A stretch of 64,000 bases of DNA, taken from positions 372,001-436,000 of the forward strand of contig NW_026782315.1 of NCBI RefSeq assembly GCF_031769215.1, in the 5' to 3' direction. The notes under the pieces are model-generated. The model was not told the origin of the DNA and ran no database searches. It was given only the letters and a program-made list of their open reading frames with translations. Each line of letters begins with the position of its first letter. The first letter of the stretch is position 1. Below are positions 1-64,000 of this stretch, in pieces. Position numbers and translations under genes: made by a program. The stretch comes from Ylistrum balloti. Taxonomy: Eukaryota.

Positions 1-3
1 TTA

Positions 4-1276
4 CTACCGATGAAGGGAAGGTGTGAACGACACACTTACTATAGTATTGAACAAAGTATTGATACTATTGTATTGAAGTATTCAAATAATCGAGTCAAGT
101 ATACAACGACCTCTGTGATTGGTCGGGGGCGGAGTTTAGACAACCTGAATAGTTGATCTGACACCCAATTTGTTCCGGTAGGCGGAGTTAATGTACACTA
201 TCAGTTACATAACAAGTACTAAGTAATCGCTGGAAAAATGTCCGACGACGGCAACAGTACGCAAAATTTTCTTCGACGAAATTATGTCCGATACGAACGA
301 TATGGGGAATCCTGTTTTTGTACAAGGCGATGTGGTTGTGATGGATAATTGTGGATTCCATCACCATAGACAGGGAGAGCGCATTTTAAGAAATATGCTG
401 AAAGAATATGGCGTGTCCCTGGTTTTTCAGCCGCCTTATTCCCCGGAATACAACGTAACTGAATATGTATTCAATGTCATGAGACAGAGGCTTCGGGCAA
501 ATATACCCGACTTGTGTCAGAATTTCTGGAACTTGCAGTAGTAAATGCTCTAGATATTCCGCCCAACCAACTTCAAAGTTTTTTCACATGTTGCGGATAT
601 GTATAATTTTCGATGGAAAGATAAAAAATAAAATAAAAAATATATGGGACCACAGAATTCCTTTATTTTTTAATGCAGTATGAATTATCGGCATATATCA
701 GGAGGTCCCAGGTAATTCGTAATTCTTTGTTACATATAATAGAGCTTGGGCTTAAACCGAAATATTTTGAGCCAACCCTCCCCCCCCCCCTTCAAAAAAA
801 TAAATAAATAAATAAAACTAGTACAGAATGACTATGTGACTACATTCACTGTTAAGATGTTATGAATTCTCCGGTCCCAGTGATCTAACCTGTTGATATA
901 TATTTTGTACGTAAATTAGTTTAGTACTGAGTAACTTTCGTTTTCTCGTTGTACCATCGATGGAAAAGCAAAGTATCATTGGGTGTAGAACGAAACAAAT
1001 GGGACAACCCAATTAGGTCTGATCTGAAGCCACCTGTGACTTGGACTCTTCCAATTAACCTCTCGCGACAGTCGAGTGTTTGTAAAATGCCGATGTCTGC
1101 ACAGTATTTTTTCACCTGGCTCCACCCACAATCGATCTAGACTTGGCTCTGCCAACCAGAGAGCTTGTTGCATAAATTTAAGGAATTCGATTGGTGAAGT
1201 ACTTCAATACAATACTATCAATACTTTGTTCAGTACTACAGTACTTGAAACGTTCACACCTTCCCTTCATCGGTAG
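4..1276 (+). mobile_element. Non-autonomous IS630/Tc1/mariner DNA transposon with ~90-bp imperfect terminal inverted repeats and TA target-site duplication
   Basis: 4-29 (CTACCGATGAAGGGAAGGTGTGAACG) is the exact reverse complement of 1251-1276. Imperfect complementarity continues over about 30-92 vs 1188-1250. TA flanks both ends (2-3 and 1277-1278). A DDE transposase fragment lies inside. Confidence 0.85.
240..606 (+). pseudogene. C-terminal fragment of an IS630/Tc1-like (DDE_3-type) transposase with two frameshifts
   Basis: VVVMDNCGFHH...FQPPYSPEYNVTEYVF is the second-D to E catalytic region, with 38 residues between D and E. After a frameshift near 495 it continues LVSEFLELAVVNALDIPPNQLQSFFTCCGYV*, a typical Tc1-like C-terminus. 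The N-terminal DNA-binding region is absent. Confidence 0.85.
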
Positions 1277-4200
1277 TAAATACATGTGATGAAAGCTTTT
1301 TTCTAAAAATAAAAACCTGCAAAGAACATGCATGAGCTACCACCCCATGGATTTAGCTTTTAGACAGACATGCTATCACTTATAAATATATATCACACAG
1401 CATCATTTTTTTTTCGAATATACATTGTTTTGGTTTCATCAAAAGTGACAACGAAAAATCGGGAAAGTGAGCCCTTGCAGGTCTAATATTTTACACAAAC
1501 ATACTTCATTATTAGAAAATGACAATCGTTAAACAATCGTACAGGTTGAAACACAAACGGATAATAAAGTATTTCAATATTTAGGTGTACCTAACAGTAA
1601 CGTTTTGTTATATAAGCCAGCATATTTACACAACTTCACAAGTTAACCTTCCTTGATAACAGTAAGATAATCCCTGTGTGCTTAAAGTGTATTATCACTG
1701 TGATAAAAATGTTCCCTATACATAAAGCACCTGGACTATGTACTTCAGAGCCTAGTCATCTTTATGATACATAATCACAAATAATAACCACCTTCCATTT
1801 TTACAGAAATCTTGCCATTCAGAATCAGGCCAGTTTTACCTGGATGATATTTGATAATCCAATGAAATACAGTTGATTGCTATTTTTCTAATATTTCTCA
1901 AGGACAGAATAAAAAATTCAAGTTAATGTAACATACCACATACCTAAGTAATAAAAGCAGCTTTCCTCTTTAGAATGGAATGTGAAGATAACATATAATT
2001 CATTATTTCTCAAAGTGTTTGCTCTTTGTTTTTCTAGATGGAAGACTGACATAATTGGTGATGGACAATTTTAGTGTAAATTTAACTTAAAGGAAGTCTG
2101 TGTAGAATGATCACTATTGACTTTCTCACAAAGGTACCCTTCATTGTACCTTCATCTCTGTGAACAAGTGATCATCAACAACACATAATCTCCTTTATCA
2201 TCTCATTATTTACAGATAAATTTAATATCCTGATTGCTGATATAATGCCCATCAACCAACATTATGACTTTCACATGGGATTGTCAGATAAAAACAATAC
2301 TTTCTATGCATATATATCTGTGTGTCTGATAGATGTGGGCATGTATATGGTGACCATGGAAATTATCTTGACGGGTCTGATACAAAATAAATATTCCTTC
2401 GAAAGTTTGAAGTCCCTTTAAACATTTCTGTTCATCTATCACAATAAAGTGTTAACATGCATATATTATACCTGTACTGAACAGTACTGTAACCCCTACC
2501 ATTTAAATCGACTGGGGGAGTCATTCTTTGGTGTATATGTATGTACAGTACACTGCATAGTCTCAAAAGTAGAGATAAATAGATTTGCTATCAATAATTT
2601 TTGAGAATTCAATATTTGAGACCTGGACTCATACTTTTCCTGTGAGGCTCATTCACATTATGAGAACCCCATACATCGCTTTGTAATGGGACATGTCAAA
2701 ATTTTAGAAATGGCAGGAGCTCTGGGCTCACAAAAAAAATCCTACAAAAATTGCTGGTTATTACTCTGGACCAGAAAATGTAGTTTTGGAAGTGGGTTTT
2801 TAGCAGGAGGAATAAGGTACTACACACTTAGTTGTACACTGTACATTTTGCTGTCCATCCAACATGTTAATTAGGTTTACATAGGTATCTTCATAGTCAA
2901 TCTATTGGGAAAAGTTGATGTAGCATATCATAGCCATTTAACAATGCATTTAATTGTTAAATTTCTGGGTGACCTGCCTATTTCAAGACACATATGACTA
3001 TACTTTATAAATTGTAATAAAAACCTTTCAACAAAACAAGTGATAAACAGAAGTACAAAACCTTAATGCACAGGTCCCAATTATTCACAGCTTGATTAAC
3101 CAGTGGTTAATGAAAATTTCAAAATATGAATCAAACATAATTAGCATATTCTTTATCATTTAATCTGATATGTTTTGTATGTCATTTGAACTTTGAAAGT
3201 GATTGGGTTTTTTATGGTAACAATTGAAACTTTTCATTAACCATTTAATAACTCCAACCAAGCCCTGATCATCTGGGGCCAAATATCAAAAGATGTAATA
3301 AATTTTAACCTACAGGTAATCAATATCGTAAAAGATGATATCATCTAATCTCGACTAAGATTTTAAAATATTAGACTGAGACACAAAACATACACAAATT
3401 AGATATATTTTCCACTTTAGTATATGGTAGACATAAAAGGTTTATGATCTAGACATATATATATCAATGTACACATAATTTCATTATTTTAACCAACAGA
3501 TGTTATAGACTTGTGTATAAGTTTAACCCTGAACAGGAAGTCCATCAGTATTTTGGGGTTCATTACAACATGAATCAGGGTTTATTTCTATAAGAAGGAT
3601 GTTGATATCTCTACACATACTAAATGTACTGCATGCTTCTCACATTTGGATCAGATCAAATAAAAAAGGGAGACTAATTTCCTCTATTAGGGTATATCTA
3701 ACATGTATTGAAGCAAAATCTTTTATTTACTTCTTCAGTTGTAACAATATTATACAAAGCAAAACGTGCAGAACAACAAATGTGCAGGGATTCTATAAAA
3801 TAATCTTTTATACACTATTGATTTTTTACATCAACTCTCAAACACAGGGACCAATTGTAATGCAACTAAAATTGCTAAACAATTGATATTCATGTATTTT
3901 TCTCTTGACACCATTTTGTACTGCTTGACCCCTGCATTATCCAACTAGAAAATGTCTATAAGGCAAGATAAGACCTTGTTCTCATGCATGTAAGTACATG
4001 TATCAATTTTTGAACAAATTTCTATATAAACGAATTGGTGACTTTGATCTTGAAACCCTGAATCTAAGATACTGTCACTGGTAAATTCTGCATAAAATTT
4101 TATCAAAATCCCTGAGGACAGACTGGGCAGGACAGACTGGGCAGGGCTGGGCAGGACATGGGTAAAACACTAATACTAATATTAACTGATGGGGGAAAAA

Positions 4201-5795
4201 TAAAATAAGTAACCTGAATCTGTCAATCACTTCTTAATTACATACTTTGTTGAAATGTTTTTGTTCCCGATCAAATCAGCTCATTATTTGACTTCTTGTA
4301 CTGCAGGTGTATCAACTAATACATAGTGAATTGTCAGACAGTTTACATATTTAACACTATGGCAGATGTTAGATGTTAGTTGACGTATAATTAGTTGGTA
4401 ATCTATCTATTATCTCAAAGTTAAGGATTCTTAGTCCAAAATAAAGAAAAGGAAGAGTTCACAACTTGATTTATTTTCAGTTTTACCAGTATTTTCAATC
4501 TTAAAGCATCCTAAAACGTCTGAAACCTATCAGAACCAGAATCCAACCACAGAAATACTTATCGTGAAATAACAGTGCTTAGAGAGATGAAATACTTTTT
4601 ACCTAATTAACTATCACTAAACCTGAGCCTTTATGAAATTCTAAAGTATTATTTTGAAGGGTTTCTTTCTGATATAAAATTTTCACTTCTTAAATTCCAT
4701 GGAGTTTCCAAACTTAAATATTTAATGTTTAAGTTGGACTAAGAATCCTTACAATAATTAGAAACACAACTGTGGACATGTATGGCACAATATAATGTTT
4801 AACCTGTACTGCACCTCAATGATATGCTGAAATAAAACAGATCAATATTTTAATTCCACTGAAACATCCCATTTCAGGTTATATGGAATGGTTCACCTGG
4901 AAAACAACCTGCACAACCATCAAGTATTGCTGCAGAATCTTTCTATTTTCAATGCCATCTTTATGATCCAAAGGGTTTGCTCTCAATACCACATGTCTAT
5001 CTATCTTGCATACTAAAATTTTCCTCTGAAAGAATGAAACTCCAGCCAGGCCTAAATGCCAACAGGTGGACAACAGGTGTTTAGAAGCTTGAGAACAGTG
5101 ATGGAATCCTGTAAACTCTCAGGGTAAATTATCCTTTGATGATTGATAAAACTGACTTGTGTAACAACATGAAATGGTAAACGACTAACTAGCTTTGATT
5201 TTAAGGTACTTAAACATTTGAATATCCTCCAAGCACTGTTCCCGTCTTCTATCAGACGGCTGATGGATCAGATTGTCTATTTTGAACCAGTCAAATAGCT
5301 CTAACCCAGAAATATTGGACTCTGTCATTAGAAAAATAACAGAGTGCAGAAAAGACATGTTTACTGAAAATATCAAGAGTACAAACTTGGATTTGAAGAA
5401 GCATGATTATTGTATTGTTAACCCCAGGCTTTCCAGTAGTAAAACTCCAATATCCTTTCATCCTATCATATTCCCATGTACTTCCATTTTAGTAAGCATT
5501 AATGTTCAGCTTAGAAATAGATAAAAATGGTTGCTTCATCTTACTAAGATCTTTCATTAGATTCTGGGAAAATACAGGATTACATTAGTATCGAAATGCA
5601 CACTTACTTAGTAATAAGAAAGTCTTGTAAGCACACTGATTCAATTTAAGTTGATGGGCAAACGTTTGTTAGTTAACCATATATTGAGAAAAACTCTGAG
5701 ATGAGCCTAAGGTATCAGAATATTTCATGACTTCCTTTATACTTTCATTTTTAAATGTTATTAAATGAAAAATATCAAAAAGTGTGGGAATATTA

Positions 5796-5803
5796 TTATA
5801 TTA
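5796..5803 (-). CDS. Candidate short terminal coding exon of the LHFPL gene (adds L-I-stop); one of several candidates
   Basis: Nearest strong minus-strand acceptor downstream of the 6184 donor (gtctgttgcctttacag|TAATATAA); a phase-1 join gives ...EEK-L-I-*. An alternative acceptor at 4827/4826 gives S-Y-H-*. Confidence 0.3.
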
Positions 5804-6184
5804 CTGTAAAGGCAACAGACACCACATCTTTTCATGAAGTCACTGAGATACAGGTGTGATAAAAGAGAGTTTTACAATGCCATTTAAAATCTAAAAAGAG
5901 TCTAGATAATTTAGACTCTAGGAAAACAGATGTACATGATATCACTCTACATATGTAAGAAGCACTTTGATAACTTTTGTTTCTTGGAAATGAATTAAAA
6001 AATCCGAAGATTTTATATGTCAGTGCATTGGTGAGATTGGCAGAAATAGACAGATACTTGTACGATATGATATTGTTTCCCTCTCATCTACACAACTTTA
6101 TAGCAAATGAAATAGAGAAATCATTGAAAGTACTAACAGAGGAATATTTCTTACATAACAATCATGTATTTCTGAATCACTTAC

Positions 6185-6415
6185 ATTTTTCCTCTTTATA
6201 CTTGGGCAAGAGGTTAGCTTGACGTTTAGCTAACATGAAGGCAAGGAATGACAAAACGAAACCATCGAAGATCAGCACAATAGATAGAATGAAAGCCCAT
6301 CTCATGTTACATCTCCCCCAGTTGTATTTGGCAGCTTCCTTTCCACAGACTTTTCGGACCATTGGGTCATCCCAACCACTTGGATAAACAATACACCCAG
6401 TCATGATACAAAGGG
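6185..6415 (-). CDS. LHFPL: LHFPL tetraspan subfamily (LHFPL3/4/5, TMHS-like), coding exon 3
   Basis: LCIMTGCIVYPSGWDDPMVRKVCGKEAAKYNWGRCNMRWAFILSIVLIFDGFVLSFLAFMLAKRQ matches the LHFPL YPxGWD...C...Y..G.C..RWAYIL pattern. Acceptor ttacttcag at 6416, donor gtaagt at 6184; phase 1/1, in frame with exon 2. Confidence 0.95.
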
Positions 6416-7434
6416 CTGAAGTAATAAAACAGATTAAGAGTAAACATGCATTATACAAAAATTTCTAAACTAAAATCATCTTCTAAACGGGAGTCAATTT
6501 TTTAAAAATTGGTCTGTGAAAAAGTCATATGCAGTGATTTTGGTGTATCGCATAAATGAGCAGATTTAAAACAAAATTAAAAAAAAACAACTTTAAATTT
6601 TCCAAAACATTATTTTCCAAGATAATGTTTCAGGTGACTGAACAACAATCTTTTCTTCTCCACTCCAAGGTAGTTTTACTTAGAACATCCCTAAAATCAT
6701 TTGTTCCTGTACTGCTAAGTTGTTAAAAGTTTCTCAGTTGTTTTTCTAAATGTAGAGGAACTTATTTGAGTTTCCATTCATGTAAGATTTAGAAAACAAG
6801 ATCAAATTTTTTGTTTTACTGAGCCTCTACTTTGGCAAAATACAAAATTGTAAAGAGTTCCATAACTTAAATCATTTTGCATATATACTTGAAAGTAGCA
6901 TTTTATAGTGAGCATGACACCCTTAAGTTATGACATCACCATGAAAACAATGGGAATCTTCAGCCCATCACGGCTCCTGTGGTTCATATTACACATGTAA
7001 TAACAGAAATGTATGTGGTGGACAGTATTACACTGACAACATGGTAGTATATATCTTCCTTATACATATAATATTATCAAATAGTCTGATAATAGCAAAA
7101 GCTTGAACAATAACAGTATTATAATATATTCAAGTGTTTTCCTCTTGAGAACAGACAATACTGTAGAAATCTTAATTATGTTTATATATGTAGGCCATGC
7201 ATGGGCTAATGTATTCATATTCAAATCCATGAACATAAAGACTGCCAAATATTTTCTGTTGTCTATCTGTAACAAATCTCTGTATAAAACACATTTTTTG
7301 ATATCTTAGCTAGCTATAGAAATTCAAAACATTATTTTTTTTACCATGCAGGATATACATGTTCCGGAGTTTTGGTCATGCAAAATTTGTTCTTTGGGTA
7401 TGTAATTTAAATGTTGTAAATAAATTATACTTAC

Positions 7435-7630
7435 AAGCAATTAATTGGAGCCAGCCACAGATCTTGAGGACTTTGTCTGCTTTGAGGAAGAAGAAGAGGA
7501 GTAGGCAGACAACACTGACGATGAACAGAAGTGCCGAAATGCCTACAAGCATACTGGCAGCACGGAAGGAATCATTAAGGATGGTGTCAAAACTCATAAA
7601 ATCTCCTTTACAAGAATAATCTCCATCCAC
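7435..7630 (-). CDS. LHFPL: LHFPL tetraspan subfamily, coding exon 2
   Basis: VDGDYSCKGDFMSFDTILNDSFRAASMLVGISALLFIVSVVCLLLFFFLKADKVLKICGWLQLIA. Acceptor ttaccacag at 7631, donor gtaagt at 7434; phase 0 in, phase 1 out. Confidence 0.95.
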
Positions 7631-7760
7631 CTGTGGTAAACATACATTAATTGAATTTTAGAAACAATTAACTAGCTATAGAGTAACATGCAAATCAATC
7701 CTTTTTACTTTTTAATCTACTTTAGTGATTTCAGTAAAACGATATGGTGACATCCACTCG

Positions 7761-8190
7761 TTACAGTGATATCACCATTCATTATAGTGATATCTCCTAT
7801 TCAGTACAGTGATATCACCTATTCATTACAGTGATATCACCTATTCATTATAGTGATGTCACCTATTCAGTACAGTGATATCGCCTATTCATTACAATGA
7901 TATCTCCTATTCATTATAGTGATATCACCTATTCATTAGTTATATCACCTATTCATTATAGTGATATTACCTATTCATTACAGTTATATCACCTATTCAT
8001 TATAGTGATATCACCTATTCATTAGTTATATCACCTATTCATTATAGTGATATTACCTATTCATTACAGTGATATCACCTATTCATTATTGTGATATCAC
8101 CTATTCATTAGTTATATCACCTATTCATTACAGTGATATCACCTACTCATTATAATGATATCATTTATATCTTACAGTGATATCACAGTA
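7761..8190. repeat. Minisatellite, 22-bp unit (CACCTATTCATTATAGTGATAT) with 20-bp variants, in LHFPL intron 1
   Basis: About 18 tandem copies read directly. The palindrome GTGATATCAC spans unit junctions. Scattered and inverted copies continue to about 8440. Confidence 0.9.
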
Positions 8191-8915
8191 TAAAATATAT
8201 ATGTAGGGGTTTGGTGAATGTCTTAATGATAACACAAAACCAAATTGAATAGGTAATATTACCATTATGAATGGGTGATATCTCCAAGTGACATAGTGAC
8301 ATCACCTATTCATTATAGTGATATCACAAATTCATTATGGTGATATTACCAATAAAGTTTGAATAAGTGGTATCACCATGACGAATAGATTATATAAATG
8401 TAATGAATAATAGGTGGTATCACTATAATGAATCTTAATATCACCTAACTGTGTAGCAATATCATTTCAGAGGAACCGAAAGTAATATTGTACCCCTCAT
8501 AGCAGAATCATCAACTAGTTGAAGGAGGCTATTACCAGCCACCTCTCTGTAGTGTACAGCTAATGATAATCAGCTCTTATTATTATTTTTTAATCTAACT
8601 GTTTATACAGCTGTCTGGCGTTCCGTTTTACTTTTCCTTTTTCGTGACATCCCTAAAACGATTAGGTGCTATCACCTATTTTTGGGTGAGAAATGAAATA
8701 CTTTCTTTAATGGACAGGTATTGTTATTTTGGATTCTATACTGGGGCTGGTGGATTACATTTCATTATCGTTTTTTAAGTTGTTTATTTCAAGTAAACTA
8801 TTTGATAACTTCCCAATAAATTATATAGACTTGTCAGTGCTAGTCTATCTTTTATCAAAGTCCGTGTTACAGATAATTACGGTAATTAACAAACCACTGG
8901 CCGTATCGTACGTAC

Positions 8916-9134
8916 CTGTAACGTTTCGCAGTATTCATACAGCCCAAAGAATCCTACCCCCGGGGATTCCGTTGTATCCCCGAGCCACTGAGCCTGTACA
9001 AAAGCAACGGCATTGAGGATAGCGAAACAGACGGTGAGAATGGCCCACATGACAGTGATAACACGGGAGGCCCATAGGTATTTGTTGTGTCGCAGTTTGG
9101 TCACCTCCGTCGAGTAAGCAATTTCCCGACTCAT
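8916..9134 (-). CDS. LHFPL: LHFPL tetraspan subfamily, coding exon 1
   Basis: MSREIAYSTEVTKLRHNKYLWASRVITVMWAILTVCFAILNAVAFVQAQWLGDTTESPGVGFFGLYEYCETLQ matches the LHFPL N-terminus (SR.I.V.W...T.CFAI.N.V.F.Q..W.GD...G.FGL..YC). Donor CAG|gtacg at 8915, phase 0. The three exons total 646 nt (about 215 aa). Confidence 0.95.
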
Positions 9135-9630
9135 TTTGTCGTTTTGTCCTTCCCAAATAACCCGATCGGATTCTGGTCTCCTCCCCCTCTTTCCTCTGGT
9201 GAGATGTTTGGGTGAGGTCTAGTTCTAGGTACTGGTTGACTTTCCTACCTCACTAGACAGGTGAGTTACTTACCTGGCTCAGGTGTAAACAAACACAAAA
9301 GAACCGGTTTGACGAGTCTATTTCTGTCACAAAACATGTACGAGTTGTCGTTCTTCGTACCTTACTTAAATGATTAAATTATAGGACACAATTTTAACAC
9401 AAACGTGACTTAAAAAACGTTCATTTAATTTCTGTATAATGGATAACTATATTTACCAGCAGAAACACAGAAAGTAGTAACCTTCCTGGTATTTCCGAAG
9501 ACGACACTATTTTTACTGAATTATCGAATTTTGATGTAAAAAGAAATAGGCTTAAACAGAGACTTACTTTTTTCTACTGTGGCTTGTCATAATCATTAGC
9601 GTTTCTTTAAGTACAATTATGGATAGATAT

Positions 9631-9633
<3 letters not shown>

Positions 9634-9685
<52 letters not shown>
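9634..9685. repeat. (GT)26 microsatellite upstream of LHFPL
   Basis: Perfect dinucleotide run read directly. Confidence 0.97.
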
Positions 9686-9688
<3 letters not shown>

Positions 9689-11414
9689 TATGCTGCCAAG
9701 TTAACCAGATTTTTTTTTGTATTTTTTTTTTACCGAATTTAGTTAACAAAAAGCAAAAGCTCTTAGCAGCTTATATTTCGACAAATAATATCAGCATAAA
9801 ACAAGACAAAACTTTTATCACAATAAAACATAGACTAAGTAACATGACTTACATAAACATTGCGATATTTAACTTACAAGCAATTTCGCAAATTAAATAA
9901 AGAAAATAAGACCACAAAAATGAATAATTATAATTGAAAGCAGCACTGCAGAATTTAAACATGCACACTACTCCTATTAAAGAAAAAAAAATAAAATAAA
10001 ATAAAAGTAGATGTTGAAACAAACTGCATAAGAAAAAGAATCTCAACATATCGCAAGCAATAAGTACCAAATATATACATACAACAAAAACATCATGCAT
10101 GTGGACATCTTGTCGTTGCGACAGTGCCTAAAATGGAACAATCCATCATGAAAGAATGCCTGTAAATTAAACACGTTTTCATGTATTACTATTTCTCAAT
10201 CTTATTTATCCGTTCAAACATTAATGCTTACCCCAGCCCCTTTTCCATTTTTCTTTTATAAATGTGACAAGACTAAATTGCATTTCGCACAGAACCATTT
10301 TCCCCTACCCCCTTTTTAACACGTCGTTATTTTATTTATTTATTTATTTTTTATATGTAGACAGTAAGCAAGCTTTTATGAGGGAAGTATATGAAATTGC
10401 TCCAATCAATTACTACTGAAAATAGCATTTGGATCTATAACTCGGCGAAACACTTACTATTCAGATGAAATTTTACTGTTGCATCGCATACGTGATAAAT
10501 GTTCCTTTTTGTGTAGTGTCATAATTTCCAGTGACGTTACTTGTCATTTTTTGCGATTCTAGGTCGGGAAAGTTGTGCTTGTCGTGTGGTGTGATGGTTT
10601 TAATACTGTATAAAGCAAACAGGTTTCTGTTCCAATCCTTGGTATATAAATATATCACGTTCCGAGATAAACTGTTTTGTTAAATTGACATTTCTGGAAG
10701 TTCTATAGTTTTATTTCAGCTACAACCAACAACAGTTTCAAACCAGCATCCATTTATGCACATTTGGTCCAAATCTATACTTTAAAAATACTTGCATTAT
10801 ATTGTTGTAAATGCAACAAGTATAGACACAACGGTTTAAGATGTTTAATTTACCTGTAAAATTAACACCAGATCCAAGCTAAATATTTGCACCTCAACCA
10901 TATCCGCCACCCTTTTCAGAAACCTTGTATTTGCCTCTGTGTACTCGATACAGTTTCCGTTTTTGGAAAGACATTCAGCCTACCATGGTTTAGCATTGTA
11001 AATCATCTTTTCCTTCATATCAGGCCAACGTTTTTTGAAACATTGAAAACAATTTGAAGGATTCTCCAACAGTTTTCAATGAACATTCTGTTTCCGTTTG
11101 AGTATAAAACTAGACGTGTTCGATTCTCTAGTAGGCGTAGTGATTTCTTTAAAGTATGGCGTTTATCCTTCTTACATGGATTGACCAAGAATTACATGGT
11201 GGGTGTACTTATCATCTGTACCTCGTGACAAAAATCGAGGAAGGGGTCGTAGTGCTCACGTACGTAGATATACTTTGGTCAAATTTCATATATCAGTCAA
11301 GCATTGGAATACCTCGCGCGTTAGTATTTCAGAGTGCTATTTTCAGAGTAATCCTTGTCAGCGTTTATGTGGCGTACATCTCTTGGGGAATAGTGGTTTC
11401 ACATACATACCGAT

Positions 11415-11760
11415 AGGGTCAAGGTCACCGTTCATGTTATTACCTGTATCCTTATCAGCACTAGAACGAATAAGAGTTTGAGGGTTGCACGGCAAAGGTC
11501 AAAGTCACCGTTACTATTTTAGAAATTCCTTATCAGTGCTCCAACGGCTTCATTTCTTGATGCAGTTTGGTAAAAGTTCACGATCTTCTAAAGGACCTTT
11601 AAATCGATTTTCAGAGTTGTAAATCGTTAATATTTCAAAAAGTCCTTATCAGTGTTCTGGCGGTTAATCAAACCTCATTCCGGACGACTTCAGAGTTTCA
11701 GGATTATATTCTCGAGGTCATCGTTACTTTGTTTTCAGAATTACTCACCAGCGCTATCGT
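11415..11760. repeat. Degenerate repeats containing AAGGTCAAGGTCACCGTT / CCTTATCAG motifs, resembling bivalve Helentron- or satellite-related remnants
   Basis: The motif block recurs three to four times. The family assignment is recalled resemblance only. Confidence 0.4.
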
Positions 11761-11904
11761 GATTCATTCCTTATGAGACTGTGGTGGAATCACAAGCAGA
11801 TTTGTATCGTCTTCCTTGTTCGATTTGGAGTTCCAATAAACTTTTTAATGTTTCAGTATATCATTATTTTTGTTCTTCTTTCTTATAGTAGGTATTCCCC
11901 AAGA

Positions 11905-12204
11905 GCCGATATGATGATCATGATCTATTACATGACCAGAGACTGAAATATATGGGCTGTGGGGTTTTCAAAATTTTGAAAAAATTTGAAAATCTGCCTA
12001 TGATTTCAGGAGAGATTACACAGCAATCTTGGTGTAAAATCTTAAAGGTATGGCCATAAATCATTCTCTTATGAGGCTGCCCGGATGTTGAACAGCCTCC
12101 CAAACAAATTGCAGAGATGTGAATACTTTCCAGAATTCCGGAGGCTGATCCACACCTGGGATGGTCCCATTTGTTCTTCCTCGATCTGTGCGAAGAAGAA
12201 TTGA
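11905..12204 (+). mobile_element. 3' end of a CR1/L2-group LINE ORF2 (decayed)
   Basis: Conceptual translation across a frameshift: LLHDQRLKYMGCGVFKIL...YDFRR...RYGHKSFSYEAARMLNSLPNKLQRCEYFPEFRRLIHTWDGPICSSSICA, the characteristic C-terminal tail of invertebrate CR1-type RT proteins. Confidence 0.75.
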
Positions 12205-14060
12205 GTGGTCTCTTTTGGCTGTTAAACGTTACAATTGCTTTTTAATGCTGTTTAGTCTGGTCAAGGAATTTGGTCGGTTGGGACTGGCACAACCACCTGT
12301 TCTTTGACCTTCAGTGATATTGTTGTTTTACTAGGATGTGTTTTGCTATTGTACCTTTCCTGTTTTATGTGTTTTAACATTAGTTTCTTTTATTTTTCTT
12401 ACTCAACATTATTTTAACTATCAAAATAAGGTCTTGATTATTTCCTGATTTTTACCAAAAAACAATTTCTAAATTAATTAGTTTTGTGATTATAATCTAC
12501 TTTTGTAATCTCATTAAGCTACAGTATTTTCAAGTTGTGCTATATACCATTAACTCACTGTGATAAATGCTATGATGATACTATGACTATTATATTATGC
12601 ATGTTTAGTTGAATTTTATTTCACAATTCCTTCTGTGATACTATTCTTTGTCTTATATCTTTTTAATGCTTGTTGTAGGTCTTCTGAGCTGACGTTACAT
12701 TTTATTTTGTACGACAAAAAACAAAATTTCTTGTATCTTGTCCAGTAAATGTTTTATATGAGCTGGTTAATATATGATTATTCACAAACTCTGTACTTAT
12801 AATTAAGGGTTTACATTTTGAGACAGAAGGAATACTATAGTCGTATGGTAGTATGTAGAATCGAAGTTTCTTCCGGTACTCACCTGTAACTTATAAAATT
12901 GATCGAGGCGTGAACAGAGTGGATACAAGGAAGCGAGGATAAAGACAAAGAGAGAAAAGAAAGGCAAATCTACAGCATTAGCATTATGTATACGTACAAT
13001 GTAGACTTTTAAATACTTTACTGTCTTTAACGAAATCAACGTAAGCCTGGCTCTCATAAATATACATTAATTGATTAATACATAACCTTTATAAAAACAG
13101 CTTTATGTTGTCTAACTCTGGTTTGAATATGGACTACATATCTTGAACAAAGGCGTTAAAAAACTTTACTAGGAACTTGGGCCCTTGAACAGTGTACTGA
13201 GAAAATGGGCCCCTGAACACTGTACTGATCACCAAAATTTTATGTGATGTAAGACTTTATGTTGTGGTACTAGGATATTAATATGGACTATCGATTGGGA
13301 GTTCATAATATATCTTTAACTAAAACGATGACCACCAAACTTAAAGGTATAGAACTACATGATGTGATAGTACGCTGTAAATGTTAACTAAAGGGTCCAT
13401 CGATGATACCTTAATAGCTCTTTGGACTCTTGGAATAGCTTGGAAATTGGGAACTAATCCTAGTTTCAAACAAAAGCCAAGCTTCAACTTGAACTATATA
13501 CATAATGGGATTACACGTCGTGTTTAAAGACGAATTATTCTCAAAGAAGATGATATTGCAGATATTATTGAATTTTAAAATGTAATGCGCTGCTCAGGAA
13601 ATGATACATGACCAATGAGTGCTGGATACAATGCCAATTTGAGAGCTATGTATTGGATCGGCGGGAAAATGTGCATCGCGGGGAAGTCACGTGCTCAGAC
13701 CAGAAGTTTTCAATGACGGAAACCGCCAAAAGGTGTTGGATCGCGGCGAATGAAACAGTGGTTACTGTTACGAAAACAGCGCTTTCATTGTTCAGCTGGA
13801 TCATTCAATGTAAAGTGCTACATTTTACAGGGATTGTTTTATTTTTTGGTAGGTAAAGGATACTGTTTCAATATGGACAGAACTCAGCGACAAGTCATGA
13901 TAAAGGCAACAATCGTTTTGCATAATATTTAGGCTAGTTTAAATATGGGTCCATTCACGAAAACACTGACTTGTCTTCAGTTCATTAGAGGGATCTTAGA
14001 TACTTATCAATCCCATTCAATCAAAATCATCGTATGAACGAGGGTCAGTGAAAGTTAACA

Positions 14061-14094
14061 AAAATGGCGTCCGTCTTATCAATGAGTGACGTCA
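14061..14094. promoter_or_regulatory. YY1-like (AAAATGGCG, 14061-14069) and CRE (TGACGTCA, 14087-14094) motifs in CpG-enriched DNA upstream of SRPK
   Basis: Exact consensus matches in a locally CpG-rich stretch; function not shown. Confidence 0.4.
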
Positions 14095-14271
14095 TGATAT
14101 ACGGAACGTTGCGTGGTATTTAATGGCGCCAAATATATGGAATAGTTGCACAAGCACGTGGTCAAAAGAGTTTTCGGTGTCGTAATAATTCTTGTCACAG
14201 GCTGCACGTGCAGCATTTACAATGTTTTTATTGTAATATGACAATTAGCGTGTGCAATTTCGCGAAACGTT

Positions 14272-14358
14272 TTTTTTTTCTTTCAAAATATTTTATTAAT
14301 ACAAAAACAAATTGCATTAATAGGATCGGACAGCAGGCATAAGCCTATATAAGTCCTC
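14272..14358 (-). mobile_element. 87-bp 5'-truncated non-LTR retrotransposon 3' end with poly(A), flanked by a 12-bp target-site duplication
   Basis: TCGCGAAACGTT at 14260-14271 and 14359-14370. The minus strand of the insert ends AATAAAATATTTTGAAAGAAAAAAAA. Confidence 0.75.
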
Positions 14359-14873
14359 TCGCGAAACGTTCCAGCATGAAATGTCGATTTGTTGTAACCG
14401 GCGTTTTAGGAGCACGACTCCTACATAAGACTTGCTAAAATCAAGGAATACATGCCCTATGGAACTCTATATGATTATCTGAACATCACTTCTCTTCACT
14501 TGACTGAAACTAAAAAGTGCTTGGTCCATATATGAGTGAAAAAAGAAAACCGTCAAGTTACTGATGATTGAATGTTCCATAGGCCATATTTACTACAGAC
14601 TCAGTTACGAATATTATATCTAGTGTCCGACTAGCGTGACAGAATCCATCAACCGATTTTCACTGTTGTGACCATAATCGGCTTCTGTAAAACATTATTA
14701 TGGTGGGACTTAACAGTTCTGAAGATATGAAGTTAGAATGTAATGAAATGTGAGTTATAATAGAATATGTCTGAGACTTTAAAAAAAAAAAAAAGCATTA
14801 TGTGTTACGATAAATACGGTACTTAGAATTTTTTGAAAATGCTTTCAGTATTACGATAGATACGGTAATTTTG

Positions 14874-14922
14874 CGGAAGTGTAGTTTTCCCAGCATGCAA
14901 CTAAGCAACAAGACGCATGCGT
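14874..14922 (+). promoter_or_regulatory. Proximal SRPK promoter/5'UTR motifs: ETS (CGGAAGTG, 14874-14881) and NRF1-like palindrome (ACGCATGCGT, 14913-14922)
   Basis: Motif matches 40-90 bp upstream of the inferred ATG; typical of housekeeping promoters. Confidence 0.45.
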
Positions 14923-14960
14923 ACTCTGCGACTGATGGTAGAGTGAATGAAAATACGAGG

Positions 14961-14985
14961 ATGAGCTCTAAAATTCCTCGTAAAG
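14961..14985 (+). CDS. SRPK: SRSF protein kinase, coding exon 1 (MSSKIPRK)
   Basis: ATG...AAAG|gtacta, phase 1, followed by an 88-bp intron. The joined reading MSSKIPRKALAIQSRKKR matches SRPK N-termini (MSSRKVLAIQARKRR / MERKVLALQARKKR). Confidence 0.8.
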
Positions 14986-15073
14986 GTACTAATATAACGT
15001 TATTATTGAAGGATCTTATTTGATGGTAAAACTGAAATAATTGTGATTTACGCATTGCCATTTTTTCTTTCAG

Positions 15074-15149
15074 CGCTGGCCATCCAGAGCCGCAAAAAAC
15101 GCTCTAAGGCTAAACCGCGGTTCAAGAATGATGATAAAAAGAGCACATC
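15074..15149 (+). CDS. SRPK: SRSF protein kinase, coding exon 2 (ALAIQSRKKRSKAKPRFKNDDKKST)
   Basis: Strong acceptor ttttttctttcag and donor TC|gtaagt, phase 2, which matches the phase of the 51249 acceptor. Confidence 0.88.
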
Positions 15150-18100
15150 GTAAGTATTTTCGCCAATACATAACAAGAGATATGTTTTGAAAATACTGTG
15201 TTGTATGTTAGATCATATTTGTAATGTTTAGAAAAGATATAAGGCACTGACAATACCACCTGTCACCCGTATATGTCAATATACACTTGTGACTCATGTC
15301 GTTCGCGGTGTCTACCCAAATATTAAATACATGTGTGTATTATCGATTCAAACGGTGGCGAGAGTAACAAGTGAAGCTACTGTGTTGATTGATCATGTTT
15401 CCCAGTTGTTTTTGAGAGTACTCAAGAAAGAATTACGTTTGGAACCAATAACTCATCCATTTCTATCTTCGAGCACTGAATGGTGCCGTCAGTTCCTCAT
15501 TGAAACACGTGTTATTACATTCCACTTCGACAGCTGATACAGAACATGTGGCGACTTGAGACATAACAAAAAGAAAGATACACAACTGTTGTAAACATAA
15601 CCAGTCAACTTTTAATCCACGGACTATGAGTCAATTATTAGCTTATTTCTTGTGGAATACATTGTCATATTGAAAGTTGTGTGGTAATTTTGAATTATTT
15701 GCTCTACATTGTTTGATAATCATATTCAGTTTGGATGTAGTGTATCTAGGATAATTGCATTGAAGATCTTTTATCAAGGAAGTTCAATAATTTAGAAATG
15801 ACAGTAGTTAAATATTTATGTGGCTATCAGTGTAACACTAGGCCATATTAATTTGCACCATTTGCTGTGTTGACTTCATCATTTAATATATTTAATTGAT
15901 ACACAACATATTTAATATTTGCTCTATTAAAAGGTCCTCTCTGACACTTCAAGGCTATCTTCTAGCTCCTCTGTTCCACAAATTCTGTTTACTGTTGACA
16001 TATATACATTGTAAGCTTACGTAGTAATACCAACATAGTGATTTTTAGACCTAAATTATCTCTAAATTTCATATTTTGAATTAAAAACTATGATTAGTTC
16101 ATCAGAAAAATTGTATGGAGATAATTAGGATAAATATGATGGCTTAAGTATATTTTCTCAGGTTTGAAATTTTTAAGAAGCAATCTTCCCCTGAAAATTC
16201 TAATACTACTCCAAGTCATGATTGCATCATTATGGCAGGTATTTTGAAGTATGAAACTTTAATATTTATGATCATGCCAATAGTTGTTCTTGACATCTCT
16301 AGAATAAATTGCATCCTTTAAAAAACCAAATTCAACTCTGTTTTGTGAATTCCTTTGATATATTTTACTACTGGTGAGAACACTGTATACCATATGTATC
16401 GATACTCCAATGTAGATTCATCAGGAATCTGGTCTTACTGAATGCACACTTGGGAATGTTGTGTGACCACCCCAGTGATTATTTATGGCAGTGTTTACAC
16501 AATACTCTTGCAATGCTGTACACTGTCAATATACCACTCATTGATTTATATATTCACATGAGAGGTATTATAGTAGTACACATAGAATTGAATAAAAAAT
16601 TTATAATTCTATGAAAGTAATGTATTGTTCAGATTATTTCATGGTGAATTATAGATTTTAAAAATGCACATGCAAAATATTTAGATATGAAGGCAACATT
16701 AGGAAAGAGTTCATTAGAGAACCTTTCTTTTGGATTCAATTTTTCTTTTGTATCATAATCACCATGGTGACTATTGAAAACCTATTAAGGTCAAACTGCT
16801 CAATATTTTCTATATAAACACATATGTTTGTTAATATGAATTTAGATATGAAATGATAAAGGAGACTTGATATTTCATGAAAAAACTCTTTGATGCTAGC
16901 ATATATATCATCCCAAACTCCAGAGTGCCTATTACAACATTGATTTGATATTTCATGTGTAACACAAGGGAGATAACTGAAAAAGGAATGGTAACATATA
17001 CAAATAGTTTAATTGAAAGCTATTAATGAATAAGCTCAGGAAGCAAAATTCAATTTTACCAGTGAAAGACAATATCTGTAGAACTGAAAAAATCAATTTT
17101 ATCTATGATAGTCAATACCTGTTGGTTGCAGTAATGTATATGGACTCATGTTTAGGATAATTATAAGGAATACCAACTCTGTATAAATGAAGAGCATTGA
17201 CTTTTAGTACTTCTCGAGATGCTAGTCATGATGGTTTTAAAAAGAAATAAAATTGTGTTGCCAATAAAGCAAACATTTTGACCAAGATAATTGATTTCTT
17301 TCAAAGTTTAATACAAACCAATAATGTTTAAAAATAAAGAAAATGAAAGTGATTTGAAAATATTAATTGAAAGCAATAAGATAATTTACAACAGGAAGAG
17401 AACTTGGTTAGATGATGTAGTCATCATGCAGACACAATGTTTCTTTTAATTCTGCTATTTTTTTATTGGAAGAAACCAGAGTGTTGGGTGTATTTTCATC
17501 AAAATAATACATCTCTGATATATATATACAGAATATATGTATATCGATTTGAAAAAAAAAATGAATAAATAATAATACATACCAGTAAGGTGTATTTTAT
17601 TTTATGAATGGTTACATCAACCTCCATGCTTTCCCACGTTCCTAATTTGGAATGGGGAGGGGTAACATACTATACTGTTTAAATAATATAATGGCATATT
17701 GATTATTCAGTCCATATCCTTGCAATACCTGATTTGGAGCTGGGGAATGGAAACAATTCCTGACACCTGAAACAGAATATTTCAGATGTTATTGATTATT
17801 CTTGTATATTTTTTCACTGAACTTTGTACACCGGATTTCTTTCACCTGAAGCAAGAAAAGAAGGTAATCAATGCTTATTGAGTTGATGAAAATATTACAG
17901 AACACCTTTAAAGATTAACAATGAGAGCATTTCTTCCATACCCATCAGAATATAATGTATTGTATTCATTGGTGCAGAACTGATCACAGGTGAAGTCCTG
18001 TGTTTACATGTATACAACACACACAAGTACCAGGAAGATCAGCTATACAATATTGTATATTTACTACTAAGTGCAATGTATTGTTGAAAGAGAAGGGGCA

Positions 18101-20668
18101 GGAAGCTGCCTATTAATGTTAGTTTTAATGTTAAAAAGTTAATTACATGACCTGATGTTTCGTTTCTATGGATATTGTCTTCATGTCGTATGCCATGTCT
18201 GAGGAATAAAGATGTCATTAGGACTATAATTAATGAGTTTATACATGTAGAGTCCATGTTTGCACCTTGCACTCAGTGACCTTTACTAATGTAACTTCTC
18301 AATGAGATGACAATGTTCATTATGAATTTAAAATAAAAAGCCTGTTAAAACAACAGCATTGCTTGGTAACTCATGACCATCTTTGTGTTAACAGTAGACT
18401 TTGTATTGTGAATGAACGATATGATAATAAATACTGAATGCACAAGCTTGTTTTGAAGAAATGGCAGTGGTCTTTTGAAGCGCACCTTTAGTCTCTGTCT
18501 TTTGTTTGTTTCTTGATATGACCTTTGCTTACATGTAATTTGGTTTAGAAATTCGTCTATATTGAGTATTTCATTTGTGTGATCAGCATCGTGTTTAATG
18601 AATAGTCAACTATAATATGTAGGTATATGGGATAATCCCATTCATCCAAGGCTTCTTTGATGTGATGGATGAAAAAAAATGGTGTCTGAGGACTTCATGA
18701 AATATGTACTTGTCAACTCAAAAGATGTGTAACACTCTTTCAAGAATTAAAAATACCCAACCAATAATGGTGACGGACCAGGCATATAACCTTTGTCTAG
18801 AAAACATCTGTATGACTAGTCCATTACATACGAAGGACTGCAATGGAAGAGAATTTGTAGTCTACCATTTGGTATTGTATTTGTGTTAAGTACCATGGTA
18901 ACATAACAAGTCTAACCAAAATTTTACACCCTCAATAAATCCATTTCTTAAATATCTATATGTAGTTGACAATTAAATCAATCTTCCCTTGCACTTTTGA
19001 AGTATTGGAAATTCTGCAGCCTACAATATCATAATTTATTATCAGATGAATATTTCATATGTAACTGTGGTAAATACTAGGTGCAACATGAGGCATCATA
19101 AAATATTTGTTACATCCTCGACAAATATTTTTTAAAAGTTTAAAATTCAAAGTGAAACACAATGATGTAGTAGATTTTACATCATCAAATGTTGCGTCCT
19201 GACAAACAAAAGAGAAGATAGTTCTACTTTGAATGAAAACAGGATACAGCTGTTTATTTAGAGTTCCTGGATTAAACGGACACCAAAGACTGTTCATTTG
19301 GGAATATATTTCTTCTCAAGTACCTTTTATTGTCAAATTCATGAAAAATTACTCTCTATTTAAATTCAGGTATTGCCATGACTATTTGCATCTTTATTTT
19401 TAGATCATCAATTACGTTTTGTTTACCAAAAAAAAAAATGGACGTAAATAGGACACCAGTTCGTAAACAAGTTTTTAGGGGTGCAAATAGATGTATTTTT
19501 TTTTCTACATTGTGATTGAATAAATTTTAAAATGTTTAAAGCATTTTATCTCTTAACAATTTATTCACCAGTTGCAATTATGGTGTCCAGCATGACATCC
19601 AGTTCAGAGGACACCAGTTTGTAAACAAGTTTTTAGGGGTACAAATAGAGAAGGCATTATACGAGGAAGCGAAGCAGAAAGAAAAAATGGATACACCTGT
19701 CATACACCAGAAAATTTTAATGTTAAATGTAATGTCATGCAAAGTTGTTTTTCACAGAGTATTGTCTGTGCACATTTCATTATCAAAATAGTAAATCTAT
19801 TGCAGAATGGAAAGACGTAATTAAGACACTATATTGTGTTTTATGTCCTGTGTGTCCTAGGAACAACTAGCGATATAATACATGTCATGATTTTTATCTA
19901 CTACCTGTTAAATGGAAAAGGATCTTTTGGGTTTTGTCGTGTTATATATAGCTAAGAATCAAACATATCGGTCACATTTGAGAGTAGTTAATCAGGACAT
20001 AACAATGGATGCTAAAACGCATCAAACAGTATAGCAAAGCTCGGCTAAAATTGGTCATATTACTGCACAATATTTCATCGCTGTTTGATCTTCAACTGTC
20101 ATTGAGAAAACTGAGAAAGAATCAGGATCAAACAAAACATTCTAATTATCTGATGTATTTGATTCAAGCATGTTTCATACAGGTGAGTTTTACTGTAATT
20201 ATCTTTCATTTAGCAAACAAGATTTGGAGATATATTTTATGATACCAAATTCCTCCTCAGATACCATGACTTGGTTAGAGAGAATTTCTTCTTTAGCTAG
20301 ACCAGAAGTCACAAGTTCTAATCAGGGCTCTGGAAAAATATTTCAAATCACTAATCACATGACTAGTGGGCTGAAAAATTTACTCCTCCGGATTGGAAAT
20401 TTACTCATCCAAATTCAGCAATGAAATGACGACTTAATCAGAAAGGATGTGACATGTGACTTTTTTCTATTTTTATTTTAAGTTTTAGTGAAAAAACCAT
20501 GCAGTGGTGGCTTTGCGTCAGACATTGTGTGTGACTTAGGCCTAGCTGTAGTGTTTGTTTACATCTGACTGACTAGGTGCTACTAAATACAGACCGGTAC
20601 ATGTTGGTACTGCCCCAGAGCACCTGACATCAGTTTGACTGCAGGAAAATGACTAAGGTATTCCAAAT

Positions 20669-20828
20669 CAGGGCTCTCGATCAGCCAGATTTATCGGCCC
20701 CATTCCTAATGCAAAATAGTATCTTTTTTCCCAATTTAGACCCAAAGTTTTTCCTAATTCTAAGGAAAACACCATTATTTTTTCCAATTCTAAGGGCCCC
20801 AGTCGCAAAATGGGGTGTGAAAGCCCTG
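20669..20828. mobile_element. 160-bp MITE with CAGGGCT...AGCCCTG termini and a 5-bp flanking duplication (CAAAT); hAT-like
   Basis: Inverted termini at 20669 and 20828; CAAAT at 20664-20668 and 20829-20833. Confidence 0.7.
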
Positions 20829-20983
20829 CAAATGCTATATCTGACGTCATGGAAGTTCCAATCAAAAGTTAGAGTGCAGGCTGGAATATTTTGTTTTCGG
20901 AGTACCCTAAACACATTTCTTTGTTCTAATTTGTCTTTACATTTTTATTGAAATTTAAGTTGTAACATTAATATCATTGGAAA

Positions 20984-21071
20984 AAAGTACTCGTCCGACG
21001 GACAACCGACGACCGACAAAGATAAATCTGGTTGTCCATGATGACCGGACGAGTGCTTTTTCAGACCCCTG
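20984..21071. mobile_element. MITE remnant with a 15-bp internal inverted repeat (AAAAGTACTCGTCCG / CGGACGAGTGCTTTT) and a CAGACCCCTG end
   Basis: The inverted repeat is read directly. No matching left terminus or TSD was found. Confidence 0.4.
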
Positions 21072-21249
21072 TCTAATCCAAGTGAAGGCACTGAAATGAA
21101 ATAATGACCTCTATTTTATAGGCACCCATGTAAGGACATGGGAATTTTACTTCACCATGCATTATAAGCATCCCTGTAAATAAGAAGATGAGTTCTTTCC
21201 TGGATTGAGAGTATGTAACCCTTATAAATACTATCCGCTTTGATAGAGA

Positions 21250-21322
21250 ACATCTCTAGCTCAAATAGTTGAGTGTCAGACTAGTAAACCAGAGGTTCTG
21301 AGTTTGAATCCTAGCAGAGGCA
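21250..21322 (+). mobile_element. Degenerate tRNA-derived SINE head or tRNA pseudogene (Thr-AGT-like loop)
   Basis: A-box-like TAGCTCAAATAGTTGAG and B-box-like GAGTTTGAATCC at tRNA spacing; stems are degraded. Confidence 0.6.
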
Positions 21323-22924
21323 TTGAAATAAAAACGACCTGTTACATGTAGATGACCTATTAAAACTGACCATTGTTTAGTTTGGTAAATGTGCCTATGG
21401 AAGTGATGGGGTAGATAAAACATTCAATGTCCATGCATATATTGCATGTAAGAGCTTTTCAGAGAAGTAATATTAGAAATTAACTTTGATGTTTTTTCAG
21501 CTAGATTTCTGAAGTTACTGTCTCATGGAATAAATGTTGCTCCGCTGGCCCATCTTCAAAAATTCAGATATCATCAAGTCATGTTCATCTGGCTCCAGTA
21601 AATATCTTTGCTCTAGTATCTTTACATCTCTACCAAAGGATTAATTATATGGAGTGCCTTTGAACTTTTTTTATAGTTGGTTACATTGTACTTTTTTGTT
21701 AGTCATTTATCTGAGAAGGGTATTAAACCAATGTAGTCTGTTTTTGCTTGGTCCATTGTCCAGTTTTCCCCTCTATCTTATTTATATGTTGTTTTTTTTT
21801 TCTTTTTTTTTTCTTGGGGGGGGGGGGAAGAGGGGGTTCGATTTGGGTTGATTTGAAGTAAATTTGTTAGTAATATTTAATGTTCCATGACAGAGGTTCA
21901 GGAAAGTGTTTTCTGTAATGATATAATTCTATACATGAAATACTTCCTACCCTGATTTTCTTTGTATGTCATCAAAAGTTTTTGACTTCTGGTATGTTGT
22001 TGTCACAATGTAACCTTTTATAGAAGTTTCCTCTAAACTCTTTGTAAATCAGTAGATTAAATCATCATTTGGATTTGATTATTTTAGGATGAGTCTTTGT
22101 TTCTTTCATATTTTATATTTTGTCCAGAGATAAACTCCTATACTTTTTGACTAACTTTGAAATTTTGAAATAGATTGATTTAATTCATTCCTTGGAGAAA
22201 TGTTTCCTTTCCTTCATAAGTTAATTATTGTTTCTCAGAATTCAACTCATGTTCTTAAAAAGTTTGCTTTATTTCCATGTCATAAAGTAATGTTTTCCTG
22301 TGCAGTTTGTATTTCTTGAATGAAATGAAAGGTTTCTTACCTTGGCAAAATTAGCATTATTTTACTACATAGCATTTTAATTAAGCAATTTTCATGCATT
22401 TAATCTTGTTTCTGCTCTTAGACATAGCTTTCCATTACTTTTTGATTTGACATTTGATTTTGAAGAGTTATTGCCCTTTGTTCTTTTCAGCTTTGTAGTC
22501 TTGTCCCATTAGATTCTTTAATTCCCTCAGGTTTAAACTTAACTACTTTTAAATTTTATTACTTGGCTGAAGTAAATCTCAGCAAAAAATATTTTAGATG
22601 AGCTTAATTTCAATTTATCACATGAAGTTGTGCTTTCACAGTGGGATTCTCACTGGACAATTATTGTTTCATTTCAGTATTTCATCATATTCATTTTGAT
22701 GTGAAAATACATTTTCCTAACCTCTTACAATAAATGCTCCTGACAATTTATGAAAAAGTCTATGAAAACATTAAGTACATTGCTCGTGTGAAGATATATA
22801 AATGTCAGTTATTTATGTCTTTGTGAAGAAATATCTTACATTAAAGTCAGCTATAGGATATTTCATTTGTCACCTGGATTATGTAACTTTCAAATGCATC
22901 TATCTGAACTGAAAACAAGATAAC

Positions 22925-22932
<8 letters not shown>

Positions 22933-22962
<30 letters not shown>
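22933..22962. repeat. (AT)n microsatellite
   Basis: Read directly. Confidence 0.95.
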
Positions 22963-22966
<4 letters not shown>

Positions 22967-23586
22967 GTTTCAGTCTTATTTCATATGGTAACAAAGAAAG
23001 TATTACACAATGTATAAGCAATATCTTTCTATCAGTTATTGCCATTCATAATAGATATTTTTCATGTTTCTTTGGTTGGAATCTCGTCTAGAAAGGAGAT
23101 TTATCTTTAAAATGAGGTACACTAGTATACTCCTGGTGTTTGAAGTGGATGTTTTTCGGTGAACACCGATCAATTTAATTCAAAAATTAACTGAATAAAA
23201 AGGGAAGTATATGGTTGATTTGGAGAGTTACTATGAAAAAATGTCAAACTGAGCTTGACTTCTAAACCAGAAATACATAAGTGTGATGTTAAATTTCTGG
23301 CTAATGTAGGTGAATCATCACCACATTTCCTACAGTAATATAACATGCTGGTCAGGGAAGTTTTAAGGTCAGTGCTAACTAGGCAAAATGTACACATGTA
23401 TTGGTTTTGACCACATGCTGGTTGGTATAGTTCACCCAAGGATAGTGACTCTATTGATTCCTAATAACAAACAATCTCAACTTGGCCATGAATGATAACA
23501 TTGAGCTTCTACTTACCTCAGTTTAACCTCAGAAGAACTATAGCATATTTGGGATATAGGTTTAGAATGAAATTAATTTGTATCTA

Positions 23587-24610
23587 TACACAATGATGGG
23601 AGATATCCCTGTTTACAGTAACACTGATATCAGTACACAATGGTGGGAAATATCCCTGTTTACAGCAACACTGATATCAGTACACAATGGTGGGAGATAT
23701 CCCTGTTTACAGTAACACTGATGTCAGTACACAATGATGGGAGATATCCCTGTTTACAGTAACACTGATATCAGTACACAATGGTGGGAGATATCCCTGT
23801 TTACAGTAACACTGATATCAGTACACAATGGTGGGAAATATCCCTGTTTACAGCAACACTGATATCAGTACACAATGGTGGGAGATATCCCTGTTTACAG
23901 TAACACTGATGTCAGTACACAATGATGGGAGATATCACTGTATACAGTAACACTGATGTCACATCACTGTTTTCAGTAACACTGATGTCACATCACTGTT
24001 TACAGCAACACTGATATCAGTACACAATGGTGGGAGATATCCCTGTTTACAGTAACACTGATATCAGTACACAATGGTGGGAGATATCCCTGTTTACAGT
24101 AACACTGATGTCACATCACTGTTTACAGTAACACTGATATCAGTACACAATGATGGGAGATATCACTGTATACAGTAACACTGATGTCACATCACTGTTT
24201 TCAGTAACACTGATGTCACATCACTGTTTACAGTAACACTGATATCAGTACACAATGATGGGAGATATCCCTGTTTACAGTAACACTGATATCAGTACAC
24301 ATAGGTGGGAGATATCCCTGTTTACAGTAACACTGATGTCACATCACTGTTTACAGTAACACTGGTATCAGTACACAATGATGGGAGATATCACTGTATA
24401 CAGTAACACTGATGTCACATCACTGTTTACAGTAACACTGATATCAGTACACAATGATGGGAGATATCCCTGTTTACAGTAACACTGATATCAGTACACA
24501 TAGGTGGGAGATATCCCTGTTTACAGTAACACTGATGTCACATCACTGTTTACAGTAACACTGGTATCAGTACACAATGGTGGGAGATATCACTGTATAC
24601 AGTAACACTG
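23587..24610. repeat. Compound minisatellite: 47-bp unit interspersed with a 29-bp sub-unit (TCACTGTTTACAGTAACACTGATGTCACA)
   Basis: TACACAAT recurs at 23587 and 23634 (period 47); the shorter units appear from about 23940. Confidence 0.93.
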
Positions 24611-26199
24611 AATGTCGATACTCAATGATATGAGATAAAACAGTCTACTATAACACCAGTGTGGATATCTACAGTAATTCTATTGACGATACTCATTGAT
24701 GTTTTGTAGAAAAATGACTTGGTTGTACATGTGGTGATGTTGATACACATTATATTGGTTGGAGTCTTATGGACTGGATACCTGTTACTGTTTTATTTGG
24801 ATCTGTCATGGAAGAACCTGGAATCCATCATCTCATTAACACCCAATTTCAAACATCTGTTAATAATAGTCCAATCACAATCGTATCTGTTTACTGTGGT
24901 AGACAGTGACCTGAATACCACCTCTCTCATAACTTCAGTCTGTGTTGGATTTCGCTACCAAAAGATATTTATTAACTTTGTGTACATGTGTAATGTAAAT
25001 TTACCTTTGCGCTGCCTCATACTATACGAAGCATACCAGAAAAAATTACTTTCATAAGGCTATGAATGCCAAAAATTTACGAATCATTTGGTACAATTTT
25101 TTTATGTGCGTAGTGATTCGGACTACCTTTTTGGGGAAATCCTCTAACTATCACTAGTCTTTAGCATTGCCCAGAAATATGATAAAAATAAGTAATGCAT
25201 GACAAAAATTCTTTTTTCAAATGTTTAAAAATTGCATCAAATTAAAAGTACACAAAGTTAAAGAATCAGTTTTTGTGTGTTTATTGCATAAGAACAACAA
25301 AATATCATCACTTCTATCTTCCACTTGAACATCTCTCATGACTCCGAGCAAAAAAAACCTTTGCTAGTGAACAGATATAGCACTTTCAGGATCCCTTACC
25401 TGTGTATAATGGTAGAGGATGGATTTGGTGAGGATGAAATAAGTTTAGATGATGATATACTGTTAGGCAATTTACATTAAGCTAGACTTCTGACAAATAA
25501 TGTGTTTCATGGATGTGACGCACATATTTGAGCTGGTTCCAATTGGCTAGGGGAGCTGCATCACTACAGTTGTCAAACGTGACATTGAGCAGTAAGAATG
25601 ATATTGATGATCAGGGTTAATTTCTGATGTTTTCATTGTGTATGTGTTTATCTTTAATTGTTCTAAATGAAAATGAACAAAATATTCAATAGAACCAATG
25701 TAAAATGGTGTATAGTTAAATTTTCTCACACAGACTATATTTCTTATTGTTGTGTGTTTTTTACAATCACCATGTGACTTCGAGCTTATTCCCGGCGAAA
25801 GCTGTCCTTTCTGTGCTGCTTTCCCCCTTGGTGAAAATTGATTTTTGTGCAAAAATATTTTAATATTTTAAAGTAAAACCAAAAATAAGATAAGTAAGTC
25901 GTATAGATAAAAATATATGAATATAAAGTGGGCTTCATGTCAAATATGAATGTAACTGCGTTCATAGCACCATGAAATTAAAAAAAACTTATATCCAATC
26001 CATATATACTTTTCAGGTGATGTTTAAGGAAACTGGAATTTAGTTTGATATTAATTATCACTTCAAAGGTTGTATTTACTGTACAGTAATTATATATATT
26101 ATTCAAAACATTGTTACATTACGTTTGAATAATGTGTAATGCCGCTGTTTTGACTTCCTGGCAACCTGTTCTATGTCCTGGGATTTCTGGGTATGAATG

Positions 26200-26380
26200 A
26201 GTTGAGGTTTTATGTCTATGTAGCCAGTGGGGAAAGGATCACTGTGTATGTCTTGATTGACAGGACCAGAAGTGTGAATCACCTTGTGCTTTAAGTTGTT
26301 GTAGAAGAGACTGGAGTGTTCATTGAAAATAGCTATCCACCTTCAGTTCATCACATGTTTCTGTCATAAAACTTCTGCCC
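26200..26380 (-). mobile_element. Degenerate mollusc-type SINE fragment
   Basis: GACTGGAGTGTTCATTGAAAATAGCTATCCACC resembles the reverse-strand SINE core GCCGGAGTACCCGGAGAAAACCACC; heavily diverged. Confidence 0.35.
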
Positions 26381-28689
26381 GTTAATTACCAACAACACTC
26401 CTTTTGCCTCGTTGCCAAATTTTTCACTAAAGTGTCGAGGAAAAATTTTGTTATTCAAGCCTGGGAGATTTTACATTTTTTGCCTTTGTGTATTGAGAGT
26501 TACTTCCCTTCGTTCATATTTCACTTTGCCCAGTTGACAGAATTGTTTGTAGCATTTGAGGTTTGTTGAAATGTAAACAAGCACACATTTATCTATAATT
26601 ATTGATAAAAATCATCAGGTGTCACTAAATAGCCTTTAGTTTGTTCAGAGTTATATCAAGATGTTCAGATATTCCATGATCTCACACCAGCATTAAAAAG
26701 CAAATAAATAGATTTCTCAGGAACAGTTTGAATAGTTGAAGTCTCTCATCTCAGTGTTGAAATATTGGTTGATGGTTTTGTAGAAGTATTTTAATTTACT
26801 GCAGTCAGTGAATGTGTGTAATAGATATATATGTGATGGGATCCTGATTTGTAATGTTCTCCTAATTACTGAAGTCACCATCTCGGAGGGTACAAAATCA
26901 TCAAACTCAGTTGTGTTGTATAAAGCGTTACATCGATTGAGTATTTGAAAAAGTTTGAAATAGTCATGTATTGATTTTGTTGCAAGTGAAGTATTTATTG
27001 CAACTTTGCAGGTTTTCATTGTTCTTCGTGTGGTTGTAACATGTAGATAAGCAAAATATTTCATGTAATATCAAAATTTTTAGGAAAAGGATAATGATCA
27101 GTCCTTCAGGGTAGATATAACAAAGTTTGATGTGGTGGTACATAATCATATAAAAAAGTTCCACTTCAATGTGTCTCTCTTCTCAAAGTATTTTGACTTC
27201 ATGATAATTGTCTTCTTTTAGTATAGACCTGGTACATTAAATAGACATTGTACATGTATTATATTAGTCACTTGGAATACCAGCAGACAGGATGAAAAGA
27301 TGCTTTTTGATTGTTAAGACTGGATGACAAACTTAAAAAAAGAAAAAAAAATAGCTTGAGGTGCTCAGCTGTGAAACAATTCTTCTGTCAATGGTGTGGT
27401 TTACATCATATAGGCATGCTTTTATGTCAAAGTCGTCGCATTTTTTTGTAGCTTAAGAAACCGTAATAAAATCAGGAAGTAGTTCACCTATATAATTACA
27501 TACCTATTTTCCTGATCTGAGGCTTGATAGCTATAGTACACTTGTCTGTTCTAACCTGTGGATGTTTATTTGGTGCTAGTATAGAGGAAATAATCTTCTT
27601 TTTATGTGTGTGAAAATGTAACTGGTAATCAGGACTCGATATTGTATGGTGTATTCTTATAAAGAGATGTATAAGTACAGTGGTAGATTGCCTCATACTA
27701 CAACATTTGTGACACACCTTGTTCCCTATAATGCAGTATTTTCATCGGGACTAATAAGATGGAGAACCATCGGCAGGTGAGATATATCTCCGTTTTGTAC
27801 CCTGTTTTACTTCTCTGCTGTAAAGCTAGGCCAGCTGGTCAGCCATATACCTTTCAGGGCATCTCCTGGTCTACCACACCTCCACTCCCTTTACACCACA
27901 TACATCAGATTATTGAAGATGATAAATACATCATAATGTACAAAAGTATATATATATATGTGTGTTGTAAGGGTGAGTGGATATGTATGTGTCTTGATAT
28001 AAGTGATCTACATTGAGTACAAGGCAACAGTATATTTAGGACTGATAGATCAGGGATCATGAAAGGGATAAAGGTTTAGTAAGATGTAGCTTATTGTTCT
28101 GGCAGGAAATACTTGTAGCAAATAACAGCTGTACTTTGTCTGATATGTTCCTTGTGTTTCACGGGAGGATATATAGGGGAACAATCAATGTATTTTTATT
28201 TTACACAGCCATTTTAACAAGGAATGTTCTCTGGTAGTAAATCACTTGACTTCTTTGAAAAGTTAAGTGATATAGGAGAGAATAATGAAAAACAGTTAAA
28301 AAAAGATGTAAAAAAACATGAACCTGATTACTCCTTCAGCATTAAATGTTAATTGTATACTAGAACATATTTCTGTTGCGTTTTGTGTATAAGAATCTAT
28401 CCATGCTTTTTCTGTAGCATCTTAAGAATTATTGATAATATCAGAGGTGAGATAACATTTATGATTGGCTCTCTGTATTGCTATCAAAGGTCAATGGACT
28501 ATCTTTTCTATCTAAAACAAAGAAGTACAAACTCAAAGATATGGATGTACAGATATGTAATGCAGAAATATCAATAATACATGTATTATCTAAAGTATTT
28601 ACTCCATATCTGGATTTCATTATCAGACATGTAGAGTTATCATTATGACTAAAGTAAACTATTGTTATGATGGTGATTTTTGCACGGGT

Positions 28690-29325
28690 GTTTGTAGATT
28701 TTACTTCAGGAAACTAATGATAGATTTTACTTCAGAAAACTACTGATAGATTTCACTTGAGGAAACTGTTCATATGATGTTGATTCTTATACAGGTGTTT
28801 GTAGATTGTACTTCAGGAAACTAATGATAGATTTTACTTCAGAAAACTACTGATAGATTTCACTTGAGGAAACTGTTCATATGATGTTGATTCTTATACA
28901 GGTGTTTGTAGATTTTACTTCAGGAAACTAATGATAGATTTTACTTAAGGAAACTAATGATAGATTTTACTTAAGGAAACTAATGATAGATTTTACTTCA
29001 GGAAACTAATGATAGATTTTACTTAAGGAAACTAATGATAGATTTTACTTACGGAAACTAATGATAGATTTTACTTCAGGAAACTAATGATAGATTTTAC
29101 TTACGGAAACTAATGATAGATTTTACTTAAGGAAACTAATGATAGATTTTACTTACGGAAACTAATGATAGATTTTACTTAAGGAAACTTTTGATATGAT
29201 GGTGATTTTTACACGGGTGTTTGTAGATTTTACTTCAGGAAACCAATGATAAATTTTACTTAAGGAAACTGTTGATATGGTGGTGATTTTTACACGGGTG
29301 TTTGAAGATTTTACTTCAGGAAAGA
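28690..29325. repeat. Minisatellite, 26-bp unit (AGGAAACTAATGATAGATTTTACTTC/A), with a ~105-bp higher-order duplication at its 5' side
   Basis: Period 26 (28922, 28948, ...) read directly. Confidence 0.92.
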
Positions 29326-29396
29326 TTGTTGGTCATGAATCTTACAAGTTTTTCTCTTTGGTTAGTGGTAGAGATAATTTTCCTTTTTGATATATA

Positions 29397-30430
29397 CCAT
29401 ATTTTCCTGAATATAAGTGGCAACTTTTTTCCCTTGTGAGTAGGACGTGTGGCTCATATATTGGTGCAGCTTTATGTAGAGGAAAAATAAAATCGTAGGA
29501 TGAAAATAGAATTAAAAAAACCAGGAAGCATAGCAGTGAAAAGGTGGGAGATGGTACGGAGTTTTTATACAAGTACCTGCCCATCACATGTTTGACAGAA
29601 ACAGATAGTCTAGAACCATCAATTGCAATTGTATCAGGATGATTTGAAGATTGAAATAAAAATAAGATTCTCTTAGATTTAAACAATCGTACCTTTTAAT
29701 ATGAATCACAATAATACCATATCAGAAGGTTACAATAGCCTTTTGCATTCTGGCATCAATAGGTCATCGGGTTAAAGGTCAAATTTTAGAATGACCCACA
29801 TGCATGTTTTTGATATGAATGACATTGTGTAAGTAACAAGAAGAAATAATACGGGACTATAAGAATTTGGTTAGCATGCAAGGACCTTCGTTAATAGTTA
29901 ACAGTACAGACATTGATGGAGAGATTGTTTAGTAAACCATACATAACGTCAGGCCCTATATCTGTGTGTAGACAATCTGTGAAGGCAACTGAGTTTGATG
30001 TTTGCTATTTTATGTTCTTTGAAATATGTCAGTAAAATGTAAGATTATTTGTTTATAATTCATTTGCAATCTTTACTACATGTTTCACTGACGATCTTGA
30101 TAAATTGGCTTCTGTTGTCTGTTATATCAACAAACTTCGGTCAACAAAACGGTTACCACATGGTAAGAAAGGGTGCGGCATATTTTCAATGACCAGCATG
30201 ATTTAAAAATACAACCATAAAATAAATGATTATTTGTGCAAAATCCATCAGTAAAATTTATTAAATGTCGCACAGATTATCCTGATGAACTACCTACCAT
30301 TATCTGTTAACATTACATCAAACATCAACAGTAGTTGTCACCATATCGTTAAAAATGGTGTGGCTTATATGTGGATCAAATAGAAAAAAAATGGCCAAAA
30401 ATTTTAAATCTGCCACAGAAAATGTTGTCA
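29397..30430. mobile_element. Non-autonomous pogo/Tc2-like element, copy A (no nested insertion)
   Basis: Starts TA|CCATATTTTCCTGAATATAAGTGGCAAC, a pogo/Tc2-type TIR. The body aligns by eye with 33013-33594 plus 34566-34766. The right end is degraded. Confidence 0.7.
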
Positions 30431-33400
30431 TATACATTTCTTAACTGTTAGTTATGATATGGTTGTGTGTAGATTAGTGCATGGTATCTTTTTTGAAATG
30501 CTACCGTTCTGGTCTGTATTTCCTGACTGTTATTGATGCTAAGACCTCTCTCTGTTTTTAATGCAGCATCAGGTCATGACATCTTGCCATAAAGCTGATG
30601 GCAGCATGCCAAATGTAAAAACTTTTCAATCAATAGTCAGTACTTGTCAAGTTTTCGGGTGTGAATTGACATTTTCTTAAATCGTTCTGCTGTCATTTTA
30701 CATACAGAAGTTAAAGAGCAATCAATAAAACTTCCCTTTTATCGTGTATGTTGGTGTTGGAATTGATTTCAAATGGTTCAAGTTTGTCATGATATACCCA
30801 GGGTAGAGATTTCATAAAAAGAAATCTTTGACATTTCAAGCATTTTCATGTATATGATCATTGATTTCTACAAATTGACTACAAGCACTAGCTTGGCAAA
30901 TGGTTGTTCATAGTGATATAACAAGATACCACATTTAATGTAAAATGAAGCTTGGAATTCTAAGAATGGCATGAATATTGATTATCTTCATTTTTAATTT
31001 GTTTTTATATATAGAATATTAAATACATTTCATTTGAAATTTTATGAATCTAGTCTGAAAAGTTTTCATTTTTGTGTGCATTTTGTCTGCATGTTCACAA
31101 ATCTAGAAAGGTCTCTTCCATGTCTTTTTCAGCTGTCATTTATGATATTTTTCCCATGGTCACTGAAGTTGGTGGATTTCTTGGCATGGGTTATAATTTG
31201 AATTCTTTACCCTTAACTGGGCCTGAGATGCTACTTTTTAGGAAGAATTTGAAACAAGTGGTAGTTACTGGTAATGCAGATTGGATTGTCTCCTATGTGT
31301 AGGTACTTATCCCATCTACATATAATCAATATACTGACTTGTGTATATATATTTGGTCATATATATAGTAGTGTGGATGGAGGGAGATTGATTCTACAGA
31401 TCAAGGATAGCTGGAACTTGTTCTAGGACTAGAAAACATCCTTGTCTGTAAGGTTTCTATAAATATCAACTCCATCTGACTACTGCTGGTGAATCATAAA
31501 AATGCAGGCAATCAATTCTCTTAACATATGATAAAGATATTTCAGGCCAGTTTAAGCTAATTTCACGCCTGATAAATCCTCCTTTAAAATTATTTTTGAA
31601 AGGTATGTCCTTATTTCCTTTATTAAGAAAATTATCTTAGAACTGTAGCAAGACAGTGATAAAATATGTCTCACTTGACGTTTTATGGGAATGGAGGAAA
31701 CTTATGGTCTAGAAAATGCAGTACCATCCCTAAAATTACGAAAAATGTCTGAAATTTGATATGTTTAAATTTTGTTTTGAAATTGAAACATAACATTGAA
31801 CTTAACCAAAATGTAACTGTAACAGATCAAAAGATACATGGGCTCTTCATGCAGACTGATCTCTATTCCACTTTCAGACGCCCCCTCCTCTCCCCCACCT
31901 TTCACTAATAAATCACTAGAGACCATCTTGTTCTTCCTCAGACTCATATGGACATGTCTCCTTAACGAAACTTGTTCTATCCCCTATGACCATTCCATTT
32001 ACCCCAGTGTCCTTGCTCACATTTTGTGTAGGAGAAAGCTTCGCCAGGAATCAATATAGAGGTTTACTAGCCCAGGGTCTGTATGTGCTGGTTTGTCTTG
32101 ATCATGTCACTGTTATCGCTTAGTTGCTGTTAAACCTCCTCTCACCAGTGGTCCTTGATGTCTGTTACAAAAAGCATGTATTATGTACTAGCATCATAAC
32201 ACCAGATATAATATTATGAATCTTGTTAGGTTAATATGACCTTGACATGAAGTCTTTTCTTTTTCAAAAACAACAGATTGATTCAACAATTTTTGAAAAG
32301 AGATAATTTATTGACATTTCTTTTTCTGAAAATCTGTCTGGAGATCATTATTATTATTTTTCATATAATCAGTGGATCTCTCTGGAACTTTTTATCATCA
32401 CAACTTCTCGACCTTAGTATTTTGTATTTAGAGGAATTGTTGCCCATTCTTTCTCTCAAGATCATCTCTTCTCCCAATTTGAAATCATTCTGTTTAACAC
32501 TGATTCAGCATTTCCTTTTGATTCAGTGTTTGTTCTTTCATGTGTCATTAGCTTCAGAAACTTTGAGCCCACCATCTTCATCGTCGTCGTTGATGTTGTC
32601 ATCGTTATCATCATCATAATCATCAGATGGTTGGCTGTTCAAATCATGCATGGTCAGTCATCTATAGATTTCCTTTGGTCTTTGATTGTGGCCTTTTGAT
32701 TTTGGTACTGATCAGAGAAACAAAATGGCAGAATGATGGCCATCTTTGATTTTGATTATAAAAGATTTTGTAAGTACTTGATGGATCTTTCTCAGATTTC
32801 ATTTGTAGGTTACCCTTGGTCTTTAGTAGTTCACTGATTTTTGACTGGTCAAAAAAGGAAAATGGCAGACTGGTGGCCATCTTGGAAATTGTCTTCACTG
32901 TTTCTTAGAAATTATTAGAAACAGAGAGTAAAACCTGTCATAAGGGACACCTTTATTTAGCAGACATCCTCCTATAATGGACACATTGTCTAGGTCCCAA
33001 TTTACATTACTACCATATTTTCCATATAAGTTGCACTTTTTTTCTTCGCGAGTCAGGAGTGTGACTTATATATAACATTGCAGTTTAGTTGTGGATGAAA
33101 TAAAAATCGGAAGGATGAAGAAAAAATCCAGGAAGCGTATCGTACACCAGTACAAGACAGTACTGAGGGTTTTGTATAAGTACCTGCCTGTCACATGTTT
33201 GTGACTGAAACACATAGATTGCAATCATACACAGGATGATGTGAAGACTGTGATAAAAGTAACGTTCTTGTGGATTTGATTAATCATACCTTTTAATATG
33301 GATCGCAATAATTCAATAGCCTTTTGCATCCTGGGATCGATAGGTCCAATTTTAGAACAACCGCCATTCTTGTTTATTTTATGAATGGCTTCGTGTAACT

Positions 33401-33679
33401 TACAAGAATAAATAATATGGAACTATAAAGAATTTGGTCATCATGCAAGGGCCTTCGTTAATATTTAACGATACAGACACCCATGGAGAGATTGTTTAGT
33501 AAACCATAGGCAATCTGTGAAGGCACCAAAGCCAAATGAGTTCGATATTTGCTATTTTTACATTTTTTGAAATACATCAATAAAATAAAGGTTATACGGT
33601 ATTCGATCCAATAAGTGCCCAGGGCGCTTAAAAAATTGCAATTAAGAGGGGGCTTATTAGAGACCGTCTTAGATTTAAA

Positions 33680-33901
33680 AGAAACTTTCTGTCTCCTTTT
33701 TGAGGTGTTTTGTAAAGAGGTTTTCAATTCACTCTATTTTTGTCTCCAATCGCGAATTCGCTTCCTATCTATACCGTACGGCTTTGATGCTTTACTGTTT
33801 CTCCATTCCTTGACAAACTCCATAACTTTTAACTTGAAAGAAATTTCATACGACTTGATTCGGCCCTTTTTGTGAGGTTGTGATGTGTCTGTGGTCGCCA
33901 T
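33680..33901 (-). pseudogene. N-terminal Brinker DNA-binding domain of a pogo-family transposase; one in-frame stop, truncated
   Basis: MATTDTSQPHKKGRIKSYEISFKLKVMEFVKEWRNSKASKPYGIDRKRIRDWRQK*SELKTSLQNTSKRRQKV matches the BrkDBD pattern RxSYxxxFKLKV.E.......A...G.D.K..RDWR. Confidence 0.8.
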
Positions 33902-34257
33902 AATTTCAGTGTCAACCTCTATGTAACAAGGTGCACTCTGTCATTATGTGGTCCTCGATAAATTGTTTCAGATCATCTTAACATGATGATTAAGATATAA
34001 AATTCCATTCATACTTGCCTGTTTTAGCACAACTCTTTTATTTGTCATTTGATATCTAACTGCTTCATTTGTTTCTGTCAGATACTCTATCACACATCAA
34101 AATATCATTTCTTAATCTGCTGTATCAATGGCTATCTTACCTGTTAAGTAATAATGGACTAAGCCTATTCAGTCATCGTTACTGTGGCTGAGCGCGCGAC
34201 ACCAAGGTACACAAGGTAAAGGTCATCTACCACGTGGTTTAGGAATGTGTGCAAAAA

Positions 34258-34534
34258 ATGTCTTTTATGTATGAATATTCGACTGTGGTCAGGGGATATC
34301 ATGTTTATAGAGAATGTTGGAAACCATTCATAGGACAGTGCCTTGATACAGTTATTGAGCATAATAATCCGTTTGACAAGTTTTCAATCAGAGTTGTGAA
34401 AGAAGGGAAAACAGTGGGTTACATTCCAAGTGAACTATCAAAAACAGTTAATATTTTTATCAGACAGGGTGGGAAAATTGTGGGTAGTTACAGAGGACAC
34501 TTATCGACATTCCTCTGTTGCTGGTGGACTTGAG
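34258..34534 (+). pseudogene. Stand-alone HIRAN-like domain gene, frameshifted near 34482 and truncated
   Basis: STVVRGYHVYRECWKPFIGQCLDTVIEHNNPFDKFSIRVVKEGKTVGYIPSELSKTVNIFIRQGGKIV, then in the shifted frame VVTEDTYRHSSVAGGLE. This fits the invertebrate HIRAN-like pattern VRGYHVY..W.P..G......E..N..D..A..V......VGH.P..LS......GG......GGLEIPC. Confidence 0.82.
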
Positions 34535-35663
34535 AGGGGGGGGGGCTTATTGGGGTTGAATACGATATGTTTATAATTCATTTGTAATGTTTATTTAATG
34601 TTTCACTGATGATCTTGATAAATTGCCCTCTTCTGCTTTGTTAACAAACCTTTAGTCAATGTAACTAGGAAGGGTGCAGCTTCAGTTTCTGTGCTGCTTA
34701 TATGTGGATCAACTTGAAAAAATCGTTGAAAACTGGCCTAGCAGCATAGAACCTGGAAAATATGTGTATAACACTAGAAGTGTCCATTTCTAGTAAGCGA
34801 ACACCTATCGTATCCTGAAAACATGCAGCCGTGTGGGCCCCAACATACATAATTTCTTTATGAAAGATCTTGAATTAGCGGACAGTCATTATATGATCAA
34901 TTTTTATTGCCAATGGCAATCGCCTCTCTCACCTTCTGTAGAGAACATCACTAATATTATCATGTGACGCATGTTCAAGCGACAAGCTGTCCAGGTATAA
35001 TTAACACCTTTTGACTTTAATAAATAAACTTTAACTGTGATTACTATTTATTCATCTCACAACACATGGCATATCAATGCCCTGTGAGTTATTTGGTCAG
35101 TGTGATATTAGCCGTCATGACATCAAAAGTTAAATTGATTCAAGAAGCTGAAAAAACTGGTTGTCTGAACTCGTTGCATTTATCAGGCAAACGACAGTAA
35201 AGCTGTTAATTAACGAGGCAGAATCTATGGAAGAATTTATAAACTTTGATAACGATCTGGGAGTTATCTTTCTTGAAAGAATTCAAAGGCCAGAGCTATG
35301 CAGATGGATATGATAGTGATGAGGATGTTTATGTGAATAACAACGACAACACAGAACGAAAAACATCTAACAAAATCTCATCTAATAAAGATGGATTAGA
35401 ACATGCATTTAAACCAAGACATTATGGACTTGAGACTGCCTATCAGATTGTCGTAAAACATGCGAACCATGTAAAAGAAAGGACAGAAGTGACAGAGCAT
35501 CTTTATTTTAATACTTGGCAGCTGCTGGACATTTGTAATTAACTTTTGTAGCGCTTTTTAATAAGTGTTTTCATTTCATTTATGCAGTCTATGTATTATA
35601 AATCAGTATTATATCATGCTACAGAGCCAAGAGACTTGATCAGATCTATTAATAAATGATATT

Positions 35664-37878
35664 ACATTGTTGCTTTGGTCAGTGTTTCCCTGGTAATGTG
35701 ACAGTGCTGTGTTGTTTTGGTCAGTATTTCCCTGGTAATGTGACAGTGCTGTGTTGTTTTGGTCAGTATTTGCCTGGTTATGTGACAGTATTGTGTTGTT
35801 TTGGTCAGTATTTCCCTGGTAATGTGACAGTGTTGTGTTGTTTTGTTCAGTGTTTCCCTGGTAATGTGACAGTGTTGTGTTGTTTTGGTCAGTGTTTCCC
35901 TGGTAATGTGACACTGACAGTGTTGCTTTGGTCAGTTTTTCCCAGGTAATGTGACAGTGTTGTGTTGCTTTGGTCAGTATTTCCCTGGTAATGTGACAGT
36001 GTTGTGTTGCTTTGGTCAGTATTTCCCTGGTAATGTGACACTGACAGTGTTGCTTTGGTCAGTATTTCGCTGGTAATGTGACAATGTTGTGTTGCTTTGG
36101 TCAGTATTTCCCTGGTAATGTGACAGTGTTGTGTTGTTTTGGTCAGTATTTCCCTGGTAATGTGACACTGACAGTGTTGTTTTGGTCAGTATTTCCCTGG
36201 TAATGTGACACTGACAGTGTTGCTTTGGTCAGTATTTCCCTGGTAATGTGACAGTGTTGTGTTGCTTTGGTCCGTATTTCCCTGGTAATGTGACACTGAC
36301 AATGTTGCTTTGGTCAGTATTTCCCTGGTAATGTGACACTGACAGTGTTGCTTTGGTCAGTATTTCCCTGGTAGTGTGACAATGTTGTGTTGCTTTGGTC
36401 AGTATTTCCCAGGTAATGTGACAGTGTTGTGTTGCTTTGGTCAGTATTTCCCTGGTAATGTGACAGTGTTGTGTTGCTTTGGTCAGTATTTCCCTGGTAA
36501 TGTGACACTGACAGTGTTGCTTTGGTCAGTATTTCCCTGGTAATGTGACAGTGTTGTGTTGCTTTGGTCAGTATTTCCCAGGTAATGTGACAGTGTTGTG
36601 TTTTGGTCAGTATTTCCCTGGTAATGTGACATTGACAGTGTTGCTTTGGTCAGTATTTCCCTGGTAATGTGACAGTGTTGTGTTGCTTTGGTCAGTATTT
36701 CCCTGGTGATGTGACACTGTTGTGTTTTGGTCAGTATTTCCCTGGTAATGTGTATTTCCCAGGTAATGTGACAGTGTTGTGTTGCTTTGGTCAGTATTTC
36801 CCTGGTAATGTGACACTGACAGTGTTGCTTTTGTCCGTATTTCCCTGGTAATGTGACACTGACAGTGTTGCTTTGGTCAGTATTTCCCTGGTAGTGTGAC
36901 AATGTTGTGTTGCTTTGGTCAGTATTTCCCTGGTAATGTGACAGTGTTGTGTTGCTTTGGTCAGTATTTCCCTGGTAATGTGACAGTGTTGTGTTGCTTT
37001 GGTCAGTATTTCCCTGGTAATGTGACAGTGTTGTGTTGTTTTGGTCAGTATTTCCCTGGTAATGTGACAGTGTTGTGTTGCTTTGGTCAGTATTTCCCTG
37101 GTAATGTGACAGTGTTGTGTTGTTTTGGTCAGTGTTTCCCTGGTAATGTGACACTGACAGTGTTGCTTTGGTCAGTATTTCCCTGGTAATGTGACAGTGT
37201 TGTGTTGCTTTGGTCAGTATTTCCCTGGTAATGTGACAGTGTTGTGTTGCTTTGGTCAGTATTTCCCTGGTAATGTGACAGTGTTGTGTTGCTTTGGTCA
37301 GTATTTCCCTGGTAATGTGACAGTGTTGTGTTGCTTTGGTCAGTATTTCCCTGGTAATGTGACAGTGTTGTGTTGCTTTGGTCAGTATTTCCCTGGTAAT
37401 GTGACAGTGTTGTGTTGCTTTGGTCAGTATTTCCCTGGTAATGTGACAGTGTTGTGTTGCTTTGGTCAGTATTTCCCTGGTAATGTGACACTGACAGTGT
37501 TGTTTTGGTCAGTATTTCCCTGGTAATGTGACAGTGTTGTGTTGCTTTGGTCAGTGTTTCCCAGGTAATGTGACACTGACAGTGTTGTTTTGGTCAGTAT
37601 TTCCCTGGTAATGTGACACTGACAGTGTTGTTTTGGTCAGTATTTCCCTGGTAATGTGACAGTGTTGTGTTGTTTTGGTCAGTATTTCCCTGGTAATGTG
37701 ACAGTGTTGTGTTGCTTTGGTCAGTATTTCCCTGGTAATGTGACAGTGTTGTGTTGTTTTGGTCAGTATTTCCCTGGTAATGTGACAGTGTTGTGTTGCT
37801 TTGGTCAGTATTTCCCTGGTAATGTGACAGTGTTGTGTTGCTTTGGTCAGTATTTCCCTGGTAATGTGACAGTGTTGT
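35664..37878. repeat. 2.2-kb minisatellite of mixed 42-bp (GTGACAGTGTTGTGTTGCTTTGGTCAGTATTTCCCTGGTAAT) and 43-bp units
   Basis: About 52 copies read directly; it accounts for all the repetitive ORFs in this interval. Confidence 0.97.
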
Positions 37879-40800
37879 ATCATGACAATGTATTCTGAAG
37901 TGTTGCTTTAGTATGTCTTTCCATAGTAATGAAGCTGGTGTTTTCCTGATTCAATACAGCAGTGGTAGTGTGGCAGATGATTGGTTGGGTCAGTTGTGGC
38001 ATTGGTCTTGCATGTCCAACATTGATGGTTAAATATGAATAATGTTAATGTCGAGATAGATGGTATTTATTGGACCTGATCTGATGGTGAATCAGTGCTG
38101 ACTCTAGCTGAATCGGGTCATTGGGTGATTTATAGAGTAGGTCATGAGGACAATGAACAGATATCAGGTTATGACACTCTGAGTCTTTACTCTCATTATC
38201 AGGTCCTGTACGTAGTGTATATGTACATTGATACCCATTGGTGCCCAATAGATGGAAAAATCGCAAAGACAAAAAATGGGTGACTGTTAAGTACAGTCAC
38301 AGTCGTAGAGTGTTGTTATATTAGGACAAATTGGTTTTAGATGGATTTTGTGTGAAGTTTACTTACCAAAGACAATAAATCAGTGTTGTATGGTTTCTTT
38401 CTGAAGGGTAATTTAAAACTTAGCTATTGGTTGGGCAGTATGGCTTGTGCCTGTTTCCTATAAATAATACCCATAGGAGTAGACTGACTCTCTCTAGCCA
38501 ATCATCAGTGTATCGTTATTTATAAGCAAAGTAATTACTCCCTTCGTTTATGTGGAGAATTCCAATACCCAAACCATCAGCACACATGCTTGTTAGGGAT
38601 GAGGTAGAGGTTTTTGTATAAAAAGTTTAGAATGAATTTATAACAGAAGATTTATCCCTCACAGTAAGTGAACTCTGGAATTTTCTAACACAAAAAAGTA
38701 GAAATATCAGAGGAGGCATGCGAAGATACAATCAATAAGAACACGGATTCCAAATCTGATTATAATTCCTTTAGTGGTGAGAAGGTAGGATGGTGAGTGG
38801 GCCTAAGACCAAAACCTGGTAGTATTGTACAGGAAGTCATTTAACTGCAGTGTCAAACTGAAGTCTGAGGCATCACATATACATGTATATATAATCAGCT
38901 AGCTTCAAAAACTTCACACGGCCACTTGTTTGTGTCTAGCACTTTGCACCGGCATCTCTCCAGGATTCCATGCCAAAGATGTGTTTTTACCCTGCCAGGC
39001 ATATCCACGATGTTGTGTTGAAACACAAGTGTTAAAAACGAGAGAATGGATTACTTGTAGTTAGAAGTGTGTGGAGACTGGATTTAAGAGTTGCCTAGTC
39101 TGGGTTAGGTCATGAGGTAAGCTATTTCTGTATGATTTAAAACCTTCATCTTTTGTCTGATATGACAATTCAGTCCACAGATGGTAAGCTTCCATGTGCT
39201 AGATGCTGAAACTGTCTGAGTATCTCTTTCACCATGTTCAGCCATCATAGTAAACACAAACTGGTTCTACTTCCTTGATCCAATCTCTGACAGGCTAATA
39301 TGTATTTTTATAAGATGCGTCAGATGCTTACAGCTGATGTATATATACATATATCCATGACATGCCCTGGCAACTTGGCAATCTGGATGCTTTTGAATGA
39401 TAAATAATTGAGCTTTGGTTTGGAACTGTAGTAACTGACATGTATATATGATAAAGAATATGACTGCATCTCTATGTTTACCTGCATGGTGCTGTTGTTA
39501 TGTAATAAACATTTTGTGTTGTGTATAAATCTGGGCATGTAGTTGATCTCATTCAGAAGGAACATATCATTAGCTACCGTAGTTTTTCCTTTGTATAGAA
39601 CATTTTTCAGATCAGTATGTATATATGGTTTGATTGTGTTGGCAGTTACTGCACACACATACCTTTATCATTTGTAACTGGATTTGTGTCAATGATAACA
39701 GGATTTTTCTTCTTTTCTTTTTTATTACCAGTAAGTGTAGGCTAAGGTTGGTTTTATATAAATTAAATAAAAAATGTCTTTTACCTTTGAACCTAACTTA
39801 CAATTTACCCTCACTCGCAGTGCTTGGTGCTTGGCTGTTTGCCCTCTTTGAATAATGTCACTTTGTTTGAATTTCTTGGGGCAGTAATGTCAATTTGATG
39901 TATAAATAACCGATTCAAATTAGAAGGTTTCTCTCCATGAATAATTTCCACAGGCATGTTTGAGTAAGAGAACAATATATAGGAAGTACAATATGGCCAG
40001 TTGTATACCCAAGACATTGATTTTCTACTGCTTAGGGAGACAGGGGATGATGCTGGGGAGTATCAGTATTGATGTCTCGCACTGTGGACATATACTAAAT
40101 TTCTTCTTCTGTAGTGCTGGAGCTCAGCTTATGATGATAACACACAAGTGACTTATACCTTAACAATCAATATGTCTGCATATATGTTCATGCATGCAGA
40201 CCATTTAATCCGATCATTTTACAATATAGTCGGATTTTGTTTGCCGCATGAAATAAATATTGGGAAAAAAAGAAAAAAAATTATCATGTGTAATTCTATG
40301 GTGAGCAGAAAGATCTATTTTGCTGTAAGACATTTCATGTTACCTGTGTGCTCTTGAATAGCTGTATTGATGCTATTGATGGAACAACAATGATGCACAA
40401 GATCATTTGCATACAATGGTTTTCATTTTCCTGAATTGGGGCATAGCACAGGGTACTCCCGCAAGTAATTTTAAATTGTAATTGAGCTACATTGCACAGT
40501 TTAAATATCTGCACATGCACATGCCAGATAGGCTGAGCAAATGCTCAAGTGTTTGAATAATTTACTGCAATGTGTTGTTCTATATAAGCGAGTTCCCTAT
40601 GCTTCCTCAAATCTGCCTGCTTACTGTCTGAGAAATAGTCACATTTCAGAGTTTTCATGCTATTGATTTTGCTTTTAACTGCTATAAAAAATTAAGCTTA
40701 TGGATTTTGTATCAAATTAAATCTGTTAAAGATAAATGGCAGAGAAAAGATATCTATATATATAAGTTAGCAATTACTGGTTATCTGCACTACTGAACAC

Positions 40801-41353
40801 AATGCCTCAAAGTCACCTTCAGTATATACTGAAAGAGATGCCCATAAACTGGAGGCATGATTTCATTCAGATAGATATAACAGAAATCATGTGTAAAGCT
40901 AGAACAGCCTTAAGCAGACATCCATATGACATATTGATGATAAAAATGTCCTAGGATTGGTAGATCTATAGTTACTTTACACAGAAACTAATGTTTACAC
41001 ACACAAGTGACCAGAAGAAACTGTGGAAAGATGATCAACGTCCTACACATTCTGTATATCGAAAAAGTGTTGAGTCATTTTAGCTTCCTGCTCGGGTTAA
41101 GATGTGCGTTGGAAATAAAAAAAAAGGTGCTCAAACCAAACAATCAAGAATTACAAATTTAATCTGATTTTGTTTTACACTAAAATAATAGAATATGATG
41201 CAAACAGGCAAGGTGATACCAATACCATGTGACTAACAACATTAATCTGTCATTGCTAGAATGTTTTCAAATCAGACTTGTGATTAAATACACAATGTAA
41301 CATAATATGGCATGTCTGTTTCAGTTGTTATATAGCATCTGAACAGCTTTAAG

Positions 41354-41440
41354 AACAGGTAATGTGAAATAAGAAATTTGATAACAGGTAATGTGAAGTA
41401 AGAAATTTGGTAGCAGGTCATGTGAAATAAAAAAAATTTG
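41354..41440. repeat. Three tandem 29-bp units (AACAGGTAATGTGAAATAAGAAATTTGAT)
   Basis: Period 29 at 41356, 41385 and 41414. Confidence 0.85.
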
Positions 41441-44229
41441 CTGATCAGCTTAAGGATTTAGACAAAATGTAACATGTTTTTTGAAAAATGGATATGAAAA
41501 TCATTATTCCAATGTTTGAAAAATTGAATTTAAATTGAATTGGTTATTAGCAATAAAATGAAACATGTTATAATTAAGTACAAATTAAGTACATTATTTT
41601 TTGTTATTTATTGAAGTATGAGTTATTTTTGCCATCAGAGATGTATGGTAAAATTAAACTGACTGTAGAGAAAGATCTCAGAAACTGTAGAAAAGATCAG
41701 AGGAGAAACAAAATTTGATACTACCCCCACAAAACTCATAGAATGATTAAAATAAATTGAATCTGATATCACCAATGGATTAATTTGATTTTACTTGAAT
41801 GAAGAATTATTTTTAGCTTCATTTGTTTCAAATTTGAATTCCTAAAGGACAGTTTTGTTTGTGTGGGCTTGGTCTTGCTGACAAGTGTCAAAGTGTCTGA
41901 CCCCATGAACAAGTCTCGACTGAGATTTAATGTTGATGTAAAATTGAATTGCCGGTTGTTGGAGGAAGTTAGATGATTTCCCCAGACACCTTTGAAGTCA
42001 CAAGCAGTATTGGTAAAAGGTGGAAGATCTGATATTAGAACAATGCTGGGGTGACTATTTTTAGGGCAATGTGCGTCAGTCATTGGGATATTTTGGATCA
42101 GTGGGAGAGCAGTTCCAACCCATTTAGTAAACTTGTGTACATCTGATGTGGGAGAAGGGAGGTAATCCTAATTGTTTACTTGACATACATGTAGAAGATT
42201 CTTAACAGCAATTGGTATGTTAACAGAAATTGTGATATTGAATATGACATTTAGTCATTTCATGCAGAGAACAGTATACAGTATTAGTTAACTGGTTAAA
42301 AAACACCATTTTTACTTCATATTGGAATGAATACAGATTACATATGTACATGTATGTAACAAATAAATGTTTGTATGTGCATATTCTCATTACTCATTTG
42401 AGCAAAAAAAATCTCGATCCTTTTTATAGAGCAGTGAATATAGAGTATATTTTTACGTAGTGAACTTTTCATAGTGTACAGTCTGTATCAGAAATTTAGC
42501 CTGGCTATATGACTAATATGTAGGGTAATGTCTGTAATATTTAGGTTAGAAGATAGTTCCAGCCTGATAGGCAACTCTAGCATAGATAAATTGAGCTTAA
42601 AATATGTTAAGGGGTGAGGGAAATGCTGGCAGATAGCCCAGAGATTCTAATGGCTGTAGCTAGTGTTCCCCACACTAATGACACATACAATCTGATGTTC
42701 CCTTTTCCACACATACACAGCCTGATTTTACCCATATCACACATGTGTATATGTGGTGTTTCCCACACAAAAACTACTTAGCCAGTGTTTCCCTCACTAC
42801 TCAAACCAAAAAGGGTGGGTTCTCCCTCACCAATCATACACATGTTAGTGTTTCCTACATAGTACATACAATACCTGGCCAGTGGTGTTCCCCCACATAT
42901 ACACAGCCTTGTGTTTCCATTATCGCACATACACTTCTCAGTGTTTCTCACATACACAAGCAGCTATTCCCCGACAACACATATACAAAAGCTGGTTTTT
43001 CCTGTCCCCACACATACATATGTTTTTTTTCTTCACTCTACACATATTGAAGCAGGTGTTCCCACATCTCGCACAAATAAATTTGGCCCTCAACACTACA
43101 CACACAAAAAGCTAATGTATCCTGCACACCACTACTTGTGAACAGCAATATCTTTTCCATACCCAACATGCACAACCTGGCTTTCCCCATTTTACACAAT
43201 GGTTTTATCTTGTGCCATGCATTGCACCAGGTGTTCCTGTAGCAATACTGTCTCAAATTCAAATTGGCTATGTACAAATTGAATGTAAAGACTGACATTG
43301 ACAAGATTCTGGCATGTGTTGCATCTGTCTTGTTTTCCGTGATGGTACAGTAAGCCTCCATGCAATAGCATGTAAGATTATTTGCCATTTATAGCTTGTC
43401 TTGTACACTCCATTGATTAAGTTGATTCAAATTTAGATAGAAATGCAACATCTGTGCTTAAAAATTGATTATTTTTAATTAAGTCCAGGATGCATGTTGC
43501 TAGAGTTAATGTTGTGTTCTGTATTTCATAAAATTCACACATTCTAGAAGGTTCAGAATGTTTGGAGGCATTTTTTCAACAAATCACAGACTAATCAAAG
43601 ATTTAATTTGCTTTGAGTATAAAAAAATGAGCTGCCAAGTACATTCATATCCGTCACATTTTGTATATCTGTCGAAAAATTTTCTGAAAATAGTTAATAA
43701 ATAAATGTGTCATAGATATCAATATGATACCATATAGCCAATTGTATTTGTGAGAATGATATTTTCACTTTTTTGCAGTACATCAACTTTATGTACTCGC
43801 AACATCTTGAAATGTCACAAAAAATATTCCTGTATCCTTTGTGACATCTTTAGACGTCACAGTAAACATGCCTTCATTCCTTGGTTGATGTCTTGAGAAG
43901 TCATGAAACATTTGTGCTACCAACGAATGATAAATTACACAAGAGTGACACAGTGAATACATGAATTGTCATACTTTCTGTCATTTTACTGAACAATTGG
44001 ATTGTATTTCCAAGCTAATGTTCAATAAAAACATTTCAATTCATTTCATACGATAGATTGCAGCAAATAAATGTCAACATACCGATATCATAAGCACTAC
44101 ATGGTTGTAAATATTCCTTTTACTGCAGCAATAACTATAGCCACATTCTCTTACCCAAAAATCACTTCTGGTAGCGATTGCTAAATTTGAATTGAGTATG
44201 GGGAGAGTTGAAGTGATCATAAAAGTTTA

Positions 44230-44605
44230 GTTGGTGAAATAATGAGGCATAGAAGATGTTCTTTTACAACCAGACAGTTGGTGAAATAATGAGGCATAGA
44301 AGATGTTCTTTTACAACCAGACAGTTGGTGAAATAATGAGGCATAGAAGATGTTCTTTTACAACCAGACAGTTGGTGAAATAATGAGGCATAGAAGATGT
44401 TCTTTTACAACCAGACAGTTGGTGAAATAATGAGGCATAGAAGATGTTCTTTTACAACCAGATAGTTGGTGAAATAATGAGGCATAGAAGATGTTCTTTT
44501 ACAACCAGATAGTTGGTGAAATAATGAGGCATAGAAGATGTTCTTTTACAACCAGATAGTTGGTGAAATAATGAGGCATAGAAGATGTTCTTTTACAACC
44601 AGATA
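44230..44605. repeat. Eight near-perfect tandem 47-bp units (GTTGGTGAAATAATGAGGCATAGAAGATGTTCTTTTACAACCAGAYA)
   Basis: Period 47; units 1-4 end GACA and units 5-8 end GATA. Confidence 0.97.
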
Positions 44606-45687
44606 GCAAAGTTTTCATATTCTTTTACTTATGATTTCATCATTTTTTGAGATAATCTCGAAAATATGAATCCATGAAAATTATCAGCTTTACGGTACAT
44701 ATGTCAGTGCTATAAAACCAACAGTTTTGCGATTAAGCCCCTCATAATCATAGGATATTTGGAACATAGATATTTGAAATTTGATTAGAGTAATTAAATC
44801 CATCATTTATTAACATTACTGATGTTTAGTCCTAAGAGGACAAAATAGCTGTAAGATGTAAGATGATCAAAGCTGTCATTGTTGCTTGATTCAAGACATG
44901 TTAGAAAATGCTTTGTTGATATTAAACCAACCAATATTTTGGTTTTGGAGTACATGATCAAGAAATGGATTATTAAATATAAAACACTGTTTTGAAGCCC
45001 TGCCAGAAGATGGGTGTCTGATCATGTCTCACAAGTTTATAGCTGTTTTTAGCATCATTGATCTGTACAAACATGTTTCTAGGAACAGCCAAGATCTCTG
45101 GCTGCCCAGAATATCTTGTTGGTTTAACTTCATCTTATCTCACTTAATATGAATGTAATTGCCTTTTCCTACACCCCAACAGCATTATCTCAAGTTACAG
45201 GTCTCTTACTCTTTCCCTAGGACATTGATTTTCTATGAAAGGCTGTACATAAACATTGCCAAACTGGTTCAGATTAGTGCTTGTCTATGTGCTTCCCAAA
45301 TTGTACCATCAAGATAATATTGAAGACAAATGTCTAGTTCCATTGATAGGCATCTTGTATCACAAACTGTTTCTGTAAAATGTAAGGGATTATGTTATGG
45401 GACTGGTTGCTGACTTGTTAAACTGCTTGGCTGATGTCTGGTATCAGTCTGCATAAGATTTTGTCAGAATAAATGATATTAAATGTAATTTATGGGTATC
45501 TAGGGGGTCAGATGCTGCTATTTTGTGTATGTGAGGGGAACACTTCAGGAAGAGATAGCTGTTGCAGCTGGTTTTCCAGATAATCTAAGGTAGTTGGGAC
45601 GTTTGAGAGAATGAAAGACCAGGTTATACATAACTCTGCAGAGTTTTTTTCTGAAACAGATATCCAAAGGTTTGATCTAGTTGATCT

Positions 45688-45838
45688 TCACAAATTTGTA
45701 TTACATATATATATCTACAGTGATGTTATTTCTGTAGCAAAGAGGAAAGCTGATTCTTTGTCGTCACAAATTTGTATTACATATATATATATCTAAAGTG
45801 ATGTAATTTCTGTAGCAAGAGGAAAGCTGATTCTTTGT
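45688..45838. repeat. Tandem duplication of a 76-bp segment
   Basis: TCACAAATTTGTATTACATATATATATCT... at 45688 and 45764. Confidence 0.9.
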
Positions 45839-48800
45839 TTGGCTTAATAAGTTCACCATATTCAAAGGATAAAAAATCAAGTTAAATGGTGATTGTGCTG
45901 TAGTATAGAAACTTCTACTGAAGCACAAAAGTGTGGCCTCTGGCCAAGCTATCATTGAGGGCTGAAGTCTTAGTCAACTAACTAGCATCTGTGGAATAGA
46001 CTACTGCTATGTTGCTCTACAGGAATATTCGTTTTCCAGGAGATATTTCTGTCTGAGGTGGAGAGGTGTGACTGAGAAAAATGGTCTAAGCTTCTGACAC
46101 TCTAGTCAATATCTTCAGTACAGTGTGTGCATTACTCTACAGGAAATCAGCCTTAGATCACCAGTAACCGGAACATAGGATATATATAATAGGCCCCCTA
46201 ATGGCAACTTTAGTGGTCGAAGGTTCAGGCCAGGAACTTTGTTCACCGATATTGAAAACCTGGATTAGGAAATGAATTTGTTGGAGGAGTGGAGGATCTG
46301 TGTGAAACTCTTTGGGGGCTGTTAATTTTGGCAGACTTACGTGATGTGTTGCCTTGGCTCCTCTTGTGTTAAGGAGGAGCTAGAAATACCTCTGTACGTA
46401 AGTTTCTTACATAGTGCTGCTGTTGTTCATTCACTTTATGTGTTTATATTTGCTTTGGTAGTTGGGAAAACAAAAATTAAATTTATTTGCCAATAGTGTG
46501 TATTTCTAGATGAATTTTATTTTAAGTTTGACAGCTTCATTACACTGACCATAACTGCAAATTAAAATTGATAAAACCAGGAAGACAAATTTACTGTTTG
46601 ATTTGATAACACCCCGAAGAAATCCTGGGCACTTTGTAACTTGAAAAAGTTGGCATTATCGATAGCAGCTTATAGCTTGCATTATTATAAATGTATTATA
46701 GATACTTGCAAGTAAGTTGATAAATTGTGAAGAGTTGAGAACAATGTACCCTCAATTGGCAAGAGTAATTGAGGTTGATTAGAGGGATTAAAGGGATTCA
46801 AATACAAAGGGGCTGCATGTATTACATCAACATTGATTTTGTTTTAAGTATTAAGTAAAATTGTGAAAATCAAATTAAAATTAACACTTGGGCACTTCCT
46901 TTAATTTTTTCTGTGATCAAAGTTTTTGTTTTTCATGCAATGACATGTAGACCAAATTTCATTTCGTCATGTAGATGGGAAAATGTTGGTTACGAGGATG
47001 AATTTGGAAAAGGTGCAGTAACATACTCACACAGGCAGCTGAAATGCTATATGACACAATATGTTATCATTTTGAGTAACTTATGTAATGAAATATATTC
47101 TTTCTGAGTCACAAGTGTGAAGTGCACTGATGTCTTGACTACAGCAGCTGTGTGCTGTAGGTTACCTCTGAAATGTGTACATGTATACATCGTCATGAAT
47201 AAGTCTTGTGATTCATGTTTTGTTGACCTTAATGTGTACAAGAAAACCTCTGCTTCATATTTCTGATAATGAATAAATTTGAAAGTTATTTCTTTGATAA
47301 AAGAGAAATATAATAATTTTTCTTATTTTGCAATGAAGCATATTAAAACTAGTTGGGATTTTTATTGAAAGGAAATTTTGCTATAGTTATTACATCTTGG
47401 GTAACATTCTTCAGTCAAGGTTATCGTTGTGGCCAATAAGGAAACCATTTCTTGTAATAATACAGCATTAATGACGGTCACACTTCAGAGAGTTATAAAC
47501 AAGCTTTCTTATATCTGTGTGTGCATACAGTCCTTATAAAGATGCCATTGTGGTGAGGTTTATTTTAAACATGGACTAGTTATTGATCATCCTGGACATT
47601 TACGTCAACAATTTACATACAAAAATGCTGCATGTGTAACTTGTGTATACATGGTTTGTCACCTCATCATGCTTTTGGTCAGATGATATTTTGGCATTAT
47701 GTCAAACAGACTTTACTATTCAAGGATTTTTACATACATCAGTGGTCATGGTGCATTATTTAGACAGACATGTAACTAGATAGATAATACAGATTTCACA
47801 CAATCATCAAATGGATTTTAGATTCAAGTGGATAGCAATGTACAGTTGATGATACATTGAAGTTACATATTGGTATAAAGAAAGTCTGTAGATTGGTGAA
47901 TTGTTTATGTTGCATTTCAGATGTCTGCAGTAAGATTCAGGAGGTTTACATTGGCAAATATATTCATGTCTTTTATCAGATATATTCTATGGCTAAGGCT
48001 ATAGGAAAGTATTTCATGAATTTCTGCTGACTTAGCTGATTTGTATCTGTATGGGTAAGGGACAGTGAGGAGAAGTACACCATGAGTGTACATGCTGTTA
48101 GTACTACTGTTACAACTCTGACCATATCGTGTACCTGGATGTTATGTGTATCTGTCGGTGATGAATTGTTGGTCGATTCACTTGATCTTGTCTGCAAAAT
48201 CCACTATGTCATGATCAACGTCTCCCAGAATTGTCACCCAACACATTGTTATTTGTATGGTTTAGTTGGGTTTTTTTTTTCATGAGGGCAAACCTACCAG
48301 TTAAACTTGATTAGGAGAGTAACTGTTTCATTAAGCAACAAATGATGTTGCCCTTGTGTGTTGATTACGGTATGGTGGGTGGAGGTGTTTATGGCATAAT
48401 GTGCTGGTGTTTAGGGAGATTAGTTCAGACATCTCAGATCTGTTTTTCTAACCTTGAAAAACTAATAATGACATTATCTAGTGAACCAGCTACATTAAAC
48501 TTAATTTCTCCTAAAATAAGCCAAAGAGTATTAATCTTCAAATGAAGCACATCAATGTACAAAAGTCAAACTTTTGGCATTTTAACTTGGCATATGATAC
48601 ACTTCAGAAAAAATTCAATGTTTTTGTAATTACCATAATTATGATATCAATTTGAGGGCTTTATATCCATTTCAGAAATTGCAAAATAAGAAAATATGCT
48701 CTAATGAAAAACAGAACATCAGAATCATATTCATGCCACTTGAGATTAATATTTTAGTATTTACGCAGATAAAAGTTAATATACAATAACTTCCCAAGGG

Positions 48801-49872
48801 TAATTTGATTTAACACAGGGAAACATCCATTTTTAGGTTGTAGCCAAAAAAAAGAAAAACTTTGGGACAAAATTTACTTTCTATTACGGAAAATTTTGGC
48901 TAATCTTAAGAAAAAGAAAAATAGAAAGAAAAAAAAAATTCAGAAAAACATTCAGCAGCAAAAAAGTTAGCGTCTTCAATAAGAGCATGTGCCTTCTGTT
49001 AGACAAGGAAGTAACCTTTGTTGGCAATTGCTAATGAAAAGTAAGATTTGGATGGGCTTAATAACCAGTCATGGGGTTATTTCCAGAAAGAGAAATATGT
49101 GTTATTGACGTATCTTTTAGTCATGGCTATAAACCAACTAAGATTGTGTTGAAAAATTCCAGTGACTCCTAAGGATGTTGATGGTGGTTGTGTAGTATAA
49201 TAATGTCTTTCTTTCTACTTTCTGTTTTTCATATCTTTTACTGCTGAAAACGGCTTAAAATAGATGACTTGATAGCCTGAAAAAGATCATCAAAGGGAGA
49301 AAATGAGCATAAGTCAAAAATTGTCCTAAGGTCAAGGTCATGATAATATTCAGTTGACAAAATTGATCTGTGTACCAAGTTCATTGATGTTGAAAGGGCA
49401 TATGGCAAACCCATATGAGTAGTGGAAGTCATTATATTAATTTCATATTAGTACAGGCACAGAACTTGTAACATTTTCATTGTCAGCTTTCAATGAATTG
49501 TGTTGAAGCTTTAGAATTTTAAGATTATTCACATGAGGAAAATATTGTCACATTAAGTGGAAGAAAGAGGTGAATCTTGCATAAAGAACATTGTTAAAGA
49601 GATGGGTTTTAGACTGAGACATTGAGTATGCATGTTTCAGTAAGAAGGTATTGAAATGAACTTTTAAACAATAAGATAAAATTGTGTGAAGTGTTGTCCA
49701 CAGTCTTTGTAATGTGAAATGTTTATGAGATACACATGTATTTAAGTACTGATGGACATAGAGATAGCATATGTCCCACTGACACATTGTAATTTGTTAA
49801 TTTAATTCTACTGTTATTTTGAGTAGTTCTAATTGCTGTCATAAAATTCACAATTATAGATTTCTTGGCGAG

Positions 49873-50246
49873 AATTCATCATTACTATCATCATTACTAT
49901 CACTAAATTCATCATTACTATCACTAAATTCATCATTACTATCACTAAATTCATCATTACTATCACTAAATTCATCATACTAAATTCATCATTACTATCA
50001 CTAAATTCATCATTACTATCACTAAATTCATCATTACTATCACTAAATTCATCATTACTATCACTAAATTCATCATTACTATCACTAAATTCATCATTAC
50101 TATCACTAAATTCATCATTACTATCACTAAATTCATCATTACTATCACTAAATTCATCATTACTATCACTAAATTCATCATTACTATCACTAAATTCATC
50201 ATTACTATCACTAAATTCATCATTACTATCACTAAATTCATCATTA
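49873..50246. repeat. Minisatellite, 21-bp unit (CACTAAATTCATCATTACTAT)
   Basis: About 17 copies read directly. Confidence 0.97.
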
Positions 50247-51248
50247 AAGGGAAATAGAAATTGAGAATGGTGTCGAAACCGATGGGAAAGTTTGTTAAAC
50301 CTAATCAGTTTCTTTAGACACCAATCACTGAACGTAGAAATTTAAAAACTCACTGTGTCATGTGCGTGCATGTTCATCAGTCTTGCATTTGATGCAGTAG
50401 ATGTCGGTGTTCAATATTGATGACTGTCCTGTCGGGAGATATAAAGACATCCTGTGTCTATGATCCTGTGGTAACCCATTAGTGAAGGCCAGAGGTAACT
50501 GACATAGGGGCAGTAACACATTGGATGTTATCTTCTGATATTGTGTTGTGTACTTGGCAGTGCCAGCCATACATTTCAACCCCTTGTATATATATGATGT
50601 CAGCCAGGCATGACTGGAAGATGTGTACAACTGGCTAGCAAAAAGATATGATTGGAACTAAAAATATCACTGAAGGCTGCATACACAGCATCACCATCCA
50701 TCTTAGTCCCAGAGAAAACACGTGTATAGGGTTCCCTCACTGTAAGACTGAAACATATGTGTGATATATTTCTTTAGTATACATCTCTCCTGATAGACAA
50801 AAAATATCTTCAGAGTGAAGGCAACATAGGAGAGTTGTATTGGGTATTGTTGGTAGTTTGGATGTTGACCGGAGGTGATAGGGCAGAGAAGTGATCTCCA
50901 CCGGGAACATCACATATAAACTGACATTTCTCTGGCTCAGATGATAATGCTTCCAATAGGTGGAAGACTGCATCTTACAGAGGGGAAAAAATTTTCATTG
51001 ATTAATTGATTCCTGTATGTATAACAGGAATAGAATCGGCATAGATCCTGTTCACAGGGCAGGGAACTGTTTAGGCAGTAACTCTTACTGTAAAATTGTC
51101 ACTTTAGTTGGGAATACTAAAACAATCAGGAGCTGGCTAAGTACTGTACCATGAAAGTGCTCAGGAGCTTGTTTGAGCGCAATGTGCTTTGTCTGCGGAG
51201 GGGGCGCCTCATGAATGACATTGATGATGTTCTTGTGTCTGTCCCCAG

Positions 51249-51352
51249 ATCCGATCCCCAGAGTCGGCCAGACCCGGAGTACGAGGAAGAGGAAGAAGAG
51301 ATTTTGGGGTCCGATGATGATGAACAGGAGGACCCAGCTGATTACACAAAGG
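51249..51352 (+). CDS. SRPK: SRSF protein kinase, coding exon 3 (SDPQSRPDPEYEEEEEEILGSDDDEQEDPADYTKG)
   Basis: EEEILGSDDDEQEDPADYxKG is the SRPK signature. Acceptor gtgtctgtccccag (phase 2), donor AAGG|gtgagt (phase 1). Confidence 0.97.
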
Positions 51353-52161
51353 GTGAGTTCATTATAGGTAGAATGTAGATGTAGCAGGTAGTAATTCTGC
51401 TTCAGGAATTCCACATGTATACTTCTGTCTCACAGACAGCTCCAGACACTATCTTTGTAACTATATAGATTCTGTGTTTGGTATATCAATGATATCTTCA
51501 AAGACAAATGAATTTGCCTTGTAGTGTACATACCTCGTAGTGTACATGCATTTCTTGATGAAACATCTAATATCAGTTGGCCCTTTATGAATTGTTTTGC
51601 TATGTAGGTGTGGTCTTGCCTAAAACATTGACAGAATTTGGCGATTTCTTTTTATAAAACTATACAAATATCAATCAAATGATCATGAAAACAATTTTAA
51701 TTTTGTTGATGGGGGGGAAAAAAATTGAAACCTTTCTCTAGCTTTTAGATTCACCTTCTCTTGAAAAAGTCAATATATCTATTATGGATTCATTATTAAT
51801 GATTCATAGAATTCTGTTATTAAAAAGTCATAGTCTGCCTCTAAATTTACACTTGAAAATCTCTTGTGACACCAGATGTAAAAAAAGTATTGATTGGTTA
51901 GAATTTGCAGCTATCACATGTACCATAAATGTTTAGATGTATAACTTCTGAAGGAAGCCTGTAATTATGCCTTGTTAGCTGAGAGCAATAAGTGAGCAAT
52001 CTGTGGTTGTTTTTGTAGTGAATTAACAGAGAACACTGATACTTGAACTTGTGTATAGAAATTTACTTTGTATTAGGAGTATAAAGTACAATAATGCCGC
52101 CAAGTTCTAGTATTAATACACGATCAAGTACAATTGTACCATATAAATAAGTGTAAGGTAT

Positions 52162-53040
52162 TTACACCCACAGAAACACCATCAACGTACATAGGATCAG
52201 TAGTGTATCAGCTACATCACAATACAGAATAGTTACACCCACAGAAACACCATCAACGTACATAGAATCAGTAGTGTATCAGCTACATCACAATACAGAA
52301 TAGTTACACCCACAGAAACACCATCAACGTACATAGGATCAGTAGTGTATCAGCTACATCACAATACAGAATAGTTACACCCACAGAAACACCATCAACG
52401 TACATAGGATCAGTAGTGTATCAGCTACATCACAATACAGAATAGTTACACCCACAGAAACACCGCCACAATACAGGATAGTTACACCCACAGAAACATT
52501 GTCACAATACAGGATAGTTACACCCACAGAAACACCATCACAATACAGGATAGTTACACCCACAGAAACACCATCACAATACAGGATAGTTACACCCACA
52601 GAAACACCATTACAATACAGGATAGTTACACCCACAGAAATACCATCACAATACAGGATAGTTACACCCACAGAATCACCCTCACAATACAGGATAGTTA
52701 CACCCACAGAATCACCCTCACAATACAGGATAGTTACACCCACAGAAACACCATTACAATACAGGATAGTTACACCCACAGAATCACCCTCACAATACAG
52801 GATAGTTACACCCACAGAAACACCATTACAATACAGGATAGTTACACCCACAGAATCACCCTCACAATACAGGATAGTTACACCCACAGAAACACCCTCA
52901 CAATACAGGATAGTTACACCCACAGAATCACCCTCACAATACAGGATAGTTACACCCACAGAAACACCATTACAATACAGGATAGTTACACCCACAGAAT
53001 CACCCTCACAATACAGGATAGTTACACCCACAGAAACACC
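52162..53040. repeat. Compound minisatellite: four 71-bp units followed by about 16 related 36-bp units
   Basis: TTACACCC period is 71 from 52162 and 36 from about 52446. Confidence 0.95.
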
Positions 53041-53499
53041 ATGAATGTACACAGGATGAAGTATTCTGTACTATTTATATATGGTATAGTTATATATTAA
53101 ATGTTGAAAGAGTTACAATATAGAGTATATCATTTGGTGAAGAGTGTTGATGTACCTAAGGGTTAGAGTACAATACGTTTACATCATGTACTAACACAAA
53201 AGTCCAAGCTAAAAACATCTCCCAGGCCCCTGAATTGAATAAGGTTAACTCAATAATAATGACAAAATCAATAATCTTTGCTATATTTGTCATGAATTTT
53301 TTATTGTTAACATTTTAAAATGTTTTATCTATCTACATATTTTTAGTCCATTTTTGTAATCATTTCCAGTGCTTCCTTTATGTGATGAAAGGAATTATAC
53401 TCTTTCTGCATTGCATTGCTGTAGTGTAAAAATGTCATGAAAATGTGTCCTAAATTTGCTTGTTACTTTAGTAGTCATGAATGAAAGGAAGTAAAACTC

Positions 53500-53670
53500 A
53501 CTGTCTTAATCACTATAGCCCTTCACTTCTGGGCTTGGAGTCAAGACCTACTTGGGGTAGTTACTAGGTACTACAGGTTGATGGTTATTCTCTGATCTTG
53601 GCTTTCTTCTACCACCAAAACCTGGCTTGTCCTTCAATGACCCTTGCTGTTAATGGGATGTACAAAGCAA
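53500..53670 (+). mobile_element. tRNA-derived bivalve SINE (5' decayed)
   Basis: CTATAGCCCTTCACTTCTGGG...CCAAAACCTGGCTTGTCCTTCAATGACCCTTGCTGTTAATGGGATGT resembles, from memory, the core and tail of a common pectinid/bivalve SINE. Confidence 0.65.
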
Positions 53671-56600
53671 CATTAAAATCTGTATTTACTGTTATATGCT
53701 GATTTCTTTATTAAAAAGTTTTAAATGTACAAAAATTGAATGATTCTGCAAAAGATTCCTTTGTATCATCTGTTTGACATGAAAGGACATGTAAAGTCTG
53801 CCAATTTCATTGATATACATGATGAAACAATACATCGCTAGATTTTCTATATAGACACCTGATCATGAACTTGTCTGATACTAGAACATGTATTGGTATA
53901 GTATTGGCTAATATCAATTTGATACATTGTGATTATTTCCATGGCAATTAACCAACATTTGGTATGCCAGGTAATTTCCTGTCAGTAAAACAGGGGACTT
54001 TGTAAGACTGGCTGAAGTGGTCCGTTACATGACAATATGTATTGTTAGTATTTTTAGTGGCCATCATATTTCCGGTAGATAACATTATTGGGGACTAATT
54101 CTGGCCAGCCCTATAGCTATTAAAGGACATCCTATTGTGTTGTTTGATACTGAACGGATTTCCACCTTATTATTTCCAATGAAAACAACCAGAGAATCTC
54201 TATTTCATCCAGAGCTTAGCCATTACAGGCATTCTTTAATTGTGTTTGCCTGAGGTTGGATTATTAGGTGTTCATTCCATTTGCTTTGATGTCATTATAG
54301 GTTTGACCAGCACCTCCTCTCTCCCACCCTCTTCTATCCCTCTATCACAACAATATATGATCCAGCAGTTCATTCTTGCCTTAAACAATGTACCATGCCT
54401 CATTTCAATACTTGTATTATTGAATACATATCATAAGTTGTATTGCCCCGTGGACTTTGTAAGGTCTAGCTTGTAGTTCAAGGTGAGATTCGAGACCTTC
54501 ACCTTACTTGATGTTATAATAAAGAAAAATAGTAACGTATGCCAAGGAATGATGTACAAAGAATTCCTTAGATTTATTTAATTTATATGGGTTTAATTAA
54601 AGTTTTCTTTGATACTAGTACGTATGTGAGAATACTTCAGTAATTTTATTTTATTTTTCTCTCTTTCTCTCTCATAGATATTAAATAACTATATCATGAA
54701 GTGTCTGTAAATGGGTGCATGCATCAGGTATTGAATACATTCTTCTTACACTCTATATCAATATTTATCAGGCAGCAATACTCATTTCTATATCAGGATG
54801 TATCTGGGCGGTGTAGTTCTCATTAAATAGATGTAGAGATGAGTTCTATATGGAGAATGGAAAATTATATCAATATTTTAGTGCTTGTTGGTTTATATTG
54901 ATAAGAAGAGTGTTATGGATTTGTCTGAAGTTTAGAATATGCTTGGCAATTGAATGACTTGACCTACAGCATAGCGTTTGGGTTTGAGAATGCGAAGATG
55001 TTTACATGGCAAAACAGGGTTATCAAGCCACCACGGGAAAAAATGAAGATGTTGAAAAAATGGTAGCATTTTCACGGTTGGATAAAGGAAAGATAAACAG
55101 TGACATTTTACATACAACAAATTTGATTAACTGTAGAAGTAAATTCTTGGAGAAAAGGGGAGTTCCAATAAAGACAAATCATCAAAATTATCAGCTACAC
55201 CCATTTGAAATGAAAGCTGCGTCAAGACTTAAAGTTGATTTAAACTTTTCCACTGAGTGTCGGAATAAATCAATAATCTTGTGGCAAATGGTAAGAATTT
55301 TAAGTAGAAATAAGACACATTCATAGATTTTCTTGTCTCATTAAATCTTTTAGGAGATCTTTTACCTGGAAATCGCAGCCCCCTGAACAAATTAGAATTT
55401 AAGTGATGTATGATGGGCAATATCAAGAGATTTAATCATGAATTTACTCTGATCGGTTTAGGAACCCCATAATTTGCAGAATAGTTCAAAATGGAATTGG
55501 CAAAACCAGAAGAATGATTTATGGTGTGTACTTGTTGGGGTAAGCCGGATGATGAGTTTGACTTTGTTGAACCTTGAATGAATTACATTCGACTTGCCTG
55601 TGATGAAGTAAAGGAAATATTGGTCTGCTGGGACTTTAGTTTCCGACTTGATAATCTTCACAAAATGTTTGTGTGAACAGTTTATGTAATGAATATCTGT
55701 ACAACTTTGAAATTGAAAGCTCCCTACTGGTGAGATTTTAATCGATTGCATGAAGTTCTGAAATAAAAATCATATCTATTCAAAATCAAAAGTAGTTTTA
55801 AAATGTGTGCTTATGTAATGTTAAGTTAAGGTAGCAGTAACTTACAGGGTAATGTATGGGCATTCCAGTGGACATTAAAGCAAGGGCTGTTTTGAGTGAA
55901 ATTTCTCAATTTAAGATCTCTCTAAAGATAAGCCAGAATTAATTGAATTCTTAGATGTAACAACAATTTTCAGGAAATTTTGAAATAAGGATTGATGCAA
56001 CCATTTAGTCCATTTCAAATATATTTTTTTTTGTCTGGTAGAAATTTTATGTGAGCTTGACCAAGCAAGTGATGATGCATAAATATATGATAAAAAGTAG
56101 AAAAACACACCTCTGTTTTGGTTTGTGTTAACCCAACAAATGTCTATTCCAAAGGGTGATAATCTGATACCTTCCTCCCCCATTTCGTTTTCTCAGGCAG
56201 TTTATCAACATGCAGTTTTCTGCAGCACCTCTCAGTAAAGGTATAGTGTTAGGACTTGCAGGGACATCATGGGCAGATCATGTGTCATGGTATTGATTAG
56301 AATAGTGTTTTAATTTAAATACCTACTTTATCCAGCAGGGATTTCAGACTTGGTTATAAAAGGTAATCAAGAAAACACATTTCATCAAAAACCGGAATGC
56401 AAGCATACACTGTTGTTTCTACCTCAGACCTTGACATCTGGTACTATGAGGTCTCTTGGGCCTTAAACCAAAGGTTCATGAAGAGAAATCATATAAATTG
56501 GTATAACAAATATGCTGCTATGACCAACAAGTGTGTTGCTACCAAAATGGAGTTGCTTCAAACTGATATTTTCATAAGGCTCAATTTTTGTGGATTTAAA

Positions 56601-58157
56601 AAAAAAAAGAATTATTTAGTAGACACCTGAAATCTGCTTATAGTAATTTTAATATTTTGTGGACATATGAATTCATTGATTTAGAGTATCTGTGAAACAT
56701 ATGGGAGAAAAAAACAATGAGAATACATACTAAAGGATAAACAAGGACTATTATACTTTTTCCCATAAGGGTTTTGAGTGGCAATTAGCACAGTAAGCTA
56801 AGGTTATATTGAAAGTCAGTCTATATAAAGTGTATCATTTTAGAGACCTACTAACATATAGAAAACTAAGCTTCAGGAATATAAGGAAATGTTTTCATTA
56901 TTTCTATTCCTAAGACTGGGAATTAACAGTTTTATAGTTGGTGTTCCTTTATATGATGTAAAGGCAGTACAAAGTTGATAATAGGCTGTTTTTTTGTCAG
57001 CTACCAGCTTTCAATGGAATAAAACAGTCCCATCAGTGATAAATCTACAGGCAAGTCCCGAGTTCTGTACTCATAGAATTTCCTGGGATTCATAGAATTT
57101 CTATACTTTAATTTTACATCCATCGAACCGATTGTTTTTAGCAAGAAATGTGAAAAAATCCACAAGAAAATACATTGTAGATTGATCACTGAGTCCATTA
57201 TTGGAAAGTCCAAACCTCCGATAGGTCATTAGAATGGAGGTATTGCCTTCAGATAAAAGAAGACCTAATATACTGACCACTATAATGATATGGTCTTTTA
57301 ATGAAGGTATAATTAGCCTGGCTAATAATAAGCAAGGTCACAGATAGGTTTTATCACTTGTGAATGGACACTGACAAGAAATGACCCTTGTTTGTCCTTA
57401 CCATTCAGTCCATAAATCTGTCAAACTGGACAGGACAAGATCCAGTTGTTTATACCTGTACAGGTGAAAGTGTGTTATGGTGCATTGTGATGTGATAAGT
57501 GGAATACATATCTATGTATATATATATATATCTCCAAACACTGTAATGACAAAATCATGCTGAAGGTTGCAAGGTTCAGTTATATACAGGAAATTTGGAC
57601 CTCTTATGAATTGGCTCTTGATTTGTGGCTGGTGTGGAACAGTGTTATATCTGCAGTAAATTGCTGTTGAATTGTGGAAAAAGAAATCTTAATCTATAGA
57701 TTAAGGCATCTGTGATCTGGATATATTGTAGTGCTTTCATATCACAGGAATGAACAATTCATTTGATTTACAGAAGAACAGATTGTGTGGAGTTAGCCCC
57801 AACATTCAAGGGGAAATTATCTCCAAACCACAGGCTTGAAACTTAAATGGTGCCTTAGATGACTTCTAGTTTTGTTGAAAATGTAAATCATCGGAGTATT
57901 GAATGACAGAGTTACAGATCTGGTGTGTATCTGATAATATCAACTTTTTAATGAAATGGTATAATTCTTTGTAATAGCAATTTGTTTTGTTCTTATTTTG
58001 AGACATATCAATAAAAAGTAGGAGTGCTTTCACATTTACTTCTTGTATAAGTAAATTCAGTGACAGTCCAGAAGTATGGAATTCTTGAATGGACAGTTTA
58101 CATGAAAGGTTTCCTCATAATTTTGACATGCTTTCCCACTAAACAAAAGTTTTAACC

Positions 58158-59418
58158 ATGGAGAATTACAGGAAATCTGTTAACCATGATTCGTACACTG
58201 ACTACCGCATGCATGTGTATGGTGTAACCCCATTGTACCCAGTCAGCGGATCTTATGCTCCAGTGATGGTCAAGAATCCTGGCCCCAAAATGGAGCCAAA
58301 AAATTCATCTGGCAATAGACAGTGCACACTGGAGAATTCTTCAGCCTGCAAAGCATACTTACAACCCAGACTATACAATATGGAGACTATAACTATCATT
58401 AGACCAGGACAGAGGGAGCAACATAAAGCTGATACCATACATCATCACTGTCACAGACCAAGAGCTTTATATAAAGGTGAAACACAATATCCCCATAAGA
58501 CTGCAGAGCTACAGTGCAAGGAAAACCATAACAAAACATCTACCAAAGTCCATGATGTAGCATCAGCCCAAGTAACAGAGCATGTTGAAAGATGGAAAGA
58601 CGGAATGGTTTCCCAAAGGAATGGAAAGCTGAAACCCCAGAGGTCATTTAAACCTTTCGATGTCATCAGTAACTTTATCAGCAAGACCAGAAAACACCGA
58701 ACAAAAGAATGTAAAAACAGTCAGAAAAATGGTTGTAAGAGGAATGTTCAAGATAGGAATCATGGAATTTTTCATAGCACTGATGGTGGACGTTCGTCCC
58801 ATCCCATGGTTGACAGGGATACCATTGCTGAGATCTTTAAGCATTGTAAAGTAAAAACTGGACAACTGCAATGTAGTCAAAGTAACCAAAACAAAGTATC
58901 CACACAAACTGAATACAATATTGATGTGAAAGATGGCCAAATTTGTTTTAAAAACGCCAGGGAGGATATAGCTGGTCAGTCTAGGTTGTTGACGTCCCAA
59001 GGATTGAGTAACCCTTGGCAGGCTGCAAGGATCCCCAGTGGTCAGCTACAGGAGACCGTGAGGTACAAGAACCATGTTTCTCGATACTTTCAGAAAGCAT
59101 CTTCTCGTGTTAGGTCAAAGGACATAAAGCTTGAGAACCTATGGAGCATGCATTCTGCTGATCAAGATTACTGGACCTACTCCGACGTTCAAAAAGAAAA
59201 ATTACAGAACTCATTTAATCAGGAGAATATTGTGCAGAAAGGGCATATTTCAGATCACCGTCTGACTTTGTGTAGAGTAGAATCTTCCCAGAGGCTGAAT
59301 TTGAGTGAACGATTGCATGAACTGCCTATTCAGAAAAACTATGTGATGAACAAATTCTTGTGTGATGTCCATCACATCAACAGTAAAAAGGGTCAGTTGT
59401 CTGGTGTCCAAGGACAAG
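58158..59418 (+). CDS. Large candidate alternative first (or cassette) coding exon of SRPK, about 420 codons of K/Q/S/N/H-rich sequence with no recognised domain; alternatively a 437-aa single-exon nested gene (58158-59471)
   Basis: 1314-nt uninterrupted ORF in AT-rich intron DNA, Kozak ACCATGG, and donor CAAG|gtaaga at 59419 in phase 1, which matches the acceptor of the kinase exon at 63186. Confidence 0.7.
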
Positions 59419-62400
59419 GTAAGACTCATGACATTGTTGACCCTTTCTGTTACTTCATCCTTGGAACATGATTCTCGGGCACTATTCCAAATTGTCATCA
59501 CTGTCTGGAAGGATTTGTTGGCAAGAAGTTGGACCTTTAATTGAAAATGTTGATAAAGATTTACTTTTCCTGAACTCTGCTTGTCTAAATGACATGATCA
59601 TGTGGAAAGTAAATTTTCAGTATACTGACTTAATGTTACTGTTTTTAGAAATATAGCAGGCCAATGTTCTGTTTCTGAAATAGAGCTCTGTATTATATGA
59701 TACATATCTTGCATTGATGTTTTTCTTACATTAAACATAATGGCAGAAATGACAAAAAAGTATGTTTTTATAAATCCTATGTTTGGGCATTTGAATGGTA
59801 ATATAAAGATGAAAAGTGAGATGGACTTAACAAAGAAAGGACTTATCAGTAAGAGTCTTTCCCTGAAAATGTACAAAATAACTGGAACTCTATTTGAATT
59901 GAAGAAAGCCCAATCCTTCTTGAAAAATCCTGCAAGATAACAATAAGTTATGTTTCACAAGCAAATGAAACATGAAATACAAAATTTCATAGTTCTGTTA
60001 TGTTTTTGATCCCTGATTTTGCTAACAAACAGATGATTGAACAGCATTGTGACAGCTTTGATCAAGAATAACTTCATCATCACTAAAGCCAGTGATGCCC
60101 AATCAGCTATTGGACAGTCTCAAAAGAAATTTGGTTGTTCTGAATGAGTAGTTTGGGAAGTTGGACTTGAAATAACTCCAAACATTGGAAATAGTTAAGT
60201 CTGATTACATACTTACAGAATCTATTACTGGTGTTTGACCGAATTATTTGCTGGTAGCTAGCAGCCCAATTGGGTATTAGTCAGATTGATTCTTCTGTAC
60301 AGACAAGTGTAGCCAGAGGTTGGCAGCCTGACCCTGCTCATTTGTTGTTTGCCTATCCAATAATAAGATAAGTTGTTGGTCAAGCTGATTTCTGGCCAGA
60401 ATTGAGGTCAGAAGAATTGGTGTGGTCATCCATAATCCTGGACTCTACGTTCACTCAACATTAATGAATTTTCTCTGCCATGACAGAGCAATGGTCAGTT
60501 TAACGTGACAGTAACCATCAATTCTGGTAATGGGCAGTGCTTCATTGTTTATGTGTACTCCAATACTAGCTCCAGTGTTTTGTTTATATTTGTTGCAAGA
60601 AGGGAATCTCCAGGGAATGCTCATGTAAAAAATTTGGGGATAATGATTTTTCTGTTTGAAATTTTATAGCACAACTTAGCTTCTGTTATCAAATCAGTGG
60701 TGCAGTTATAACATATGATATGGATTCCGTTTGAAAATGATAACTCAAAAATTTTGATCAATAAAGTAGGATCATTGAAAAAAAACTGATGGCCAGTGAT
60801 GGGAGTATTATTTTGTGTTGTACTGAATACTGATGCCTGCTGTGTAGATGCTGAAACTCAATGTCTTCCCAAAAACATAAATGTTGCCTTCATTTTAATT
60901 TGATGGACAATAGATTAAAAATTTCAAGTTGTCCAACTGCATAGGCAAAACAAGTTAAGGTGTTATTCAATTGAACAATAATGACAGGTACAGAAAAACA
61001 GGACCAATGTGTGGAACATGTTGGAGATTGTCTGTCCTAGCTGTACATCTCCACATTTAGAACTCTACCAGAGTAATACTATAGTTGTGCATTGTGTCTG
61101 TTGATCCTTCTATCCTTCTATCCATCTTTTCACTATTTTGTCCAGGCTCTATCTCCTACACTACTTGTCACTGGAATTTTATGATTCACCTTGGTGAGGC
61201 AATGTGTCATGTATCATAAGTAAGCCACATTTACCTCTGTCAAATCGAAAGATTTGTTTTAAATATAACGTCACATTTCGTGAATTATCTTGTTTCTTGT
61301 GAAATTGACACAAACACATATTTCAGAAAATATTTTTTTGTTAACCACAGGAGATTAAGAAATATGAAGAAAAGTATAAATTAATATTTGACCTATGAGA
61401 CCACATTTTGAGCTCTGCTTTCATAACCATTTTCATATCAGGTTCATTTGTGTGTACTGCAGAATATTTCAACTGGGCTACACAAAAGCAATGAGTAGGC
61501 TGCTTGTTTAAACATCTTCATGCAAAGACGAAGTTTGTTATAAAACATTGTTTCCCCTGCTGTTCACCTCAAGTGCTCTAAAATCCTTTAACTATCAGGA
61601 CAGTTCTGCTGAATCAACATTATTTTACTGATGTCTTCACTTTTCCTGAAGAATTCTGTCTGCCATTGATTTTACTGTTGTCTTCAGAAATATCCTAGAC
61701 AGTGCTTACACATTGAAGCATTGTTTTATAGCTATACATGATTATTCCTTGTCTGTGACTACCTATTACATATCTTTAGATACAGATTTTCTCTATTTGA
61801 CAAGACTGGAATTATATCACTGAATCTGATGGAAATTTTGCATGATTCCATCTATCAGTGAATTTAAATCTAAACACAAAAATATTTGAATTTGAATTTT
61901 ATCAAAACAATAATGATATAAACAATAATAATATGAATCTCACAGTTTTTTTTATGTGATCTAATCGTAATTTTGTAATGACAATGAGATCAGTATATCT
62001 GTATTGTTTCATTATACAAGTACCAGCACAACAACGAGAAGTAAAGACAGTTTTGAATTTTACTGGAAAGTCAATTGATTCAAAGAAGAATTATTGGAGT
62101 GTGGTTCATTCATTAACTGTTAGGACCTGTTGAGAAAGTGATTAGGTATTACTCCTACTCCATACTAACTCTGACATTTAGATGTTAATGCAGCTATATG
62201 GCACAAATGGGACACTCGATTATTCCCACATCTGATTAACCAAATGGTTATAATAGGACCCATTTCACAATTCACCACATGTTAGATCTTAGGCAGAAAC
62301 TCTTACATTCTTATGGACTGACAAAAGTCTGTATTGACAGTTGTTGGGTCAGATTTCATGAAATTAGATTTTGAATTTAAATCATAATAAATATTACCAT

Positions 62401-63154
62401 TCCCATATAAAATGGTCATGATGTCCAAGTGAGTAGGAATGGGCTTATGAGCAAATCTGCCCTGTTTATTCTGAAATTCAGACTCAAGTCGGGTATGGGC
62501 TTATTTCAGAACTTAATTTAGATTTAGTTTATTATCAAACATGAACTTACGGCTTAGGTATTTGATCAAACTGTTGGGATATCCGATTCACCTATCAAAG
62601 AACAAAGCATGTTTTGTATCACTGGTTAGAGTTAATGCATTTTAGCCTTTGGGGAAAGATACTCACTTAACTCAATAGAAGTTTAAGCAGTCATGTCAGC
62701 TGCTGGAACCTTTCCCAAGGTCGAGAGAATCATATTCTGAAAATAAGATTACATAATCCCAGCATATAACGATTAATTTTTATGAAAGTCGTTTCCAATA
62801 TCATTAGCATTAATAGATACATTGTGATATACAGATGCAACACAAATTAACAGAACAAAACAGATTTGTCCAATATTAATTCAGAGTGTTCATGACTTAA
62901 TTATGAAATCATATTAAAATATAGATGTAATTGCTTGGATGATTTTAGAGCAGAATTTTCACTGGTTACTTCCATTTATGACTTATTCTGACTAATCTTA
63001 GTTAAGTCATTGGACTGTTTCATTTCTCTGTTGGATTTTGAAGCTGTTTTAGCGAAACAAAACATGCATTTGCACATGCACAAAAAAATTTTCTATGCAT
63101 TAAATTGTTTGAATGCAATACTTGTAAGAAGAATAGAAGAAAAAAAATTGTTAA

Positions 63155-63295
<141 letters not shown>

Positions 63296-64000
63296 TAAGT
63301 ATGGAAGCATGATGGGGACACACAGGCATAGAAATGCATAGTCAGGATTAAATTCAAGTGTTAGCAACATGGAATATGTTCCTAAATCTTGTAAAAATTA
63401 ATTAGATGATGTGAAGAGCAATGCAGTTGATTATCCATGTGTAAAAATATGTAGTTTTACCTGTGTAAACAATGTGATATTTGGTGATTTAGAAGGAAAA
63501 ATTTGAAATGTATGGATTTCAAATTGCAAAAATTTTTAACAAAGTTGGACATCTATACTGTGTTAATTAATGACTAGTAATGATCATTGTATTCTTAATT
63601 GAGGCATGGAAAAATGTCAGGGATAAATTTTTGTTCGCTCTTTTCGTGGAAAAATGCGAGACTTCTGTTTAAAATGTATTTGAAACCTACCAATTAGCGT
63701 TTTGTTCTAGTATATTACATTTGATTTATTTCTTAAACAAATTTTAATGATGGAAATGATTCATAAAAGCTTCAGGATCAGCTAGTGCTCTCTATCTGGA
63801 AGATACAATTGCATTGTTGTTATGTAATGGTGCAAACTAAAAACCTTCTCACTGATGTTTTACAGATAGGTTTTCAAATCGATTTAGAAAGTTTGTGCCC
63901 TGAAATTTGTCTTTCGTGGCTAAGGACAGTGTATGTGGTAGTTTAATGATGTTTATGTGATAATGAATCCATGTAATAAATTCCTCTGCTCGTTATGTGG

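What the first reader, a model, noticed from the sequence alone, without database searches (positions are those of the whole stretch)
58150..59471. Giant hidden exon: a ~420-residue alternative N-terminus for SRPK
Seen: the only long non-repetitive ORF in the window (437 codons) lies sense within SRPK intron 3 and starts at ACCATGG. It has a consensus donor CAAG|gtaaga 53 nt before the end of its stop codon, in exactly the phase needed to give ...[20 protein letters not shown].... A weak phase-1 acceptor (aaaag|tt, 58150) would alternatively make it a symmetric 1269-nt cassette. The peptide is K/Q/S/N/H-rich with scattered Cys and no transposon or other motif I recognise. Established: SRPK non-kinase regions control localisation and partner binding, and the EEILGSDDDEQED-DY segment of exon 3 is deeply conserved. 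Inference: a lineage-specific, probably tissue-restricted (for example germline) isoform replaces that conserved segment with a long, largely disordered domain.
Basis: partly seen in the sequence, partly recalled or inferred. Interest (0 to 1): 0.76.

Follow-up and report, generated by a model that had tools for sequence, protein, structure and literature searches.

The report
Conserved alternative N-terminal exon in SRPK
A 420-codon stretch inside an intron of a scallop-like bivalve's SRPK kinase gene is real, selected protein-coding sequence shared with the bay scallop, and most likely an alternative first exon that gives the kinase a long disordered N-terminus, though no RNA data were available to prove the splice.

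Summary
ORF 58158-59471 (+, 437 codons) is single-copy and has no Pfam family. It lies sense in the 11.8-kb intron between the first coding SRPK exon (ATG 51151, ends 51352) and the exon that starts the kinase core (63186).

It is real coding sequence. Its only relative among 1.84 billion representative proteins is a 509-aa 'uncharacterized protein' of Argopecten irradians, which sits in the same SRPK intron. dN/dS is 0.33 (bootstrap 0.24-0.45) at dS about 1.

Constraint begins at a conserved ACCATGG. It ends at a conserved GG|GTAAG donor, 420 codons from the ATG and in phase 1 in both species. That phase matches the acceptor at 63186. Both flanks align no better than shuffled sequence.

Best reading, about 0.55: an alternative-promoter first coding exon that replaces the 67-residue acidic N-terminus with a basic, disordered 420-residue one, as in Drosophila SRPK79D. 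Main rival, about 0.33: an independent nested gene, which is how A. irradians annotates it.

The only run that held the sequence was genomic DNA, so the splice junction is untested. Any tissue restriction is also untested.

The parts
51151..51352 (+). Canonical first coding exon of SRPK (from the ATG): MKVLRSLFERNVL...EEILGSDDDEQEDPADYTK+G, 67 codons plus 1 nt. The donor G|GTGAGT is phase 1. This is the segment the alternative exon would replace.
   Evidence: conserved in A. irradians L003 around 3623-3677
57334..57454 (.). Single-copy conserved non-coding block about 750 nt upstream of the ORF's ATG (78% identity to A. irradians). Candidate regulatory element for the alternative transcript (inferred).
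57920..57990 (+). Patchily conserved stretch with a shared TATAA (57960-57964), 170-240 nt upstream of the ATG. Candidate core promoter (inferred only).
   Evidence: alignment, columns 700-770
58158..59418 (+). Proposed alternative first coding exon: ACCATGG start, 420 codons plus 1 nt, ending CAAG| in phase 1. Basic (pI 9.6), hydrophilic, predicted disordered. Conserved islands at residues 19-34, 94-131, 144-176, 252-265, 298-331 and 383-407.
59419..59424 (+). Splice donor GTAAGA (A. irradians GTAAGC). The GG|GTAAG core is identical in both species.
59419..59471 (+). Read-through tail to the TGA stop (17 codons). It is not conserved, and identity to A. irradians falls to the shuffled level here.
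63186..63294 (+). SRPK exon entered in phase 1 ([37 protein letters not shown]), the start of the kinase core. Crystallised SRPK1/2 constructs begin at or about here.
   Evidence: downstream kinase exons found at window-equivalent 65-86 kb

Best explanation
The stretch 58158-59418 is an alternative first coding exon of the SRPK gene. A transcript starts at an internal promoter in the large intron after the canonical ATG exon. Translation starts at the conserved ACCATGG. The conserved phase-1 donor at 59418 is joined to the constitutive acceptor at 63186. The product is a full SRPK kinase of roughly 1,050-1,060 residues, judged from the 708-aa A. irradians product. Its 67-residue acidic N-terminus (EEILGSDDDEQED) is replaced by a 420-residue basic, mostly disordered region carrying about eight short conserved motifs. 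By analogy with SRPK79D, this region would redirect localisation or partner choice without touching the catalytic core. Shown here: the sequence is coding and under purifying selection; its position is syntenic; the start, donor and phase are conserved; constraint is confined to ATG..donor. Inferred: the splice itself, the promoter and the function.
For: The ORF is single-copy in the 648-Mb genome at DNA and protein level. Its only relative is P0001 of A. irradians at 47-51% identity. P0001 lies in the same SRPK intron, between the EEILGSDDDEQED exon and the GYHPVKIGD exon. dN/dS is 0.33 (bootstrap 0.24-0.45), dS about 1.0, and third-position identity is 59% against 70-71% at positions 1 and 2. 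All indels are in frame. Both species have 420 codons from the ATG to a GG|GTAAG donor in phase 1. That phase matches the acceptor at 63186. The most conserved protein block (residues 383-407, 85% identity) lies just before the donor. Directly after the donor, and directly before the ATG, identity equals the shuffled baseline: 0.60-0.63 against 0.72-0.73 inside the ORF ends. The read-through tails differ in length (17 and 88 codons) and are unrelated. The window has no AATAAA for 1.3 kb after the donor. Exon 63186 is where solved SRPK kinase-core constructs begin, so the swap leaves the fold intact. Precedent exists: SRPK79D alternative promoters give non-conserved N-termini that carry targeting information (PMC2759580), and human SRPK1a carries a 171-aa N-terminal insertion (PMC6624410).
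Against: There is no transcript evidence. The only public run holding the stretch is colinear genomic DNA. No protein fragment spanning the junction exists in the protein collections, although a full-length isoform of about 1,060 aa would fall outside the word search's length range. The A. irradians annotation calls the ORF a separate 509-aa single-exon gene, and its longest SRPK product is 708 aa. The A. irradians read-through tail stays open for 88 codons, P about 0.001 by shuffling, and this is unexplained. Only two species could be compared. A conserved block at 60142-60528 contains a conserved ...TCTGTACAG|AC that could in principle be a competing acceptor.
Confidence: 0.55

Rival explanations
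1. An independent orphan protein-coding gene is nested, on the sense strand, in the SRPK intron. It is either single-exon, ending at the TGA at 59469-59471, or two-exon, using the 59418 donor and a small terminal exon inside the intron. It has its own promoter and poly(A) site and no protein-level link to SRPK.
For: A. irradians annotators model it as a separate single-exon gene of 509 aa, and their longest SRPK product (708 aa) lacks it. It has its own conserved Kozak ATG with in-frame stops just upstream in both species. The 88-codon open tail in A. irradians is unlikely by chance. A conserved block 60142-60528 with a conserved pyrimidine-rich ...CAG| lies downstream of the donor.
Against: For the single-exon form, conservation stops at a consensus donor straight after the best-conserved motif. 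The two C-terminal tails are unrelated and differ in length. No conserved poly(A) signal follows, and the window has no AATAAA for 1.3 kb. A sense-strand poly(A) site in the intron would also truncate canonical SRPK transcripts (inference). For the two-exon form, the 60142-60528 block has indels of 1, 2, 4 and 9 nt and no codon periodicity. In phase 1 it gives 9 codons in the window against 32 in A. irradians (read by eye). No other conserved candidate exon lies between 59419 and 63185.
Confidence: 0.33
2. It is a 1269-nt symmetric cassette exon (58150-59418) included between the canonical N-terminal exon and the kinase exon. This would insert about 423 residues rather than replace the N-terminus.
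For: In the window, AG at 58148-58149 lies after the in-frame TAA at 58140-58142. Both ends would be phase 1, so the reading frame would stay open.
Against: The acceptor is weak, with a purine-rich tract (actaaacaaaag). In A. irradians there is an in-frame TAA at -27 and no AG between it and the ATG, so the ORF cannot be entered in frame from upstream. Sequence upstream of the ATG is at the shuffled level of identity.
Confidence: 0.05
3. It is not a functional coding unit: a chance ORF, a decaying transposon or retrocopy remnant, or a pseudogene.
For: It has no Pfam family, no fold and only one relative. Polymorphism in a second individual is 5 nonsynonymous to 2 synonymous, with SNP density similar to the intron.
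Against: The ORF is four times longer than the mean longest shuffled open run. It is kept open over 420 codons in two species at dS about 1 with dN/dS 0.33. It is single-copy with no parent gene or paralogue in the genome. No stop-gain is seen in the second individual.
Confidence: 0.05

Closest known systems
Drosophila SRPK79D PC/PF versus PB/PE isoforms (PMC2759580)
   Same: It is an SRPK-family gene. Alternative promoters and translation starts give long, non-conserved N-terminal domains fused to the same kinase core, and the N-terminus carries targeting information (active zone versus perikaryon).
   Different: No sequence similarity to the scallop exon was detected. The fly isoforms are proven by RT-PCR and transgenes. 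Here the splice and promoter are inferred from two genomes only.
Human SRPK1a (171-aa N-terminal insertion by a retained intron; PMC6624410, citing Nikolakaki et al. 2001)
   Same: Extra coding sequence is drawn from an intron at the 5' end of an SRPK gene. It lengthens the non-catalytic N-terminal region and is variable between species.
   Different: SRPK1a is an insertion that keeps the original start. The scallop exon has its own ATG and would replace the acidic EEILGSDDDEQED segment. The sequences are unrelated.
Argopecten irradians 'uncharacterized protein' P0001 (509 aa, GCA_041381155.1)
   Same: It is the orthologue: 47-51% identity over residues 1-420, in the same SRPK intron, on the same strand, with the same ATG context, the same donor and the same phase.
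   Different: It is annotated as a stand-alone single-exon gene that reads through the donor for 88 further codons. Those codons have no counterpart in the window.

Membership tests
Alternative first coding exon of SRPK (alternative-promoter N-terminal isoform) | Lies inside the SRPK gene on the sense strand, upstream of the kinase-core exons | tested here: met
Alternative first coding exon of SRPK (alternative-promoter N-terminal isoform) | Own start codon, and a donor whose phase matches the next constitutive acceptor | tested here: met
   ACCATGG; phase-1 donor at 59418; phase-1 acceptor at 63186
Alternative first coding exon of SRPK (alternative-promoter N-terminal isoform) | Exon boundaries (start, donor, phase) and coding constraint conserved in another species, with constraint ending at the donor | tested here: met
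   A. irradians L003
Alternative first coding exon of SRPK (alternative-promoter N-terminal isoform) | Transcripts that join the exon to the kinase exons (junction 59418^63186) | not testable with these tools
The only run found (X1) is genomic DNA contigs.
Alternative first coding exon of SRPK (alternative-promoter N-terminal isoform) | Own transcription start inside the intron | not testable with these tools
   Only a conserved TATAA-containing stretch at 57920-57990 and a conserved non-coding block at 57334-57454
Independent nested gene | Conserved stop codon or C-terminus, and a poly(A) signal within the host intron | tested here: not met
   The tails are unrelated (17 and 88 codons). There is no AATAAA in 59419-60759.
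Independent nested gene | Modelled as a separate gene in a related annotated genome | tested here: met
   A. irradians annotation
Transposon- or retrocopy-derived ORF | Multiple copies or a parent gene in the genome; transposase, RT or other mobile-element domains | tested here: not met
   One DNA match and one protein match, both to itself. No Pfam family at E<=1.
TEX33 / CIMIP4 (PF15400) | Match to the Pfam model or significant sequence similarity | tested here: not met
   The Atlas feature score of 0.76 is within the noise range. There is no PF15400 hit at E<=1 and no PDB hit to sperm microtubule inner proteins.

The most novel reading that the evidence does not exclude
A pectinid-specific orphan coding sequence with no detectable relatives outside scallops has been recruited as an alternative 420-residue N-terminus of SRPK. 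It has been kept for the whole divergence of the two genera (dS about 1). Through its eight short conserved motifs it retargets a splicing-factor kinase to a new compartment or substrate set. This would be an invertebrate counterpart of the SRPK79D active-zone isoform, built from unrelated sequence.
Probability: 0.2. Interest if true: 0.6.

Novelty: new variant of a known kind. Interest (0 to 1): 0.4.

Why it matters
SRPKs are conserved regulators of SR-protein phosphorylation, and their non-catalytic regions decide where and on what they act. A selected 420-residue alternative N-terminus would triple the non-kinase part of the protein and remove the conserved acidic segment, so it should change localisation or partners. 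It would correct the gene models in at least two scallop genomes, where the exon is either unannotated or called an orphan gene. It would also give a clean case of lineage-restricted coding sequence attached to an ancient kinase. If it proves instead to be a nested orphan gene, it is still a conserved, unannotated or mis-terminated protein-coding gene.

Tried and rejected
RNA evidence. The look-up of sequencing runs (kind rna) returned one run only. Read laying showed it to be colinear genomic contigs with no joints at 59418 or 63186. It gave only 7 SNPs in the ORF (5 nonsynonymous, 2 synonymous, no stops), too few to be informative.

Homology searches:
- Pfam: nothing.
- Word search with the whole ORF: P0001 only.
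- Word search with the last 121 residues, aimed at short transcript fragments that might cross the junction: nothing.
- Exhaustive phmmer against 1.84 billion representatives: P0001 only.
- Exact-product look-up of the window ORF: not on record.
- PDB profile search: only a weak uL15 match at E=0.3.
- ESM Atlas: best hit TEX33/CIMIP4 at 0.76, inside the noise range.

Structure. AlphaFold2 with the two-sequence alignment gave mean pLDDT 30. No fold search was run, because matches to such a model would be meaningless.

Other checks. Rfam on 51-64 kb gave no family. The bacterial-type promoter and terminator scan does not apply to a eukaryote and was below shuffle expectation. Earlier scan findings by words gave nothing.

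Step left out. The joined (spliced) protein was not built or searched. For this reason a full-length long isoform of about 1,060 aa in other annotations could not be sought with the length-limited word search.
Full report
**1. The observation**

The window holds an ATG-initiated ORF at 58158-59471 on the + strand, 437 codons, in the context ACCATGG.
- It is the longest ORF in the window.
- The two ORFs of 181-225 aa at 52.4-53.0 kb are open on both strands because they lie in a 36-bp tandem array of 21 copies.
- Within the host intron the longest stop-free run is 442 codons. In 200 shuffles of the intron the mean maximum was 107 and the highest 158.
- G+C rises to 0.40-0.42 over the ORF, against 0.30-0.35 on either side.

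The host gene is an SRPK.
- The exon ending at 51352 encodes MKVLRSLFERNVL...EEILGSDDDEQEDPADYTK, from an ATG at 51151. It ends G|GTGAGT in phase 1.
- The exon starting at 63186 (ttacag|GGGGATACCAT) encodes [37 protein letters not shown].
- That exon matches the first residues of crystallised SRPK1, SRPK2 and Sky1 kinase cores at E down to 9e-22.
- Further kinase exons lie downstream of the window on the same contig (ALKVVKS, MVFEVLG, IIHTDIKPEN, KIADLGNACW, TEDIQTRQYR).

The donor CAAG|GTAAGA has its last exon base at 59418, 53 nt before the end of the stop codon. It is in phase 1, so joining it to 63186 would read ...SGVQGQ-G-GYHPVK. The intron number could not be checked.

**2. It is real coding sequence, not a repeat**

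The ORF matches only itself in the 648-Mb assembly, both as DNA and as protein in six frames. This excludes a transposon family, a paralogue and a retrocopy with a surviving parent. It has no Pfam family at E<=1.

The word-index protein search found one relative, P0001, an 'uncharacterized protein' of 509 aa from Argopecten irradians (E 3e-94, 47% identity, 97% of the query). An exhaustive phmmer scan of 1.84 billion representatives found the same single protein and nothing else at E<=0.001.

A codon alignment of the 420 codons up to the donor gave the following.

| Measure | Value |
|---|---|
| dN | 0.34 |
| dS | 1.02 |
| dN/dS | 0.33 (bootstrap 95% 0.24-0.45) |
| Identity at codon positions 1 / 2 / 3 | 70% / 71% / 59% |

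All eleven indels are in frame. An ORF kept open over 420 codons in two lineages with saturated synonymous sites is under purifying selection.

**3. Synteny and the limits of constraint**

In A. irradians the orthologue lies at L003:10001-11530. It sits on the same strand as a gene whose product is a 708-aa protein kinase, and inside that gene. It lies between the EEILGSDDDEQEDPADYTKG exon (about 3623-3677) and the [14 protein letters not shown] exon (about 13918). This is the same intron as in the window.

Both species have the following.
- ACCATGG at the start.
- An in-frame stop shortly upstream, at -18 in the window and -27 in A. irradians.
- Exactly 420 codons from the ATG to a GG|GTAAG donor in phase 1.

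The BLASTP alignment ends at G-Q-G-K-x-H, which is the donor consensus read as codons.

Global alignments of 150-nt segments give the identities below.

| Segment | Identity | Shuffled mean |
|---|---|---|
| First 150 nt of the ORF | 0.72 | 0.585 |
| Last 150 nt before the donor | 0.73 | 0.602 |
| The two 150-nt segments upstream of the ATG | 0.60-0.61 | about 0.60 |
| The two 150-nt segments after the donor | 0.61-0.63 | 0.60-0.62 |

The best-conserved protein block, SERLHELP(I/V)QKNYVMNKFL.DVHHI at residues 383-407, lies just before the donor. After it, the read-through tails are 17 codons in the window and 88 in A. irradians. They share nothing at protein level. Selection therefore acts on ATG..donor and stops there, which is the signature of an exon boundary rather than a C-terminus.

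**4. Which transcript?**

This is possible only in the window species. In A. irradians there is no AG between the in-frame TAA at -27 and the ATG, so the frame cannot be entered from upstream. Translation must begin at the ORF's own ATG, so the exon is most simply a first coding exon with its own promoter.

Upstream there is a single-copy conserved block at 57334-57454 (78% identity). There is also a patchily conserved stretch with a shared TATAA at about 57960. These are candidate regulatory sequences, by inference only.

Downstream of the donor, the only conserved block before exon 63186 is 60142-60528.
- It is single-copy.
- Its indels (1, 2, 4 and 9 nt) and lack of periodicity argue against coding.
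- Its core carries TGTTTGC, CCAAT and AGATAAG motifs.
- It does contain a conserved ...TCTGTACAG|AC. In phase 1 this would add 9 codons in the window and 32 in A. irradians before a stop, as read by eye. A small competing terminal exon therefore cannot be excluded.

The window has no AATAAA between 59419 and 60759.

**5. Transcript evidence: none obtainable**

The single run that holds the stretch consists of contigs colinear with the genome across 57600-63599, at depth about 11. It is genomic DNA from another individual.
- It carries seven SNPs in the ORF: five nonsynonymous, all in poorly conserved parts, and two synonymous. There is no stop, and the ATG and donor are unchanged.
- A word search with the last 121 residues, meant to catch short transcript-derived fragments crossing the junction, found nothing.
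- For that reason a long isoform of about 1,060 aa in other annotations lies outside the length range of the word search.
- Such an isoform could also be hidden behind a canonical representative in the 50%-clustered library.

**6. The protein**

Residues 1-420 are basic (pI 9.6) and hydrophilic (GRAVY -1.0), and rich in S, K, Q, N, R and H.

AlphaFold2 with the two-sequence alignment gives mean pLDDT 30. It shows only four short helices (168-178, 220-228, 297-313, 393-405). Three of them (168-178, 297-313, 393-405) fall on conserved islands; 220-228 does not. This fits a disordered region with short linear motifs, with the caveat that the alignment is very shallow. No fold search was run on such a model.

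Two weak leads are treated as noise.
- The Atlas look-alike (TEX33/CIMIP4, 0.76) is inside the noise range and has no Pfam support.
- The match of residues about 300-331 to uL15 has E=0.3.

**7. Mechanism and rivals**

| Reading | Confidence |
|---|---|
| Alternative-promoter first coding exon spliced 59418 to 63186 | about 0.55 |
| Independent nested orphan gene | about 0.33 |
| Cassette exon | about 0.05 |
| Non-functional remnant | about 0.05 |

In the best reading, the 67-residue acidic N-terminus is swapped for a 420-residue basic disordered one on an intact kinase core.

The nested-gene rival has three points in its favour.
- The A. irradians annotators model it that way, and their longest SRPK product lacks it.
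- The A. irradians read-through tail is open for 88 codons, P about 0.001 by shuffling. This is unexplained under either reading, because the tail is not conserved.
- The block at 60142-60528 could hold a terminal exon.

Three points count against the nested gene.
- Conservation collapses abruptly at a consensus donor.
- The C-termini are unrelated and no conserved poly(A) signal follows.
- A sense-strand poly(A) site would also cut canonical SRPK transcripts (inference).

**8. Comparison with what is known**

SRPK genes are known to vary their N-termini.
- Drosophila Srpk79D uses two promoters and translation starts. Its non-conserved N-terminal domains decide whether the kinase goes to active zones or stays in the perikaryon (PMC2759580).
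- Human SRPK1a carries a 171-aa N-terminal insertion from a retained intron, variable among mammals (PMC6624410).

The scallop exon would work like the SRPK79D case. Its sequence is unrelated to either precedent, and it is more than twice the length of the SRPK1a insertion. It is therefore a new variant of a known kind, not a new kind.

**9. Verdict**

The coding status and conservation are firmly established. The isoform reading is favoured but unproven for lack of RNA data. Interest is moderate.

Noticed in passing
window 53935-54165, 54859-54914, 55263-55575, 57334-57454, 60142-60528: Blocks in the SRPK intron are conserved with A. irradians at 67-81% identity, higher than the coding ORF's 65%. 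The three searched in the genome (55263-55575, 57334-57454, 60142-60528) are single-copy. In the two aligned in detail, the indels are not multiples of three. The core of 60142-60528 carries TGTTTGC, CCAAT and AGATAAG motifs. These are probably intronic enhancers.
   Followed up: partly
window 52162-53042: Tandem arrays with a 71-bp unit (4.3 copies) and a 36-bp unit (21 copies). They create stop-free frames on both strands, which are the 181-225-aa 'ORFs' at 52375-53052.
   Followed up: yes
L003:11262-11530 (A. irradians): The read-through frame after the conserved donor stays open for 88 codons (P about 0.001 in shuffles), although it is unrelated to the window's 17-codon tail. Only an 11-nt island, GGATTTGTTGG, is shared (window about 59505).
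   Followed up: partly
window 59055-59150 (ORF residues about 300-331): The conserved motif RYK.HVSRYFQK.SS.VRSK...LE.LWSM weakly resembles ribosomal protein uL15 residues 58-89 (E=0.3 against the PDB). This is probably chance.
   Followed up: no
window 36483-37491 (-): Two adjacent ORFs of 223 and 120 aa on the minus strand have no Pfam family above threshold. Their nature was not examined.
   Followed up: partly
window 50585-51358: An 806-nt block is conserved with A. irradians at 74%. It extends about 570 nt upstream of the canonical SRPK ATG at 51151, so the canonical 5'UTR or promoter may lie directly there.
   Followed up: no
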